Of a stretch of DNA of 64,000 bases, positions 1 to 64,000 are shown piece by piece. The notes below the pieces were generated by a model that was not told the origin of the DNA, made no database searches, and saw nothing but the letters and a program-made list of their open reading frames with translations. Position 1 is the stretch's first letter; each line of letters starts with the position of its first letter. The position numbers and the translations under genes are program-made. The DNA is from a bacterium (GTDB lineage: Bacteria; UBA8248): contig OZ253442.1 in assembly GCA_965261085.1 (NCBI GenBank), positions 2,912,001 to 2,976,000 on the forward strand, written 5' to 3'.

Positions 1-743
1 TGACGAACGGGATTTTCGTCGACTTCATCCAGCGCAAGCAAAAACCCTTCCACAAGGGCAAGGCGATGATGAGCATCCGGGGCATCGGCCCGGTATCCAC
101 CTCCTGGTTCCAGATGGCGACGTTCCACAGGACCGGCATCAAGACCTACCACGATCTCGCCGGCAAGCGGGTGAACGTGGGTCCGAGGGGAAGCTCCACG
201 CTCTTCATGACGACGTTCATCACCGACAGCATCGGGATCACCGACAAGATCCGCAAGGACTACCTGGGCTGGGCCGCCGCCGCCACCAACATGATCGACA
301 GCAAGATCGACGCCTTCAGCATCCCGAACCCGGTGCCCTCGCCCTCGATTCTGCGCGCCTCGCGCAGCGGCCCGCTCCGCATCCTGAGCATCCCCGAGAA
401 GGTGCGCGACAAGTTCGTGGCTCTCAGTTCGGGCTATTACAAGGATGACAAGGACGCCAGCCCCTACCAGGGGATGAAGGGCAAGAAGTTCAAGACGGTC
501 GCCTACACCATCTTCGCCGTGGCGAACGAGAAAGTTCCCAACGACGTCATCTACGAGGTGACGCAGCGGGTGTACGACAAGGCGAACCGCGAATTTTTGA
601 TCAACGTATTCAAGGGCTGGAAGATCGGGCTGGATTTCGCCGCGAAGTCGGATGAGTTCATCAAGCAGATGGGCAGCTTCAAATTGAAGGTCCACCCCGG
701 CGCCGCGCGCTACTGGAAGGCGAAAGGTTACATGGTCAACTAG
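1..743 (+). CDS. TAXI-family TRAP transporter solute-binding protein (5'-truncated by window edge)
   Basis: Frame is open from position 3. Carries the TAXI motifs DLAGKRVNVGPRGS and HPGAARYWK and lies upstream of a 4TM/12TM permease. Confidence 0.9.
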   Translation, partial: TNGIFVDFIQRKQKPFHKGKAMMSIRGIGPVSTSWFQMATFHRTGIKTYHDLAGKRVNVGPRGSSTLFMTTFITDSIGITDKIRKDYLGWAAAATNMIDSKIDAFSIPNPVPSPSILRASRSGPLRILSIPEKVRDKFVALSSGYYKDDKDASPYQGMKGKKFKTVAYTIFAVANEKVPNDVIYEVTQRVYDKANREFLINVFKGWKIGLDFAAKSDEFIKQMGSFKLKVHPGAARYWKAKGYMVN

Positions 744-765
744 ACGTTTCCCGGATTCTTTAGTT

Positions 766-794
766 CCCCCGGAGGGCAGAGCGCCTTCCGGGGG
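766..794 (+). terminator. GC-rich stem-loop between solute-binding gene and permease (attenuator/mRNA stabiliser)
   Basis: CCCCCGGAGGGC-AGAGC-GCCTTCCGGGGG inverted repeat with no strong U-tract. Confidence 0.55.
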
Positions 795-836
795 GTCTGG
801 TTCAGGCGTCTGTCATTCAAAATCGGGTGAGAAAGG

Positions 837-3446
837 GTGGCGATGGGGAAGTTTTTCAATTTTTTCTGGAGATGGATACGATTCATCTTCGCCCCGGAGT
901 CGGCCATCCGCCGGGATATCGAACCCGGCCTCCAGAAGAAAAACCTGCCCGTCTTTATATTTCTCTCCGCCCTTCTCCTCGTCTACATCGTTATCTTCGC
1001 AGGGAGAAAATACAACCTCTACCTTCCCTATGAGATCTCCTGGGAATGGCAGGAGGTCGAATTCCCCGCTCTCGAGTTCTGGCTCTACGCGCTCATCTGG
1101 CTCTACGTCTCGGGCCTGTGCATTCTGCCGAAGCCGACGATCCTGCTGTCTTCGTTCGTGTTCGCCGCCTATTTTCTGTACGGCGCTGCGAACAGGGCGC
1201 CGGTGGATTTCGGCCTGGGGTTCGGCGAGGTCATCGTCTACATCCTCTCCCCGCTCCTCACGGCGGGGATGGAGAAATCCCTCTCGGCGATATGGGAGAC
1301 GCTCCACTTTCCGGGGCTCTCCATCTATGCGTATCATTTCTACCTGCCCCTGTACGTGATCTTCACCGCCATCCTGACGTTCATCTTCTATCCGGCGCGC
1401 AAGGGCGCTCCGACGAGGCGGCCCTCCGCCGTGGACCTCCTCCTGTGCGCGGGAGTGGTCGTCTTCACGGTGGAATACGTCATGAACTTCGCCGACAGGG
1501 GAGACCGGGCGGGCCTCGTCCTCTGGCCGGACGTCGCCATGGGAACCATCGCCATCATCGTTTCAATCGAAATGTGCCGCCGGGTGCTGGGCTGGGTGCT
1601 CCCGCTGCTGGGGATGTTCTTTTTCTATTACGCCATGTACGGCAACTATTTTCCCGGACGACTCCTGCACAAGGGGTTTTCCTACAACGAGGTCGTGAGC
1701 TTCATCTACGGAACCTCGGGCATCTTCGGCGTCATCGCCAACGTGTATGCGAGCTATGTGTTCCTGTTCATCCTGTTCGGCGTCTTTCTCGAAAAAACGA
1801 AAGTCGGCGACGTGTTCATCGACCTTTCCTACGCCCTGGTGGGCCGTCTGCGCGGAGGAGCCGCCAAGGCGTCGGTCGTATCGAGCGGCTTGGTGGGCTC
1901 GGTGGTGGGAAGCGGGGCGGCGAACATCGTCATCACCGGAACCTTTACGATTCCCCTGATGAAGCGCGCGGGCTACAAACCCCACTACGCGGCGGCGGTC
2001 GAGGCGGTCTCTTCCATCGGCGGCCACCTGCTTCCGCCCATCATGGGCTCGGCGGCCTTTCTCGTGGCGGCGTTCACCGAGACGGACTACGGGTGGATAG
2101 CGCTCATATCGCTCGTGCCCGCGCTGATGTACTACTTCTCGGTCTACATGTCGGTTCACTTCCGCTCGGGTCTGGACGGCATCCACGGCCTCTCGAAAGA
2201 AGAGTTGCCCGAACTGCTGCCCCTGCTGAAAAAAGACGGCTACCTGCTGCTGCCGGTGGCGCTGCTCATCTGCCGGCTCGTCATCGGGCGCTCGCCCTTC
2301 GACGCCGCGCTGTGGTCCATCATCCTGGCGATGGTTCTGGGATTTTTCCGCGAGGACACACGCCTGCTGGCCCTGCCGCCGGTTCTCGCGCGCCTCGTTG
2401 GCCGGCCCGGGTGGAGCACCCGCAACGACAGGCTCGAATACCAGTCCGCGAAACACCTTAAAAAACTCATGGAATCGGGCAAGAGCTTGGAAGTTGCCGA
2501 TACGGAGGCGACCGCCTACCTGGAAGCGGCGAAGGCGGAAGCACCCGGAAATCCCCTGATGGAGAACTGGCCGCTACTCGCCGGGTTGGGGCTTTTGATC
2601 GTTTTGCCCATGGCGGGGCACACCCTGCCCGAGGCGATTTTCTGGTCGGTGCTCGCGGCGGCGATACTGTCCTCTCCGCGCGTTCTGGACGGGCTCGAAC
2701 GAGGCGCCATCAACTCGCTCATCATCGGCGTGACGGCGGGCGTCATGGGCATCGTGCTCGCCGGGGTATCCATGCCCGGCCTCGGCATCAAGTTCTCCTC
2801 GATCATCCTGGGCTATTCGTCCTTCCTCGACAACGCCTTCGGCATCACGGGAACCGCGCTTCCGGTGGCGATTCTACTGTGCACCGTCGCCAGCTACATT
2901 ATGGGGATGGGCATGACGATCACGGCGAGCTACGTCCTGCTCTCGATCCTCGCCGTTCCGGCTCTCGTGGAACTCGGCGTGCCGCTGCTGAGCGCGCACC
3001 TGATGATCCTCTGGCTGAGTCAGGACGCCTCGCTCACGCCGCCCTTCGCGCTGGGCGCGTTCATCGCGGCGGGCGTGGCGGGGGCTGACCCGATGCGCAC
3101 AGGCTTCGCCTCGCTCAAGCTGGGCAAGGCGCTCTATATCGTCCCCTTCATGATGGCCTACACCCCGATCAATATGACGCCGGGCTCGGAGTGGTTCGAC
3201 ATCATCATCGTCTGGGGGACCGGCTTCATGGGCTTTTTCTGCACCTCCGCGTCGCTCGAGGGCTACATGCGCAGAAAGCTGGAGATTTGGGAGCGAATCG
3301 TCTTCGCCCTGGCGGGTGGTCTGCTGTTCTTCTACGTGCCGTGGATGAAGATAACGGGCGCGCTCATCATGGCCGCCATGATCACCATCCAGTTCATGGG
3401 CGCGAAGGATGAAGGCGCAACCTCGCCCAGCCCTGCGGCGTCCTAG
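837..3446 (+). CDS. TRAP transporter fused permease (4TM/12TM, DctM-like)
   Basis: 869-aa hydrophobic protein with GGAAKASVVSS, TGTFTIPLMKRAG, AAVEAVSSIGG..PPIMGSAAF and TPP motifs. Confidence 0.92.
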   Translation: MAMGKFFNFFWRWIRFIFAPESAIRRDIEPGLQKKNLPVFIFLSALLLVYIVIFAGRKYNLYLPYEISWEWQEVEFPALEFWLYALIWLYVSGLCILPKPTILLSSFVFAAYFLYGAANRAPVDFGLGFGEVIVYILSPLLTAGMEKSLSAIWETLHFPGLSIYAYHFYLPLYVIFTAILTFIFYPARKGAPTRRPSAVDLLLCAGVVVFTVEYVMNFADRGDRAGLVLWPDVAMGTIAIIVSIEMCRRVLGWVLPLLGMFFFYYAMYGNYFPGRLLHKGFSYNEVVSFIYGTSGIFGVIANVYASYVFLFILFGVFLEKTKVGDVFIDLSYALVGRLRGGAAKASVVSSGLVGSVVGSGAANIVITGTFTIPLMKRAGYKPHYAAAVEAVSSIGGHLLPPIMGSAAFLVAAFTETDYGWIALISLVPALMYYFSVYMSVHFRSGLDGIHGLSKEELPELLPLLKKDGYLLLPVALLICRLVIGRSPFDAALWSIILAMVLGFFREDTRLLALPPVLARLVGRPGWSTRNDRLEYQSAKHLKKLMESGKSLEVADTEATAYLEAAKAEAPGNPLMENWPLLAGLGLLIVLPMAGHTLPEAIFWSVLAAAILSSPRVLDGLERGAINSLIIGVTAGVMGIVLAGVSMPGLGIKFSSIILGYSSFLDNAFGITGTALPVAILLCTVASYIMGMGMTITASYVLLSILAVPALVELGVPLLSAHLMILWLSQDASLTPPFALGAFIAAGVAGADPMRTGFASLKLGKALYIVPFMMAYTPINMTPGSEWFDIIIVWGTGFMGFFCTSASLEGYMRRKLEIWERIVFALAGGLLFFYVPWMKITGALIMAAMITIQFMGAKDEGATSPSPAAS

Positions 3447-3545
3447 TCAAGAGGCGGCTTTTCTGATTTTGCCTTCAACCCGCTTCACCAGGATGGATTT
3501 TGCTCGTTGTCTAAAATGAAAACTATTTGATCGGGAGAACTTCTG

Positions 3546-4577
3546 GTGCAACCTAATTTGAAGGATGGGTATATCAAGTGCCGTCTAATCCATCTGGATG
3601 GCGGCTCTGTTGTTCAACCAGACATCCTCTTTCGGGATCATCAAGAAGGAGATTTCTTTATACCGCGCTTCTTTTATCGCAATTGCATTTCATATTTTGA
3701 CGATGCCAGCGAAAATCAATGCCATTTCATCTTGGTTGTGCAGGACGATATATGCCTTTGCGTTAATTTTCTCAAACGGAACCACCTAGTTACATTTTCA
3801 GATGGAAGCGTGATTTACAAATGTACTTTCTCAAAGCTCAGTGGCGAAGGCGAACCACAGATAGACGGTCGTTGGTGCCTACGAGAAGAGCAAAGATTCC
3901 AGTTGAATTTATTTCACCACACCACTGAGGCAGGATATCACGACATCACGAAAAGCCAAGAAATATGGGGCTCTCGTCTAAACATTCAGGGCAACTTATA
4001 TCTCAGTAACATCGCTTATGGTTATTTCACCAATCTTCCAGCAATCCGAACCGAGGAGGATTTGCAAAAAATTGCAATGTCCAATTCAGGGTTGATTGGT
4101 GTAGTTCCAACCAACGCGCCCTATCACCCCCACTACGCTAAATCTGTGCCCATTCCTAAAAAGCAGCCTACACATGTTTCTCGTGTTATGGGATTTTGGA
4201 TTGATGCTGATTTGATTGCCCCCAATCACCTTTGGTTACACCGTCCTATGGGTCATCCTTTGAATTACGAGGTCGTGCTTCCAAATGTTTTCCGTGTCGG
4301 GGTGCAGCCAGATGCAAACTTACTAATTGACCGCCAGGAAATCCGTATCCCTGAACAAGACAGAAAAAATTTTAATTCTGTAATCGTTGGCAATGCAGAT
4401 ACTTATGAAGGATTACAAGCACCTTTTAACGAAGAAGAAACAAAGGATTTGGCAGCTATTGATCAATTTGCAGCCGATGATGAAATCACTGAGTTTTGGC
4501 AGCAGAACGCAAATTCTAACCTATTTGATGGTCGAACCATCGAGCACCCTGAGTTTAACTCGCCAGAAGATCAATAG
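3546..4577 (+). CDS. AT-rich orphan protein, possible ADP-ribosyltransferase-fold (HYD-type) domain
   Basis: 343-aa ORF, visibly more AT-rich than its neighbours; LFHHTTEAGY..I..S and YGYFT motifs. Confidence 0.7.
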   Translation: MQPNLKDGYIKCRLIHLDGGSVVQPDILFRDHQEGDFFIPRFFYRNCISYFDDASENQCHFILVVQDDICLCVNFLKRNHLVTFSDGSVIYKCTFSKLSGEGEPQIDGRWCLREEQRFQLNLFHHTTEAGYHDITKSQEIWGSRLNIQGNLYLSNIAYGYFTNLPAIRTEEDLQKIAMSNSGLIGVVPTNAPYHPHYAKSVPIPKKQPTHVSRVMGFWIDADLIAPNHLWLHRPMGHPLNYEVVLPNVFRVGVQPDANLLIDRQEIRIPEQDRKNFNSVIVGNADTYEGLQAPFNEEETKDLAAIDQFAADDEITEFWQQNANSNLFDGRTIEHPEFNSPEDQ

Positions 4578-4692
4578 CAGAAATATTTCAACTGGTTGCG
4601 GATGACACCGGGGATCTCCCGTTCACGTATCAACCCTAAATCGTGCTGAAGTGTCATGAATTACTGTTCTTTCATTGCACCAGCCTCTCTCT

Positions 4693-5631
4693 TTACTCCG
4701 GCAGACAGCGCGCGAGATGCGCCTTCAGCGCGCCGCCGCAGTAGGAACGGGCGAAATCTTCCCCGTGCGCGGCGGCGAGGCGCTCGGCGAAGCCCTGGAT
4801 CCCCCAGATTCCGCGAAATTCATCGAACAGGCGCCTCCCGTCGGGAGCGGGCCGGTTGATGCCCGCAAAATCGCTGCCAAGCGCCACCTGGTGGGGGGCG
4901 ATTTCGGCCAGAAACTCGATTTCCTCCAGATAGCGCTCGAACGTCTCCAGGAACCCGGGGTGCGGCGCAAGTCCGATGAGCGCGCCCGTCTCTGAGAGTC
5001 TCCTCGCCATATCGCGCGGCAGCCCCCGCTCGCCGAAGACGGGCAGCACCGGCTCATCGAGATGTCCGTGGGAGTAGTGCATCTCCTGTCCGGTGACGAG
5101 GGCCAGATCGATCATGTCCGATTTCGTCTGGTGGTTCGCGTGCGCGCAATCGAGCAGAAAACCCATGCGCCAGGCCTGCATGAGAAAGGCGCGGCCCAGG
5201 GGCGTGAGACCCCGCGCGGGGTCTCCCATGGCCCCGCCGCCCAGTGCGTTGTCGTCGTTATAGAGGGGGCCGATGCTGCGCACGCCCTCCTCCCACAGCC
5301 ACTCCAAGTGTTTCAGGTCGTCCTCGACTTCGATGAAATAGACGCCTTCCGCGTGAATCAACTGCCTGCCAACTCCCTTTAAGTCCGCCCGGGTGAGAAC
5401 GACGCTCAAGCCCACCGCCGAGCGAATCCGCTCCAGATCGCGCCTGATCAACTCGAATTGCGCCTCCTGCGGCGCTCCTCCCAGCCTTTCCAGGGCAGAG
5501 AACACACCGCCCAGCTTCGCCGCCGTGGGGATGTCGATCTGCTCCGCCAGATAGGCGCGTTCATCGGGCAAATCCACCATCCAGCGCAGATCGGTATGAA
5601 AATCCCAAACGTCTTTCAGTTCAATCGGCAT
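4693..5631 (-). CDS. Membrane dipeptidase (peptidase M19 / renal dipeptidase family)
   Basis: Metal-ligand motifs DFHTD, DCAH, YSH and GSDFAG; GLTPLGR. Start chosen at the ATG after GGGAGAG. Confidence 0.85.
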   Translation of the reverse strand: MPIELKDVWDFHTDLRWMVDLPDERAYLAEQIDIPTAAKLGGVFSALERLGGAPQEAQFELIRRDLERIRSAVGLSVVLTRADLKGVGRQLIHAEGVYFIEVEDDLKHLEWLWEEGVRSIGPLYNDDNALGGGAMGDPARGLTPLGRAFLMQAWRMGFLLDCAHANHQTKSDMIDLALVTGQEMHYSHGHLDEPVLPVFGERGLPRDMARRLSETGALIGLAPHPGFLETFERYLEEIEFLAEIAPHQVALGSDFAGINRPAPDGRRLFDEFRGIWGIQGFAERLAAAHGEDFARSYCGGALKAHLARCLPE

Positions 5632-5771
5632 CCGCATTCTCTCCCGGATCAGGGCCGAGGAATTTCCCCGGCGTAAAGCATCATCATACCATGCAGGAAT
5701 CCGGATTCGCCTTTGCGCTCTCTCCCAAGCTCGCATAGTCTGGCGTCTCGATTTTCAAGGAGGATGTTTCG

Positions 5772-6557
5772 ATGCCGGAAAAACCACTGGTACTCGTGAA
5801 GCGCGACGGCCCGCTCGCCACGCTCACGCTCAACCGCCCCGAGAAGAGAAACGCCATGAACACGGAGATGACCCGCGACGCGAAATCGGCGCTGGCCGAA
5901 CTCGCGGGGGCAGAGGACTTGCGCGTCCTGATCATCGAGGGCGCGGGCAGCGTCTTCTCAGCCGGGGCCGACGTGGTCGAAATGGGCGCGTTGAGCGAAG
6001 ATAACGCGCGCGCCTTCATCTCGAACCTCCATTCCCTCATCCGCTGTGTTCGCGAATTCCCGCAGCCGGTGGTCTGCAAGTGCAGGGGCTACGTTCTGGG
6101 CGGCGCGCTGGAGCTGATGCTCGGCTGCGATCTCCGGGTCGCCGCGAACGATACAAAATTCGGCATGCCCGAGGTGAGGGTCGGCGTGCCCTCCGTCATC
6201 GAGGCGGCGCTGTTCCTGCCCTTCTGCGGCTTGGGCGCCGCGCAGGACTTACTCCTCACGGGCAGGACGTTCGACGCCAAAGAGGCTCATCTCTTTGGAA
6301 TCATCCAGCGGATATGCGCGCCATCAGAACTTGAGGAAGTTACGCAAAGAGCTGTGACGGAGCTTCTCCAGGCCGCGCCCGGCGCTCTGCGCGCCCAGAA
6401 GGCGCTGTTGAGGCGATGGACGAAGGATTATCTCGAGGCCGCCATTCCGCCTTCTATCGACGCCTTCGAGGCTTCGTTCCGGACCGGTGAGCCGCAGGAG
6501 GGCATGGCCGCAGCGCATGAGAAGCGTCCCCCAGCCTGGTCGCCCGGGGAAGGATAA
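5772..6557 (+). CDS. Enoyl-CoA hydratase/isomerase family protein
   Basis: LTLNRPEKRNA, FSAGAD, GGALE..L.CD and FGMPE motifs; AGGAGG RBS. Confidence 0.93.
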   Translation: MPEKPLVLVKRDGPLATLTLNRPEKRNAMNTEMTRDAKSALAELAGAEDLRVLIIEGAGSVFSAGADVVEMGALSEDNARAFISNLHSLIRCVREFPQPVVCKCRGYVLGGALELMLGCDLRVAANDTKFGMPEVRVGVPSVIEAALFLPFCGLGAAQDLLLTGRTFDAKEAHLFGIIQRICAPSELEEVTQRAVTELLQAAPGALRAQKALLRRWTKDYLEAAIPPSIDAFEASFRTGEPQEGMAAAHEKRPPAWSPGEG

Positions 6558-6708
6558 AACCCGGGAGAAAACGCACCCTCCTCCCTGCGGTGGCGTTCGC
6601 TCATTCCTTGTGGCATCTTCAAGCCTCTCGCTGGACACCGATGCGGCGCATGGCATGTCGCTCCCAAGCACCACACGAGAGCCGCTGGGGTGAGACAGGA
6701 GAATAAAG

Positions 6709-7038
6709 GTGACGGAAGACGAGGTGCTGATCGAGCGCATACGCCCGATTCTCAGGCGGCGCAAGGGATTTTCCGAAAAACGGATGTTCGGCGGCGTGTG
6801 CTTCATGATCAACGGCAATATGTGCGCAGGCACGTGGAAGGGCGCACTCATCGTGCGGCTCGCCAGGGAGAACCACGAGGCGACGCTTGCGGAGCCCCAC
6901 ACGAAGCCTGCCGACATGGCGGGCAGGATCATGAAAGGATGGGCGTTGGTGGAACCGGCGGGAATCGAGCCGGATGAGGCTCTTAAAAACTGGGTGCGCC
7001 GGGCGGCGAAGTTCGCAGGCTCGCTTCCCCCCAAGTGA
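6709..7038 (+). CDS. TfoX N-terminal domain protein
   Basis: EKRMFGG.CFMING, MKGW..V and W+..A motifs; AGGAG RBS before GTG. Confidence 0.88.
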   Translation: MTEDEVLIERIRPILRRRKGFSEKRMFGGVCFMINGNMCAGTWKGALIVRLARENHEATLAEPHTKPADMAGRIMKGWALVEPAGIEPDEALKNWVRRAAKFAGSLPPK

Positions 7039-7084
7039 GCACAACGCCATATTCGTGTAGATTCACTCTCATGAAGGATGAGGA

Positions 7085-8080
7085 ATGAAAGCGATAACCG
7101 TACAGGGAGACGCCGGAATCGAAGGCCTGGTATACGGCGAGGTTCCCACGCCCGAGCCGGGAGAAGGCGAAGTGCGAGTAAAACTCCTGGCCTCAGGGAT
7201 CAACCACATCGACGTCTACCAGTGCACCCCTGAGATAGTGCAGCACAAAAAGCCCCACACCATGGGCGCGGACGGGGCGGGCGTCGTTGATAAGGCGGGA
7301 CCGGGAGCGACCTTAAAGCCGGGCGATGAGGTGATCCTCGACCCCAACCTGGGCGACCCCACCCAGCCTGGCTACGGCCTCGTGGGCGCGCACTGTGCGG
7401 GCACGCACGCGGAATTCATCGTATTGCCGGAAAAGAATTTCTTTCCAAAACCAGAGAACCTCTCCTTCGAGGAAGCGGCGGCGCTTCCTCTCGCTCTCTG
7501 CACGGCCTATCGCCAGCTCATCAGCCGCGCACGGCTTACAGCGGGCGAGAGCGTCCTCATCCACGGGGTGGGCGGCGGCGTCATGCTCTATTGCTTACAA
7601 CTCGCGTCTCAGGCGGGGGCTTTCGCCATCGTCACCTCATCGAGTGACGAAAAGCTCAAGACCGCTGAATCATTAGGGGCTGACGTCTGCATCAATTACA
7701 AGACGACCGACGTCGCCGGGGCCGTGATGGACGCCACCGATGGATGGGGAGCCGACGTGGTGGTCGACAACGTGGGCGCGCCCACCTTCGCGGTGAGTGC
7801 GAAATGCGTCGCGCTAAACGGGCGCATCACCATCGTGGGCGGGGCCGCGCACCACGTGATCCCGGAGGTGAACCTGCGCGATTTGTACTTCAAGCAGGTC
7901 GACATCCACACCTCCACCATGGCGACGCCGGAAGAATTCCGGGAGGCGATGGCTCTTGCCGCAGAGGGCAAAGTGAAGGCCCACATCGACTCCACATACC
8001 CCCTCTCCCGGTTCCGCGAAGCCATAGAGCGCGTGGCGGAGGGCTTGCAATTCGGGAAAGTGGTGATAACAAGAGATTAG
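7085..8080 (+). CDS. MDR-family (zinc-binding ADH-like) NADPH:quinone oxidoreductase
   Basis: P.P.PGEGEV.V, GINHID, GADGAGVV, HGVGGGV and FGKVVI motifs. Confidence 0.9.
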   Translation: MKAITVQGDAGIEGLVYGEVPTPEPGEGEVRVKLLASGINHIDVYQCTPEIVQHKKPHTMGADGAGVVDKAGPGATLKPGDEVILDPNLGDPTQPGYGLVGAHCAGTHAEFIVLPEKNFFPKPENLSFEEAAALPLALCTAYRQLISRARLTAGESVLIHGVGGGVMLYCLQLASQAGAFAIVTSSSDEKLKTAESLGADVCINYKTTDVAGAVMDATDGWGADVVVDNVGAPTFAVSAKCVALNGRITIVGGAAHHVIPEVNLRDLYFKQVDIHTSTMATPEEFREAMALAAEGKVKAHIDSTYPLSRFREAIERVAEGLQFGKVVITRD

Positions 8081-8129
8081 GGGCGACGCGCACGCCGCTT
8101 CGCGTGGATCGTTCATTCCAGGAGAAGAC

Positions 8130-9278
8130 ATGAAAAGACACATCGCCAGAACCGTCGCCGCGACCTCAGGGGGAGAGCGCGCCAACCACATGACGGCCAG
8201 AAAGCCGCCGGGTATAGCTTCACTCGATTCAGGAACACCCAATTTCCCCACGCCCGAGCACATCCAAGAGGCCGCCAAGGAGGCGCTCGAGCAGGGTCTC
8301 ACCGGTTATGCGCCGGGCCAGGGGGACCCTGAATTCCTCGAAGCCGTGTGCGAACACATCGAGCGCGAGTCGAACGCGAAGTACACGCCCGATTCCATCA
8401 TCGCCACGAACGGCGCCAGTTCGGGCATCTACGCCGTCATGACGACGTTCCTGGACCCGGGGGATGAGGCCATACTGATGGACCCCACGTTTTCGCTTTA
8501 CGCCCACGTCGCGCTTCAACTGGGGGCCGTCCCCGTCCACGTGCCGCACGACGCGGATTATCAGATCGACGTCGAGGCCGTTCGTAGCGCCATCACCCCA
8601 CGTACGCGCCTGATCCTCGTCAACAACCCGAACAATCCCATGGGCGTGGTCTACCGGCGCGACGACCTTGTGGCCCTGGTCGAACTCGCCGCAACACACG
8701 ACCTCATGGTGGTATCAGATGAGGCGTATGCGAAAATCCTGCAACCCGGCTTCGAGCACGTGCCCCTGCTCTCGTTCACCGATCACAGGGATCGCCTTAT
8801 CCTGCTCGACACTTTTTCCAAAACCTATTCGATGACCGGCTGGCGGCTGGGCTACATGGTCGTTCCTGCGGATCTGACCCAGCCGATGTTCAGCGTGCAC
8901 CGCTCCATCAACGGGCCGATCAACACCTTCGTCCAGCGCGCGGGCGCGGCGGCGCTCAGAGGCTCCCAGGAGTGCGTGGAGGAGATGGGGCGCGAATACC
9001 ACAAGCGGGGCCGCCTCATGAACGAGATGACGCGCGCCATCCCCGGCCTGATTCCCATCGAGCCGCAGGGCGGGTTTTATCAATATTGCCGCTATGAATA
9101 CCCCATTCCCTCGGCCGATGTGAGAAAGCGCGTCTGGGAGGCCGGGGCGGCGATTCGTAGCGGTTCGGAATTCGGCGAGGCGGGTGAAAACCACCTGCGT
9201 TTCACCTATTCGGTGGATGAAGAAGTGATCGAAAAAGGCATGAAGATCGTGGGCGAGGTATTCCGCCACCTCGGCTGA
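8130..9278 (+). CDS. PLP-dependent aminotransferase class I/II (AspC-like)
   Basis: NNPNNPMG, SDEAY and FSKTYSMTGWRLG (PLP Lys) motifs. Confidence 0.93.
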   Translation: MKRHIARTVAATSGGERANHMTARKPPGIASLDSGTPNFPTPEHIQEAAKEALEQGLTGYAPGQGDPEFLEAVCEHIERESNAKYTPDSIIATNGASSGIYAVMTTFLDPGDEAILMDPTFSLYAHVALQLGAVPVHVPHDADYQIDVEAVRSAITPRTRLILVNNPNNPMGVVYRRDDLVALVELAATHDLMVVSDEAYAKILQPGFEHVPLLSFTDHRDRLILLDTFSKTYSMTGWRLGYMVVPADLTQPMFSVHRSINGPINTFVQRAGAAALRGSQECVEEMGREYHKRGRLMNEMTRAIPGLIPIEPQGGFYQYCRYEYPIPSADVRKRVWEAGAAIRSGSEFGEAGENHLRFTYSVDEEVIEKGMKIVGEVFRHLG

Positions 9279-9310
9279 CCCGCCCACATTCCTGGGGAAG
9301 GATACTCTCT

Positions 9311-9535
9311 ATGACATACGGAAAATCATCGCTTCTGCTGTCGGGTCTGCTCCTGATGGGCCTCTTTCTCCTCGGAGGCTGTTCGGAGGAGGAGAAGAAA
9401 CCAGAAATTTCGGCGAACCTCTGCCTCACGCTGCCCAACGAGATGGTTCTCGGCCCATACGACACGAAAGAAGCATGCCAGACGGCGCGCGAGAACATGC
9501 CCGACGGGGTATGCGCTACGTGTGAGAAAAAATAA
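9311..9535 (+). CDS. Small lipoprotein with four additional cysteines
   Basis: Hydrophobic signal ending in lipobox LGGC; GGAAGGA RBS; followed by a terminator. Confidence 0.75.
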   Translation: MTYGKSSLLLSGLLLMGLFLLGGCSEEEKKPEISANLCLTLPNEMVLGPYDTKEACQTARENMPDGVCATCEKK

Positions 9536-9570
9536 AAAAGGGGCCGCCCCCCAGGGGTAGCGGCCCTTTT
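9536..9570. terminator. Bidirectional rho-independent terminator
   Basis: AAAAGGGGCCGC...GCGGCCCTTTT between convergent genes. Confidence 0.8.
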
Positions 9571-9578
9571 CGGCTTCA

Positions 9579-10517
9579 TCAGTAGACGGGCAGAATATCC
9601 TTCTCGTACGTCTCATCCACGCCCCGGGCGGCGGCGTAGAAGATTTCTTGCAGCCTGCGCGTGATTTTCCCGGGTTTTCCGTCTCCGACCTCGATGCGGT
9701 CAAGAGAGAGCACAGGCGCAACCTCGGCGGCCGAGCCGCATATCATCGCCTCATCGGCCACGTAGACTTCCGTGCGATCCATGGGTCGCTCCACGGGTTC
9801 GGGGCCGATGTGCCTCCCGAACATCTCGAGCACGCTATCGCGCGTGATGCTCTCTAAAATAGAGTCCGTCACCGGCGGTGTGATGAGCTTGCCCTCGCGC
9901 ATGATCATCACGCACGTGCCCGTGCACTCGGCCACCGTGCCGCTCCGGTTCAGCAGGAGGGCGTCGTCGTACCCGTTGATCCGCGCCTCCACGCCCGCGA
10001 GCCTGCCGTTCTGGTAGTTGGCCGACGCCTTCACGCGCGGGGGCACGGAATCGTCCGAAATGCGCCGCCAACTGCTCACGCACAGGTTCACGCCCTGCTC
10101 CTGACGCTTGCGGTTGCTGTTCGGCCCCCCGCTGATGAAGACGCACGTGTCCACCTCATCCGCCGCATAGCCCTTCATGTCCAAAGGCCCCGAATCGTCA
10201 AAGTACACGTTCAGGCGAAAGTGGAGGTCTTCTTTGAACTCGTTCGCCTGTATCCACTCGATGACGGCGTCCTTGAACTCTTCCGCCGTATAGGGCGGCG
10301 TCATCCGCATCACCCGCATCGAGTCGAACAGCCGCCTGATGTGCGGGTCGATCTTCCAGAGGAAGAGATTGTTTCTCTCCTCGCTCCAATAGGCGCGAAT
10401 TCCCTCGTACACGCTCGAGCCCCTCAGAACAGCCTGGCTGAAAACACTGATCTTGGCGTCTTCGGGCGGCACCACCTCTCCGTTGAGCCATACTTTGGCA
10501 TGATCGTAACTGGGCAC
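9579..10517 (-). CDS. Branched-chain amino acid aminotransferase-like (PLP class IV)
   Basis: VWLNGE, YEGIRAY, RVKASANY, ILESITRDS, EVYVADE and VGDGKPGKIT motifs. Confidence 0.92.
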   Translation of the reverse strand: MPSYDHAKVWLNGEVVPPEDAKISVFSQAVLRGSSVYEGIRAYWSEERNNLFLWKIDPHIRRLFDSMRVMRMTPPYTAEEFKDAVIEWIQANEFKEDLHFRLNVYFDDSGPLDMKGYAADEVDTCVFISGGPNSNRKRQEQGVNLCVSSWRRISDDSVPPRVKASANYQNGRLAGVEARINGYDDALLLNRSGTVAECTGTCVMIMREGKLITPPVTDSILESITRDSVLEMFGRHIGPEPVERPMDRTEVYVADEAMICGSAAEVAPVLSLDRIEVGDGKPGKITRRLQEIFYAAARGVDETYEKDILPVY

Positions 10518-10680
10518 GTGAACCTCCGATATGGAAGTGAAATTGAATTATCAACACAGGAGACGCGGCATCATGAACAATTTAGGGGCAGTTTGACAAG
10601 CGGCGGCAACACTGCAACCCTTCAAATAAAGAGCCCGAGCCATTCGGCTGGATAAAAAACAAAAAGTGGCGGGAATTCTC

Positions 10681-11418
<738 letters not shown>

Positions 11419-11464
11419 TATCAGGCTCGAACAATCTCGGCTAGGCGCGCGCAGGATAGAAAAT

Positions 11465-12151
11465 TCAGACGGCCGTCGTGTCCTCGATGGCCTGCTGGCC
11501 CTTCAGTCGGCCCAGCCGGTTCCCGTACTGTGACAACGTGAAACAACAGACGAAATAGACGAACGCGATGAAGGTGAACACGGCGAAGGATGCATTTTCG
11601 CGGCCATTGACGATGGTGCCCGAGCGGAAAAACTCGATGACGCCGATCACGAAGGCGAGCGAGGTGTTCTTGAAAAGCGCCACCGTTCTGTTCATGATGG
11701 CGGGAGCCATGTTGCGCAGCGCCTGGGGCAGAACGATGTAGCGCATCGCCTGGATATAGCCCAGCCCGGTGGAGTACGCCGCCGCCATTTGCCCTCTGGG
11801 GACGGAGTCGAGCCCCGCGCGGATGATTTCCGCCGCATACGATCCATTGTGGAGCATGAGCGCCCAGACGGCCGCCCAGAACGGGCTCAGCGAAAACCCC
11901 ACCAGCGGCCTGCTCAAAAAATACACCCAGACGACGAACATGAGGCCGGGCGTTCCGCGTATGACTTCCACCACGGCCGCGGCAGGCAGCCTGAGCCACC
12001 AGAGTTTCGAGTGCCGCATCGCGCCGAATACGACGGCGAACGTCCAGCAGCCCACCCAGCTGATGGCGAAAATCTCCAGCGTCAGTTGAAACGCCTGGGC
12101 GAAAAACCCGAAGTTCTCCGGAATGACGTGCCACTTCCAAAAAGATTCCAA
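11465..12151 (-). CDS. Amino-acid ABC transporter permease (HisM/GlnP family)
   Basis: IRGTP, YAAEIIRAG, LPQALR and FKNTSL motifs. Confidence 0.93.
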   Translation of the reverse strand: MESFWKWHVIPENFGFFAQAFQLTLEIFAISWVGCWTFAVVFGAMRHSKLWWLRLPAAAVVEVIRGTPGLMFVVWVYFLSRPLVGFSLSPFWAAVWALMLHNGSYAAEIIRAGLDSVPRGQMAAAYSTGLGYIQAMRYIVLPQALRNMAPAIMNRTVALFKNTSLAFVIGVIEFFRSGTIVNGRENASFAVFTFIAFVYFVCCFTLSQYGNRLGRLKGQQAIEDTTAV

Positions 12152-12178
12152 CGAAAATTCCCCTCCTCGATCCGCCGC

Positions 12179-13054
12179 CTACGTGCCCGAGCGAACCTTC
12201 AGGCCGAAGTAAGACTGGACCCCGTAAATTACGCCCACCGTCATCAGGGTGAGCAACAGGAACAACAAAGTCCCCGTACTGTACGCCTCGAAACCAGCGA
12301 AGGTTTCCTCTTCTATCTTTTGCGAGAAATACATGAGGTCGGTGATGGCTATGGTCATCGCCACGGCCGAGTTCTTGATGATGTTCAGCACCTGGCTCGA
12401 CATCGGCGGTATGACGATGACGAGCGCCTGGGGGAGAATGATGTAGCGCCATGCCTGGGCGCGGGACAATCCCGTGGAGGCGGCCGCCTCCCACTGGCCT
12501 TTCGTGACCGAGCGGATGCCCGAGCGCACCACCTCGCCCATGTAGGCCCCCGTGTAGAGGGAGAGCGCGATGACGCAGGCGAAGGTGCTGGGAACGAGAA
12601 TCTGAATCCCCAGGGGCTCGTTGATGAGCGCATTCAACAATTCCTGCAAGCCAAAATACGCCCACCACATCTGCACCAGCAGGGGGATGTTCCTGAACAC
12701 CTCGACATACGCGGTCGAGAAAGCGCGGATCCACCGGATTTCCGTCGTCCTGCCGATTCCGCAAAAAATGCCGAGCACCAGGCTGATGACGAGCGACCAC
12801 GCGAAGATGTACATCGTCGTGCCCACGCCCCGGAGCAGGAACATCCGGTAATCCCAGATCACGCCCCAACGCCACTGGTAGCTGAATTCCGTCTCGAAAT
12901 CGATGGGCCACAAATCAAAGATGAAGTACCATACGACGAATAGCGCGACGCTCCCCCAGGTGAGGAAAAACGCTTTTCTCTCCCGGGGACTCTCAAAAAG
13001 CCTCCATTTCTTCGCGCTTCGAATCATGCTTGCGCCCGTCGCATCGCCAACCAT
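12179..13054 (-). CDS. Amino-acid ABC transporter permease (HisQ/GlnP family)
   Basis: YVEVFRNIPLLVQ, GQWEAA, ILPQA and IKNS motifs. Start is uncertain (13054 after GGGAG, or 13027). Confidence 0.92.
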   Translation of the reverse strand: MVGDATGASMIRSAKKWRLFESPRERKAFFLTWGSVALFVVWYFIFDLWPIDFETEFSYQWRWGVIWDYRMFLLRGVGTTMYIFAWSLVISLVLGIFCGIGRTTEIRWIRAFSTAYVEVFRNIPLLVQMWWAYFGLQELLNALINEPLGIQILVPSTFACVIALSLYTGAYMGEVVRSGIRSVTKGQWEAAASTGLSRAQAWRYIILPQALVIVIPPMSSQVLNIIKNSAVAMTIAITDLMYFSQKIEEETFAGFEAYSTGTLLFLLLTLMTVGVIYGVQSYFGLKVRSGT

Positions 13055-13075
13055 CCAGACTCCCGCCAAGCGAAA

Positions 13076-13101
13076 GCGGCCACCCGGAGTCGGGCGGCCG
13101 C
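13076..13101 (-). terminator. Intergenic stem-loop downstream of the solute-binding gene
   Basis: GCGGCCACCCG-GAGT-CGGGCGGCCGC inverted repeat. Confidence 0.5.
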
Positions 13102-13148
13102 GTCCGCTTTAGATGAACATCAAAGACTCTCGTTCATTTAACGCGCGT

Positions 13149-13946
13149 TTATTTCGGGAACCACGGCAAGTTGAAGTCCGGGTTCTTTCCGAACCATTTT
13201 CTCCAGATGGCGTGGTATTTCTTCGTCTCCCACAACTCGAGAATGACGTTGTTGACGTAATCGCGCCAATCCGAGTCGTTTTCCCGAAGGCCCATACCAT
13301 AAGGCTCGATGGTGTAGAGTTTGCCCGGAACGATGAGATCCGGGTTATTCGCCTGCAGCCACTGGAGGAGAATATCGTCCGTCACCATGGCGTCCACCTT
13401 CTTCTGCTTGAGCGCAAGGAGGTTCTCCGTGTGCTCCTGGAAGGGAACGATGATGGCCTTGGGCTGGACCTTCAGTAGGTTGGGGCCGGAGTTTCCGCCC
13501 TGAACGGAGGCGACGCGCTTCCCGGCCAACTGAGAGATGTGCTTGATGCCGGTGTCCTTGCGGGTGATGAAGCGCTGCCCCGTGATGAGGTAGTGCATCG
13601 AGAAGTCGATGACCTTATCGCGCGCGCGCTTGTGCGTCATCGTGGCGGCGATCAGATCCACGTTGCCGTTCACGATCAAGGGTATGCGCGTCTTCGAAAG
13701 CGCCTGGACGAACTTCACCTTCACGCCCAGCTTCTTGGCGATCTCCCTGACGAGATCCACGTCGAACCCATCGGGCTTCCCTGTTTTCTTGTTGATGAAG
13801 CCCATGGGAGGAAAGTCGAACTTCACCCCGGCGACCAGGGTTCCCCGCTTCTTCACCTTCTCGAGTACCGATTCGGCCGATTCTCCGCTCACGCCCAAAG
13901 ACAGCGCGAATACGAACAGGATCAATCCGAGTAACCATCGTCTCAT
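13149..13946 (-). CDS. Polar amino-acid ABC transporter substrate-binding protein (SBP family 3)
   Basis: Signal peptide; GFDVDL, RIPLI..G.VDL, T....R.KVIDFS and EPYGMG motifs. Confidence 0.95.
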   Translation of the reverse strand: MRRWLLGLILFVFALSLGVSGESAESVLEKVKKRGTLVAGVKFDFPPMGFINKKTGKPDGFDVDLVREIAKKLGVKVKFVQALSKTRIPLIVNGNVDLIAATMTHKRARDKVIDFSMHYLITGQRFITRKDTGIKHISQLAGKRVASVQGGNSGPNLLKVQPKAIIVPFQEHTENLLALKQKKVDAMVTDDILLQWLQANNPDLIVPGKLYTIEPYGMGLRENDSDWRDYVNNVILELWETKKYHAIWRKWFGKNPDFNLPWFPK

Positions 13947-14066
13947 TTGTTCTCCCTCCCTTATCTTGCGAAGAAAATAAAAGCAGGCGGCCCTCGCAGC
14001 CGTCCGGCCAACCGAAACCCTCAGGCAAGCAACTCATCCATATATTTTTGCTGGCCCCATAGCCAC

Positions 14067-14095
14067 ACTATGGGAAAGGCGCCGGAGCATGTCAA
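14067..14095 (-). promoter_or_regulatory. Sigma70-type promoter of ABC transporter operon
   Basis: Minus strand reads TTGACA-17 nt-CATAGT. Confidence 0.7.
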
Positions 14096-14244
14096 GCGAT
14101 TGAAAATCTCCCTTTTTCTAAAGCATCCAGCCGATGCGCAGCGTTTTCGCCTCCACGCTCACCAGAATTCGAGCACAGCTTTCTCCCGCCTTATCAAGCC
14201 TTTCTTTCCAATGCCGGATGCCGCCCTGCCCTGCGCGGTAGAGG

Positions 14245-15054
14245 CTAGTTCAGCAATCTGTACAGGCGCTCATCATACAGACTGCCCGTGAGCGGGTTCA
14301 GGACAAATTGCGGATCCTTCGCGACACCGCTGCCCGGTTTGATGCCCGACAGTATATCGCGAAAATTCTTCACGTCGCCGGTCACCTGGTGGGCTTCCTG
14401 CGATTTAGCCGAGTCCCACATTTCCACGACCGTCATGTGATTCGAGCGGTTCGATTGGGTGATCACGTCGAAGCGCATGTTGCCGGGATGGGAACGGCTG
14501 GCCTTGACCAGTCCGACAACCAGTTCGTTGCCGCACGGGCCGGCCTTGTCGATCTGGCGCTTGCATGGTGCGAACTGCTCGGGCGGAATGATGTCCACAT
14601 GCGTCACGACGTAGACGGTCGAAGCCGAGCCCTTGGCGATTTTCGCCGGGTCCACCGCGTCGAGGCTGACGTGGGGACGCTCGTCATAGGGGTTGTACAG
14701 ATGCGATTGCAAGGCCTTGCGGAAGCTGATGGTGTGCGCGGTCTTGGCGTGGTTCGCCCGGGCTTTCGGGCCCGTCCAGGCTTCCAGAACGACGAAATGT
14801 CCTTTGCGGCCGATGCGCTCCAGCGCCTCGAAGCGGAGATTACCGGCCTCGCTCTTGCTCGCGGCGACCTGTTTTTTGAGCAAGGCAGCGGCCGCGACGG
14901 CGGATGATGGCGCAACTTCGACATAAGAGAGGATGTGCAGCGGTTTATCGGAAAGTATCGTGCCATCGCGTAGTTTCGTGTCGGCCTGAGCGGACAATGC
15001 GAAAGCCAACGACAAGACCATGAAACCAGATAGCGTACGGAATAAAGTCTTCAT
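14245..15054 (-). CDS. Secreted protein with two ABM (antibiotic biosynthesis monooxygenase-like) domains
   Basis: Signal peptide (LSAQA); two repeats of S+.+.GN+RF+...R..H..V+E.W......H, each ending YDER. Confidence 0.85.
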   Translation of the reverse strand: MKTLFRTLSGFMVLSLAFALSAQADTKLRDGTILSDKPLHILSYVEVAPSSAVAAAALLKKQVAASKSEAGNLRFEALERIGRKGHFVVLEAWTGPKARANHAKTAHTISFRKALQSHLYNPYDERPHVSLDAVDPAKIAKGSASTVYVVTHVDIIPPEQFAPCKRQIDKAGPCGNELVVGLVKASRSHPGNMRFDVITQSNRSNHMTVVEMWDSAKSQEAHQVTGDVKNFRDILSGIKPGSGVAKDPQFVLNPLTGSLYDERLYRLLN

Positions 15055-15205
15055 CGTGCATTCCCCCTTCTTTCTGAATTAAGCGGCTTGCGTCCTTAAT
15101 TCTTACTAGGTACGGAGAACACGGAGACTTGGGTCATGAAACATGAAACGAGAACTGGTCCGGTTGGGTCACTCACGTGAGTCTGGATATGGTTTTGATG
15201 TCCAC

Positions 15206-15234
15206 ACTATGGGAGAGCCGCCGGGCCGTGTCAA
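15206..15234 (-). promoter_or_regulatory. Sigma70-type promoter of the ABM gene
   Basis: Minus strand reads TTGACA-17 nt-CATAGT. Confidence 0.7.
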
Positions 15235-15290
15235 ACGATGAGAAATCGCCCTTTTTTGGAAAGCGCTTCGACGATGCGCGCCTTCCCGCC

Positions 15291-15320
15291 TTGACGCTCG
15301 GGCGCGCTTGGGCGTAGCGT
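15291..15320 (+). promoter_or_regulatory. Candidate sigma70 promoter of aminotransferase/threonine-synthase-like operon
   Basis: TTGACG-18 nt-TAGCGT about 45 nt upstream of ATG 15366. Confidence 0.4.
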
Positions 15321-15365
15321 TATCCCCAACAGATTTTCAGAATCCCCACCCTTCTGGAGATTTTC

Positions 15366-16736
15366 ATGCAGCAGCCCACGGACACCCCCAAGCTCTCGGA
15401 CGCTTATGCCGAATCCCTGCCCGTTTCGCGCGCCCTCTACGATCGGGCGAAAGAAGTTTTTCCCGACGGGGTGACGCACGACAACCGCAGGATGCAGCCA
15501 TTCCCCATCTACATTGAGCGCGCCGAGGGCGCATACAAGTGGGACGTGGACGGCAACCGCTACATCGACTACTGGATGGGCCACGGAGCTCTCTTGTTCG
15601 GGCACAACCCGCCCCACATCCGCGACGCCGTGAGCGAGGCCGTACTCCAGGGCTCGCACTACGGTGCCGGCCACAGGCTGGAGGTGGAATGGGGCGAATG
15701 GGTGCAGCGTCTCGTGCCCTGCGCCGAGCGGGTGCGCTTTACGGCTTCTGGCACCGAGGCGACGCACATGGCGCTGAGGCTCGCGCGCGCCTTAACGGGA
15801 AGAAAGCGCGTGGTGAAATTCGCGGGCCATTTTCACGGCTGGCACGAGGGGCTCGAGATCGGTGTGCGCGCCCCCTACACGAACGAACCAGAAGCGGGAC
15901 AACTGGAAGAGGTGACCGATCTGGTTACCGTCTGTCCGCCGGATGACCTGGAAGCCGTCCGGGGCGCTCTGGCATCGAGAGAGGTTGCGGCGCTCATCCT
16001 GGAGCCGACCGGAGGGCACTTCGGCACCATCCCCATGAAAAAGGATTTCGTGGCGGCGCTCAGGGAAGAAACCGAAAAGGCGGGCACGCTGCTCATCTTC
16101 GATGAGGTGGTTACCGGCTTTCGCGTATCGCCGGGCGGTGCGCAGGCGCACTTGGGCGTGACGCCGGACCTCACGAGCCTCGCCAAAGTACTCGCGGGCG
16201 GCCTGCCGGGCGGGGCCGTCGTCGGTCGGGCGGATGTTATGGAATACCTCGCCACCAAGCCGGACCCCGAAGTGAACCGCCACACGAAAATCGCCCATCA
16301 CGGCACCTTCAACGCCAACCCTATTTCCGCCGCCGCAGGATGCGCCATGCTCTCCTCTCTGGCCGACGGCCGCGCCACGAAAGAGGTAAACGCGCAGGCG
16401 CAAAAGCTGAGAGCCGGGATGAACGAGATTCTCGCGCAAGAGGCAGTGGCCTGGAAGGTGTATGGCGAATACAGCGACTGGAAAATTTTCTTTGACGCCG
16501 ACGCCCCGCCACGCGACGGGGCGGATCAGGACGTGAGCGGAATCGACTGGCGGCGTCTCGATACCAAGAACGCACAGAAAAGCCGCGCTCTGCGCCAAGC
16601 CCTGATCCTCCACGGGGTGGATTTCAACGGAGCGCGAGCCCTCGTAGGCACGTGCCACACGGATGACGTGATTGAGGAAACGCTCGCCGCCTTCCGGGCG
16701 GGCGTGCAGACCATGAAGGAAGAAGGCATCGCCTAG
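15366..16736 (+). CDS. PLP aminotransferase class III, glutamate-1-semialdehyde aminomutase-like
   Basis: WDVDGNRYIDY, SGTEAT, FAGHFHG, LIFDEVVTGFR, LAKVLAGGLP and HGTFNANP motifs. Confidence 0.9.
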   Translation: MQQPTDTPKLSDAYAESLPVSRALYDRAKEVFPDGVTHDNRRMQPFPIYIERAEGAYKWDVDGNRYIDYWMGHGALLFGHNPPHIRDAVSEAVLQGSHYGAGHRLEVEWGEWVQRLVPCAERVRFTASGTEATHMALRLARALTGRKRVVKFAGHFHGWHEGLEIGVRAPYTNEPEAGQLEEVTDLVTVCPPDDLEAVRGALASREVAALILEPTGGHFGTIPMKKDFVAALREETEKAGTLLIFDEVVTGFRVSPGGAQAHLGVTPDLTSLAKVLAGGLPGGAVVGRADVMEYLATKPDPEVNRHTKIAHHGTFNANPISAAAGCAMLSSLADGRATKEVNAQAQKLRAGMNEILAQEAVAWKVYGEYSDWKIFFDADAPPRDGADQDVSGIDWRRLDTKNAQKSRALRQALILHGVDFNGARALVGTCHTDDVIEETLAAFRAGVQTMKEEGIA

Positions 16737-16843
16737 AATTTACTGAATTGAGAGGCTTCGTAGCCCCAGCCCTCAAGACCGATTGCGCCATAGATGAGAA
16801 TTGCAGACCCGCGACCGAAGAAAATGATTAAGGAGAACCCCAC

Positions 16844-18094
16844 TTGTACAGCGCGCTGAAAGGCCATTTGAGCTTAGAGTCCGGACGCATCGTGGACGAC
16901 ATGGAAAACCCCTTCACCTGCCCCGATACGGGCGGGAATTTACAGGGCAGCTACGACCTCGAGTGGATAAGGGCGCATGTGGACAGGGACGAGGTCGCCC
17001 GCAGGCCGAGGGGAATCTGGCGCTGGCGCGAATTGCTGCCCGTGCGGGATGAGAAAAACGTAGTTTCACTCGTGGAGGGAGATACTCCCCTCATCCACGC
17101 CGAAAGGCTCGGAGAGTCGCTCGGGTACGGGAACCTCTACATCCTGGATGAATCGAGAAACCCCACCGGCTCGTTCAAAGACAGAGGCGGATCGGTCACC
17201 ATCAGCAAGTGCAAGGAAGTGGGTGTGGACCGCATCGTGCTGCCCTCATCGGGTAACGCGGCGGCCTGTTTCAGCGCCTATTGCGCGCGGGGGGGAATCG
17301 AGTTCATCGGCTTCATGCGTGACGACAGCTCGGCCGTCCATTGCCTTCAAGTGGGCGCCTACGGGGCGTTTGCGCTCATCATCGAGGGCGATCAGGGCGT
17401 GGGCGGGCGCTTCGCCGAGGCGGTATCCAAAGAGTTGGGCTGCCTGCACGCCACCCTGCCCCGCAACCTCTACAGAATCGAAGGGAAAAAGACGGCGGCC
17501 TATGAAATTTCCGAAAAACTCGGCTGGCGCGCTCCCGACCGAGTCGTCTGCCCCACGGCGGGCGGCACGATGGCGCTCGCCATGGACCAGGGCTTCCGTG
17601 AACTGCTGGCCCTGGGCTGGATAGACGAGATGCCTGCGATCGACGTCGTACAACCCGATGGCTGCGCGCCTATCGTGAAAGCCCTCCACACGAGCGGTAA
17701 GGTCGAACCCTGGGGCGAGGTGCGCACGAAATCAGCCGGTCTCACGAGCCCCTCCCCCGGTGCCGGCGAGCGCGTGGTAGAAGTGGTGCGGCGCTCCGAG
17801 GGCCACGGCGTGCTCGTGAGCGATGCGATGAACCTGGAAGCCGAGTTCCAGATCGCCAGACGCGAGGGGCTGTTCCTTCAACCCGCCTCGGCGGCGTCCG
17901 TGGCCAGTTTGATGGAGGGAGCCGAGCGGCCCGGGAAGCCGGAAGCCGATGAAACAATCGTCTGCATCGGCACGGGCACGGTCAAGAACGCGACGGAGGT
18001 GGCGAGCGAAGCCCTCGGCAGACCGGGGCGTATCCCACCGGATATCGAGGCCTTCAAACGAGCACGCGCCTCCTGGCGAGGGAACGGCGCTTAA
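16844..18094 (+). CDS. Threonine synthase-like PLP enzyme (fold type II)
   Basis: EGDTPL, NPTGSFKDRG, SSGNAA, YRIEGKKTAAYEI and TGT motifs; TTG start after AAGGAG. Confidence 0.88.
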   Translation: MYSALKGHLSLESGRIVDDMENPFTCPDTGGNLQGSYDLEWIRAHVDRDEVARRPRGIWRWRELLPVRDEKNVVSLVEGDTPLIHAERLGESLGYGNLYILDESRNPTGSFKDRGGSVTISKCKEVGVDRIVLPSSGNAAACFSAYCARGGIEFIGFMRDDSSAVHCLQVGAYGAFALIIEGDQGVGGRFAEAVSKELGCLHATLPRNLYRIEGKKTAAYEISEKLGWRAPDRVVCPTAGGTMALAMDQGFRELLALGWIDEMPAIDVVQPDGCAPIVKALHTSGKVEPWGEVRTKSAGLTSPSPGAGERVVEVVRRSEGHGVLVSDAMNLEAEFQIARREGLFLQPASAASVASLMEGAERPGKPEADETIVCIGTGTVKNATEVASEALGRPGRIPPDIEAFKRARASWRGNGA

Positions 18095-18364
18095 GGCACT
18101 GGGTTAAAGGCATGCCATTCTCCAGAAATCGGTGAAATATGGCCCCCAGCGGCAAGTTCACTAAAGGTAACCGTTCCGTACCTCAGCGGACATAAAAGCA
18201 CCTCACCAAAAGAGTTCGTTCCTCGTAGTTCTTTTCGTGGAGACCCGGCGGACGCGCCCCACGCCGACCTATCGCTTACAACACCTCCAAAAGCGGGCGA
18301 AAATCACCCCCTACTTTCGATATTTTATCATCTTCTACTTCAGCATATCCCTCATAAGTAACTA

Positions 18365-18391
18365 TTGACAAATAAATTATCAGTTTGTCAA
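18365..18391. promoter_or_regulatory. Inverted repeat TTGACAAA-N11-TTTGTCAA in AT-rich promoter region
   Basis: Perfect 8-bp inverted repeat with TTGACA on both strands, upstream of the radical SAM gene. Confidence 0.55.
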
Positions 18392-18463
18392 AAAATATAT
18401 TTACTTTCGTTATATTTTCGTATATATTTCTTCCTCACGCCAATTCACACTGGGAGAACAATC

Positions 18464-19708
18464 ATGGTGACGGAAAAAACCCTCCACAAACTGACCATAC
18501 TCGGCGGACAATCCTTTGACGACAGGGAGGGCCCGCCCGGCATGCGGAAGAAGCCCATATACCGGCGAAAATTCCTGGCCTCGGACACGCCGGCGATATT
18601 TCCGGTGCCCTTCTCCGGCGGACGCATCATGCCGCTTCTCTCCACCATGATGACCAACGCCTGTAGCTACGATTGCCACTACTGTCCCATGCGCGCCTCG
18701 CGCAACATGCCCCGCTACGCCTTCAGCCCGGAGGAGTTGGCCGACACCTTCATGGCGCTCAAGAAGAGAAACCGCGCCGAGGGGCTTTTCCTCACCAGCG
18801 GGATTCCGGGCAGCGGCGTCACCGGGGTGGACAGGATGATAGCCACGGCGGAAATCCTGCGCTTCAAGCATCGTTTTGGCGGCTACATCCACCTCAAGAT
18901 GATGCCGGGGGTGGAGGACTCACAGCTCATCCGCGCCGCCCAGATAGCCACGAGGCTCTCGGTGAACCTCGAAGCCGCCACCCAGAGGGGTCTTCACACC
19001 ATGGCGCCCGAGAAGAAACTGGAATCGGACTTAAAACCCGCCCTGCAGTACGTGGGCAAGATGGCGCGTGAATCGTTTATCGAGAGAACGGGCCTCATCA
19101 CCGGCGGCGTGACGACGCAGTTCATCGTGGGCGCCAGCGGAGAGAGCGACATGGACGTGCTCTCGGCGTCTCATTCGCTCCAGAAGAAGGGCCTTCTGCG
19201 CCACACGCATTTCAGCGCCTTCAAGCCCGTAGAGGATACGCCCATGGACGGCGTGCCTTCCGTCTCCAAAACACGCGAGCACAGGCTTTATCAAGCGGAA
19301 CACCTCTTGCGCGAGTATGAGTTTCGGCTCGATGAGATTCCTGTCGCAGACGGCAATCTCGCCCTGGATGAAGACCCCAAGACGACCTGGGCCAGACGGA
19401 ACCTCTCGCAATTCCCTGTGGAGATCATGACTTCAGACCCCCGGGCCCTGATGCGCGTGCCGGGCATCGGCCCCACATGGGCGAAACGACTTGTCGAGGT
19501 GCGAAGAAAAGCCCACATCCGCGATTTCAGGGACCTCGCGCGCCTGGGCCGCATTCGCAAATCGGCGGCGGGCTGGCTCTCGCTGCGCGGCAAACGCCTG
19601 GGGCCGGAACCCGTGCTCGCCACGCAGTTGAGTCTCGGCCTGCAGCACAGGGGCAAACGGCGTGTTCATCCCTCGAGAAACATGCTGCCGCCGTGCTCTT
19701 TTCGCTGA
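18464..19708 (+). CDS. Putative DNA modification/repair radical SAM protein with HhH motif (TIGR03916-like)
   Basis: CxxxCxxC (CSYDCHYC), EGLFLTSG, GYIHLK, REHRLYQA, LMRVPGIG (HhH) and a QLSL clamp-binding-like motif. Confidence 0.9.
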   Translation: MVTEKTLHKLTILGGQSFDDREGPPGMRKKPIYRRKFLASDTPAIFPVPFSGGRIMPLLSTMMTNACSYDCHYCPMRASRNMPRYAFSPEELADTFMALKKRNRAEGLFLTSGIPGSGVTGVDRMIATAEILRFKHRFGGYIHLKMMPGVEDSQLIRAAQIATRLSVNLEAATQRGLHTMAPEKKLESDLKPALQYVGKMARESFIERTGLITGGVTTQFIVGASGESDMDVLSASHSLQKKGLLRHTHFSAFKPVEDTPMDGVPSVSKTREHRLYQAEHLLREYEFRLDEIPVADGNLALDEDPKTTWARRNLSQFPVEIMTSDPRALMRVPGIGPTWAKRLVEVRRKAHIRDFRDLARLGRIRKSAAGWLSLRGKRLGPEPVLATQLSLGLQHRGKRRVHPSRNMLPPCSFR

Positions 19709-19832
19709 TGAGGGGGCTAGAAATACGGGGAGGGGTTGCACGCTCCCGCTTGACGCGAAAAAGCGATGGGACTACCCTGCCCGTCTCTCGCCATCGCACC
19801 TATGCGCGCGATGCGGGCAGACGCCGCTTCAT

Positions 19833-19907
19833 GGCCCCTTCGTCTAGCGGTCAGGACACCGGCCTCTCACGCCGGTAACAGGGGTTCGAGTCCCCTAGGG
19901 GTCACCA
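19833..19907 (+). tRNA. tRNA-Glu (anticodon CTC)
   Basis: Acceptor stem GGCCCCT/AGGGGTC with encoded CCA; anticodon arm CCGGC-CTCTCAC-GCCGG; T-loop GGTTCGAGTCC. Confidence 0.97.
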
Positions 19908-19933
19908 TACGACAAAATGCTCGGAAACATTCC

Positions 19934-20578
19934 TCAACCCCAGGAATTCAGGTGGACTATCTCATCGAGCGGGCGCCTTGTGGCGGGCTTGAAATTCGTC
20001 CCGATCGTATAGGCCACCGGAATGAGCGCCACCTGCATGAAATCATCCGGCACGCCGAGGAGTTCCGCCGCCTCCGCCTCGCACCTCAGGTGCAAGGTGG
20101 TGAACACCGAGCCCAGCCCGCGCGAGCGCAGCGCCAACTGAAAACTCCACACCGCAGGTATGACCGACCCCAAAAGGCCCGCCCACATGAACCTCGGCGG
20201 GTTTTCGGGCAGAAAATTCTCGATGCAGGGAATCACATGCACGGGGGAGCGCTCGATATTCTCGGCAAGATAGAGGGCGGAATCGAAGACGCGCTCGTTT
20301 TGCGCGGACCCGCTTTCTCGCGCCTGCGCCATGCCTTTCTCCAGATAGTCTCCGGTTCCTTTGCGGTACAACCGCCCGAGTTCACGGCGTATGCCCTCAT
20401 CCGTCACCACCAGCCAGCGCCAGCCCTGCCGATTCGAGCCGGTGGGGGCCTGAAGGCCGAGTTCCAAGCATTCCATCACGACCTCTGTCGGCACTTCGCG
20501 CTCGAAATCAAGGCGCTTGCGCACGGAGCGCGTCGTGGAGAGAAGTTTATCGGTGACTTTCAGATCAAAATCCGTCAT
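19934..20578 (-). CDS. Nitroreductase family protein
   Basis: TTRSVRKRLD, QAPTGSNRQGWRW, ALRSRGLG and IPVAY motifs; AAGGAG RBS. Confidence 0.93.
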   Translation of the reverse strand: MTDFDLKVTDKLLSTTRSVRKRLDFEREVPTEVVMECLELGLQAPTGSNRQGWRWLVVTDEGIRRELGRLYRKGTGDYLEKGMAQARESGSAQNERVFDSALYLAENIERSPVHVIPCIENFLPENPPRFMWAGLLGSVIPAVWSFQLALRSRGLGSVFTTLHLRCEAEAAELLGVPDDFMQVALIPVAYTIGTNFKPATRRPLDEIVHLNSWG

Positions 20579-20736
20579 GCGGTGCTCCTTTCAGCTTGTT
20601 GTAATGATTTCAGGTGAGATAGGGCATGTTACCAAAACAACCGGGCTCGCGTAATGCGCCGCGCTCTCAGGTTCCCAAAGAAGGTGCAGTTCCTCTATAA
20701 TCCCCCAAAATTCCGATAACGAAAATGAGGAAAACC

Positions 20737-21419
20737 ATGACGAACCAGGCAAGTCAGACGAGCAAAATCGAGTTGCTCGACCCGGAGGACGCCACGGGAG
20801 ATACGGCGCGCTACTTCGAGGCGACGCGCGAGTTTTTAGGCCGCATCCCGAATTCCGCGCTCGCGCTTGCGAACACGCCCTACATCGCGCGGTTCTACCT
20901 TCCCTTCAACGCCACGCTCCAGCGCGAGGGCATGGGCGGGCTGCTGACGTGCAGGATAAAGGAGATCGTCGTCCTGAAGACGAGTTTCGTGAATTCCTGC
21001 GCCTACTGAATCGCGCACAACACGGCGCTTGGTCAAGCGACGGGAATCACGGACGCGCAAATCGAGGCCATCGCCTCGGATGATTACATGACCTCCCCGG
21101 TTCTGAATCCGCGTGAGCGCGCCGCCTGCCTGTGGGCGGAGCATTTTACGAGAAACACGCGCGCGAGAACCCGGGCGTGTTGGAAGAAGTGAAGCGGCAC
21201 TTCACCGACGGCGAGATCGTCGAGATGTCGCTCATGAGCGGTAAGCAGGGCATGATGAACCGCTTCATGGATTCGTTCGGCATCCCCATCGAGGATGAGG
21301 GCGAGGTGAACAAGATCAGGAAATCGGTGCGGGGCAACCCGGACAAGATGAAGGCCTACCTGCAATCGCTCATCGACAACTGGCCCGAGGATTTCCCCGA
21401 ACCCAACCCGGACGAGTAG
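20737..21419 (+). CDS. Carboxymuconolactone decarboxylase/AhpD-like peroxidase, predicted selenoprotein (CxxU), with an apparent -1 frameshift near 21157-21165
   Basis: KEIVVLKTSFVNSCAY-TGA-IAHN continues in frame (LNPRERAACLWAEH). The C-terminus (HFTDGEIVEMS...NRF) is in the -1 frame. A SECIS-like hairpin follows the TGA. Confidence 0.82.
21023..21042 (+). promoter_or_regulatory. Bacterial SECIS-like hairpin
   Basis: CG-G-CGCTT-GGTC-AAGCG-A-CG; the G-starting apical loop begins 21 nt after TGA 21007-21009. Confidence 0.7.
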
Positions 21420-21629
21420 GCATGCTCCAGAGAGCAAGTGCGGGCAAATGCGGGGTTCTTGGATAATTTTTTAATTCGATAAATTTCGATAATTATCTAA
21501 TGTTCTACTTTAATATAACTCTACATTTACATGAATTATAATAGATTACCATGGTATTTATAGCCATAAACCTTTTCATGTATTTATCGATATTTATCGT
21601 ATTTTTCATATCAATCGCGACTGATGAAG

Positions 21630-21790
21630 GAGCGATTGCGGTTTGCGCGTCCCCGAAGGAGCCTGAGAGTTTCATCGCCCCGATGGATTCGCCGAGGTGC
21701 GCGTAGCGCGTGATGTTCGCCCGCTCCGTCCGCTCCGTCCGCTTCGCCGGGATGAGAACATCGCTTGAAATTCCCTGCGTCATCGCCTCT
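21630..21790 (-). pseudogene. Degenerate C-terminal fragment of a tyrosine recombinase/integrase
   Basis: Translates to AMTQGISSDVL...NITRYAHLGES, resembling the A..QG.....+...LGH....T.RYAHL integrase tail. The LGH region is replaced by a 9-bp tandem repeat. Confidence 0.5.
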
Positions 21791-22006
21791 TCCCCATGAA
21801 GGCCGCACAAATTCGACCGCCCTGCCTGCTCCGCCCGCCTCGCCCCCAAGGAGAGAGCGGGCCGCTGCATGAAACCCTCATTCATCAATCGGGTTTGACT
21901 CTATCGAAACGCCACGATTCGCCGTCACGCCAAATGCGGGGAAATGCGTGATCAAACCCGACCTGTTCCGGGAGCATCGCCGTCCCGGTGTCAAACGCGA
22001 CCACTG

Positions 22007-22290
22007 CGGGGTTGTTGAAAAAGACCCCTTTTTAGAGAGTAGAGGGGACACCCCTTTCGACTGGTAAAACCAACCCCCCTGTCCCCCCTTGTCAGGGGGG
22101 TAAAGGCGATGCCCCCCGACGAGGAGGTGGAAGAAAAGCCCCCCTGACAAGGGGGGACAGGGGGGTTAGTTTCCAGCCGAGGGAGGGCGAGCGGGACGGG
22201 TAAAGTACTATTCCCTCCGACTCCCCCCCATCCTTCCTTGCCATGAACCCCCCAACCCCCCTTGTCAGGGGGGCTTTTTCAACAACCCCG
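22007..22290. mobile_element. MITE-like non-autonomous element with 17-bp perfect terminal inverted repeats
   Basis: CGGGGTTGTTGAAAAAG (22007-22023) / CTTTTTCAACAACCCCG (22274-22290); no transposase; no clear target-site duplication. Confidence 0.7.
22072..22273. repeat. Three copies of palindromic CCCCCC-TTGTCA-GGGGGG unit (REP-like)
   Basis: 22072-22100 and 22139-22167 form a perfect 29-bp inverted repeat; the third copy is at 22246-22273. Confidence 0.9.
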
Positions 22291-22455
22291 AGGAGCGAGC
22301 GTTTGCCGATTGAGAAAGGAGGTCGAATCCGACTGAAAAAGGAGGATTCGCGAAATCCCGGCGAATGAAGAATCCCCTCGTTCGGGATGCTTCGTACTCC
22401 TCGCGGCATTCAACATCCCCTAATGCGCAATCTTTCTCGTATGGCGCGTCCCATG

Positions 22456-22552
22456 CTTGACAGTTACCCATATTGTATTATATTTTACCTGCCATTTAAT
22501 AATTTACTTGACAATTCCCTTTCTTGTCTTACAATTTAACCTGCCAGTCAAT
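22456..22552 (+). promoter_or_regulatory. Tandem duplicated sigma70-like promoters (51-bp period)
   Basis: TTGACA-16-TATATT (22457-22484) and TTGACA-16-TACAAT (22508-22535), each followed by ACCTGCCA. Confidence 0.7.
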
Positions 22553-22574
22553 TTCGGACCCAACTCACCTACAT

Positions 22575-22822
22575 AGCAGCCCTTTTCGGGCAGCCGCAAC
22601 GAGGCGTATTCCTTGCGGGATTGCGCGTGAACTTTATGTCAATCCGCAAGCTGTTTACGACCTCCCAGAGCCGTCGATCGGGATGGTCGAGATGTTGCCG
22701 CCTTAAATGGATGAGGTTGCGCCGGGAGGTAGTGTTGTTTTCCCCCTAAGGTCCGATCTCCATCCATACCTTGCGCGCCACACTCCTTGACCAGGAAGGC
22801 GCTCGCAAAAGGGGGAAAGGAA
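22575..22822 (+). ncRNA. Candidate cis-regulatory structured 5' leader (unassigned family)
   Basis: Several complementary segments, including TTTCCCCCT (22739-22747) pairing with the RBS region AGGGGGAAA (22810-22818). Confidence 0.4.
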
Positions 22823-25006
22823 ATGAACAAAAATAGACTGCGAATCTCGATTATCGTTCTTCTGGTGGCCGTGGCCGTCGCCTCCTTCGGTTGCGGCGGT
22901 GGCTCCGGCGCCAACCCGGCGGCAGGCGGCGATTTCATCACTGCCGTGGTGCCGGGCGCAGGCTCGACGTCCGGCAGTGAAAGCAAAAACCCTAGCCCTG
23001 GTGATCCGCCATCGAATGGAGACGGGGGAAGAGGGTCCGGCAGCCCCACCCACTCGACGTCTCTTGGCGGAGGAAACGGGCCCGGCAGTTCGACGCAAAA
23101 TACTCAAATCGAGAAAGAACCACCCCCTATCGGCTTTCAGTTAACAGATGATTTTCAGGAAGAAAATTATCCTCTGCCTTGGGAGCATGGCCTCTTCGAG
23201 GGCCGGATTGTATTGTTTGCCGGCAAATCAGAAAAGCATGGCAACTTGTTAATTACGTGTCCTTCGGGCCGCAAGGCATGCATCTTAAACGTCGGCTCTG
23301 ACGGCTCGTTGTCCTACGCAGTAAGCAACGGCCTGCCCAGCTTTACGCTTATCCCAACCGAGGGATTTCCAGACATCCCGTTGCCGCAGCCCAACGAAGC
23401 GGCGCAGGCGCCTGTTGTCGAACTCGATTTTGGAAGCACCCTGCACGTGGGGTCCAACGTCGCGCCTCGGGCCGACGAGTTGACCACAGGTGTCGACCGC
23501 AACGGAGTGTCCGTTTCATACGGACAGGTTCGGGACGGCATCGGGGCGAACGAAGTCCTCGAATTTATGAATTTACACGTTAGTCTTGAAGATAAGATTA
23601 CCCATGGTGGTGTGGGAGGCGCCCCGGGTCTCGAAACGTTTCCCGAACCGCCGACCATCCGCCTCGCCGAGGGAACCAGCGATTCATACGCCCGGTTTAC
23701 GGCGCACGCCGTTCAGTTGATCAACAACGCCTTGCCCTATGAGAAGCGCATCACAATCAGCCCGGAGGCTTTGCCGATAGATACGGAATTAGGTGACCTC
23801 TCGGAGGGAGAGATTTTTCTCAATTTCGGTTCGCTCGCATCACGCACGCTAGGGGGCGCCAAACTTTTAAGCAGTTACAATGAAAATCAAGAAGAAGTTC
23901 AAAAGGCATTAAAAGCCCTTGTCACTATAAATGAACATCAAATGCGTAAGGCCTTTGTGTATGACCCCCCGCCGGACCCGGTTGAGAATACGCCGGAAAA
24001 CTGGGAAACTATTTTAGAGGAATATTGGGGTTCAAAATATCCGGATAGCCGGGTTGAGAATTCAGACACGATCATCAAATTTTACAACGACAGGATATTC
24101 CTTTCAGTCGTTGTTCATGAAATCATGCATGCCCTCGGCTTTTATCATACCGACGAAACTAGAAATACTAAATCAGTCATGCATCCCATTGTAAACGAGG
24201 GCCAAGTAAACGTACCTTCACCTTACTTGCCCGAGAACTCGCTCGTTATCATAATCCCCTTGCAGATTGTTAACCTGACTGACGAGGAAACAACTGTGCC
24301 CGTGCTCGAGGCAACAACAGCTCAACTTGCACTCGAGGCGACAACAGATCAGCCCGAACGCAATTCGCCGGGCCGCCTCGCCACAGCAGATGCTCGATCC
24401 GTACCCGGGCATAACCTGTTTCCTCTCGACAGGGCGGCCCTGCTGGCGGCCTACGGCAGGATCGATCCGGGCACTCAGCCGGATGAACTGACGGCGGAAA
24501 ACCTGGGCGCCTGGACCGACAGGTCGTTTCACCTGCGTGGGGATGTGGATTTTCCGGGCGGACAGGCTACTTTCGGCGTCGCCTCTAGCAACGGCCTGAT
24601 CCAGCCCTGGGCATCGGGCCCGACGCCTTGGACGAACCTGGCGGATAATCGGGTGTTGCCGGGAAGCGCTACCTGGAACGGCGCGCTCCTGGGCATCACT
24701 TCTTCATTGGAAACGGTCGCAGGCGACGCCCGCCTCTTCGTGCGGTTGAGGAACCTGAATGGGCGAATCGACTTCACCGGCCTGGAGAAATGGGGGGTGA
24801 ACGAGGCGCCGGGAGAGGCCGGTAGCGGTACGACGTGGGACGATGGCGATCTGGGATACACAATCGAGGTTCGCGGCAATACATTCATCCAGACCGGCGG
24901 AGACGACGGCAAGGTAACCGGCGCGTTCTTCGGCGTCGCTCACGAGGCGATGGGCGGCGTACTCGAACGCGCCGACCTGGCGGCGGGCTTCGGCGGGAAG
25001 CGATAA
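22823..25006 (+). CDS. Surface lipoprotein with metzincin zinc-metalloprotease motif and C-terminal TbpB-like beta-barrel
   Basis: Signal ending ASFG-CGGG; Gly/Ser linker; HEIMHALGFYH (24116-24148) with SVMHP Met-turn; C-terminal VTGAFFG..HEAMGGVL......GFGGKR. Confidence 0.8.
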   Translation: MNKNRLRISIIVLLVAVAVASFGCGGGSGANPAAGGDFITAVVPGAGSTSGSESKNPSPGDPPSNGDGGRGSGSPTHSTSLGGGNGPGSSTQNTQIEKEPPPIGFQLTDDFQEENYPLPWEHGLFEGRIVLFAGKSEKHGNLLITCPSGRKACILNVGSDGSLSYAVSNGLPSFTLIPTEGFPDIPLPQPNEAAQAPVVELDFGSTLHVGSNVAPRADELTTGVDRNGVSVSYGQVRDGIGANEVLEFMNLHVSLEDKITHGGVGGAPGLETFPEPPTIRLAEGTSDSYARFTAHAVQLINNALPYEKRITISPEALPIDTELGDLSEGEIFLNFGSLASRTLGGAKLLSSYNENQEEVQKALKALVTINEHQMRKAFVYDPPPDPVENTPENWETILEEYWGSKYPDSRVENSDTIIKFYNDRIFLSVVVHEIMHALGFYHTDETRNTKSVMHPIVNEGQVNVPSPYLPENSLVIIIPLQIVNLTDEETTVPVLEATTAQLALEATTDQPERNSPGRLATADARSVPGHNLFPLDRAALLAAYGRIDPGTQPDELTAENLGAWTDRSFHLRGDVDFPGGQATFGVASSNGLIQPWASGPTPWTNLADNRVLPGSATWNGALLGITSSLETVAGDARLFVRLRNLNGRIDFTGLEKWGVNEAPGEAGSGTTWDDGDLGYTIEVRGNTFIQTGGDDGKVTGAFFGVAHEAMGGVLERADLAAGFGGKR

Positions 25007-25051
25007 AGAGAATAATAAAAAACAGATGAGACGGGCCGCGCCGTCCCGGAC

Positions 25052-26086
25052 CTACAAATACTCCCGCACCTCCACCGTCCGGCCCAGGCGGGAGCTGGCG
25101 TCCGCGGCGTAGACGGCGGCGAGGTTCTCATGCGCGGCGCGGCCGTCGACCTCGGGCGTGCGGTCCTCGCGCACGCAATCGGCGAAATCCTCGAGCGCAT
25201 CGCGGAACATGTCACCCTCCGGCATGTCGTATACGGCGTCCTCGCCCAGCGGGTCACGGTCCACATGCAGGCGAATGGGTTCCGGCGCCTTTGAGGGGTC
25301 GCGCCACTGCTGGCCGGTGATGCGGAAATGCGCGACGCCTTTCGTGCCGTGCACGTTCATGTGAAACGCCCAGGGACACGCCCAGCCGCCGCCCACGTAG
25401 GAGAGCGCGCCGCTTTCGTGCTCCAGAATCATCATCGAGGTGTCGTCCACGTCCTCGGTTGCGTAGGCGCGCTTGAGCCTGGCGGTGACGCTTTTTATCG
25501 GCCCGTGCAGGTAGCGGAACGTGTCGATGTGGTGGATGGATAGCTGGATGACGACGCCGGTGGGGTTCAGTTCGCGGCTCGAGCGCCACTTGTCGGGTGT
25601 GAGTTCCAGGCCTCGCTCGGTGCAGAAGTTGCTCTCGCTCATCGAGATTTTTCCGATTTCGCCCGCATCGATCAGCTCCTTCATGCGTCTGGATACGGCC
25701 AGGCGGCGCGCGCTGTGGCCCACCGCCAGCTTGACGCCCGCGCCCTCGGCCGCATCCACGATGGCTCTCGAGTGCTCCAGGCTGTGGGCGATGGGTTTTT
25801 CGCAATAAACATGCTTGCCCGCGGCGGCCAGCGCCTCGATGTGCTCCTTGTGGTTGTGGTTGGGCGTCGTGAGGATGACGGCCTCTATTTCATCGTCGTT
25901 CAAGAGCGCTTCCAGGCAATCCGCCTCGCGCGCGCCGTAGCGCTCCATGAAGGCGCGGCGCTTCTCGGGCGTGCGGCTGAAGCAAGAGACGAGCCGGATT
26001 TTGCCTCCGCGCAGCGCGGCGTCGGCGAGCACGTTGGCCCAGCGCCCCAACCCCATCGAGGCGGCGCGCACGGGTTCGAACGACAT
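25052..26086 (-). CDS. Gfo/Idh/MocA family oxidoreductase
   Basis: GLGRWA, TTPNHNH, AGKHVYCEKP, GHSARR and IHHID motifs. Confidence 0.93.
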   Translation of the reverse strand: MSFEPVRAASMGLGRWANVLADAALRGGKIRLVSCFSRTPEKRRAFMERYGAREADCLEALLNDDEIEAVILTTPNHNHKEHIEALAAAGKHVYCEKPIAHSLEHSRAIVDAAEGAGVKLAVGHSARRLAVSRRMKELIDAGEIGKISMSESNFCTERGLELTPDKWRSSRELNPTGVVIQLSIHHIDTFRYLHGPIKSVTARLKRAYATEDVDDTSMMILEHESGALSYVGGGWACPWAFHMNVHGTKGVAHFRITGQQWRDPSKAPEPIRLHVDRDPLGEDAVYDMPEGDMFRDALEDFADCVREDRTPEVDGRAAHENLAAVYAADASSRLGRTVEVREYL

Positions 26087-26186
26087 ATCTTTTCTCCTTG
26101 ACCTATGAAGAGTCCGGGTATTGGTTGAGTCCGGTATTTATGAGGGCTAAAGAAACCCTGAATTCTCCACTCCATCTCAGCCTATC

Positions 26187-26645
26187 CTAGATGCTCACCT
26201 GGAAATTGGGCAGGCGAACGCCGCCTCCCGCATCGACAGGCGCCGCGCTCAACTCATCGAGCGTGGTCTCGCGCAGCGTCTCGTCTATGGCGTCTTCGAG
26301 TTTCTTCCACAGGGTGCGGCTCCCGCACACCGGAATGTTCGGACACGGCGACGAGGGCGGCGCCTCGCCGCAATCGACGGGCTTTATCGTCTCCCCCACC
26401 GCGCAGAAAACGTCGCGCATGTTAATTTCAGAGGGCGGCAGCGCCAGAATGTAGCCGCCTCCCGGCCCCCTCGTGCTGCTCACCAGAGAAGCCCTGCGCA
26501 TTTTCACGAACAACTGCTCCAGATAGTGCTGGCTGATACCGAGCTTGCCGGCTATCTGGGGCAAGGGGACGGGATGCGTCTGAGAATGCCGTGCCAACTC
26601 TATCATGGCGAGCACGGCGTATCGTCCTTTGGTCGATATCTTCAT
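26187..26645 (-). CDS. Rrf2-family transcriptional regulator (IscR/CymR-like, three Cys)
   Basis: MKISTKGRYA, YLEQLF, STRGPGGGY and C-x8-C-x5-C motifs; AAAGGA RBS. Confidence 0.93.
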   Translation of the reverse strand: MKISTKGRYAVLAMIELARHSQTHPVPLPQIAGKLGISQHYLEQLFVKMRRASLVSSTRGPGGGYILALPPSEINMRDVFCAVGETIKPVDCGEAPPSSPCPNIPVCGSRTLWKKLEDAIDETLRETTLDELSAAPVDAGGGVRLPNFQVSI

Positions 26646-26676
26646 CGGCGGCATCCTTTCATCAAGCGACTCGACA

Positions 26677-27492
26677 TCATGGCCAAGCGAGCACTCCCCG
26701 CCGCACGGGGATTTTCGTTTGCCCGCGCGCAGCGAGCGCGCAGACGGGACAATCCGGGTTCTGGGCCACACGCACGCTCCCGACGGCGTTTTTCCAGAAA
26801 TCAGCCGTCATCAGCCTGTTCGACCAGGCGGGCTCAAGCCCCTGGAGAACACGCAGCGCATCGGCGGCCTGCGCCATGCCCACGAAACCCGCCACCGCTC
26901 CGAAAACGCCCGCATCCCCGCAATCGAGGCCGCGCGCGTTTGCGCCCTCCTCTCCCACGAGGCAGCGCAGACACGCGCTCTTACCGGGCAGAATCGTCAG
27001 AACCTGGCCGAAAAACCGTAAAACGCCCCCCATCACCCACGGCTTGTTCGATGCGGCGCAGGCGTCGTTCAGGGCCATTTTGGACTCGATATTATCGCTT
27101 CCATCGATGATGACGTCGTAAGGCGCGATGATTCGGGCGGCATTCCCGCGCGTGAGTTTTTGGGGAATCTTATCCACAGCTACCTTGGCGGATAGCCTGA
27201 AAATGGAATCAGCACCCGAGTCCACCTTCAGGCGGCCGATGTCCTCGCCTCGGTGGAGAATCTGGCGGGCCAGGTTGTCGAGCGACACCACGTCGTGATC
27301 CGCAAGCCCGATGCGCGCAACGCCCGCCGCCGCAAGGGCGAGCGCGGCGGGACAGCCCAGGCCGCCGACCCCCACGATGAGGACGGACGAGCCCGCCAGG
27401 GCGCATTTCTCGCTCTTGGGTGCCGTGGATGCGCTTGCGGACGCCCCCGGCGCTGCACCGGGCAGCCCCGCGTGAGGAGTATGAAGGCTCAT
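26677..27492 (-). CDS. ThiF/MoeB-family E1-like adenylyltransferase lacking the N-terminal RYxR helix
   Basis: GVGGLG, D..V...NLARQ, DGSDN, CLRC, conserved Cys (LDCGDAGV) and CPVC; start overlaps the upstream stop (ATGA). Confidence 0.9.
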   Translation of the reverse strand: MSLHTPHAGLPGAAPGASASASTAPKSEKCALAGSSVLIVGVGGLGCPAALALAAAGVARIGLADHDVVSLDNLARQILHRGEDIGRLKVDSGADSIFRLSAKVAVDKIPQKLTRGNAARIIAPYDVIIDGSDNIESKMALNDACAASNKPWVMGGVLRFFGQVLTILPGKSACLRCLVGEEGANARGLDCGDAGVFGAVAGFVGMAQAADALRVLQGLEPAWSNRLMTADFWKNAVGSVRVAQNPDCPVCALAARGQTKIPVRRGVLAWP

Positions 27493-27983
27493 GCGCCCGC
27501 CTCCTCGAATATCTCCAGATCGCTTTCAACGAAAGTCTTTTGCTCCGCATCCCAGTAATACACCTTCTGGCCGAGTACGACGCCCGCGCGCACGCTCATG
27601 ACGACGTGCCCCGCATCCGGGAACGCCGGGATATCGCCGAAAGGAACCGCCGCATCCACGTCTTCCTGTGAAAAATAGGCGTCCTCATCCGGGTGGCTGT
27701 GAAAGATGCCGCGAACCACCTCGCCCGCCTCCTCGGCCCGCCTCACGATGCGCTCGAACTCGAAGGGATCGATCAGAAAAGCGCGCCGCGCCGTTCGGGG
27801 ATAGATTTCCGGGTCTTTCTCGTGCATCTCGTTCTGCACGTTTTTACAGGGCGAAAGGGCGAAAGTTTCTTCTTTATCCCCTTGCGCAGGCGGGGGGCCG
27901 ATAATCAACCCGCAGCACTCATCGGGATACGCCTCGCGCGCGTGGCGGTGCATCGCCTCCACCTGATCACGATTCAGACGCAA
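27489..27983 (-). CDS. JAMM/Mov34/MPN+ metalloprotease (M67, Mec-like)
   Basis: YPDECCG (Glu) and FHSHPD..AYFSQED (HxH-x7-S-x2-D) motif. Confidence 0.93.
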   Translation of the reverse strand: MRLNRDQVEAMHRHAREAYPDECCGLIIGPPPAQGDKEETFALSPCKNVQNEMHEKDPEIYPRTARRAFLIDPFEFERIVRRAEEAGEVVRGIFHSHPDEDAYFSQEDVDAAVPFGDIPAFPDAGHVVMSVRAGVVLGQKVYYWDAEQKTFVESDLEIFEEAGA

Positions 27984-27994
27984 ATCAAGCCTCC

Positions 27995-28933
27995 CTAGCG
28001 CGCTTCGCTCAAGTACCTGTCTCCCCCGTCGGGAAACAGGGTGACGATGACGCCCTTTCCTATCCGCTTCGCCACCTCCCGCACGCCCACGAGCGCAGCC
28101 CCCGCCGAGTGGCCGATGAAAAGGCCCTCTTCTTTCGCTATGCGCTCGGCCAGGTCGTAGCTCTCCTCGGTGTCCGCCAGAATCAGGTGATCGTGCACGC
28201 TCTCATCGTAAATCCCCGGGCGAATGGCCGTGGGGATGTGCTTCATGCCCTCCAGGCCGTGAAACGATTCTGAGGGCATGACGGCATGAACCTGAACGTC
28301 TGGCTTCCTCGCCTGGAGGCCGCGCCCCGTCCCCACGAGGGTGCCCGTCGTGCCGAGGCCCGCTACGAAGTGCTCCACGCGCCCGTCGGTCTGCTCCAGA
28401 ATCTCGACCGCCGTGGTCTCCACGTGGGCGAGCGGGTTGGCGGGGTTGTCGTACTGACAGGGCAGGAAATATTTTTCCGGCTCGTCGCGGCGCATCTTCG
28501 CCGCGAGGCGCTGCGCCCCGTCCGAACCCTCCAGGGGGTCCGAGAGAACGATGTCGGCCCCGTAGCCCTTGAGCGTCGCCTTGCGCTCATCGCTCGCGTT
28601 CGCAGGCAGGACGAGGCGGACGGGAATCCCGAGCGCAGCGCCGATCATGGCGTAGGCGATGCCGGTGTTCCCGCTCGTGGAATCGAGAAGAATTTTCCCG
28701 GGGCGCAAATCTCCCGATTCCAGGCCGTCCTTCACCATGAAGAGCGCGGGCCTGTCCTTCACCGAACCGCCCGGATTGAACCACTCCGCCTTGGCGTAGA
28801 CTTCCACGTCCGGGAATTCGCTCTCGAACAACTTGATTTCGAGCAAGGGGGTGTTGCCGATGCACCTGATGATTGAGGAATCCCCTAAATTCCTGAACGC
28901 GCTCGCGGGATTCTCCACCGTCGATTCGACCAT
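27995..28933 (-). CDS. cysM: Cysteine synthase B-type (CysM-like)
   Basis: IGNTPL, NPGGSVKDR, STSGNTG, GLGTTGT and FPDGGDRYLS motifs. Confidence 0.85.
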   Translation of the reverse strand: MVESTVENPASAFRNLGDSSIIRCIGNTPLLEIKLFESEFPDVEVYAKAEWFNPGGSVKDRPALFMVKDGLESGDLRPGKILLDSTSGNTGIAYAMIGAALGIPVRLVLPANASDERKATLKGYGADIVLSDPLEGSDGAQRLAAKMRRDEPEKYFLPCQYDNPANPLAHVETTAVEILEQTDGRVEHFVAGLGTTGTLVGTGRGLQARKPDVQVHAVMPSESFHGLEGMKHIPTAIRPGIYDESVHDHLILADTEESYDLAERIAKEEGLFIGHSAGAALVGVREVAKRIGKGVIVTLFPDGGDRYLSEAR

Positions 28934-28966
28934 TGATATGGCCCTCGCACTTGGTTCCTGAAAATT

Positions 28967-29626
28967 TCAGGAAAGGTTCGCACGCGCTTCGATGAAGCCA
29001 TGCGAAAGATCGAAACGGGCCTGCGAAGTCGACCCCACCGTATCCATTCCATCCACAAGATACCGTAATACCCTGGCGGCCAGCCATGCGCCCAAAGCTC
29101 CCTGAGTCGCCATCGATGGCGAATCCCCTCCAGTAGAGGTTACGCCCGGCTTCCCGAAAACACCGGGGCCTTCGAGAATTTCACCCGCCTCATCACGGCT
29201 CGCGCCTCGTATGACGAATTTCCCCGTAGATTTGAGAGCCTCGTAATCTCTCGTGGACTCATCGCCCAGCCGGACGAGGACATCGAAATCCTCCCCCACT
29301 CCCTCGCCCGGTCGACAGGAAACCAGCCTGGAATCGGGATTGAGGCTCCTTAAGCCATCCCCCAGAGAAATACCTAAAAACGAGGAGAGCGGAGATTCTC
29401 CCCCCTGCCCGTCTCCCCCGCCGGCTTCATCTAACGGACACCAGCCGATGCGGCCCACGCCCGCAGCGGAAAGATAGGTCAGGGCCACGAGGGCGGCGTT
29501 CTCCTCACTCTTAGAAAACGCGAGGAGGACGGAGGACGCGAGCAGGCGCTCCTGCCCGACACCTCCCACGCCTGGGAGAAGAATGTGGCGGCTGTAGCGC
29601 TGAATCTGCTCTTCGCTCAAGCCCAA
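28967..29626 (-). CDS. Degenerate ThiF/MoeB-fold protein retaining RYSRH but lacking ATP loop and Zn motifs
   Basis: LSEEQIQRYSRHILLPGVGGVGQERL, YLSAAGVGRIG, LRSLNPD and GALGAWLAARVLRYL are present; GxGxxG, NLxRQ and CxxC are absent. Confidence 0.85.
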   Translation of the reverse strand: MGLSEEQIQRYSRHILLPGVGGVGQERLLASSVLLAFSKSEENAALVALTYLSAAGVGRIGWCPLDEAGGGDGQGGESPLSSFLGISLGDGLRSLNPDSRLVSCRPGEGVGEDFDVLVRLGDESTRDYEALKSTGKFVIRGASRDEAGEILEGPGVFGKPGVTSTGGDSPSMATQGALGAWLAARVLRYLVDGMDTVGSTSQARFDLSHGFIEARANLS

Positions 29627-29657
29627 GGAGCGGTTCTCCTCTCAGCAGGACCGGGGA

Positions 29658-29939
29658 TCAGTACAGGCCGCCCGCGATGGCCGGCACGATGGAGACCTCA
29701 TCCCCATCGCTCACCGCCGTCCCCTCGCCTTGCAGGAAGCGGATGTCCTCCTGGTTGACATAAATGTTCACGAAGCGGCGCAGTTTGCCCTCCTCGTCAT
29801 ACAGGCGCTGGCCGATGCCCGCGAACTGGTTGTCGAGGTTTGCGAGCACTTCCTTGACGTCCGCGCCCGCGATCTCCACGGCGTCCTGCTGCTGGGTGAA
29901 CTCCTGTAAAGGTGTCGGAATACGAACCGTTACCGCCAT
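29658..29939 (-). CDS. MoaD/ThiS/CysO-type ubiquitin-like sulfur carrier with C-terminal GG-LY extension
   Basis: VRIPTPL, LRRFVNIYVN.EDIRFL and DGDEVSIVPAIAGG-LY; AGGAG RBS. Confidence 0.93.
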   Translation of the reverse strand: MAVTVRIPTPLQEFTQQQDAVEIAGADVKEVLANLDNQFAGIGQRLYDEEGKLRRFVNIYVNQEDIRFLQGEGTAVSDGDEVSIVPAIAGGLY

Positions 29940-29991
29940 TTCTGTCTCCTGATCTGAAACCCCTCGCTTCGGGGTGGACGAAATAAGGTTT

Positions 29992-30951
29992 CTAATGAAA
30001 TTGCTGCTCCAGACTATAATATCTCTCCCATCCATCGGGAATCACGACCACCACGTTTTTCTCAGGACCCATCCGGGCGGCCGCGCGCAGGGCCGCGCAA
30101 ACGGCTGCGCCCGCCGAGATGCCTGCGGCCATGCCCTCCTCCCGGCTCAGGGCCTTGCTCATGTCGTAGGCGTCTGAATCGCTCACCTGCGCCACCTCGT
30201 CAATAACCGCCCGGTTCAACACCGCAGGGATGAAACCCGCGCCGATTCCCTGTATCTGGTGCGGACCCGGCTCCCCGCCCGAGAGAACGGGGGATGCGGC
30301 GGGCTCCACGCCGACGATGAGGGTTTCGGGCCTTCTCTCCTTCAAGACCTCGCCCACTCCCGTGATGGTGCCCCCCGTCCCCACGCCCGCCACGAAGGCG
30401 TCCACCGATTCCGCTCCCATATCGCGCAAAATCTCGCGCGCCGTGGTTCTGCGGTGGATTTCCGGGTTGGCCGGGTTGTTGAACTGCTGGGGCATGAAAT
30501 AGTCTGGATTTTCGGCCAATATGGCTTCCGCCATCACGAGGGAGCCGTACATGCCGCCCTCGCTCGAACTGAAGACCACCTCCGCCCCGTAGCCCGTGAG
30601 CAGAGAGTGCCGCTCGTGGCTCATGCTCTTACTGAGCACGATGATGGTCCTGTAGCCGCGAATGGCGCCGATGAGCGCCAAGCCTATCCCCGTGTTGCCG
30701 CTGGTGGGTTCGATGATCGTTCCGCCGGGCTTTAAGAGTCCACGCCGCTCGCCGTCGAGCACCATGCTGAGCGCGATGCGGTCCTTCACGCTTCCGCCGG
30801 GATTATATTGCTCGAGCTTGGCGAACACGCGCGCGCCGGATGCGTCGGGCAGGCGTTGCAGTTGGACGAGGCTCGTGCCCCCGATGCGATCGATGAGCGA
30901 GGGAAGCGCTCTCAGAATCTGGGGCGGACGACCCCGTGTGCCCAATGCCAT
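29992..30951 (-). CDS. cysK: Cysteine synthase A
   Basis: NPGGSVKDRIA, EPTSGNTGIG, QQFNNPAN, GVGTGGT and HQIQGIGAGF motifs. Confidence 0.92.
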   Translation of the reverse strand: MALGTRGRPPQILRALPSLIDRIGGTSLVQLQRLPDASGARVFAKLEQYNPGGSVKDRIALSMVLDGERRGLLKPGGTIIEPTSGNTGIGLALIGAIRGYRTIIVLSKSMSHERHSLLTGYGAEVVFSSSEGGMYGSLVMAEAILAENPDYFMPQQFNNPANPEIHRRTTAREILRDMGAESVDAFVAGVGTGGTITGVGEVLKERRPETLIVGVEPAASPVLSGGEPGPHQIQGIGAGFIPAVLNRAVIDEVAQVSDSDAYDMSKALSREEGMAAGISAGAAVCAALRAAARMGPEKNVVVVIPDGWERYYSLEQQFH

Positions 30952-30996
30952 GAGAGTACCCTTCCAAATCTTTTTATATGGACCCAGCCGAGCGTG

Positions 30997-31029
30997 AGAC
31001 TATAATTCCTAAACAAAATTGTCAAGAAT
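30997..31029 (-). promoter_or_regulatory. cys-operon promoter overlapped by a 25-bp Rrf2-type imperfect palindrome
   Basis: Minus strand TTGACA-17-TAGTCT; ATTCTTGACAATTTTGTTTAGGAAT (31005-31029). Confidence 0.6.
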
Positions 31030-31158
31030 TCCCCATTAAAGAGTTTTTCCGTTTCTTCTCATCTTCGAAATGCTCTTGGCATACTCCCAATATATTCTCG
31101 GTGTGCTACATTCTCATGGCGCATCGCCTTGTGATGTGACGTGAAAGGAGAAAGCGAC

Positions 31159-31980
31159 ATGGCTAAATCCGGGACGGTTCCCCCCATCGCCCTGACGATA
31201 GCGGGTTCGGACTCAAGCGGCGGGGCCGGGATTCAGGCCGATCTCAAGACTTTTAGCGCATTCGGCGTCTATGGCGCCTCGGTCATCACCGCGCTGACGG
31301 CGCAAAATACCGTGGGCGTTCAAGGAGTCCACGGCGCGCCGCCTGATTTCATCGCGGCGCAGTTCGATTCGGTATGTTCAGACTTAAACGTAGCAAGCGC
31401 CAAGATCGGCATGCTCGCCACGGTCGGCGTCATCGAGGTCGTGGCCGAGAAACTCAAAGCACACGCGCTCGCGCGCGTCGTGCTCGATCCGGTGATGGTC
31501 GCCAAAAGCGGCGATCGCCTCCTGGCGCCCGACGCCAGAGACGCACTCGTCGAAAAGCTCTTTCCGCTGGCCGACGTCGTCACCCCCAACACCGAAGAGG
31601 CGCGCGATATACTGGAGGTCCCCGAGATAGAGAACCTCGCGCAGATGAAGGACGCCGCCCGAGCCCTACATGAGCGCGGGGCGAAATGCGTCCTGCTCAA
31701 GGGAGGCCACATCACCGACGGGGCGGTGGATATTTTTTTCGACGGAGACAACGAGTTCGCACTGGAGGGTAGGCGCATCGACACCCCGCATACCCACGGC
31801 ACGGGATGCACGCTATCTTCGGCCATCGCGGCGGGGCTGGCCCTTGGGGAGTCCACCATCGAGGCCGTGAGAAAGGCGAAAGATTTCATTCAAGGCGCCA
31901 TCGAGAACGCGCTGGCCATTGGAAACGGAAGAGGCCCGCTTAACCACATGTACCGCCAACGCAAAGAGGAGTCCCGATGA
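31159..31980 (+). CDS. thiD: Hydroxymethylpyrimidine/phosphomethylpyrimidine kinase
   Basis: TIAGSDSSGGAGIQADLKTF, DPVMVAKSG and THGTGCTLS motifs. Confidence 0.96.
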   Translation: MAKSGTVPPIALTIAGSDSSGGAGIQADLKTFSAFGVYGASVITALTAQNTVGVQGVHGAPPDFIAAQFDSVCSDLNVASAKIGMLATVGVIEVVAEKLKAHALARVVLDPVMVAKSGDRLLAPDARDALVEKLFPLADVVTPNTEEARDILEVPEIENLAQMKDAARALHERGAKCVLLKGGHITDGAVDIFFDGDNEFALEGRRIDTPHTHGTGCTLSSAIAAGLALGESTIEAVRKAKDFIQGAIENALAIGNGRGPLNHMYRQRKEESR

Positions 31981-32049
31981 ATCGCGAATTCTCGCGGATG
32001 CGGATTTTTTATATTTCAGGTAACGATTCACTGAAAGGAAGGAGGCGTC

Positions 32050-32460
32050 ATGGGCGATCAGCATAAAAAACCCTTGCGCGTAAGGGAGAGCGAGGCCCTG
32101 AGCGGGGAGTTGCCCGTACCTGGAGGCAGGAGCATGTTCCGCATTCTGCTGGATGAGGAGACAGTGGGCGCCAAGCAGTTCGCCTTGCTCATCAACGAAT
32201 TCGACCCGGGGCTCACCTCCACCGCCCATAAGCACGACACCGAGGAGCATGCCTTCTACATCATCAGCGGAACGGGGGTGATCGACATCGAGGGGGATAA
32301 GATATCGGTCGAGGCGGGCGATGCGGTTTTCGTACCTCCGGGCAAGATGCACCAAATCACGAGCACGGGTGACGCGCTTTTTAAATATATGGTTTTATAT
32401 TCACCTCCGGGTCCCAACGTAGCGCTCAGGGAAAAAGGCGCTTATGGGCTCGCTGAATAA
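32050..32460 (+). CDS. Cupin domain protein
   Basis: HKH..EEH..YIISGTG and GDAVFVPPG..H motifs; GGAGG RBS. Confidence 0.9.
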   Translation: MGDQHKKPLRVRESEALSGELPVPGGRSMFRILLDEETVGAKQFALLINEFDPGLTSTAHKHDTEEHAFYIISGTGVIDIEGDKISVEAGDAVFVPPGKMHQITSTGDALFKYMVLYSPPGPNVALREKGAYGLAE

Positions 32461-32536
32461 TTCGGGTCTGATGCGTTAAGTCATCTTCACAAAACGGTAT
32501 AATAAGGATAAACCAAAATCCTTTTAGGGATAAAAA

Positions 32537-35086
32537 ATGACCACTGTACTTTCATTTCAGGTAGTGCCCAGCCTTCCTCCCGAATTGGAAGGGCTCGAAG
32601 AAATAGCCAACAACATCGCCTTCGACTGGAATCATCGCGCGCGCGCGCTGTTCGCCCACCTGGATGAGGCCCTGTGGGAGGATTGCCACTACAACCCCGT
32701 CACGATGCTGAAGTCCGTTTCGCAGGAGCGGCTCGATGCGGCGGCGCGCGATGCGCATTTCCTCCGCGATATGGAAAGCGTGGTCAAAGAGCTTCACGCA
32801 TACCTCCACAAACCATCCTGGTACCAGAACCTGCCAGAGAGCGAAAAGAGCGAAGATTTGCGCATCGCCTACTTCAGCATGGAATTCGGGCTGACGGAAT
32901 CCGTGCCCAACTATTCGGGCGGCCTGGGCGTCCTCGCCGGGGATCATATGAAATCCGCGAGCGACTTGGGGCTCCCCCTCATCGGCGTTGGCCTCGCCTA
33001 CGGCCAGGGGTATTTTCGCCAACACTTGGGGCCCGACGGCTGGCAACAGGAACGCTACCCGGACAACGATTTCCATCACACGCCGTTCCACCTCGAGCGC
33101 GATGAGAACGGCGAGCCCATCACGGTCGAGATCGACTACCCCGACGGCCCGCTCACCGCGCAAGTCTGGCACGTGCAGGTGGGCCGCAGCCCCATCTACC
33201 TCTTGGACGCCGACGTACCCGCAAACGCGCCCTCTCTGCGCGAAATCACCCTGGCCCTCTACGCCGGGGACATGGAGACGCGGATTCGCCAGGAGATACT
33301 GCTCGGCATCGGCGGCGTGAGACTACTCCACAAGCTGAACCTCCCCCCTGTCGTCTGCCACATGAACGAGGGGCACTCCGCCTTCCTGGCGCTCGAGAGA
33401 ATCCGTTTTTCGGTGGGGAAATTCGGCATAGACGCCGGGGCGGCGCGGGAGTTGACCTCAGCAGGAAACGTCTTTACGACGCACACGCCCGTTCCGGCGG
33501 GCATCGACATTTTTCCGCCCGACATGATGGAAAAATACTTTCGCGAATACGCGCAATCCCTCTCCATGGACTGGGACGACTTTATGGGTCTGGGCCGGGT
33601 GAACCCCGAACAGGGAGATGAACCTTTCAACATGGCGGTCCTCGCGCTGCGTCTTTCCTCGGCGGCGAACGGCGTAAGCAAGCTGCATGGCGAGGTTTCA
33701 CGAAAAATGTGGCAATCCATGTGGCCGGAAGTCCCCGAGCAGGATATTCCCATCGACTCCATCACGAACGGCGTCCACTTTCCCACCTGGGTATCGCCCG
33801 GGATGAAGGAGTTGTTCGACAAGCACCTGGGCGGCGCCTGGGTGGACGAGACGGACAAACCTGAGAAATGGGAGAGAGTCGCCTCCATCCCGGATAGCGA
33901 ACTCTGGGGCGTCAGGGAGAAAAGCCGCGAGCGGCTCATCGAGTTTTGCCGCGCACACGCGCTCAAGCGGCCATTGGGAAGCGTCACGCGCCCCAACATC
34001 ACCATACTCCCCAACCCCAAAGCCCTGACGATCGGATTCGCCAGACGTTTCGCCACCTACAAACGGGCCACTCTTTTGCTCAAGAGACCGGAACGCTTCG
34101 TCTCACTCCTCACGAACAGGGAAAAACCCGTTCAAATCGTATTCGCCGGTAAAGCCCACCCGAGGGACATGGAAGGCAAGAGTTTCATTCGCGAACTCCT
34201 CCACTTCGCCCGCAGGGAAAACGTGCGGGACAAACTCGTATTCGTGGAGGACTACGACATCCACGTCGCGCGGCAACTCGTTCAGGGAGTGGATATGTGG
34301 CTCAACAATCCCCGCCGCCCTCAGGAAGCAAGCGGCACCAGCGGCATGAAGGCCGCCGCCAACGGCGCCTTGAACCTGAGCATCATGGACGGCTGGTGGG
34401 CGGAGGGGTATGCAAGTCATTTGGGGTGGGCGATCGGAGGTCTCGAGACGTATAGCGACCCCGGCTACCAGGACGAGATGGAGTGCGAGAGCTTGTTCAA
34501 CACCCTCGAGCAAGTCGTTGTTCCCCTTTTCTATGAACGCAACGAAGAGGACATTCCATCCGGTTGGATAGAGATGATCAAGAATTCACTGCAATCCCTC
34601 TGTCCCTACTTCAATACAAGTCGAATGGTGCACGAATACGCTCAAAAATTTTACCTGCCCTTGGGAGCGCACCATGCGCGCCTCATGGCGGATGAGAGAA
34701 CACCCGCAAAGTCGCTCTCCGAATGGAAAGAGCGCGTGCGAGACGCATGGCCCGGGGTGGAGATCACCAAAATATCGATGTCGCAAAACGGCGTCGTTCC
34801 ACTGGGCGCCAAAATGAGGGTAGAAGCAGAGGTTTCGCTCGGAAGGCTCTCTCCAGAAGAAGTTCGTCTCGAGATATACGAGGGCGCCTTGAAAGAAGAG
34901 AACCAGTTGGCCGGCGAGGTGGTCTCCCCCATGCTCTTCTCGGAAGACTTAGGGGGCGGCGTATATCGTTTCCATGGCGAGATCGAATGCCGCAGAACGG
35001 GCATGCACGGCGTGTCGGTGCGCGCAGTGCCCCATCACCAGCACCTCATTCATCCTCTAGGCCTCCACCTTTTAACCTGGGGCTAG
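32537..35086 (+). CDS. glgP: Alpha-glucan (glycogen/maltodextrin) phosphorylase
   Basis: YSGGLGVLAGDH, HMNEGH, FARRFATYKR and EASGTSGMKAA (PLP Lys) motifs. Confidence 0.96.
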   Translation: MTTVLSFQVVPSLPPELEGLEEIANNIAFDWNHRARALFAHLDEALWEDCHYNPVTMLKSVSQERLDAAARDAHFLRDMESVVKELHAYLHKPSWYQNLPESEKSEDLRIAYFSMEFGLTESVPNYSGGLGVLAGDHMKSASDLGLPLIGVGLAYGQGYFRQHLGPDGWQQERYPDNDFHHTPFHLERDENGEPITVEIDYPDGPLTAQVWHVQVGRSPIYLLDADVPANAPSLREITLALYAGDMETRIRQEILLGIGGVRLLHKLNLPPVVCHMNEGHSAFLALERIRFSVGKFGIDAGAARELTSAGNVFTTHTPVPAGIDIFPPDMMEKYFREYAQSLSMDWDDFMGLGRVNPEQGDEPFNMAVLALRLSSAANGVSKLHGEVSRKMWQSMWPEVPEQDIPIDSITNGVHFPTWVSPGMKELFDKHLGGAWVDETDKPEKWERVASIPDSELWGVREKSRERLIEFCRAHALKRPLGSVTRPNITILPNPKALTIGFARRFATYKRATLLLKRPERFVSLLTNREKPVQIVFAGKAHPRDMEGKSFIRELLHFARRENVRDKLVFVEDYDIHVARQLVQGVDMWLNNPRRPQEASGTSGMKAAANGALNLSIMDGWWAEGYASHLGWAIGGLETYSDPGYQDEMECESLFNTLEQVVVPLFYERNEEDIPSGWIEMIKNSLQSLCPYFNTSRMVHEYAQKFYLPLGAHHARLMADERTPAKSLSEWKERVRDAWPGVEITKISMSQNGVVPLGAKMRVEAEVSLGRLSPEEVRLEIYEGALKEENQLAGEVVSPMLFSEDLGGGVYRFHGEIECRRTGMHGVSVRAVPHHQHLIHPLGLHLLTWG

Positions 35087-35183
35087 GCCCAGCGCGCCAA
35101 AAAGCGCATTTCATGTTTCTCCCCACTCTTGGTAAGCTGTTCGAAACGAAGGGCCGATCAGCGGGCTCGGAGGAGAATTATTC

Positions 35184-35498
35184 ATGAACGAGAAGAAACC
35201 ATACATCGTCGAAATCGGTCAGGGGGGAAGAATCCATCTTCCCAAGGATGTCATGAAATCCCTGGACGCCGGGCCCGGGAATCAAATCAGGTTTGAGATT
35301 GGGGAGGATTCCGTGCGGATTCTGCGTCATCAGGTAAAAGACCCGTTTGCCGAAGCCGCCAGGAAGAAAACCCCCGACATTCAGGATTTGATGAGTCAAC
35401 AAGCGGCCAGAAGAAAAGAGGCGGCCGATCTGTTTGAGAAAGGAATGCAGGAAAAACACGAAATCAGGCCCGAGGATCGGGAAGATTTCTGGCGGTAA
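35184..35498 (+). CDS. AbrB/MazE/SpoVT-type DNA-binding domain protein
   Basis: IGQGGRIHLPKDV...L...PG..I.F pattern; GGAGG RBS. Confidence 0.75.
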   Translation: MNEKKPYIVEIGQGGRIHLPKDVMKSLDAGPGNQIRFEIGEDSVRILRHQVKDPFAEAARKKTPDIQDLMSQQAARRKEAADLFEKGMQEKHEIRPEDREDFWR

Positions 35499-35537
35499 CG
35501 GCAAATAGCCAGAAAAGCGAAACCGCTGCAAAATCCC

Positions 35538-37436
35538 CTACAGGCTGAATCCTTCCTCAAAGCGGATGTTGGCCGCTTGTTTGATTTTGTCCAGATATTG
35601 GTTGAATACCATCGCCTTCTTCAGGCGAAGCAGGCCCTGGAGGAAATTCGTTTTCTCGGAATCGAACTTTTTCATGTCCGTCTGCGGCCCCTCCAACACC
35701 TCGAACAAAATCACGTCATTACCGGATTGGGCCATCCCGAACCCACCCTTCTTGAGGGTGAATGCGAGATTCGAAAGCTCCTGAGAAGGCCCAAGTTCGT
35801 CGGGAACACCCGCTCGCTTGAAGGCTTCGGGCTTGAGCACCTTGAGTTTGAGGTCCTCGGCGATGGAGGAGAGGTTGTGTTTTTCATCCTTCAACTCCTG
35901 AAGCCGAAGCGCCGCATTTCGTTTCGCGAACTCGGCCCCCTTGAGGCGTATAAATGATCTCTCCACCTGTTTGCGAACTTCCAGGAATCTCGGAACAAAA
36001 GGCGCCCTTTTCGCCTCAAGGCGCACGAAGCTGACGCCCCTATCCCCTTCCTGTTCTCTGGATATCTTCTCCTCGCCGCTCAGGCCGAAGGCAAGCTCGC
36101 TCACGACGCCGGATGCAGGCGCCGTCTGCGAAAGACGGCCTCTTTCAAAGAAACCGGTTTCGCCCTTTTTCAGTCCGTCGTGGGCAGGCTCCGCTTTCTT
36201 GTCCTCCAACGCGTAGCGGATTTTTCTTAGTTCATTCTTCGCCCGCTCTCTGGAGCGCAAGGCCCGCAAATCTTCTTCCACTTGCTTTCGAACTTCCTCG
36301 AACGGCTTCTCGCCGGGCAACACCTTATCCCGCACCCACAGCAGGTGCATCCCGAAAGAAGTCTTCACCGGCCGGCTCACCTCTCCTTTCTTCAGGACAT
36401 AGGCTACCTTCTCCAACTCGGGCAGCATCTGTCCTCTGCCGAAAACGCCGAGCTCGCCCCCTCCCTTCGCCCCCGGGCCTTCAGAGTACGCTTTGGCCAG
36501 TTCCGTGAATTTTTCTCCCTTCATGACGCGCTCGCGTAGCGCTTCGAGCCGTTTCCGGCTCGCCTCGATTTGCTCTTCCTTCGCATCGGGAGAAAGCTTC
36601 AAAAAGATTTGATTCACCGCTACGCTCTCTTTGCGCGCATACGTCGCGCGGATTCGCGTGTAGTGAGAGCGCAAGTCCGCATCATTCAGTTTGATGTCTT
36701 TCTCCACTGCGGAAAACGGGAGATGCCACCATGACACCTTCCTTTGCGGACCGGTTTTGAACTGATCTTTATTTTTTTCATAATGGGCCATCAGGTCGGC
36801 ATCCAGTTTAGGCACGTCTGCGGCGAAGGTCTCTGGCTTCAGGCGAACGGCGGCCAACTTGATTTCCGCGTTTCTCCACTCATAGGCGCCCCGCGCTTCC
36901 TGTTCGTTGACCAACACGCCCAAGTTCACATAATCACGAAGCTGGTTGAGCAAAACGACCCGCCTTTGGTCCTCCTCGAACTGCCGGGGGGTGATGCCGT
37001 TCGACTCCAGGATGCTGCGATATCGCTGCGCGTCGAAATTCCCGTCTTTTTGAAAGGGGGGGAGCGTTTGTATCTGGAGGGCGACTTCTGAGTTCGTGAC
37101 CTCGATGCCGAGCCGCCGGGCTTCGCGCAGTTGAAGTTTCTCCAAAATGAGAGAATCGAGCGTCTGGCGCCTGAGGCCGAGCCGGCGTGCGAGTTCCTCA
37201 TTAAAGGCGGCGCCAAGCTGCCGCCTGAGCCTTTCCGCCTGCTGATAATAGCGTTGCTCGAATTCACGCACCGATATGGGCGTCTCGCCCACCCATGCCG
37301 CAACCCGGCCGCCGCCGGAGTTACTCTGCCTGTCCGAGAGCGCAAACCCGCCGAAAGAAACGAATGTGAGCGCTACGAAGCCGAGCAGCGCCTTCAGAAC
37401 CCAGCTTTTGCCCTTTTCCCTCAAAAAGCGAAGCAT
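35538..37436 (-). CDS. ppiD: Periplasmic chaperone/peptidyl-prolyl isomerase D (SurA-N + parvulin)
   Basis: N-terminal TM anchor; FQKDGNFD..RY; parvulin motifs F.ELAK.YS....GGELG and VKTSFG.H. Confidence 0.85.
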   Translation of the reverse strand: MLRFLREKGKSWVLKALLGFVALTFVSFGGFALSDRQSNSGGGRVAAWVGETPISVREFEQRYYQQAERLRRQLGAAFNEELARRLGLRRQTLDSLILEKLQLREARRLGIEVTNSEVALQIQTLPPFQKDGNFDAQRYRSILESNGITPRQFEEDQRRVVLLNQLRDYVNLGVLVNEQEARGAYEWRNAEIKLAAVRLKPETFAADVPKLDADLMAHYEKNKDQFKTGPQRKVSWWHLPFSAVEKDIKLNDADLRSHYTRIRATYARKESVAVNQIFLKLSPDAKEEQIEASRKRLEALRERVMKGEKFTELAKAYSEGPGAKGGGELGVFGRGQMLPELEKVAYVLKKGEVSRPVKTSFGMHLLWVRDKVLPGEKPFEEVRKQVEEDLRALRSRERAKNELRKIRYALEDKKAEPAHDGLKKGETGFFERGRLSQTAPASGVVSELAFGLSGEEKISREQEGDRGVSFVRLEAKRAPFVPRFLEVRKQVERSFIRLKGAEFAKRNAALRLQELKDEKHNLSSIAEDLKLKVLKPEAFKRAGVPDELGPSQELSNLAFTLKKGGFGMAQSGNDVILFEVLEGPQTDMKKFDSEKTNFLQGLLRLKKAMVFNQYLDKIKQAANIRFEEGFSL

Positions 37437-37686
37437 CAATGTTGCACTCCTTCCAAATCGACCGCTCATGCAATCGAGCACGAATTCAGCAACAAGCAAA
37501 AGAGAAAATAGCCCACCTCTCGTGTCATCGCAAACCGGACGAGGTGATTTTTACGGACTCTGCCCGCCACCCGATGAAATTTTTATCGAATCGAGACGCC
37601 TTTATCCTTGAAATTGGTGTTTTCCTTGATTATTCTCGCTTGGAGTGTAATCATAGGCCGTAGTAGAAATACCGCCCATGGAATGA

Positions 37687-38745
<1,059 letters not shown>

Positions 38746-38826
38746 CCGATATACTTCACCGAAGTTTCGGTCACTGCCCACAATAGCGCTATAGCGCGCA
38801 TTTCTGGAAATAAACCCTAGAATACT

Positions 38827-39660
38827 ATGTTTCAATTTTTAGCCGAACGCAGAAGTTTAGCCCTCCTCGTAGGGTTGTTTGTCGTCTGCTTCTCGCTTAT
38901 GACTCTGAGCGTGCGCTTTCGGGGTCAATCCACTTTGGTGGAAAGAGCGCTTCTCTCTCTCGTCGGGTCAGCCATCCAGGTAGCCGACATACCCAGAAAA
39001 TGGTCGGTCGAGCTCTGGCAAAAATACCAGCTCCTCAATAATGCACACGAAGAAAACATAGAGTTGAAGCAAAAACTGCAATCGCTCAGTGCAGATCATG
39101 CGCTGATGCAGGAATTGAAATTGGAAATCGCACGCCTCGAGAAACTGCTCGGCGCTTCGGGGAATCTCGCGGCGCCCGTTCGCCTCGCCCGTATTGTGGC
39201 CCGCCAGAAGAGCATCTATGGAGAATCGCTACTGATAGGCCTCGGATCGCGAGACGGCGTGCGCAAGAATATGCCGGTCATGCACCAGGCGGGCCTCGTG
39301 GGAAGAATTTCTCGTGTGGGGAACAACGTGAGCCAGGTTTTGACCCTGCTCGATTCGAGAAGCGCCGTCAACGTCATCGCCCAGCGCTCACGCGCGCAAG
39401 GGGTTTTCGCCATCTCCTCCGAAGGAGAGAGCGAGGTGCGCTACATGCCGTTCCACGTGGAAATGAAGCGTGGGGATCTGCTCATTTCCTCCGGGTTGGG
39501 GGGCATTTTTCCAAAAGGACTCCCCGTGGCCCATTTAGCGGAAGTCACAGACGTCAGAGGGTTGTTCCCGAAAATAAAGGCCAAAGCGATTGTGGATTTT
39601 TCAAATTTGGAAGAGGTGATGATCCTGATGACGAAGCCTAAGGAAAACCCTTGGAAATGA
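38827..39660 (+). CDS. mreC: Rod shape-determining protein MreC
   Basis: TM plus coiled coil, GLVGR and SSGLGGIFPKGLPV; position in the mre operon. Confidence 0.95.
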   Translation: MFQFLAERRSLALLVGLFVVCFSLMTLSVRFRGQSTLVERALLSLVGSAIQVADIPRKWSVELWQKYQLLNNAHEENIELKQKLQSLSADHALMQELKLEIARLEKLLGASGNLAAPVRLARIVARQKSIYGESLLIGLGSRDGVRKNMPVMHQAGLVGRISRVGNNVSQVLTLLDSRSAVNVIAQRSRAQGVFAISSEGESEVRYMPFHVEMKRGDLLISSGLGGIFPKGLPVAHLAEVTDVRGLFPKIKAKAIVDFSNLEEVMILMTKPKENPWK

Positions 39661-40178
39661 TTGTTTTATTTTATATTATACTCGCCATATTAACAATCGT
39701 CCTGCACACGTCGGTGGCGGATTATTTTTCGATCTGGATTGGCGCCAGGCCAGACGCTATGCTTCTTACGACAGTTTTCCTGGGTCTGCATCGTGACAGG
39801 GCGACGGGACTCATCGCAGGATTCAGTCTCGGAATTGTTGAGGACGTGCTCTCAGGGGGCTTGCTGGGTTTTAACGCGCTCCTCAAAGGGTTGATTGGTC
39901 ATTACACGGGCGGACTGAAACCCAGTATGACGGCGCGCTTCGTCATGTTTCAGTGCGCGGTGGTGTTTTTCGCCTCGATTTTCAACATCTTATTTTCTTT
40001 CCTTCTCGTGCGAATATTTTTACCCGATCAATTTCTGACCATCAGTTATTGGATAGATTCCATCAAGACGGCGGGTCTGAATGTCGTTTTGGCGCCGTTC
40101 GTCATCAGCCTTATGGGAAAGATGGAGGAAAAGGTGCTACCATCCGAAGCGGGCACGTCCTATCCGGAGCGATCCTGA
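39657..40178 (+). CDS. mreD: Rod shape-determining protein MreD
   Basis: Hydrophobic; PD motif and GF..G+..D; ATGA overlap with mreC. Confidence 0.9.
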   Translation: MIVLFYIILAILTIVLHTSVADYFSIWIGARPDAMLLTTVFLGLHRDRATGLIAGFSLGIVEDVLSGGLLGFNALLKGLIGHYTGGLKPSMTARFVMFQCAVVFFASIFNILFSFLLVRIFLPDQFLTISYWIDSIKTAGLNVVLAPFVISLMGKMEEKVLPSEAGTSYPERS

Positions 40179-40179
40179 G

Positions 40180-42081
40180 ATGAAAAAGTGGCAATTCAAC
40201 TCAAATCCCGAGACGAGTGACGCGCTCAAGCGCCGTGTTTTCATTTTCGGCATCTGTTTTGGCCTCATCCTCTTCGGCTTGTTCATCAGACTCTGGAACC
40301 TCCAGGTGATCCAGGGCGCAAAATTCCGCACCCTCTCCGAAGGCAACCGGATCGCTTACCGACTCGTGCAAAGCCCCAGGGGTATGGTGTTCGACTCAGA
40401 GGGAGAACTGCTTGCGGACAACCGTGCGTCGTTCAATATTTATCTGATCCGCGAAAATGTAAAAAAACTAAAACAGACCATTCGGCTGCTGGCCGAAATC
40501 ACGGAACAACCCTTCGAGGAACTCTACAAGAGAACCCGGTATGCGAATCCCTTCCGGCCATTCCTGATCAAGGCGGACATCAGCCGCAAAACCATGGCCT
40601 TCCTGGAAGAAAACAAGCCCGATTATCCCGGCGTATTCGTTCAGGTGACGCCGCTCAGGCAGTACCCCTCAAAAGAGCAGGCGAGCCATCTTCTGGGCTA
40701 TATGGCCGAGGTCAGCAACCGTCAGTTGCAACGCCTGAAAAAACAAAACTACCGGCAGGGAGATCTGCTCGGCCAATACGGCGTAGAGCGAACCCAGGAA
40801 AAATTCCTGCGCGGGCAGAGCGGCTTCAAGCAAGTGGAGGTAGACGCCTACGGAAGAGAGTTGCGCGTCGTCCGCCCGTTCGTGGAAAAACCGGGGAACA
40901 ACGTCTATCTGACAATCGACATCGAGCTCCAGAAAAAGGCGGAAAAGTTGTTCGAAGCGCATGAAGGCAGCATCATCGTCCTCGATCCATCGGACGGCGC
41001 CATTTTGGCCATGGTGAGCAAGCCATCCTTCAACCCGAACATCTTCGCCGGCGGCATCGACGCCAAAAACTGGAAAGGCCTCATTAATGACCCCTTGAAA
41101 CCGCTCGAAAACCGGGCTATCCGAGGCCAATACCCCCCTGGCTCGATTTTCAAAATCGTGATGGCTTTCGCGATTCTGAACGAAAAAATCGCCCGTTCCG
41201 ACGAAAAAATACGCTGCCACGGCTCGTTTCCATTCGGGAAAAAACTGTTTCGCGACTGGAAAAATGAAGGGCATGGGCCGATAGGCTTCACTCAATCACT
41301 CGCCCAGAGTTGCGATGTCTACTACTACACCAACGGCCACAAGCTGGGCATCGAGAGAATCGCTCGTTACGCGCGCATGTTCGGCTTGGGTTCGCCCACC
41401 GGTTTCGGAGCCACCGAAAAAGGAGGACTCGTACCATCGGATGCCTGGAAGCGCCGCCGATTCAATGAAAGATGGTATGAAGGCGAGACGATCAGCGTAT
41501 CCATCGGCCAAGGCTTTAATCTCATCACGCCCATGCAGGCCGCCAACCTCATCGCCACCGTGGCGAACGGCGGTTATCTCTGGAAACCCTACATCGTGAA
41601 AAAAGTGCTGAGCCCCGGCGGCAGAACACTTTTCGAATCCAGGCCCCAACTCATTCGCAAGATTCCGATCTCCCAGGACATTTTCCAGAAAGTTCGAGAA
41701 GGGCTCAAAGAAGCCGTCCACGGCAAGCGGGGTACGGCGAAGAAGGCCCAGGTACCGGGCATCTTCGTGGCCGGCAAGACAGGCACCGCCCAGACAGTCG
41801 ACCTCAAATACACGGGCCGCAAAAGAAAACCCGAAGAGTTGCTGCGGAAATTCCGGGACCATGGCTGGTTCGTCGCATTCGCCCCTTACGAGAACCCCAC
41901 CATCGCGGTCGCCATTTTGGGAGAAAACGCCGGCAGGCCGGGGTCTTTTTTCGCCCCATACGCAAAAGAGTTGATTTCCTTTCATCTCGATAAAAACGAG
42001 CAAGAGATTCTGGCTTCGAACGAAACGACTGAAGAAAAATCAGCCGCCTCAGACAATCGGGCGCCGGGAGAACGTAGATGA
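40180..42081 (+). CDS. mrdA: Penicillin-binding protein 2
   Basis: SxxK (PGSIFK), SCD and KTGTAQ motifs; position in the operon. Confidence 0.96.
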   Translation: MKKWQFNSNPETSDALKRRVFIFGICFGLILFGLFIRLWNLQVIQGAKFRTLSEGNRIAYRLVQSPRGMVFDSEGELLADNRASFNIYLIRENVKKLKQTIRLLAEITEQPFEELYKRTRYANPFRPFLIKADISRKTMAFLEENKPDYPGVFVQVTPLRQYPSKEQASHLLGYMAEVSNRQLQRLKKQNYRQGDLLGQYGVERTQEKFLRGQSGFKQVEVDAYGRELRVVRPFVEKPGNNVYLTIDIELQKKAEKLFEAHEGSIIVLDPSDGAILAMVSKPSFNPNIFAGGIDAKNWKGLINDPLKPLENRAIRGQYPPGSIFKIVMAFAILNEKIARSDEKIRCHGSFPFGKKLFRDWKNEGHGPIGFTQSLAQSCDVYYYTNGHKLGIERIARYARMFGLGSPTGFGATEKGGLVPSDAWKRRRFNERWYEGETISVSIGQGFNLITPMQAANLIATVANGGYLWKPYIVKKVLSPGGRTLFESRPQLIRKIPISQDIFQKVREGLKEAVHGKRGTAKKAQVPGIFVAGKTGTAQTVDLKYTGRKRKPEELLRKFRDHGWFVAFAPYENPTIAVAILGENAGRPGSFFAPYAKELISFHLDKNEQEILASNETTEEKSAASDNRAPGERR

Positions 42082-43220
42082 CAGGTGTTGCTTCTTCTCA
42101 ATCATCGCCTTTTCGGCGAGCCCTCTCGCAGATGGACTGGCTGCTCGTTCTAGCCACGCTTTTGCTCAGTTTGACGGGCATTTTCATGATATACAGCTCA
42201 ATACATTCGAACCCCGTTTTTCTTGAAAATTCCCTACACCTCAAACAAGCGCTGTGGTCATCTCTCGGATTCTGCGTCCTGCTGTGCATCCTTTTTTTCG
42301 ACTACCACACTTTTACGCGCTGGGCCTATCTACTTTACGCCCTCATCATCGTCCTGCTCATCGTCGTCCTCTTCTCGGGGCAGGTGGTCTACGGCGCGAA
42401 ACGCTGGCTCGTTTTCGGTCCCTTGCGACTGCAGCCCTCCGAACTGGCGCGTCTGGCGGTTATTCTCGTGCTGGCCAGGTATTTCGGCTCGCGCGCAGAG
42501 GAAACACCCATCGGTTTCCTGGAACTCATCCCGGCATTCTTTCTAACGATTGCGCCCGTTCTCCTGATTGTCCGACAACCCGATTTGGGCACCGGTCTCA
42601 CCGTCTTGCTGATAGCGGGAGCGATGGTCTTGGCCGTCGGCGTCAAAAGAAGAGTCATCCTCACCATCGGAAGCGCGGCGATCGCGTGCGCGCCGCTGGG
42701 CTGGTTTTTTCTCAAGGAATATCAACGCCGCCGTATATTGACGCTATTCAACCCCGACGCCGACCCCCTCGGCGCCGGCTACCAGAGCATGCAAAGCATC
42801 ATCGCCGTCGGCAGCGGGGAATTCTGGGGCAAAGGACTTCTCCAGGGAACGCAGAGCAGGCTTCATTTCCTGCCGGAAAAACACACCGATTTCATTTTCT
42901 CCGTGTTGAGCGAAGAACTGGGTTTTATCGGCAGCGTTACCGTGTTGGCGTTGTTCTTCATTTTCATTCTGCGGTGTCTGAGCGCAGCGCTGAACGCCGC
43001 CGACAAGGAAGGCGCCTTGCTCGCAGTAGGCATCGCCACGGCGTTTTTCCTCTACATCATCTTCAATATCGGGATGACGCTCGGCCTGATGCCCATTGTC
43101 GGAATCCCGCTTCCCCTGGTCAGCTATGGAGGGAGCGCCTCCATCTCGTCTTTCATCGCCATCGGCATTGTATTAAACGTCGGCATGAGGCGAAAAAGCC
43201 TCACTCCCCTGCTCGGCTAA
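42078..43220 (+). CDS. rodA: Peptidoglycan glycosyltransferase RodA
   Basis: QPSE, QPDLGT, HTDFIF..L.EE.G and SYGGS motifs. Confidence 0.96.
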   Translation: MTGVASSQSSPFRRALSQMDWLLVLATLLLSLTGIFMIYSSIHSNPVFLENSLHLKQALWSSLGFCVLLCILFFDYHTFTRWAYLLYALIIVLLIVVLFSGQVVYGAKRWLVFGPLRLQPSELARLAVILVLARYFGSRAEETPIGFLELIPAFFLTIAPVLLIVRQPDLGTGLTVLLIAGAMVLAVGVKRRVILTIGSAAIACAPLGWFFLKEYQRRRILTLFNPDADPLGAGYQSMQSIIAVGSGEFWGKGLLQGTQSRLHFLPEKHTDFIFSVLSEELGFIGSVTVLALFFIFILRCLSAALNAADKEGALLAVGIATAFFLYIIFNIGMTLGLMPIVGIPLPLVSYGGSASISSFIAIGIVLNVGMRRKSLTPLLG

Positions 43221-43225
43221 CCTCC

Positions 43226-44689
43226 CTACTCCCCGTATTCGTTCTCGCCCGGGGGCGGGGACGCGAAACTGTTCCCGATGGCGATCACGGCGTCGCGCCC
43301 GCCGTGTTGCTCGACCAGCGCCGCCTGCTCCGCCTTTGCGCGTCTATCCACCTCCTCGGGATCGAGGATGCACAAAAGACACGCTTCGAGTTCGGAGAGG
43401 ATGGATTGGTGCGCTGGGCTTTCGGAGAGGTCATGGCGTTCTTCGGGGTCGTTCTCCAGATCGAAGAGTTCAGGCTCGTGCCCCACGTAATGGATATACT
43501 TGTAGCGTTCGCGACGAATCATGAACAGTCCCGTCTTGGCGCCAAGCGCATGGAATTCACTGAAAATCTCGCGCTCGGGCTCATCGGGTTCGTTCGCGAT
43601 ACGGAACAAGGAGTCGCCATGCAGCCCTTTTTCCTCATCGCTATCGAGTAAGCCTGCGCAATCGAGCGCCGTGGGAAACAAATCGATGAGCGAGACCGGC
43701 GTTCGCGATACCTTCCCCCTCGGAACATCCGGGCCGGACACGATGAGCGGCACTGCGACGGATTCCTCATACATGGTGGATTTTCCCCAAAGACCGCGCT
43801 CGCCCAGATTGTCCCCATGATCGCTGGCGAAGAGCACCCGAGTATTTTCCCTGAAACCCGATTCTTCCAGGGCCTTCAGGATTTTTCCGACGTTCGAATC
43901 CACATAGCTGATCATGGCGAAATAAGACGCCAGAGCGACGCGGCGCTTGTGGTCATCGAAATAAACATCGTATGGAGCACATTCGTGAAGCGCCTCAATC
44001 CAGGGGTGCCAATCGTATCCACCAGAGGGGTGCGGTCTGGGCAGGGGGATATCTTCGAGCGGATAGAGGTCGTAAAACCCGGGCGGTCCGATGAAGGGAA
44101 AATGCGGACACGTGAGGGAGACGAACAACGCCCAGGGACGCTCGCCATGCTTGGGCGCTTCCCGGGCTATCCACTTGCAGGCTAAATCCGTGACTTCTCC
44201 GTCATACGCAATGTATTTGGAATCTCCCGGCCCGATGCGTTCGGCCATCCATTCCGGATGGTTCCTGGGCGGCAGACCCTTCTCATCGCGAACCGCGCTG
44301 TAAATATCGCCCACACCCCCTTTGGGCAAATGCAGGGGGATGATCTGCTCATCGAAACCGACGGGAATCTCGGCGCTTCGGTAATGAAGCTTGCCGACCG
44401 AGGTGGTTCTCACCCCGGCTTCCTGAAGGCGATGCCCCCAGCTCGGGGGCTCTCCCTCGTAGGGGTGCGCATTATCCCAGGCGCTAATTTCATGCACGTA
44501 TTTCCCCGTGGCGAAACTCGCGCGGGCCGGCACGCAGATGGGACAGTTCGTATATGCGCTCTCAAAGCGTGTGCCCGACGCGGCGAGCGCATCGATGTTC
44601 GGCGTTTTGACGATTGGATGGCCATAGCAACCCAACATTTTCTGGGTGTGCTCATCATCCATCAAGAGCAAGAAATTCATCGGCTTCAT
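43226..44689 (-). CDS. Formylglycine-dependent sulfatase (choline-sulfatase-like)
   Basis: CVPARAS..TG, GKLH, SDHG, KSTMYEES and ELFDLENDP.E motifs. Confidence 0.93.
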   Translation of the reverse strand: MKPMNFLLLMDDEHTQKMLGCYGHPIVKTPNIDALAASGTRFESAYTNCPICVPARASFATGKYVHEISAWDNAHPYEGEPPSWGHRLQEAGVRTTSVGKLHYRSAEIPVGFDEQIIPLHLPKGGVGDIYSAVRDEKGLPPRNHPEWMAERIGPGDSKYIAYDGEVTDLACKWIAREAPKHGERPWALFVSLTCPHFPFIGPPGFYDLYPLEDIPLPRPHPSGGYDWHPWIEALHECAPYDVYFDDHKRRVALASYFAMISYVDSNVGKILKALEESGFRENTRVLFASDHGDNLGERGLWGKSTMYEESVAVPLIVSGPDVPRGKVSRTPVSLIDLFPTALDCAGLLDSDEEKGLHGDSLFRIANEPDEPEREIFSEFHALGAKTGLFMIRRERYKYIHYVGHEPELFDLENDPEERHDLSESPAHQSILSELEACLLCILDPEEVDRRAKAEQAALVEQHGGRDAVIAIGNSFASPPPGENEYGE

Positions 44690-45002
44690 CCGCGAGACTC
44701 CTTGAATCGGTCAGAAATAGTTATGAATCCGCAGAATGATATCCCCAAAAACAACAAATTTGTAAATACCCCCTCTCCGAATTACGGCAAATCGCTCTCA
44801 TCCGCTTTCGACGATCCCACGCGAAGACATGCGCGTGAAAGCCGGCGGCGCGCGTTCCCCTTTTATCCTGGTTGCCAATTCTTTCCATTTCCTTCATTAT
44901 AAGGGAGCGGTTCGCCCAGACCCCCAAAAAGGCGCAGGTCGGGGAACGAAAGAAGAATATAAGCCCCTCGCATATGGCGAGAGGCTTAACAGGTTGATTA
45001 TA

Positions 45003-47825
45003 ATGAATTTAGACTACGCAAGGGATATCTTTCCCTTCGTCCAGAAGCCTTCGCGTTATCTGGGAAACGAGGTCAACGCGATCCATAAGGACCTCGCCAG
45101 AGTGAGGAGTCGAGTCGCCCTCGCCTTCCCGGATACCTACGAAGTCGGCATGTCGCACAACGGCATCCGCATACTCTATCACCTCCTGAACGCAGATGAA
45201 GACGTTGCCGCAGAGCGGGTTTTTCTCCCCTGGAATGATTTCGAGGCCATCCTGAGAAGCAAGAACGCGCTTCTGAGCACTCTTGAGAGTAGAACGCCCA
45301 TCCGGGAGTTCCACATTCTGGGAATATCGCTTCTATACGAACTGGCCGCCAGCAACATCGTCTTATTGCTCGATTTGGCCGGCATCCCCAGGCGCGCCGC
45401 CCAAAGGCGCAAGGAAGACCCACTCGTCATCGGGGGCGGCCCCGTGACGTTCAACGTAGAGCCTATGGCGCCTTTCTTCGACGCCGTCGCCCTCGGTGAT
45501 GGAGAGGAACTCTTCCCCGAGGTCATCAGGGTTCACGAAAAGTGGCGGGAGACGAACGAGCCGAGAGAGATGCTGCTCGAGATGTTAGAGGAGATTGACG
45601 GGATATATATCCCTAGTCGTTACGTGGTCGAACACGATCCGAGCGGCGAGGTGAAAAGTTTCCATCACCTCAGCGGACATCAAGAACCCGTTTTAGCGCG
45701 CGTTTTGGAGGATTTGAACAATTCGCCCCACCCCACGCAGCCCGTCATCCCCTACACCCAGGTGGTGCACGACCGGGTAACGCTCGAGGTGCAGCGCGGG
45801 TGCACGAGGGGATGCCGTTTTTGTCACGCAGGGATGGTCTACCGCCCCGTTCGGGATCGGGACCCGCACAAGGTTCTCGAACTCGCCGAGGAATCCCTCA
45901 AAAATACGGGTTATGAAGAAATCAGCCTCTCATCGCTTTGTATCGCCGATTATCAGCCGCTAAAGGGGCTGGTTCCCCGCTTGATGGAGCGCCTCGCCCC
46001 CATGCAAACCTCCATCTCCCTGCCATCGCTCCGCGTCGGTGCGATGAGCCCGGATCTACTGGCCCAAATTGCGCGCGTGCGCCGCACGGGCTTCACCTTG
46101 GTGCCCGAGGCCGGCAGCGAGCGTCTGCGCAACGTCATCAACAAGGTGTTGACCGAAGCGGATCTCAGGCGAAACCTTCAGGACATCCTCGATACCGGCT
46201 GGCCGGGCGTGAAATTCTACTTCATGCTCGGTCTTCCCACCGAGAATTTCGACGACCTACAGAAAATGGCGGACATGCTCATGTCCTGCATGAGAATGCG
46301 CTCGCGAAAAACGGGCGACCCGTTCCGCTTCATCAACGTAAGCCTTTCCACATTCGTGCCGAAACCACATACGCCGTTCCAGTGGTTTCCTCAAAACACG
46401 AAAGAGGAAATCAAGGCGAAGCTCGATTTCATCAAGCGTGCGGTGCCGGATAGGCGGATCAAGTTGAATTGGTCGGATCCCCGGCACAGTTTTCTCGAGG
46501 CGGTCATCTCAAAAGGTGATCGTCGCCAGGCGGATGTCATCGAGACGGCGGTCGACATGGGATGCAAATTCGACGGCTGGATGGAGTTTTTCGATTACGA
46601 GAAGTGGATGGCCGCCTTCGAAACCCATGGACTTGACCCGGAATGGTACGCCTACCGCGAAATCCCCGAAGATGCCCCGCTGCCCTGGGATCACCTCGAC
46701 TGCGGAGTGACCAAGGAGTACCAACTCGCCGACTGGAGACGATCCCTGCGCGAGGTCACCATCGGCGATTGCCGCTATGAGGCGTGCGGCCAATGCGGCA
46801 TTCTGGATAAATACAAGGGCATCAAATATCATTACGAAAAACCCATGCCCGGGATGAAATCCTCTCTTCCCATCATCAACGGACCGGCAGGGATGGGCGA
46901 TATCCCTCAGGCGGCGGATTTGCCCCCCGGGCAAGACGTTGCTCCCGCCGAGCTTGTGGAACTCGCAATCGCCAAGGCCCGGCCCGAACCGATACACCCC
47001 AAGCAGAGGCGTCGCAAGAACGTGGCCCGTGAATCCGGCCCCGTTCCCGTGGGTTTCGAGGGTTCACATGACGACAACCCCGGCCTCGCCGAGGAACAAC
47101 CCGACGCGCCCATCCGTAAATTCAGATTCATCTATAAAAAATCCGGAGACCTGCGCTTTTTAAGTCATTTGGAGATTCTGCGAACCTTTATCCGCGCCAT
47201 TCAGCGCGCAGGCTACCGCCTCGAACATTCCAAGGGCTTCAATCCGCACCCGAAAATCGTTTTCTCTTACGCACTGCCCGTGGGCGTGGAAAGCCGCGCG
47301 GAAGTGGTGGATTTCTCGCTTTTGGAGATCAACAAACGCATCGAATTGCGTGATTTGTTCCAAAACCTGAAACGAGAACTCCCGCGAGACCTCAAGCCAC
47401 GTTCGGGATGGCGCATCGAGGGGAAAACACCTTCATCAGCCAATGCGCTCAGCGCGGCGACGTATGAAATCTCCTTGTCCCGAAAAGATTTGGACTCGTC
47501 CGAAGCGCTGGATTCACAGATCAGAACCACTATCGAAGATTTCATGAACGAGAAAAGTATTGAAATAACGCGCGAACACAAAGGAAAAATAAAACATTTC
47601 GACGCGCGACCATCCATCATGCGATTTTCGCTCGAATCATCGATGGACACCGTCATCCGCCTGCACCTCACGGTGCGCTATGGAGATGGCGTGAAACCGA
47701 AGGTAACGGAAATTCTCGCCAGATGCTTCGGGTTGTCTCCCGAGGCGTGCCTGAGGGCCCGGATTCTGAAAATATCCATCCACTGGAGAGCGGGAACGTC
47801 CCGCGTGACAGCAAATGCCGTCTGA
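45003..47825 (+). CDS. TIGR03960-like radical SAM protein fused to TIGR03936-like domain
   Basis: KPSRYLGNE, FPDTYEVGMS and RGCTRGCRFC; C-terminal RFLSHLE and SKGFNPHPK. Confidence 0.92.
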   Translation: MNLDYARDIFPFVQKPSRYLGNEVNAIHKDLARVRSRVALAFPDTYEVGMSHNGIRILYHLLNADEDVAAERVFLPWNDFEAILRSKNALLSTLESRTPIREFHILGISLLYELAASNIVLLLDLAGIPRRAAQRRKEDPLVIGGGPVTFNVEPMAPFFDAVALGDGEELFPEVIRVHEKWRETNEPREMLLEMLEEIDGIYIPSRYVVEHDPSGEVKSFHHLSGHQEPVLARVLEDLNNSPHPTQPVIPYTQVVHDRVTLEVQRGCTRGCRFCHAGMVYRPVRDRDPHKVLELAEESLKNTGYEEISLSSLCIADYQPLKGLVPRLMERLAPMQTSISLPSLRVGAMSPDLLAQIARVRRTGFTLVPEAGSERLRNVINKVLTEADLRRNLQDILDTGWPGVKFYFMLGLPTENFDDLQKMADMLMSCMRMRSRKTGDPFRFINVSLSTFVPKPHTPFQWFPQNTKEEIKAKLDFIKRAVPDRRIKLNWSDPRHSFLEAVISKGDRRQADVIETAVDMGCKFDGWMEFFDYEKWMAAFETHGLDPEWYAYREIPEDAPLPWDHLDCGVTKEYQLADWRRSLREVTIGDCRYEACGQCGILDKYKGIKYHYEKPMPGMKSSLPIINGPAGMGDIPQAADLPPGQDVAPAELVELAIAKARPEPIHPKQRRRKNVARESGPVPVGFEGSHDDNPGLAEEQPDAPIRKFRFIYKKSGDLRFLSHLEILRTFIRAIQRAGYRLEHSKGFNPHPKIVFSYALPVGVESRAEVVDFSLLEINKRIELRDLFQNLKRELPRDLKPRSGWRIEGKTPSSANALSAATYEISLSRKDLDSSEALDSQIRTTIEDFMNEKSIEITREHKGKIKHFDARPSIMRFSLESSMDTVIRLHLTVRYGDGVKPKVTEILARCFGLSPEACLRARILKISIHWRAGTSRVTANAV

Positions 47826-49428
47826 AATCGTAGTCAACGCCGAACCGTTCGAAACACGTATCGCTGTGCTCGAAAACGGAGTAGCGGCCGAGCTCTATAT
47901 CGAACGCGAAAGCGGGAAAAACATCGTCGGCAATATCTATAAGGGAAAAGTGACGAAAGTGCTGCCGGGAATGCAGGCGGCATTCGTAGACATCGGGCTG
48001 GAAAAAGCGGGTTTTCTCTACGTGAGCGACGTGGACACCATCGAGTCCATCGAGAATTACCGGAAACTTGCTGCTGAGCAATCAGAGGACGACGATGACC
48101 TCGATTTCGAAGGCAACGACTTCAGCAACGGGGACGAGCACGACAACGACGATTACGAGCAACAAAATGGCTCGTCGCATCGCACCCTCGTCGGAAAACG
48201 TTCGCGTCGTTGGGACAAAGAAGAACGACACATAGAAGACCTGCTCAAAGACGGTCAGGACGTCATCGTCCAGGTCAGCAAAGAACCCCTGGGCACCAAA
48301 GGCTCCCGGCTGACGAGCTACATCACCCTACCCGGCCGGTACGTGGTCTACATGCCCACGATCAAGCAGATCGGCATCAGCAGGCGAATCGAGAACGAAG
48401 AAGAAAGAAAAAGACTCAAGAAACTGGTCCGCAGGAACCGCCAACCAGGGGCCGGATACATCGTTCGCACGGCGAGTGAAACCATGCCGGCCCAAGACAT
48501 TGAGGCCAACGTGAATTTCCTGCATGCGCTTTGGGAAGATATTTTAATCAAAAACGAATCGGCTTCGGCCCCATCCCGAATTCATGTGAATTTAAACATC
48601 ATAGAGCGGACCGTAAGGGATTTGTTCAATTCCGCCGTCGACAGGATGATCATCGACGACAAAGAACAATACCTGAAGACCAGGAAATTCCTGCAAAACT
48701 ACTATCCGCATCTGCTTCCCAAACTCCAGCACTATGATGGCGATGAGCCGGTATTCGATCATTTCGGCGTCGAACTCGAACTCGAACGCGCCCTCGGACA
48801 GCGCGTGTGGCTACGAAACGGCGGCTATATCGTGACCGATCAGACCGAGGCGCTTACAACAATCGACGTCAACACCGGGCGATTCGTGGGCAAGCAGAGC
48901 CCGGAAGAAACGATTCTCGAAACCAATCTGGAGGCGGTGCGGGAAATCGTATCCCAATTGCGCCTGCGCAACCTGGGCGGAATCATCATCGTCGATTTCA
49001 TCGACATGGAAAAAGAAGAAAACAGGGAAAACGTATTCAACACCTTCAAAGAGGAACTCAGGAAAGACCGCTCGCGCACAAACATATTGAAGATAAGCGA
49101 ACTGGGGCTCGTCGAGATGACCCGAAAGCGCGTTCGTGACAGCATTCAACGAACACTCTGCACCGCATGCCCCTATTGCGAAGGACGCGGACAGGTGAAA
49201 TCCGCGATCTCGGTAAGCTATGAAGCCATGCGGGAAGTGCGCCGAATGAGAAGAACACACAAAGATGCCGCGAAATTCCTCATGAACGTCCACCCCGAGG
49301 TCGTGGATATCCTCCTTGATGAAGAAAGAAGACACGTTGAAGAGCTCGAAAGCCTGCTCGACATACAACTGGTCATCAAAGGCGACGCCGAACTACATCG
49401 CGAAGGCTTCGAGGTCGTTCGGCTATAA
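47815..49428 (+). CDS. rng: Ribonuclease G / Rne-Rng family
   Basis: GNIYKGKV..VLPGMQAAFVDIG, IDVNTG, LRNLGGIIIVDFIDM and CPYC motifs. Confidence 0.93.
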   Translation: MPSEIVVNAEPFETRIAVLENGVAAELYIERESGKNIVGNIYKGKVTKVLPGMQAAFVDIGLEKAGFLYVSDVDTIESIENYRKLAAEQSEDDDDLDFEGNDFSNGDEHDNDDYEQQNGSSHRTLVGKRSRRWDKEERHIEDLLKDGQDVIVQVSKEPLGTKGSRLTSYITLPGRYVVYMPTIKQIGISRRIENEEERKRLKKLVRRNRQPGAGYIVRTASETMPAQDIEANVNFLHALWEDILIKNESASAPSRIHVNLNIIERTVRDLFNSAVDRMIIDDKEQYLKTRKFLQNYYPHLLPKLQHYDGDEPVFDHFGVELELERALGQRVWLRNGGYIVTDQTEALTTIDVNTGRFVGKQSPEETILETNLEAVREIVSQLRLRNLGGIIIVDFIDMEKEENRENVFNTFKEELRKDRSRTNILKISELGLVEMTRKRVRDSIQRTLCTACPYCEGRGQVKSAISVSYEAMREVRRMRRTHKDAAKFLMNVHPEVVDILLDEERRHVEELESLLDIQLVIKGDAELHREGFEVVRL

Positions 49429-49479
49429 TGAGGCGCCCTGCGTTTTCTTCATGATTTTGCCGCCCTGAGGGTAGATGAT

Positions 49480-50271
49480 ATGCGGCGGAGTGCATGTGCG
49501 TTGGCACTCGCTATATTCATGGCGGGGTGCGCCAATTTTCCCCAACTCGATCCAGACTCCACTCCCTCGGAGGCGCCCCGAAGCGCTTCCGACATCAAGG
49601 CGCTCGAGAAAGAATTATCCACCGCCGAGGAGCGTAATGCGCGCCTTCAGACCCAAGTGTCCGAATCCGCCAGGAAAATCGAGACGCTTACCGAAGAAAT
49701 TCGTGACTTAAAAAAGAAAAACAACGCCTTGAAAACCACTGCAGAAAGACTGAGGCGGGAAAACATCATCGCCAAGAGCTTTCCGGTTCCCCCACCTCCG
49801 CGAAGGCCGATGAGAGCGCCAAAAACCTCGCCCGGAATGCGGGCCGTATCGCCCCCAAAGCCGGGACCCGGGTCCATCACCCCCCAGGAACTCCATAACC
49901 AGTCGTATCGCGCCGTCAGGGACGGGAAAAACGGTGAAGCCATTCGTGGATTTCGCCGTTTCTTACGTCTGTTTCCCAAAAGTCAACTGGCGCCCCATTC
50001 CCAGTTTTGGCTTGGGGAGGCCTATTACGCGCTCATGCAATACCCCGAGGCGCTGGATGAATTTCTTAACCTCATCACCAGATACCCCAACAGTCGCAAA
50101 GTTCCGGATGCTTATTACAAACGAGGACTTACCTATATCCGGCGCGCATTTCCCCTGAATGCAACGCTTGAATTTGAAAAATTGCTCGAAAAATTCCCAG
50201 CTCACCCATTATCCCAAAAGGCGAGGGTCCAACTCCAAAATCTCAAGCACTACACCCGAAAAAAGCCCTGA
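49480..50271 (+). CDS. cpoB: Tol-Pal associated lipoprotein CpoB/YbgF (coiled coil + TPR)
   Basis: Lipobox MAGC, coiled coil, and TPR motifs FWLGEAYY and YPNS.KVPDA.YK. Confidence 0.8.
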   Translation: MRRSACALALAIFMAGCANFPQLDPDSTPSEAPRSASDIKALEKELSTAEERNARLQTQVSESARKIETLTEEIRDLKKKNNALKTTAERLRRENIIAKSFPVPPPPRRPMRAPKTSPGMRAVSPPKPGPGSITPQELHNQSYRAVRDGKNGEAIRGFRRFLRLFPKSQLAPHSQFWLGEAYYALMQYPEALDEFLNLITRYPNSRKVPDAYYKRGLTYIRRAFPLNATLEFEKLLEKFPAHPLSQKARVQLQNLKHYTRKKP

Positions 50272-50383
50272 TAAGAATAAATGAACTATACTCCCCTCGC
50301 CCCTGAATTTTTCCATGTCTTGACACGAGATACGGACTTCGTGTTATGGATGCAGGGGTAATAATGAACGCCGGAGATCGTAA

Positions 50384-51571
50384 ATGAGCACCTGGAACTC
50401 CATCATGCGCTCTCAAAATCAAGGCTCTTTGAGCCTCGACGATGCTTGGCTCGTCCTGCAAACCCTCCCAGGTATGACGCCTGAGCGTTTGAATCGATTG
50501 ACGGATGCGTTTCCGATTCCTGCGGAAGTTTTCGAGGCGCCTCCCGCCGTATTCGCGCGCCTTTGCGGCCGGAAAGCGCGTGAAGTTCTGGATAAGGATT
50601 CTCCGCTCGATTTGGCCTCGAAGATCCGCCAGGAGGCATCGAAAATAGGCGCAGGGATTATCACGCGCGATTCCGCCCAATATCCCGAGTCGCTGCACGA
50701 GATTTACGCCCCGCCGGGCGCATTTTTCATCGAAGGAGAAATTCTGGCCGCAGATCGCCTCGCCGTCGCCATCGTCGGCATGCGACGCCCGACAGACTAC
50801 GGAAGACGAGTGGCGAGACAGCTTGCGGCCGACCTCGCCAGGAAGGGGGTCACCATCGTCAGCGGAATGGCTTACGGTATCGATGCGGAAGCCCACAGAG
50901 CCACGCTCGATGCAGGGGGTAGAACCATTGCCATCCTCGGGTGTGGCCTTACCCAGAACTACCCGGCCGACCACAAGGAACTCAGAGGCGAGATTGCCGC
51001 CCACGGCGCCGTCGTATCCGAATTCCACCTTCGCGCTCATCCGAGGAAAGAGAATTTCCCGAGGAGAAACCGCCTCATCAGCGGCTTGTCTCTGGCGACG
51101 GTCGTAGTCGAGGCCGCGCAGCGAAGCGGCGCCCTCCTGACCGCCCGCCTGGCGCTCGAACAAGGACGCGAGGTGATGGCCGTACCGGGGCCCGTTCATA
51201 CCCAGAAAAGCACCGGTTGCCATTATCTGATAAAAGAAGGGGCGCACCTGGTCGAAAACGTGGACGACATCGTCAACGCCCTTCCAGAGTACGCCCGAAG
51301 TATGCTAGATAGTCCAGCGCAGATTCGAATCAAGGGATTCGGGCCTGAGAAAAGCGAAGCCAGAGACGCTCCAAAGCCGGCGCCGCACCAGAATCTCACG
51401 GAAGATGAAAATGCGCTTTTACTCTTGCTGGAGAATGGGGACAACACCATAGATGGACTGACTCAACAACGAGGCCTCCCGGCGCAAGAAGTTTCATCCG
51501 CCTTGTTGCGCCTGGAACTGGAAGGCCTCGTGAGACAAACGAATTCAGGAATGTATGAACGGTTTACATGA
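50384..51571 (+). CDS. dprA: DNA-processing protein DprA
   Basis: VSGMAYGID..AH, FPRRNRLISG and SGALLTA motifs; C-terminal winged helix. Confidence 0.96.
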   Translation: MSTWNSIMRSQNQGSLSLDDAWLVLQTLPGMTPERLNRLTDAFPIPAEVFEAPPAVFARLCGRKAREVLDKDSPLDLASKIRQEASKIGAGIITRDSAQYPESLHEIYAPPGAFFIEGEILAADRLAVAIVGMRRPTDYGRRVARQLAADLARKGVTIVSGMAYGIDAEAHRATLDAGGRTIAILGCGLTQNYPADHKELRGEIAAHGAVVSEFHLRAHPRKENFPRRNRLISGLSLATVVVEAAQRSGALLTARLALEQGREVMAVPGPVHTQKSTGCHYLIKEGAHLVENVDDIVNALPEYARSMLDSPAQIRIKGFGPEKSEARDAPKPAPHQNLTEDENALLLLLENGDNTIDGLTQQRGLPAQEVSSALLRLELEGLVRQTNSGMYERFT

Positions 51572-51763
51572 TGAGGCGATCGGCTCGCTCGTCGATAGGG
51601 AATTTTTGATTTGCGTTATGAATCTTCCACGAAAGAGGTACCGGATGAGACGAACCGCCTCCGCGAAGCGCAAGCGATTGCAAGTCGAAAAATGATAGCC
51701 GCCCACCAGGATAATTCATCCACAGATAACGCCCGAATAACAACCAGCGGGCATGAGAAATAA

Positions 51764-54325
51764 ATGAACGACAAAAAAAACCCGAACAAAGCGGCCTCGA
51801 AGCGCTCTACAGCCAAGGGTAAAACCCGCAAAAGCGCCTCTCGCGGCGCGCGAACCGGAAAATCCGCGTCTAAACTCCTCATCGTGGAGTCGCCGACGAA
51901 AGTGCGCACCATCCAGAAATTCCTGGGCTCTGATTTCGACATCCTCGCATCGCGAGGCCATGTGCGGGATTTGCAAAAAACGGGCGAGCGGAAAATGGGA
52001 ATCGACGTTCACAACGATTTCAAGGCCGATTACGGCGTAATTCAGGGGAAATCCAAAACCATAGATCAGTTGCGCAAGGCGGCTACGGCGGCGAAAGAGA
52101 TTTATCTCGCCCCCGACCCGGACCGCGAGGGTGAGGCCATTGCCTGGCATATTCAGGAACTCCTCGGGGGTTCTGATGCCGAAAACGAATTCTACCGGGT
52201 GACGTTCAACGAGATCACGAAGCGCGCGGTGCAGGAAGCGCTCTTGAAACCCGGGCGAATCGATCAGAAAAAAGTAGACGCGCAGGAAACCCGCAGAAAG
52301 CTGGACAGAATCGTGGGCTTCAAGCTCTCAGGCGAAATACTCTGGAACAAGGTCGCATTCGGTCTCAGCGCGGGCCGGGTGCAGTCCGTCGCGCTTAAAC
52401 TGATATGCGAGCGCGAAGACGCCATAGAGGCCTTTGAGCCGAAAGAATACTGGAGCATCACGGCGCATCTGGAAAAAGCAGGCTTTGATCCTCGTTTTGA
52501 AGCCAAACTGCACCGAATCGACGGAAAAGAAGCGGAAGTTCCGGATGAATCCAGGGCGATGGAACTGGCGGGGAAAATAACATCCAGCGCTTTGAGGGTT
52601 TCCAGGGTAGAGAAAAAAGAGCGTCGGCGCAGACCGTCCGCTCCTTTCATCACCAGCACCCTTCAGCAAGAGAGTTCCAGCAAACTGCGCTATGGCGCCA
52701 AAAAGACCATGAGCATTGCGCAGTCATTGTACGAGGGGGTGAATTTAGGGCGGGAAGCGGGAAACGTCGGCCTCATCACTTACATGCGGACGGATTCCGT
52801 GCGCCTGGCGCCGGAGTCCATCGCCGCAGCCCGCACTTATATCGAGACGAATTACGGCCAAGACCACCTTCCCCGGAAACCCAATATTTTCAAGACAAGA
52901 GAGACGGCCCAGGACGCGCACGAGGCGATCCGGCCCACCGACGTGCGCCTCACGCCCGATAAGGTGCGGGCGTTCCTGAAGCCTGAACAATTTTCCCTCT
53001 ACAGCCTCATCTGGCGGCGGTTCCTCGCAAGCCAGATGGCGCCGGCCGTCTATGACCAGACGAGTGTGGACATCACCCCCTACCACCAGACGGTGAACAT
53101 AGCGGACAAAGAAGAACTCCTCCTCAGGGCGAGCGGTTCTATCTTGAAATTCAAGGGGTTCCTTAGTGTCTACCAGAACGCCACCGAATCCCGGGGCGAT
53201 GCGGAGGACGCGAAAGCCAGGCCGTCAAATTCCGAGCAGGACAGGCTCCTGCCGCCTCTGGAAGACGGCGACCCTCTATCGCTCGTGAAATCCGAATCCG
53301 CGCCCACCGGCGTCGCGCCCGAGCAACACTTCACCCAGCCTCCGCCGCGTTATACGGAAGCATCTTTGGTGAAGGAACTCGAAGAAGACGGCGTCGGTCG
53401 TCCGAGCACCTATGCGAGCATCCTCGACACTTTAGAGAAGCGCAAATACGTCACCATCGAAAGAAAGCGCAGACAGTTCACGCCCTCCTCTCTCGGTCGG
53501 GAGGTGAACCGTCTCCTCACCCAGGGCTTTCCAGACCAGATCGACGTGGGCTTTACGGCGAAAATGGAAAAATATCTCGACGACATCGAGAACGGGACGA
53601 CGCCGTGGCTACCCGTGATGAAAGATTTTTATGACAATTTCGACAAGAAAATTCAGCTCGCCAAAAAAGAACTGCCGAATCTCAAGACAAAAGAAGAGCC
53701 CATCGGCAGAAATTGCCCTGAATGCGAGAGTGAACTGGTGAAAAAATTCAGCAAGAATGGCTGGTTCATCTCCTGTTCGGGATACCCGGGCTGCCGTTAT
53801 TCGGAGAGCATCCCCACCGAGAATGAGCCCGATCCGGAAGCAGCGGAAGAGATGGCCCGCATCGAGGAAATCGCCCAGCCCTGCGAGGAGTGCGGCGCGC
53901 CCATGCAGGCGAAGCGCGGGCCTTTTGGAATATATCTGTCCTGTACGGCATACCCGAACGAGCACAAGAAAAGAAAAGCGCTCGGCAATGGACAATCGCC
54001 CGCTGCTCCCAAGTCGACCGGCGTGAGTTGCCCCCGTGAGGGCTGTGATGGGGAGTTCGTCGAGCGGCGCTCCCGCCGCACCGGAAAGCCATTTTACGGA
54101 TGCAATCGCTTCCCGGCGTGCAAGACCGTAGCATGGGACTGGCCCGTGCCACAGCCCTGTCCTTCCTGCGCGCATCCCATCCTCACCATCAAGACGACCA
54201 AGAAAAACGGCAACCAGCTCGTTTGTCCCCAAAAAGAATGCGGGCATGCGGTAGAATGTCCTCCTGAGCTCGTCGAGCGGATGGAAGCCTCGAAAACCAC
54301 TCCTGCCCAGGAGGTCACGACTTGA
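51764..54325 (+). CDS. topA: DNA topoisomerase I (type IA) with Zn ribbons
   Basis: IVESPTK, DPDREGE, SAGRVQ, ITYMRTDS and GVGRPSTY motifs; C-terminal CxxC repeats. Confidence 0.97.
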   Translation: MNDKKNPNKAASKRSTAKGKTRKSASRGARTGKSASKLLIVESPTKVRTIQKFLGSDFDILASRGHVRDLQKTGERKMGIDVHNDFKADYGVIQGKSKTIDQLRKAATAAKEIYLAPDPDREGEAIAWHIQELLGGSDAENEFYRVTFNEITKRAVQEALLKPGRIDQKKVDAQETRRKLDRIVGFKLSGEILWNKVAFGLSAGRVQSVALKLICEREDAIEAFEPKEYWSITAHLEKAGFDPRFEAKLHRIDGKEAEVPDESRAMELAGKITSSALRVSRVEKKERRRRPSAPFITSTLQQESSSKLRYGAKKTMSIAQSLYEGVNLGREAGNVGLITYMRTDSVRLAPESIAAARTYIETNYGQDHLPRKPNIFKTRETAQDAHEAIRPTDVRLTPDKVRAFLKPEQFSLYSLIWRRFLASQMAPAVYDQTSVDITPYHQTVNIADKEELLLRASGSILKFKGFLSVYQNATESRGDAEDAKARPSNSEQDRLLPPLEDGDPLSLVKSESAPTGVAPEQHFTQPPPRYTEASLVKELEEDGVGRPSTYASILDTLEKRKYVTIERKRRQFTPSSLGREVNRLLTQGFPDQIDVGFTAKMEKYLDDIENGTTPWLPVMKDFYDNFDKKIQLAKKELPNLKTKEEPIGRNCPECESELVKKFSKNGWFISCSGYPGCRYSESIPTENEPDPEAAEEMARIEEIAQPCEECGAPMQAKRGPFGIYLSCTAYPNEHKKRKALGNGQSPAAPKSTGVSCPREGCDGEFVERRSRRTGKPFYGCNRFPACKTVAWDWPVPQPCPSCAHPILTIKTTKKNGNQLVCPQKECGHAVECPPELVERMEASKTTPAQEVTT

Positions 54326-55656
54326 GCGAGAGACTGCGGATAATCGGCGGAGGTCTCGCCGGCTGTGAAGCCGCCTGGCAGGCGGCCAAGCGGGGCGTAC
54401 AGGTCGACCTCTACGAGATGCGTCCTCACAAGAAAACGCCCGCCCATGAAACCAGCGGGTTGGCCGAGCTCGTCTGCTCGAATTCTTTTCGCTCGAATTC
54501 CATCGAAAACGCCTCGGGCCTGCTGAAAGAAGAAATGCGTAAGTTCGATTCGCTCATCCTGCGGGGTGCGGATTCCTGCCGGGTTCCCGCAGGGCTGGCG
54601 CTGGCGGTGGATCGCTCGTCTTTCAGCAAGACCATCACCGAAACAATCGAAAACGATCCGCGAATCACCATTCACAGGGAAGAAATCCGGGATTTGGAGG
54701 AGAAAACCCCCACCATCGTCGCCACCGGCCCGCTCACGAGCGATTCTCTTTCCGCCGAAATCGCCCGCCTGACGCAAGGCAAGTATCTGTATTTCTATGA
54801 CGCCATTTCACCCATTCTACATGCGGACAGCATCGACATGTCGATGGCGTTCACGGCCTCGCGCTACGGAAAGGGCAACGAAGAAGGCGGCGAGGGCGAC
54901 TACCTCAACCTGGGACTCAACGAATCGCAGTATTACCAATTCGTCGAGGTTCTTCTCGGCGGCGAGAAAATCCCCCTTCGCGAATTCGAGCGCGCGATTT
55001 ATTTCGAGGGCTGCCTGCCTCTCGAAGAAATGGCCGCTCGCGGAAAAGACACGATGGCGTTCGGGCCGATGAAGCCCGTAGGCCTCGAGCATCCCGAAAC
55101 GGGAGAGACCTACTGCGCGGTCGCTCAACTCAGGCGCGAGGATTTGACGGGAGACTACTTCTCCATGGTGGGTTTTCAGACCAGGCTGCGCTATCCGGAG
55201 CAAAAGCGCATCTTCTCGACGCTACCGGCTCTCGAGAAAGCGCGTTTTTTGCGCTACGGAAGCCTGCACCGAAATACCTACATCAATGCGCCGCGCCTGC
55301 TGCGGATTACCTTGCAACTCAAGCGTCACCCGCATATTTTCATGGCGGGCCAGCTCACAGGCGTCGAGGGATACCTCGAATCGGCCGCCATCGGCCTTAT
55401 CGCCGGAATCAACGCGGCCGCCGCCATCCAGGGGGAACCCATCACCCCCCCACCCGCAACGACGGCGCTCGGCGCTTTGAATCGCTACATCATCGAAGCG
55501 AATCCGAGAAATTTCCAGCCCATGAACATCAACTTCGGCCTCTTCCCGCCCCTGGAAAAGCGCGTTCCCAAAAGATTCAGGAAAAAGCACGTCACCAATC
55601 GCGCTATCGAGGATTTGGAGCAATGGCGAAACAAACTCGCCTCACAAACAGCCTGA
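54322..55656 (+). CDS. trmFO: tRNA m5U54 methyltransferase TrmFO (Gid)
   Basis: GGGLAGCEAA, ELVCSNS, ALAVDR, HRNTY and GQLTGVEGY motifs. Confidence 0.97.
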   Translation: MSERLRIIGGGLAGCEAAWQAAKRGVQVDLYEMRPHKKTPAHETSGLAELVCSNSFRSNSIENASGLLKEEMRKFDSLILRGADSCRVPAGLALAVDRSSFSKTITETIENDPRITIHREEIRDLEEKTPTIVATGPLTSDSLSAEIARLTQGKYLYFYDAISPILHADSIDMSMAFTASRYGKGNEEGGEGDYLNLGLNESQYYQFVEVLLGGEKIPLREFERAIYFEGCLPLEEMAARGKDTMAFGPMKPVGLEHPETGETYCAVAQLRREDLTGDYFSMVGFQTRLRYPEQKRIFSTLPALEKARFLRYGSLHRNTYINAPRLLRITLQLKRHPHIFMAGQLTGVEGYLESAAIGLIAGINAAAAIQGEPITPPPATTALGALNRYIIEANPRNFQPMNINFGLFPPLEKRVPKRFRKKHVTNRAIEDLEQWRNKLASQTA

Positions 55657-56582
55657 GCGAGGCTCGGGAACTCTTTGAGGCCCATCTGCGCGATGAGCGC
55701 GACAGTTCGGAACACACGGTTCGCGCATACGCGGCGGACCTGAAAGACTTCGATGAGTTTCTCACCGATTGGGCGCAACAGCCGGTTCCACTCGACGAAA
55801 TCGATTCCTTGGCCATTCGTGGCTATCTCGGCTTTCTGTACCGCAAGGGAGTATCTTCGACGACCGTGAACCGGCATTTGTCGAGCATACGCAGCCTCTT
55901 TCGTTTTTTAAGGCGAGAGGGACTCCCTTTGGCCGACCCGGCGGGGGAAGTGCCCTCCCCCAAAGAAAAAAGGCCCTTGCCGACCTTCCTGCCCGTCGAT
56001 GACGCGGTTCGCCTCATGGAGATGCCCGACACCTCGACCCCCGAAGGCGTCAGGGACAAAGCGATATTCGAGCTTCTTTACGGGTCCGGTTTGAGAGTAA
56101 GCGAATTAACAGGACTTAACTATGCTGATTTGGACATGGCGGAAAGACTCATCCGCGTTCGCGGAAAAGGAAGGAAAGAGAGAATCGTGCCCATCACCAA
56201 AGCGGCGGCCAAAGCCGTAGCCGGCCATCTTGCACATATGGAAATAACCCCGCTAGAGGATTCGCCTCTTTTCATCAACAAGCGGGAAAAGAGAATTTCT
56301 CCGGCCTTCGTGCGCTCCATCTTCCGCGCGTATGAAAAAAAAGGCGGTTTCAGCTATCATTTCACCCCTCATGCCCTTCGCCATTCGGCGGCGACGCATT
56401 TACTTGAGAGCCAGGAGGCCGACCTGAGATCGATTCAGGAACTTTTAGGGCACGCGAGCCTATCCACGACACAAAGATACACGCAGGTGGATTTTTCCCA
56501 CTTGCGCGCCGTGTATGACGATGCGCACCCCAGGGCAAAGATGAACACGCAAACGAGGATGACCGATGACGACGCCAGGTGA
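55623..56582 (+). CDS. xerC: Tyrosine recombinase XerC
   Basis: [26 protein letters not shown] and [13 protein letters not shown] motifs; trmFO-hslV context. Confidence 0.92.
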
Positions 56583-57114
56583 AATCATTCGCTCCACCAC
56601 GATTCTCGCGCTGCGGTATAAAGGACAAACAGCCCTGGGCGGAGACGGCCAAGTCACCATGGGAGACGCGGCTGTGAAACACGGGGCCGTGAAAATCCGC
56701 AGGCTCGGCAACGGAAAAGTGCTCGCCGGCTTTGCGGGTTCGGCTTCTGACGCCATCGCCCTGTTCGAGCGATTCGAGGGTAAACTCGAGGAATACCGGG
56801 GAAATCTCTCGCGCGCCGCCGTGGAGATGGGCAAGGACTGGAGAACGGACAGGGTCCTGCGCCGCCTCGAAGCCCTCCTGGCGGTGGCGAATGAGGAAAC
56901 CTCTCTCATTCTCTCGGGCACGGGCGACATCATCGAGCCTGATGACGGCGTACTCGGAATCGGCAGCGGGGGTTCGATGGCCATCGCCGCCGCGCGAGGC
57001 ATGCTGGGTCTGGAGCCCGAACTCGGCGCCGAAGAAATCGTACGAAAATCTCTGGAAATCGCAGCGGACATTTGCATCTACACCAACAAGAACATTTCAG
57101 TGGAAGTGCTTTGA
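56566..57114 (+). CDS. hslV: ATP-dependent protease subunit HslV
   Basis: [27 protein letters not shown] and GSGG motifs. Confidence 0.97.
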
Positions 57115-58472
57115 TGGAAAATCTCACACCCGTACGAATCGTCGAGGAACTCGACCGCTACGTCATCGGCCAACATGACGCCAAAAGAGCGGTGGCGATT
57201 GCGCTCAGAAACCGCTGGCGCAGACAACAACTGCCGCCCGAGATGGCGGATGACGTGGCGCCCAAGAACATCATCATGATAGGCCCCACCGGCGTAGGGA
57301 AGACCGAGATCGCAAGACGCCTGGCCAAGCTCACGAAAAGCCCCTTCATCAAGGTCGAGGCCAGCAAATTCACCGAGGTCGGCTATGTCGGCCGCGACGT
57401 GGAGAGCATGATTCGAGACCTCGTCGAACTGGCGCGAAACATCGTTCAGGAAGAACAGCGCGAGATAAACAAGGCCAAAGCCCAGGAGCTGGCGGAAGAG
57501 CGTCTCCTGGACATGCTTTTGCCGCATCCCCCCGGATTCGGCGCGATGGACGAACGCGGCCAATCCAAGGACCCGCTCGGCGAGGAAAGCTACCAGCGTA
57601 CGCGGGAAAAATTTCGCTCCCTGTTGTTCGAGGGCAAACTAGACGATCGGGAAGTGGATCTGGAAGTGGCGGACAAAGGCCCCGAAATTCACTTAATGGG
57701 CGGGAACGACCTGGAGCAAATGGGCATCAACATGAAGGAAATCATGGGAAACTTCATGCCCCAGGGCTCCAAGAGCAGGCGCATGAAGGTGCCGGAAGCC
57801 TTTGCATTCCTCGCCCAGGAGGAGGCGGACAAACTCATCGACCCCGACAGCCTGAACGCAGAGGCGATTGAACGCACCGAGCAATCCGGCATCGTGTTTC
57901 TCGATGAAATCGACAAGGTAGCCTCTCAAAACAACGGACGCGGCGGCCCCGACGTCTCGCGCGAAGGCGTGCAAAGAGACCTGCTTCCCATCGTGGAGGG
58001 CTCCACCGTACAGACCAAGTATGGGCCCGTGAAAACGGACCATGTCCTGTTCATTGCGGCGGGAGCGTTCCACATCGCCAAACCATCGGACCTTCTGCCC
58101 GAGTTGCAGGGTCGGTTCCCCATCCGCGTGGAATTGAACTCCCTGGACCGGGGTGATTTCATTCGCATACTCCAGGAGCCAGAGAACGCGCTGGTGCGGC
58201 AATACCCCGCTCTTCTGGCGACTGAGGGCGTTACCATTACTTTCGAGAAAGACGCCATCCTGGAAGTGGCCAATTTCGCCTTCCGCATCAATGAGCAGAC
58301 CGAGAACATCGGCGCCAGAAGGCTCCACACCATCATGGAGCGGCTCCTCGAGGATATTTCTTTCCGGGCGCCGGAGATGTCCGGGGAAAGCGTGAAGATC
58401 GACGCCGCCTATGTGCGCGAACGCCTTGCCGATATCGTCGAAGATATTGACTTAAGCCGTTATATTCTCTAA
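57114..58472 (+). CDS. hslU: ATP-dependent protease ATPase HslU
   Basis: [27 protein letters not shown] and ENIGARRL motifs. Confidence 0.98.
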
Positions 58473-58575
58473 ACCTTCTCTCCCTCCCCCTTGGCTCGAA
58501 ACCGCAGGGGAGTGTATATTTCTCGACTTGTGACGAGAAACCCGTACTTTTTTCTTTCTTTTTGAAGGTTTTCGC

Positions 58576-59451
58576 ATGGAAGCGAGAGACAGGGCGGCGA
58601 CACTGGTTGAGGCGCTGCCCTATATCCAACAGTTTACGGGCAAGACCATCGTCGTCAAATACGGCGGAGCCGCCCAGGTGCAGCCGGAGCTTCACGCCCC
58701 GTTCGCCCAGGATATCGTGCTTCTCAAGTATGTGGGAATCAACGTGGTCGTCGTCCACGGCGGCGGCCCCCAAATCGGCGAGACCCTCAAGAAAATCGGC
58801 AAGACCAGCGAGTTCATCGAAGGACTCCGGGTGACGGACGAGGAAACCGTCGGGGTGGTGGAAATGGTGCTTTCCGGCGCCACGAACAAGAGCATCGTGA
58901 GGCTCATCAACCGGCACGGGGGAAACGCCGTGGGCCTTTCCGGCTCGGACGCCGGCCTTACGACGGCGAAGAAATTGATCATGAGCAGAAAAGGACCGGA
59001 GGGAGAAGACGTGGAGTATGACTTGGGGCGCGTCGGCGAGGTCCTGGCCATACAACCCGACATCATCCACCACCTCACCGATGGCGGGTTCATTCCCGTC
59101 ATCGCTCCTCTGGGCGTGGGCCAAGACGGCAACGTCTACAACATCAACGCCGATTCGGCGGCCGGCGCCATCGCCGGGGCGCTTCACGCGGAAAAATTCA
59201 TTCTCCTGACAGACGTGCCCGGCATTCTGGATGAAAGCGAAAACCTCATCAGCACCGTGAAGCGCGATGAGGTGCAGCGACTCAAAGACGAGAAAATCGT
59301 CACCGGCGGGATGATTCCGAAAGTAGACGCGTGCCTGGACGCTCTCTCATCGAACGTCACGAAAACCCACATCGTGGACGGCAGGGTTCCTCACGCGGTT
59401 TTACTCGAAGTGTTCACGAAAGAAGGCGTGGGCACGCAAATCGTCAGATAG
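58576..59451 (+). CDS. argB: Acetylglutamate kinase
   Basis: VKYGG, VHGGGP, GLRVTD, NINAD and GGMIPK motifs. Confidence 0.97.
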   Translation: MEARDRAATLVEALPYIQQFTGKTIVVKYGGAAQVQPELHAPFAQDIVLLKYVGINVVVVHGGGPQIGETLKKIGKTSEFIEGLRVTDEETVGVVEMVLSGATNKSIVRLINRHGGNAVGLSGSDAGLTTAKKLIMSRKGPEGEDVEYDLGRVGEVLAIQPDIIHHLTDGGFIPVIAPLGVGQDGNVYNINADSAAGAIAGALHAEKFILLTDVPGILDESENLISTVKRDEVQRLKDEKIVTGGMIPKVDACLDALSSNVTKTHIVDGRVPHAVLLEVFTKEGVGTQIVR

Positions 59452-59470
59452 CTTCTTTTTGGGGAAAAGC

Positions 59471-60664
59471 ATGGACAATTCCACACTGATCTCGGACGCT
59501 GAACAACACGTCGCACCCACCTACGGGCGTTACCCCATCGCTTTGGTCCGTGGCGAGGGATGCCGTGTCTGGGATGCGGACGGAAAAGAATATCTCGATT
59601 TCGTATCCGGCCTGGCCGTCTGCAACCTCGGGCATTGCCATCCAGACGTGGTGGCCGCCATCAGGGAACAGGCCGGAAAGCTGATCCACGTCTCGAACCT
59701 CTACCATATCGAGCCCCAGATCGAGTTGGCGAAAAGGCTCAACCGGCTCTCTTTCGGTGATAAGGCGTTTTTCTGCAACAGCGGCACGGAAGCCGTCGAA
59801 GCGGCTCTCAAACTCGCCAGAAAGTATTCGTATAAAAAATACGGGGAAGGCCGCCACGAGATACTGAGTTTCGACATGAGCTTCCACGGCCGCACCATGG
59901 CGTCGCTCTCCGCCACGGGCCAGACGAAGTTTCACGGGGCGTTCAAGCCGCTGCTGCCCGGTTTTCGCTACGTGCCCTTCGGCGACGTGGAGTCCGTAGC
60001 CGCCGCGGTTTCGGAGCAAACCTGCGCCATCATGGTGGAACCCATACAGGGCGAAGGCGGCGTGAACGTGCCGCCCGAGGGCTATCTGAAGGGCCTGCGC
60101 GAGATTTGCGACGCGAACGACCTGCTCCTGTTATTTGATGAGGTGCAGGTCGGCCTCGGCAGAACGGGAAAACTCTGGGCGTATGAGCACGAGGGCGTGG
60201 CGCCCGACGCCATGAGCCTCGCAAAAGCTCTGGCGGGCGGGACCGCCATCGGCGCGCTGGTCGCCTCGGACAAGGCCATGGCGTTCGAGCCGGGCGATCA
60301 TGCGGCGACGTTCGGGGGCAACCCCCTGGCCACCGCCGCTGGGTGCGCCGCGATGGACGCCATCACCGCGCCCGGATTCCTCGAGCACGTGCAGGAGATG
60401 GGGGCATACGCCACCGCAAGACTCGAGGATTTGGCGACGCGACACGCCATTATCAAGGACATCAGGGGCAAGGGGCTGATCATCGGCTGCGAGGTGGACG
60501 TGGACGCAACCTCCATCGTCACGAAGGGGCTGGAAGCGGGCTTTTTGCTGAACGTGGCCGTCCAGAAGGTTATTCGGCTCATCCCTCCCCTGGTCGTGGA
60601 AAAAGAGATGATCGACAAGCTGATGAATTTTCTGGATGAAGCCCTCGCGGACCTGGTGAAATGA
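59471..60664 (+). CDS. argD: Acetylornithine aminotransferase
   Basis: NSGTEA.E, FHGRT, EPIQGEGG, DEVQ.G.GRTG and TFGGNP motifs. Confidence 0.95.
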   Translation: MDNSTLISDAEQHVAPTYGRYPIALVRGEGCRVWDADGKEYLDFVSGLAVCNLGHCHPDVVAAIREQAGKLIHVSNLYHIEPQIELAKRLNRLSFGDKAFFCNSGTEAVEAALKLARKYSYKKYGEGRHEILSFDMSFHGRTMASLSATGQTKFHGAFKPLLPGFRYVPFGDVESVAAAVSEQTCAIMVEPIQGEGGVNVPPEGYLKGLREICDANDLLLLFDEVQVGLGRTGKLWAYEHEGVAPDAMSLAKALAGGTAIGALVASDKAMAFEPGDHAATFGGNPLATAAGCAAMDAITAPGFLEHVQEMGAYATARLEDLATRHAIIKDIRGKGLIIGCEVDVDATSIVTKGLEAGFLLNVAVQKVIRLIPPLVVEKEMIDKLMNFLDEALADLVK

Positions 60665-61599
60665 ATAAGCTGGACTACCTCACCGGCGAGGAGCTGAGCG
60701 CCGCGCAAACCCTCGAACTCATCGAAGAGGCGCTCGTCCAGAAAAAAGAAACCGCCGAGGGGAAACTCCGCACCACCCTGGCGGGAAAGAACTTTGCGCT
60801 TCTTTTCGAAAAACACTCCACCAGAACGAGGGTTTCTTTCGAGGCGGGTCTCTCTCAATTGGGCGCGAACGCCATTTTCCTGGCGCCGAACGACACCCAG
60901 ATCGCCCGGGGGGAAACCCCCGCGGACAGCGCAAAGGTGCTGAGCGAATATGTGGACGGCATCATCGTCAGAACATACGCGCACGTACGCGTGGAGGAAA
61001 TCGCCGCGAATGCGAGCGTCCCCGTCATCAACGGGTTGACGGATTTACACCACCCCTGTCAGGCCCTCGCCGATTTTCTCACGATGCGAGAGCACTACGG
61101 CACGCTGGAGAACCTGAAGCTCGCTTACCTGGGTGATGGGAACAACGTGCTGCATTCATTGCTGATCGTGGGCGCGTTAATCGGTGTCGATATCAGCGCG
61201 GCGTGTCCGAAAGGGTACTGGCCGGACTCCAAAATTCTGGAGCAGGCTCAAAACTCGGCGCAAGAATCGAACGCGCAAATCAAGATTACCGAGGACGTGG
61301 AAGAGGCATGCGCTGGAGCCGACGCCGTTTATACGGACGTGTGGACTTCCATGGGCCAGGAAGAGGAGAACGAGCGTCGCCAGAAAGATCTGGCCCCATA
61401 TCAGGTGAACGAAGAAGTCTTTCGAAATGCGAATAAAGACGCCGTTTTCATGCACTGCCTCCCCGCGCACAGGGGGGAAGAAGTGACGGCGGATGTTATG
61501 GACGGTCCGAGGAGCGTCGTTTTCACGCAGACAGGGAATCGACTCCACGCTCAGAAGATTCTCCTTCAAATTCTAGCCGGAGGAAGTGATGGCGCATAA
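60661..61599 (+). CDS. argF: Ornithine carbamoyltransferase
   Basis: STRTR, HPCQ, DVWTSMG and HCLPAHRG motifs. Confidence 0.97.
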
Positions 61600-62803
61600 G
61601 CCGAGCAGGGTCGTCCTCGCCTACTCAGGGGGCTTGGACACCTCAGTCATGCTCAAGTGGATTAAAGAACAATATGAGTGCCCCGTCGTGGCCTATGCGG
61701 CGGACGTCGGCCAGGGCGCCGGCGAACTCGACGGTTTGGAGGAAAAGGCGTTGGCCACGGGCGCCGAGTCCTGCCACATCCTGGATTTAAGAGAAGAATT
61801 CGCGCGCGATTACATCTTCCCCATGCTTCGCGCGGGCGCAGTTTATGAAGGCGCGTATCTGCTGGGGACGTCCATCGCCCGGCCCCTCATCGCGAAGGGC
61901 CACATGGACGTGCTCAAAAAAACGGGGGGCGACGCCGTCGCCCACGGCGCGACAGGCAAGGGAAACGACCAGGTGCGCTTCGAATTGACCTACGCTTCGA
62001 TCGACCCGGACGTCACCATCATCGCGCCCTGGCGCGACTGGGATTTCGGGGGGCGCTCCCATCTCATCGCCTATGCCGAAAGACACGGCATACCGATACC
62101 CGTCACGGCGGAAAAACCCTATTCGATGGACAGGAACCTCCTGCACATCAGCTTCGAGGGCGGCGTTCTGGAAGACCCCTGGGCGGAGCCGCCTGCGGAT
62201 ATGTACGTCTTGAGCGTATCGCCCGAAAAAGCGCCCGATATACCCGAATACGTCGAAATCGAATTCGAGGAGGGCGATCCCGTGGCCCTGAACGGGGAAC
62301 CCCTATCACCGGTCGCCATGATGGAGCAACTAAACGCCCTGGCGGGCGCGCATGGCGTAGGCCGGGTGGATCTGGTGGAAAACCGCTTCGTGGGCATGAA
62401 GAGCAGAGGGGTGTACGAGACGCCCGCGGGCACGGTTCTGCACGCGGCGCGCCGTGCCGTGGAATCCCTCACGATGGACAGGGAAGTCATGCAACTGCGC
62501 GATTCCTTGATCCCTAAATACGCGCAACTCGTCTACAACGGTTTCTGGTTCGCGCCCGAGCGGGAATTTTTACAATCAGCCATCGATCACGCGGCGGAAT
62601 CGGTCTGCGGCTCCGCCAGGGTGAAACTCTACAAAGGCGCTTGCAGCGTCGTGGGAAGAAAAGCGCCCGAAAACATGACCCTCTACCGTCCCGACCTCGC
62701 CACCTTCGAGGAAGATGAGGTATATTCCCAAAAAGACGCCGAAGGATTCATCCGCCTGAACGCTTTAAGGCTGCGGGTGAGAGCTCAACGCGATTCTGAA
62801 TGA
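61589..62803 (+). CDS. argG: Argininosuccinate synthase
   Basis: [23 protein letters not shown] and KSRGVYETP motifs. Confidence 0.98.
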
Positions 62804-62917
62804 GATTTACGGAAGTCACGCCATAAATCGGCAGGAAATCTTCTCTGAATCAGGATTCTACAACGAAAATTTCACGAGTCGGGCGATGATGAACAACTGT
62901 CCTCTTCCCGGATATTG

Positions 62918-63847
62918 TCAGGCTTTGGCCGTGGAGCTTTTCTTGCTTCTGGAGCCGCCCCTTGTCGTCTCGGGCCACGCCAGCAGAATGGGACTCGCCA
63001 CGTAGATGGAAGAATACGTACCGGCCACGATGCCGATCACCAGAGCGAACGCCACGTCTGAGATCACGTCGCCCCCCAGGAAGAGGAACGCCAGCACGGC
63101 GGCCAGCGTGGTCCCGGAAGTGATCAACGTGCGGGAGAGGGTCTGGTTGATGGATTTGTTGACGAGCCCTGAAAGCTCGGCGCGTCTCGAAGCCCGCGTA
63201 TTTTCCCGGATGCGGTCGAACACGACGATGGTGTCGTTCAGCGAATAGCCGATAATCGTCAAAACGGCCGCTACGATGGGGAGTGAGAACTCCTTGCCGG
63301 ACAAGGAAAATACGCCGAGCGTGATGACGACGTCGTGCAAAAGCGCCACGACCGAGGCAATCGCCTGGCGAAACTGAAACCGGAGGCTGATGTAAATCAG
63401 GATTCCGATGAGGGCGAAGAGCATGCTGCTCAGCGCCTTCTGTCGCAAGTCCGCGCCTACTTTGGGGCCCACCATCTCGGTTCGCCGCATTTCGAACGCA
63501 TCTTTACCGAATTTTTTCAAGAGTGCGATTTTCACCAGAGATTCGACGCCCTTGATGTTGCCCGAGCTTTTCTCGACACGAATCAGGAACTCTCTGTCGG
63601 AGCCGAAATTCTGGATGACCGTATCGCCCAAAGAAAGTCCCCCGACGGCGCTGCGAATATCGCCAATCGGCTTGGCTTCTTTGAACTGCACCTGAACCAA
63701 TGTTCCGCCGGTGAAATCAATACCGTAATTTATCCCCTTGGTCATAAGAAGGAGGAGGGACAGAACGACGACCACAGCGGAGATGCCGACGAAGAGCTTG
63801 GTTTTGCCGATGATGTCGAATGATGAGTCTGGCCGGATAATTTCCAT
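62918..63847 (-). CDS. secF: Protein translocase subunit SecF
   Basis: GIDFTGG, GYSLNDTIVVFDRIRE and GTYSSI motifs. Confidence 0.97.
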   Translation of the reverse strand: MEIIRPDSSFDIIGKTKLFVGISAVVVVLSLLLLMTKGINYGIDFTGGTLVQVQFKEAKPIGDIRSAVGGLSLGDTVIQNFGSDREFLIRVEKSSGNIKGVESLVKIALLKKFGKDAFEMRRTEMVGPKVGADLRQKALSSMLFALIGILIYISLRFQFRQAIASVVALLHDVVITLGVFSLSGKEFSLPIVAAVLTIIGYSLNDTIVVFDRIRENTRASRRAELSGLVNKSINQTLSRTLITSGTTLAAVLAFLFLGGDVISDVAFALVIGIVAGTYSSIYVASPILLAWPETTRGGSRSKKSSTAKA

Positions 63848-64000
63848 TAGATGCTCAAACTCCTCACGTCGGTCCGGGACAAGAAGAAATCATAAACAAA
63901 TCGGGTGACGAAAATCGCGGTGAACATGCTCGCCACGATGCCGATGCTGAGGGTGACGGCGAATCCCTTGATGGGTCCCGTTCCGAATTGCAGGAGCACC
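63847..64000 (-). CDS. secD: Protein translocase subunit SecD (3' end only)
   Basis: [29 protein letters not shown]...LSI*; stop overlaps the secF start. Confidence 0.93.

What the first reader, a model, noticed from the sequence alone, without database searches (positions are those of the whole stretch)
26677..29626. Complementary pair of ThiF/MoeB proteins: a candidate heterodimeric, eukaryote-style E1 (IAD + AAD) in a sulfur-relay operon
Seen: the operon has two ThiF-fold genes that have lost reciprocal parts. 28967-29626 keeps a textbook N-terminal LSEEQIQRYSRHILL (RYSRH at 29585-29599) and the MoeB structural helices. It has no GxGxxG ATP loop, NLxRQ, catalytic Cys or Zn CxxC. 26677-27492 has all of these, but its N-terminus is a low-complexity Ala/Pro/Ser stretch with no RYxR in any frame; its start is fixed by an ATGA overlap. 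Known: in homodimeric MoeB/ThiF the N-terminal Arg completes the partner subunit's ATP site in trans. Eukaryotic SUMO/NEDD8 E1s (Aos1-Uba2, APPBP1-Uba3) are heterodimers whose inactive adenylation subunit supplies exactly this Arg. Inference: these two proteins form an obligate heterodimeric E1 with a single active site that activates the adjacent ubiquitin-like carrier. This would be a bacterial parallel to the IAD/AAD split in a housekeeping (cysteine) context rather than a defence one.
Basis: partly seen in the sequence, partly recalled or inferred. Interest (0 to 1): 0.85.

Follow-up and report, generated by a model that had tools for sequence, protein, structure and literature searches.

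The report
Two-gene split sulfur-carrier activating enzyme
A cysteine-synthesis operon of a Nitrospinota bacterium encodes one working ThiF/MoeB-type activating enzyme that has lost its N-terminal arginine segment and one dead copy that keeps little else, and the same complementary pair recurs in several other bacterial lineages, which suggests a two-subunit enzyme built like the heterodimeric E1s of eukaryotes.

Summary
28967-29626(-) encodes a 219-aa ThiF-fold protein (P219). It keeps RYSRH and has 0 of 7 ATP-site residues, no catalytic Cys and no Zn cysteines. 26677-27492(-) encodes a 271-aa ThiF with all of these, but it aligns only to E. coli MoeB residues 28-248. P219 is not a pseudogene: it is intact in 30 of 51 Nitrospinota genomes, and median dN/dS is 0.36 (0.15 for residues 1-62). 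The Arg-less partner co-occurs with it in 29 of those 30 genomes; the exception is a contig end. None of the 19 partner genes read, in 19 genomes, has an RYxR. A complex model supports binding (ipSAE 0.91, best control 0.00), with RYSRH in the interface. This may be memory of solved ThiF/MoeB homodimers. Beyond the finding, the same pair (Arg-less active, Arg-only dead, with carrier and cysM between) is in 23 of 80 loci from other lineages, mostly Binatota. None of 46 canonical-only loci holds an Arg-less ThiF. A natural fusion (dead domain then active domain) also exists. The heterodimer is the best reading (about 0.6). "Obligate because of the arginine" is weakened, because that arginine is reported as non-essential in MoeB and ThiF. 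There is no Cys domain and no E2. I found no prior description.

The parts
29992..30951 (-). cysK-like cysteine synthase, first gene of the operon
   Evidence: PALP 259.6 bits. TIGR01139 cysK 396.2 bits, above its cut-off of 350.95. Same position in all 16 complete Nitrospinota loci.
29658..29939 (-). ThiS/MoaD/CysO-like sulfur-carrier protein, 93 aa; ends GG followed by 2 extra residues (LY)
   Evidence: Pfam ThiS 64 bits. SAMP1 and MoaD-family models match below cut-off. C-terminus read. Orthologs end GG plus 1-2 variable residues.
28967..29626 (-). P219: catalytically dead ThiF-fold paralog that keeps the N-terminal arginine segment; proposed inactive subunit
   Evidence: Family is intact in 30 of 51 Nitrospinota genomes. 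dN/dS 0.36.
29585..29599 (-). RYSRH motif (residues 10-14). R13 corresponds to the MoeB Arg14 / ThiF Arg11 finger by its position in the R-Y-x-R-Q/H motif (that correspondence is recalled, not computed).
   Evidence: RYSRH in 63 of 65 full-length family rows; 1 row has RYSHH and 1 is N-terminally truncated. R10, Y11 and S12 are invariant in 22 rows. Residues 9-14 lie in the modelled interface.
27995..28933 (-). cysM-like cysteine synthase
   Evidence: PALP 218.7 bits. TIGR01138 cysM 344.7 bits, below its equivalog cut-off of 394.2.
27489..27983 (-). JAMM/Mec+-like metalloprotease
   Evidence: Pfam Prok-JAB 72.3 bits. Its stop overlaps the ThiF271 start.
26677..27492 (-). ThiF271: complete adenylation domain lacking the N-terminal arginine segment; proposed active subunit
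   Evidence: Orthologs at 52-90% identity in 29 genomes, all of which also hold P219.
27409..27492 (-). non-conserved Ala/Pro/Ser-rich N-terminal 28 residues of ThiF271 that stand where the RYxRQ helix would be
   Evidence: Alignment A2: this stretch is present only in part of the genus and absent or different in the other orthologs.
27355..27372 (-). GVGGLG ATP-binding loop of ThiF271 (residues 41-46)
   Evidence: G41, G43 and G46 are invariant in 18 rows. Aligned to the MoeB P-loop.
26187..26651 (-). Rrf2-family regulator, last conserved gene of the cluster
   Evidence: Pfam Rrf2 123.7 bits. Conserved position in the 16 complete loci.

Best explanation
P219 and ThiF271 are the two subunits of an asymmetric ThiF/MoeB-type dimer that activates the operon's CysO-like carrier.

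Proposed mechanism:
- ThiF271 holds the only ATP site, the Zn site and the crossover-loop cysteine.
- P219 is a dead paralog that takes the place of the second protomer. It gives the canonical dimer interface and places its conserved N-terminal RYSRH helix against the ATP site of ThiF271, as MoeB Arg14' does in the homodimer and as the inactive domains of SUMO/NEDD8 E1s and of BilD do.
- The JAMM protease trims the 1-2 residues behind the carrier's GG.
- The heterodimer adenylates the carrier.
- A sulfur donor not encoded in the operon makes the thiocarboxylate.
- CysM uses the thiocarboxylate to make a carrier-cysteine adduct, and the JAMM protease releases cysteine.

Shown: sequences, folds, conservation, co-occurrence and gene order.
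Inferred: the heterodimer, the arginine's role, and all chemistry (by analogy with the M. tuberculosis CysO/CysM/Mec+/MoeZ pathway).
For: (1) Reciprocal loss. P219 has 0 of 7 ATP-site residues and no cysteines but keeps RYSRH. ThiF271 has 7 of 7 but aligns only to MoeB 28-248.

(2) The loss is ancient and kept. None of the 19 ThiF271-type genes read (window plus 18 loci) has RYxR, even in the longest open frame. RYSRH is in 63 of 65 P219 rows.

(3) Co-occurrence in 51 Nitrospinota genomes. Both genes are in 29 genomes, and in G009 on two short contigs. P219 alone is in 1 genome (G022), where the gene lies 1,013 bp from a contig end. ThiF271-type alone is in 0 genomes (G040 has an ambiguous 100-residue fragment). 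Neither is in the rest, which have only a ~400-aa rhodanese-MoeB type at 35-40% identity.

(4) The order cysK-carrier-P219-cysM-JAMM-ThiF271-Rrf2 is identical in 16 of 16 complete loci.

(5) Purifying selection. Median NG86 dN/dS over 55 pairs is 0.36 for P219, against 0.08-0.23 for the neighbours. By segment it is 0.15 for residues 1-62, 0.43 for 63-170 and 0.34 for 171-219.

(6) Complex model of ThiF271 + ATP + P219. ipSAE was 0.91 in 3 of 3 runs and the best of 3 controls was 0.00. That mark was reached by 58 of 80 solved complexes and 2 of 110 mismatched pairs. Runs agree in at least 95% of contacts, and partner pLDDT is at least 76. The interface holds P219 residues 6, 9-14, 16-18, 20, 171-188 and 203-216, and ThiF271 residues 71-76 and 78 (the NLARQ region), 192-214 and 226-239.

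(7) Modelled interface residues of P219 are more conserved than the rest: mean 0.74 (n=55) vs 0.58 (n=164). At >=90% conservation the counts are 22 of 55 vs 31 of 164.

(8) Generality, in 80 loci from other lineages. 23 hold an Arg-less 7/7-active ThiF plus an Arg-only degenerate ThiF, with carrier and cysM between. 3 more are cut by a contig end and 1 has the active gene frameshifted. 46 hold only canonical ThiFs, and none of those has an Arg-less one.

(9) Natural fusions P0215 and P0267 (448 and 449 aa) carry an Arg-only dead domain followed by an Arg-less active domain.

(10) Precedent. BilD's inactive domain gives Arg9 to its active domain. In yeast Tcd1-Tcd2 the dead ThiF paralog gives Arg59 and is needed for the partner's solubility.
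Against: - No experiment exists; binding is only modelled. ThiF/MoeB homodimers are solved, so the pass may be memory of that interface. My own unpaired alignments and a riding ATP differ from the tool's calibration.
[quoted passage not shown] They also report that Tcd1 R59A lowers product by only 26% and that TcdA lacks the finger. An Arg-less ThiF271 homodimer could therefore work alone.
- P219 evolves fastest in the operon: 38-83% identity where cysM keeps 73-97%.
- One family cluster has RYSHH, i.e. it lacks the Arg equivalent to the finger.
- 4 of the degenerate proteins in other lineages with 8 kb of flank have no Arg-less neighbour: L081, L106, L113, L129.
- The tool reports no contact between the Arg and ATP.
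- The AF2 monomer of P219 is of low confidence (pLDDT 59).
Confidence: 0.62

Rival explanations
1. ThiF271 works as an ordinary homodimer without an arginine finger. P219 has another role in the pathway that does not use the canonical dimer interface, for example docking the carrier, CysM or a sulfur donor.
For: - The finger is reported as non-essential in MoeB and ThiF and is absent from TcdA.
- Degenerate relatives in Magnetococcales are fused to a TusA sulfurtransferase domain (PF01206, 41.2 bits) and have no Arg-less ThiF within about 8 kb. This hints at an adaptor role in sulfur delivery.
- The middle of P219 is weakly constrained (dN/dS 0.43).
Against: - It does not explain why the part of P219 under strongest constraint is the RYSRH/GQERLL N-terminus.
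- It does not explain why every Arg-less ThiF found (19 in Nitrospinota, 27 elsewhere including cut or frameshifted ones) sits with an Arg-only partner, while 0 of 46 canonical-only loci hold an Arg-less ThiF.
- It does not explain the dead-then-active fusion.
- The modelled interface is the canonical one.
Confidence: 0.2
2. ThiF271 pairs with the genome's full-length rhodanese-MoeB (434-aa frame, RYSRH intact), which would give both the arginine and the sulfurtransferase domain in trans. P219 would compete with or regulate this pairing.
For: - The operon encodes no rhodanese or other sulfur donor.
- A rhodanese-MoeB with an intact Arg motif exists elsewhere in the genome and in all relatives.
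Against: - That protein is present in genomes with and without the pair, so it shows no co-variation.
- It is only 35% identical to ThiF271.
- P219, not it, is in the operon.
- This pairing was not modelled.
Confidence: 0.08
3. P219 is a decaying relic of a tandem duplicate and has no function.
For: It has lost every catalytic residue, gets no Pfam hit, and shows the highest dN/dS in the operon.
Against: - The frame is intact, with no stops, in the 30 genomes across 5 genera.
- dN/dS is 0.36 overall and 0.15 at the N-terminus.
- Position in the operon is fixed, and an SD precedes the start.
- Look-alike degenerate partners are kept in other phyla.
Confidence: 0.03

Closest known systems
Heterodimeric eukaryotic E1s: SAE1(Aos1)-SAE2(Uba2) and NAE1(APPBP1)-UBA3
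   Same: Two separate ThiF-fold polypeptides. One has lost the ATP site and keeps an N-terminal arginine that completes the single active site of the other. P219's model also hits SAE1 and NAE1 chains by Foldseek. The role of the IAD arginine is from passages and from recall.
   Different: No catalytic-cysteine domain inserted in the crossover loop, no ubiquitin-fold domain, and no E2 in the operon. The carrier is a sulfur carrier for cysteine synthesis, not a protein modifier. The subunits are 219 and 271 aa, with no insertions.
BilD, the E1 of bacterial Bil antiviral operons (PMC10557695)
   Same: It is bacterial. It has an inactive adenylation domain plus an active one and a single active site, and Arg9 is supplied by the inactive domain (passages). 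The rare fusions P0215/P0267 have the same dead-then-active order.
   Different: BilD is one polypeptide with a mobile Cys domain. It works with an E2 in defence. Here there are two genes, no Cys domain, and a biosynthetic context. That paper states that all other known bacterial E1-like proteins are homodimers.
S. cerevisiae Tcd1-Tcd2 (ct6A synthase; PMC13139853)
   Same: It is a ThiF-family heterodimer of paralogs. One subunit is inactive, is needed for the partner's solubility and activity, and gives an arginine finger (passages).
   Different: It is eukaryotic and mitochondrial-membrane anchored. Its substrate is tRNA t6A. The active subunit is not N-terminally truncated. It has extra C-terminal domains.
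M. tuberculosis CysO-CysM-Mec+-MoeZ cysteine pathway, and operon type 4c of Iyer et al. 2006 (PMC1779556)
   Same: Carrier, cysteine synthase, JAMM protease and E1-like enzyme lie in one neighbourhood.
   Different: There the E1 is a single protein fused to a rhodanese domain. Here the E1 function is split between an Arg-less active gene and an Arg-only dead gene, with no rhodanese in the operon. The carrier carries 1-2 residues behind GG.
E. coli MoeB and ThiF homodimers (1JW9/1JWA, 1ZUD/1ZFN)
   Same: Same fold and active-site residues in ThiF271. Same interface elements in the model.
   Different: In the homodimers each protomer has both the arginine segment and the ATP site, giving two active sites. 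Here each protein has only one of the two.

Membership tests
ThiF/MoeB/E1 adenylation-domain family (Pfam PF00899): ThiF271 | Profile match above the gathering score | tested here: met
   211.6 bits vs cut-off 28.1, but only over profile positions 17-238.
ThiF/MoeB/E1 adenylation-domain family: ThiF271 | ATP-site residues (GxGxxG, D, NLxRQ Arg, Lys, DxxDN Asp), 4 Zn cysteines and the crossover-loop Cys | tested here: met
   All present, and invariant in 18 rows.
ThiF/MoeB/E1 adenylation-domain family: ThiF271 | N-terminal R-Y-x-R-Q helix carrying the arginine finger | tested here: not met
   Aligns to MoeB only from residue 28. No RYxR in the longest frame of any of the 19 genes.
ThiF/MoeB/E1 adenylation-domain family: P219 | Profile match above the gathering score | tested here: not met
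   No Pfam family at E<=0.1. NCBIfam matches cover only residues 3-66 and are far below cut-offs.
ThiF/MoeB/E1 adenylation-domain family: P219 | E1/ThiF fold over the whole length | tested here: met
   Family profile vs PDB: MoeB 3-212, E 8.9e-9. Foldseek probability 1.0, TMq 0.52-0.60 to Uba4, ThiF and MoeB; the model is of low confidence, pLDDT 59.
ThiF/MoeB/E1 adenylation-domain family: P219 | ATP-binding and catalytic residues | tested here: not met
   0 of 7, and none of 5 cysteines.
Heterodimeric E1 (inactive + active adenylation subunits) | Two ThiF-fold chains, only one with an ATP site | tested here: met
Heterodimeric E1 (inactive + active adenylation subunits) | The two chains form a stable heterodimer through the canonical interface | tested here: inconclusive
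   Model only: ipSAE 0.91, best control 0.00. It may rest on likeness to solved homodimers. The homodimer was not modelled.
Heterodimeric E1 (inactive + active adenylation subunits) | Arginine of the inactive chain reaches the ATP of the active chain | tested here: inconclusive
   Residues 9-14 of P219 and 71-76, 78 of ThiF271 are in the modelled interface. No Arg-ATP contact is reported. RYSRH in 63 of 65 rows.
Heterodimeric E1 (inactive + active adenylation subunits) | Catalytic-Cys domain, ubiquitin-fold domain and a cognate E2 | tested here: not met
   ThiF271 is 271 aa and co-linear with MoeB, without insertion. The operon holds no E2-like gene.
CysO/CysM/Mec+/MoeZ-type carrier-dependent cysteine synthesis | ThiS/MoaD-fold carrier with C-terminal GG, a cysteine synthase and a JAMM protease together | tested here: met
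   The carrier ends GG plus 2 residues. cysM scores 344.7 bits, below its equivalog cut-off of 394.2.
CysO/CysM/Mec+/MoeZ-type carrier-dependent cysteine synthesis | Activating enzyme fused to a rhodanese domain (MoeZ) | tested here: not met
   No rhodanese in ThiF271, P219 or the operon. A rhodanese-MoeB lies elsewhere in the genome.
CysO/CysM/Mec+/MoeZ-type carrier-dependent cysteine synthesis | Carrier thiocarboxylate is the sulfur donor for CysM | not testable with these tools
   Needs biochemistry.

The most novel reading that the evidence does not exclude
P219-type proteins are the inactive subunits of an old, widely spread class of two-subunit (sometimes fused) sulfur-carrier activating enzymes, found in Nitrospinota, Binatota, Methylomirabilota, Margulisiibacteriota and Myxococcota-labelled MAGs. 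On this reading, E1 asymmetry (one dead domain that keeps the arginine helix, one live domain that lost it) arose in sulfur metabolism, independently of protein conjugation. The freed surface of the dead subunit would have been re-used to dock sulfur-delivery or cysteine/homocysteine-synthase partners, as the TusA fusions hint.
Probability: 0.3. Interest if true: 0.8.

Novelty: new variant of a known kind. Interest (0 to 1): 0.68.

Why it matters
Textbook and recent primary literature hold that bacterial MoeB/ThiF-type enzymes are symmetric homodimers. PMC10557695 says all known bacterial E1-like proteins other than BilD are homodimers. On that view, asymmetric E1s belong to eukaryotes or to ubiquitin-like defence systems.

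If this reading is right, a conserved two-gene asymmetric form exists in ordinary cysteine (and probably homocysteine) biosynthesis across several phyla. That would have three consequences:
- It shows that the IAD/AAD division of labour can evolve without any conjugation machinery.
- It gives a small, tractable bacterial system (219 + 271 aa) for asking what the dead subunit and its arginine helix are for. That question is open, since the finger is reported as non-essential in homodimers.
- It would correct annotation. The dead partners are labelled 'hypothetical protein' where a source names them (3 of the 4 named Nitrospinota rows, and the nearest Atlas clusters). The active partners would be taken for stand-alone ThiF/MoeB.

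Tried and rejected
- **Pseudogene reading of P219.** Rejected on intact frames in 30 genomes and dN/dS below 1 in all three segments.
- **An upstream or alternative start giving ThiF271 an RYxR.** Rejected. The longest open frames of all 19 genes were read. Upstream extensions are Arg/Gly-rich out-of-frame read-through of the JAMM gene.
- **AF2 monomer of P219**. pLDDT is 59 and the C-terminal 27 residues are under 50. It was used only for fold assignment.
- **AF2 model of the natural fusion P0267**. Mean pLDDT is 67, but residues 1-20 (the Arg helix) are under 50, so it says nothing about the arginine. Foldseek gave single-domain hits to ThiF/MoeB (TMt 0.82-0.86). It gave loose two-domain hits to UBA6/UBA1 (TMq 0.49-0.57, rmsd 11-18 Å). 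This is a weak hint of an E1-like pseudo-dimer and no more.
- **Alignment A5**. It put the degenerate proteins partly on the wrong half of the fusion and was not used.
- **Phylogeny.** The 96-row quick tree left the backbone unresolved; the careful search did not finish. A 46-of-96-row quick tree, made after dropping five long-branch rows and then taking every second row of each group, put all Arg-less ThiFs on one side of a branch (SH-aLRT 95.4). One origin is therefore compatible but not shown.
- **RNA.** Contigs from RNA libraries of two studies, 90-99% alike, cover parts of P219 and bridge into cysM and the carrier gene. DNA carry-over cannot be excluded and these are relatives, so this is only a weak hint of transcription. 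Uncovered parts mean nothing.
- **JAMM in the Binatota-type loci.** My narrow JAMM HMM found none in the 23 paired loci. I did not search with Pfam, so absence is not claimed.
- **Homodimer versus heterodimer modelling.** Not possible, because only one complex job is allowed.
- **Prior description.** Nine full-text searches were answered. Passages were read in 8 papers: PMC12355090, PMC2888440 (no passage matched), bioRxiv 10.1101/2024.10.14.618325, PMC10557695, PMC13139853, PMC1779556, PMC12596934 and PMC11601596. None describes a split or heterodimeric ThiF/MoeB in bacterial sulfur-carrier operons. Burroughs, Iyer and Aravind 2009 (PMC2732565) is not held and may bear on this, as may supplements, which are closed.

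Full report
**What is there**

On the minus strand the window holds a seven-gene cluster:

| Coordinates | Gene |
|---|---|
| 29992-30951 | cysK-like |
| 29658-29939 | ThiS/MoaD/CysO-like carrier |
| 28967-29626 | 219-aa protein with no Pfam family (P219) |
| 27995-28933 | cysM-like |
| 27489-27983 | JAMM protease |
| 26677-27492 | 271-aa ThiF (ThiF271) |
| 26187-26651 | Rrf2 regulator |

- The carrier ends GG-LY.
- P219 starts at a TTG with a GAGAGGAG Shine-Dalgarno 8 nt upstream.
- The ThiF271 ATG overlaps the JAMM stop as ATGA.
- Source names on close homologs read Nitrospinae, Nitrospinaceae or Nitrospinota bacterium.
- The genome is one contig of 4.27 Mb. It has five ThiF-family matches, among them a rhodanese-MoeB with an intact Arg motif far from the window.

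**Checking the observation**

P219:
- NCBIfam MoeB/ThiF/UbaA models match only residues 3-66.
- A profile of 22 homologs reaches solved Uba4 (E 5.8e-15), ThiF (1e-11) and MoeB (8.9e-9, chain residues 3-212).
- The AF2 model has modest confidence (pLDDT 59, pTM 0.62). It matches Uba4, ThiF and MoeB at Foldseek probability 1.0, TMq 0.52-0.60. It also matches the inactive subunits SAE1 and NAE1.
- Aligned to an HMM of active partners, P219 has 0 of 7 ATP-site residues and none of the five cysteines.

ThiF271:
- It has all of these residues.
- It aligns only to E. coli MoeB residues 28-248 of 249 and to Pfam profile positions 17-238.
- Its first 28 residues are a non-conserved Ala/Pro/Ser stretch.

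**Is P219 alive?**

- In 51 Nitrospinota genomes, a full-length intact P219 homolog is present in 30. These fall in five genera, with no internal stops. It is also partly present at a contig end in G009.
- In the protein database, 65 full-length family rows were retrieved, from 96% down to 38% identity.
- Among 11 sequences of the window's genus, median pairwise NG86 dN/dS values are:

| Gene | dN/dS |
|---|---|
| P219 | 0.36 |
| cysK | 0.08 |
| carrier | 0.08 |
| cysM | 0.10 |
| JAMM | 0.13 |
| ThiF271 | 0.23 |
| Rrf2 | 0.12 |

- Within P219, residues 1-62 give 0.15, residues 63-170 give 0.43 and residues 171-219 give 0.34.
- RYSRH is present in 63 of 65 rows. One cluster has RYSHH and one row is truncated.

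P219 is therefore a fast-evolving but selected gene, and its most constrained part is the arginine-bearing N-terminus.

**Co-occurrence and complementarity in the phylum**

- ThiF271 orthologs (52-90% identity) occur in 29 of the 51 genomes. All 29 also hold P219.
- G009 has both genes on two short contigs.
- G022 has P219 only 1,013 bp from a contig end, which is too close for the partner to be on the contig.
- No genome has a clear ThiF271 type without P219. G040 has an ambiguous 100-residue fragment.
- The other genomes have only the ~400-aa rhodanese-MoeB type at 35-40% identity.
- In 16 of 16 complete fetched loci the seven-gene order is identical. Two further genomes have it split over contigs.
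- None of the 19 ThiF271-type genes (window plus 18) has an R-Y-x-R before the P-loop, even in the longest open frame. 16 of the 18 ortholog start codons, and the window's own, overlap the JAMM stop as ATGA or GTGA.

**Modelled complex**

I modelled ThiF271 (18-row alignment) + ATP + P219 (22-row alignment).
- ipSAE was 0.91 in each of three runs. The best of three controls was 0.00.
- The mark was reached by 58 of 80 solved complexes and 2 of 110 mismatched pairs in the tool's calibration.
- Runs agree in at least 95% of contacts, and partner pLDDT is at least 76.
- The interface is the canonical ThiF dimer interface: ThiF271 helix 192-214 against P219 171-188, and the C-terminal strands of both.
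- It also includes P219 residues 6, 9-14, 16-18 and 20, and ThiF271 residues 71-76 and 78, i.e. the NLARQ ATP-site segment.

Caveats:
- ThiF/MoeB homodimers are solved, so the pass may reflect likeness.
- My alignments were not paired, and a ligand rode along.
- No Arg-ATP contact is reported.
- The homodimer could not be modelled.

Modelled interface residues of P219 are more conserved than the rest. The mean is 0.74 for 55 residues and 0.58 for 164 (one-sided Mann-Whitney p about 1e-5). At >=90% conservation the counts are 22 of 55 vs 31 of 164 (Fisher p 0.002). The rows are related and core positions confound this comparison.

**The pattern is not confined to this phylum**

Protein-level search:
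- An exhaustive profile search with the P219 family found only 8 clusters at E<=1e-30.
- Among the best 150 representatives, 100 are at least 190 aa long. Of these, 77 keep the N-terminal R-Y-x-R motif yet lack NLxRQ and the P-loop, and 20 have NLxRQ.
- NCBIfam matches the seven degenerate proteins among the ten sent only at their first ~60 residues, below cut-offs.
- The ESM Atlas places P219 next to unnamed 'hypothetical protein' clusters. The commonest known phyla are Binatota and Myxococcota (score 0.95).

Genomic context: a scan of species genomes with an alignment of 36 such proteins returned 80 loci.

| Loci | Content |
|---|---|
| 46 | Only canonical ThiFs (Arg motif and 7/7 ATP-site residues); none has an Arg-less ThiF |
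| 23 | An Arg-less 7/7-active ThiF plus an Arg-only degenerate ThiF (0-6 of 7; 16 of 31 scored have 0), with a carrier and a cysM between |
| 3 | The same, cut by a contig end |
| 1 | The active gene is frameshifted |
| 7 | Only the degenerate gene |

Of the 7 degenerate-only loci:
- 3 lie at contig edges.
- 2 are Magnetococcales proteins fused to a TusA domain.
- 2 have no partner within 8 kb.

The usual order in the paired loci is active ThiF, a 420-aa threonine-synthase-like PLP enzyme with an N-terminal zinc ribbon, carrier, cysM, dead ThiF. The titles of the paired loci name mostly Candidatus Binatia and 'delta proteobacterium' MAGs. One is Margulisiibacteriota and one is Methylomirabilota.

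Phylogeny: a quick tree of 46 of the 96 active ThiFs puts all Arg-less ones on one side of a branch (SH-aLRT 95.4). The 96-row quick tree leaves the backbone open. One origin is possible but not shown.

**A natural fusion**

- P0215 (448 aa) and P0267 (449 aa, 89% identical) consist of an Arg-only dead domain followed by an Arg-less active domain.
- Pfam sees ThiF mainly in residues 218-439.
- They are the only two fused clusters found.
- P0267 lies between a histidine kinase and a ThiI/PP-loop gene, not in a cysteine operon.
- This is Rosetta-stone support for the pairing principle, from an independent context.
- Its AF2 model is too uncertain at the N-terminus to show the arginine. It loosely resembles the two-domain core of UBA6/UBA1.

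**What the literature adds**

- PMC10557695 (passages): other known bacterial E1-like proteins are homodimers. BilD has a fused inactive and active domain, with Arg9 supplied by the inactive one.
- PMC12355090 (passages): the gamma-phosphate site in hUBA1 is stabilised by Arg57 and Arg515, as in MoeB-MoaD.
- PMC13139853 (passages): yeast Tcd1-Tcd2 is a ThiF-family heterodimer. Its dead subunit gives Arg59 and is required for the live subunit's solubility. The paper also says the fingers of MoeB (Arg14) and ThiF (Arg11) are not essential, that R59A costs only 26% of product, and that TcdA lacks the finger.
- PMC1779556 (passages): describes the carrier + E1-rhodanese + JAMM + cysteine-synthase operon type, but no split E1.
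- PMC12596934 (passages): has no mention of heterodimers or inactive paralogs.
- A GapMind preprint (passage): records the MetM/MetO thiocarboxylate route to homocysteine, which the threonine-synthase-like gene of the Binatota-type operons resembles.
- Burroughs et al. 2009 could not be read.

**Verdict**

The heterodimer is the best-supported reading (about 0.6). It rests on complementary losses, strict co-occurrence in two or more deep lineages, selection focused on the arginine helix and the interface, a passing model, a natural fusion, and precedents.

It is not shown. The specific claim that the arginine makes the pair obligate is weakened by the reported non-essentiality of that residue in homodimers. 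The dead subunit may matter mainly as the structural second half of the dimer, or as a docking platform.

It works like the IAD/AAD pairs of SUMO/NEDD8 E1s at the level of the adenylation core. It is not a member of the canonical E1 class, because it has no Cys domain, no UFD and no E2. I rate it a new variant of a known kind: a two-gene, asymmetric MoeB/ThiF-type activase in carrier-dependent cysteine synthesis, apparently undescribed and spread over several phyla.

Noticed in passing
L056-L135 (e.g. L057:4314-8651, L066:4262-8750, L075:4362-8696): In Binatota and other MAGs, the Arg-less/Arg-only ThiF pair flanks a carrier, a cysM and a 420-aa threonine-synthase-like PLP enzyme with an N-terminal zinc ribbon (PALP 234.6 bits). 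This resembles the MetM/MetO thiocarboxylate route to homocysteine, so these operons may make both cysteine and homocysteine from one carrier.
   Followed up: partly
L081:7750-8664 and L106:7989-8963 (Magnetococcales MAGs): Arg-only degenerate ThiF domain fused to a C-terminal TusA sulfurtransferase domain (PF01206, 41.2 bits). No Arg-less ThiF, carrier or cysM within about 8 kb.
   Followed up: partly
L136:3038-4387 (P0267) and P0215: Single polypeptide made of a dead Arg-only ThiF domain followed by an active Arg-less ThiF domain. The active half lacks the crossover-loop Cys. It lies between a histidine kinase and a ThiI/PP-loop ATPase gene. Only two such clusters were found.
   Followed up: partly
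window 29658-29939 and orthologs in L036-L055: The carrier ends GG followed by 1-2 variable residues (R, L, LY, VG, G, C) in Nitrospinota. In the other loci, 25 ORFs that hit the carrier HMM end directly in GG. The extension implies trimming by the JAMM protease before activation.
   Followed up: partly
window 29992-30035 / 29658-30035: The longest ORF of the carrier gene (125 aa, start at 30035) overlaps the end of cysK by 44 nt. Homology supports the shorter 93-aa form starting at 29939.
   Followed up: no
window 22787-25006 (+): 739-aa protein with a signal-like N-terminus and an HExxHxxGxxH-type zinc-protease motif. Only weak matches to Matrixin/Astacin (E about 3e-4, below cut-offs); otherwise no family.
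   Followed up: no
window 25052-26086 (-), 31141-31980 (+): A Gfo/Idh/MocA oxidoreductase lies directly downstream of the Rrf2 gene. A phosphomethylpyrimidine kinase (ThiD, 328.8 bits) is divergently transcribed from the cys operon.
   Followed up: no
G000:C1:1713405-1714709 (L001:1405-2709, minus strand): The genome's other MoeB is a 434-aa frame with the rhodanese domain N-terminal to the ThiF domain and an intact RYSRH motif. It is a possible sulfur donor for the operon's carrier.
   Followed up: no
L107:7926-8768: One Arg-only partner of an Arg-less ThiF still has 6 of 7 ATP-site residues but no crossover-loop Cys. It looks like a less degenerate stage of the dead subunit.
   Followed up: no
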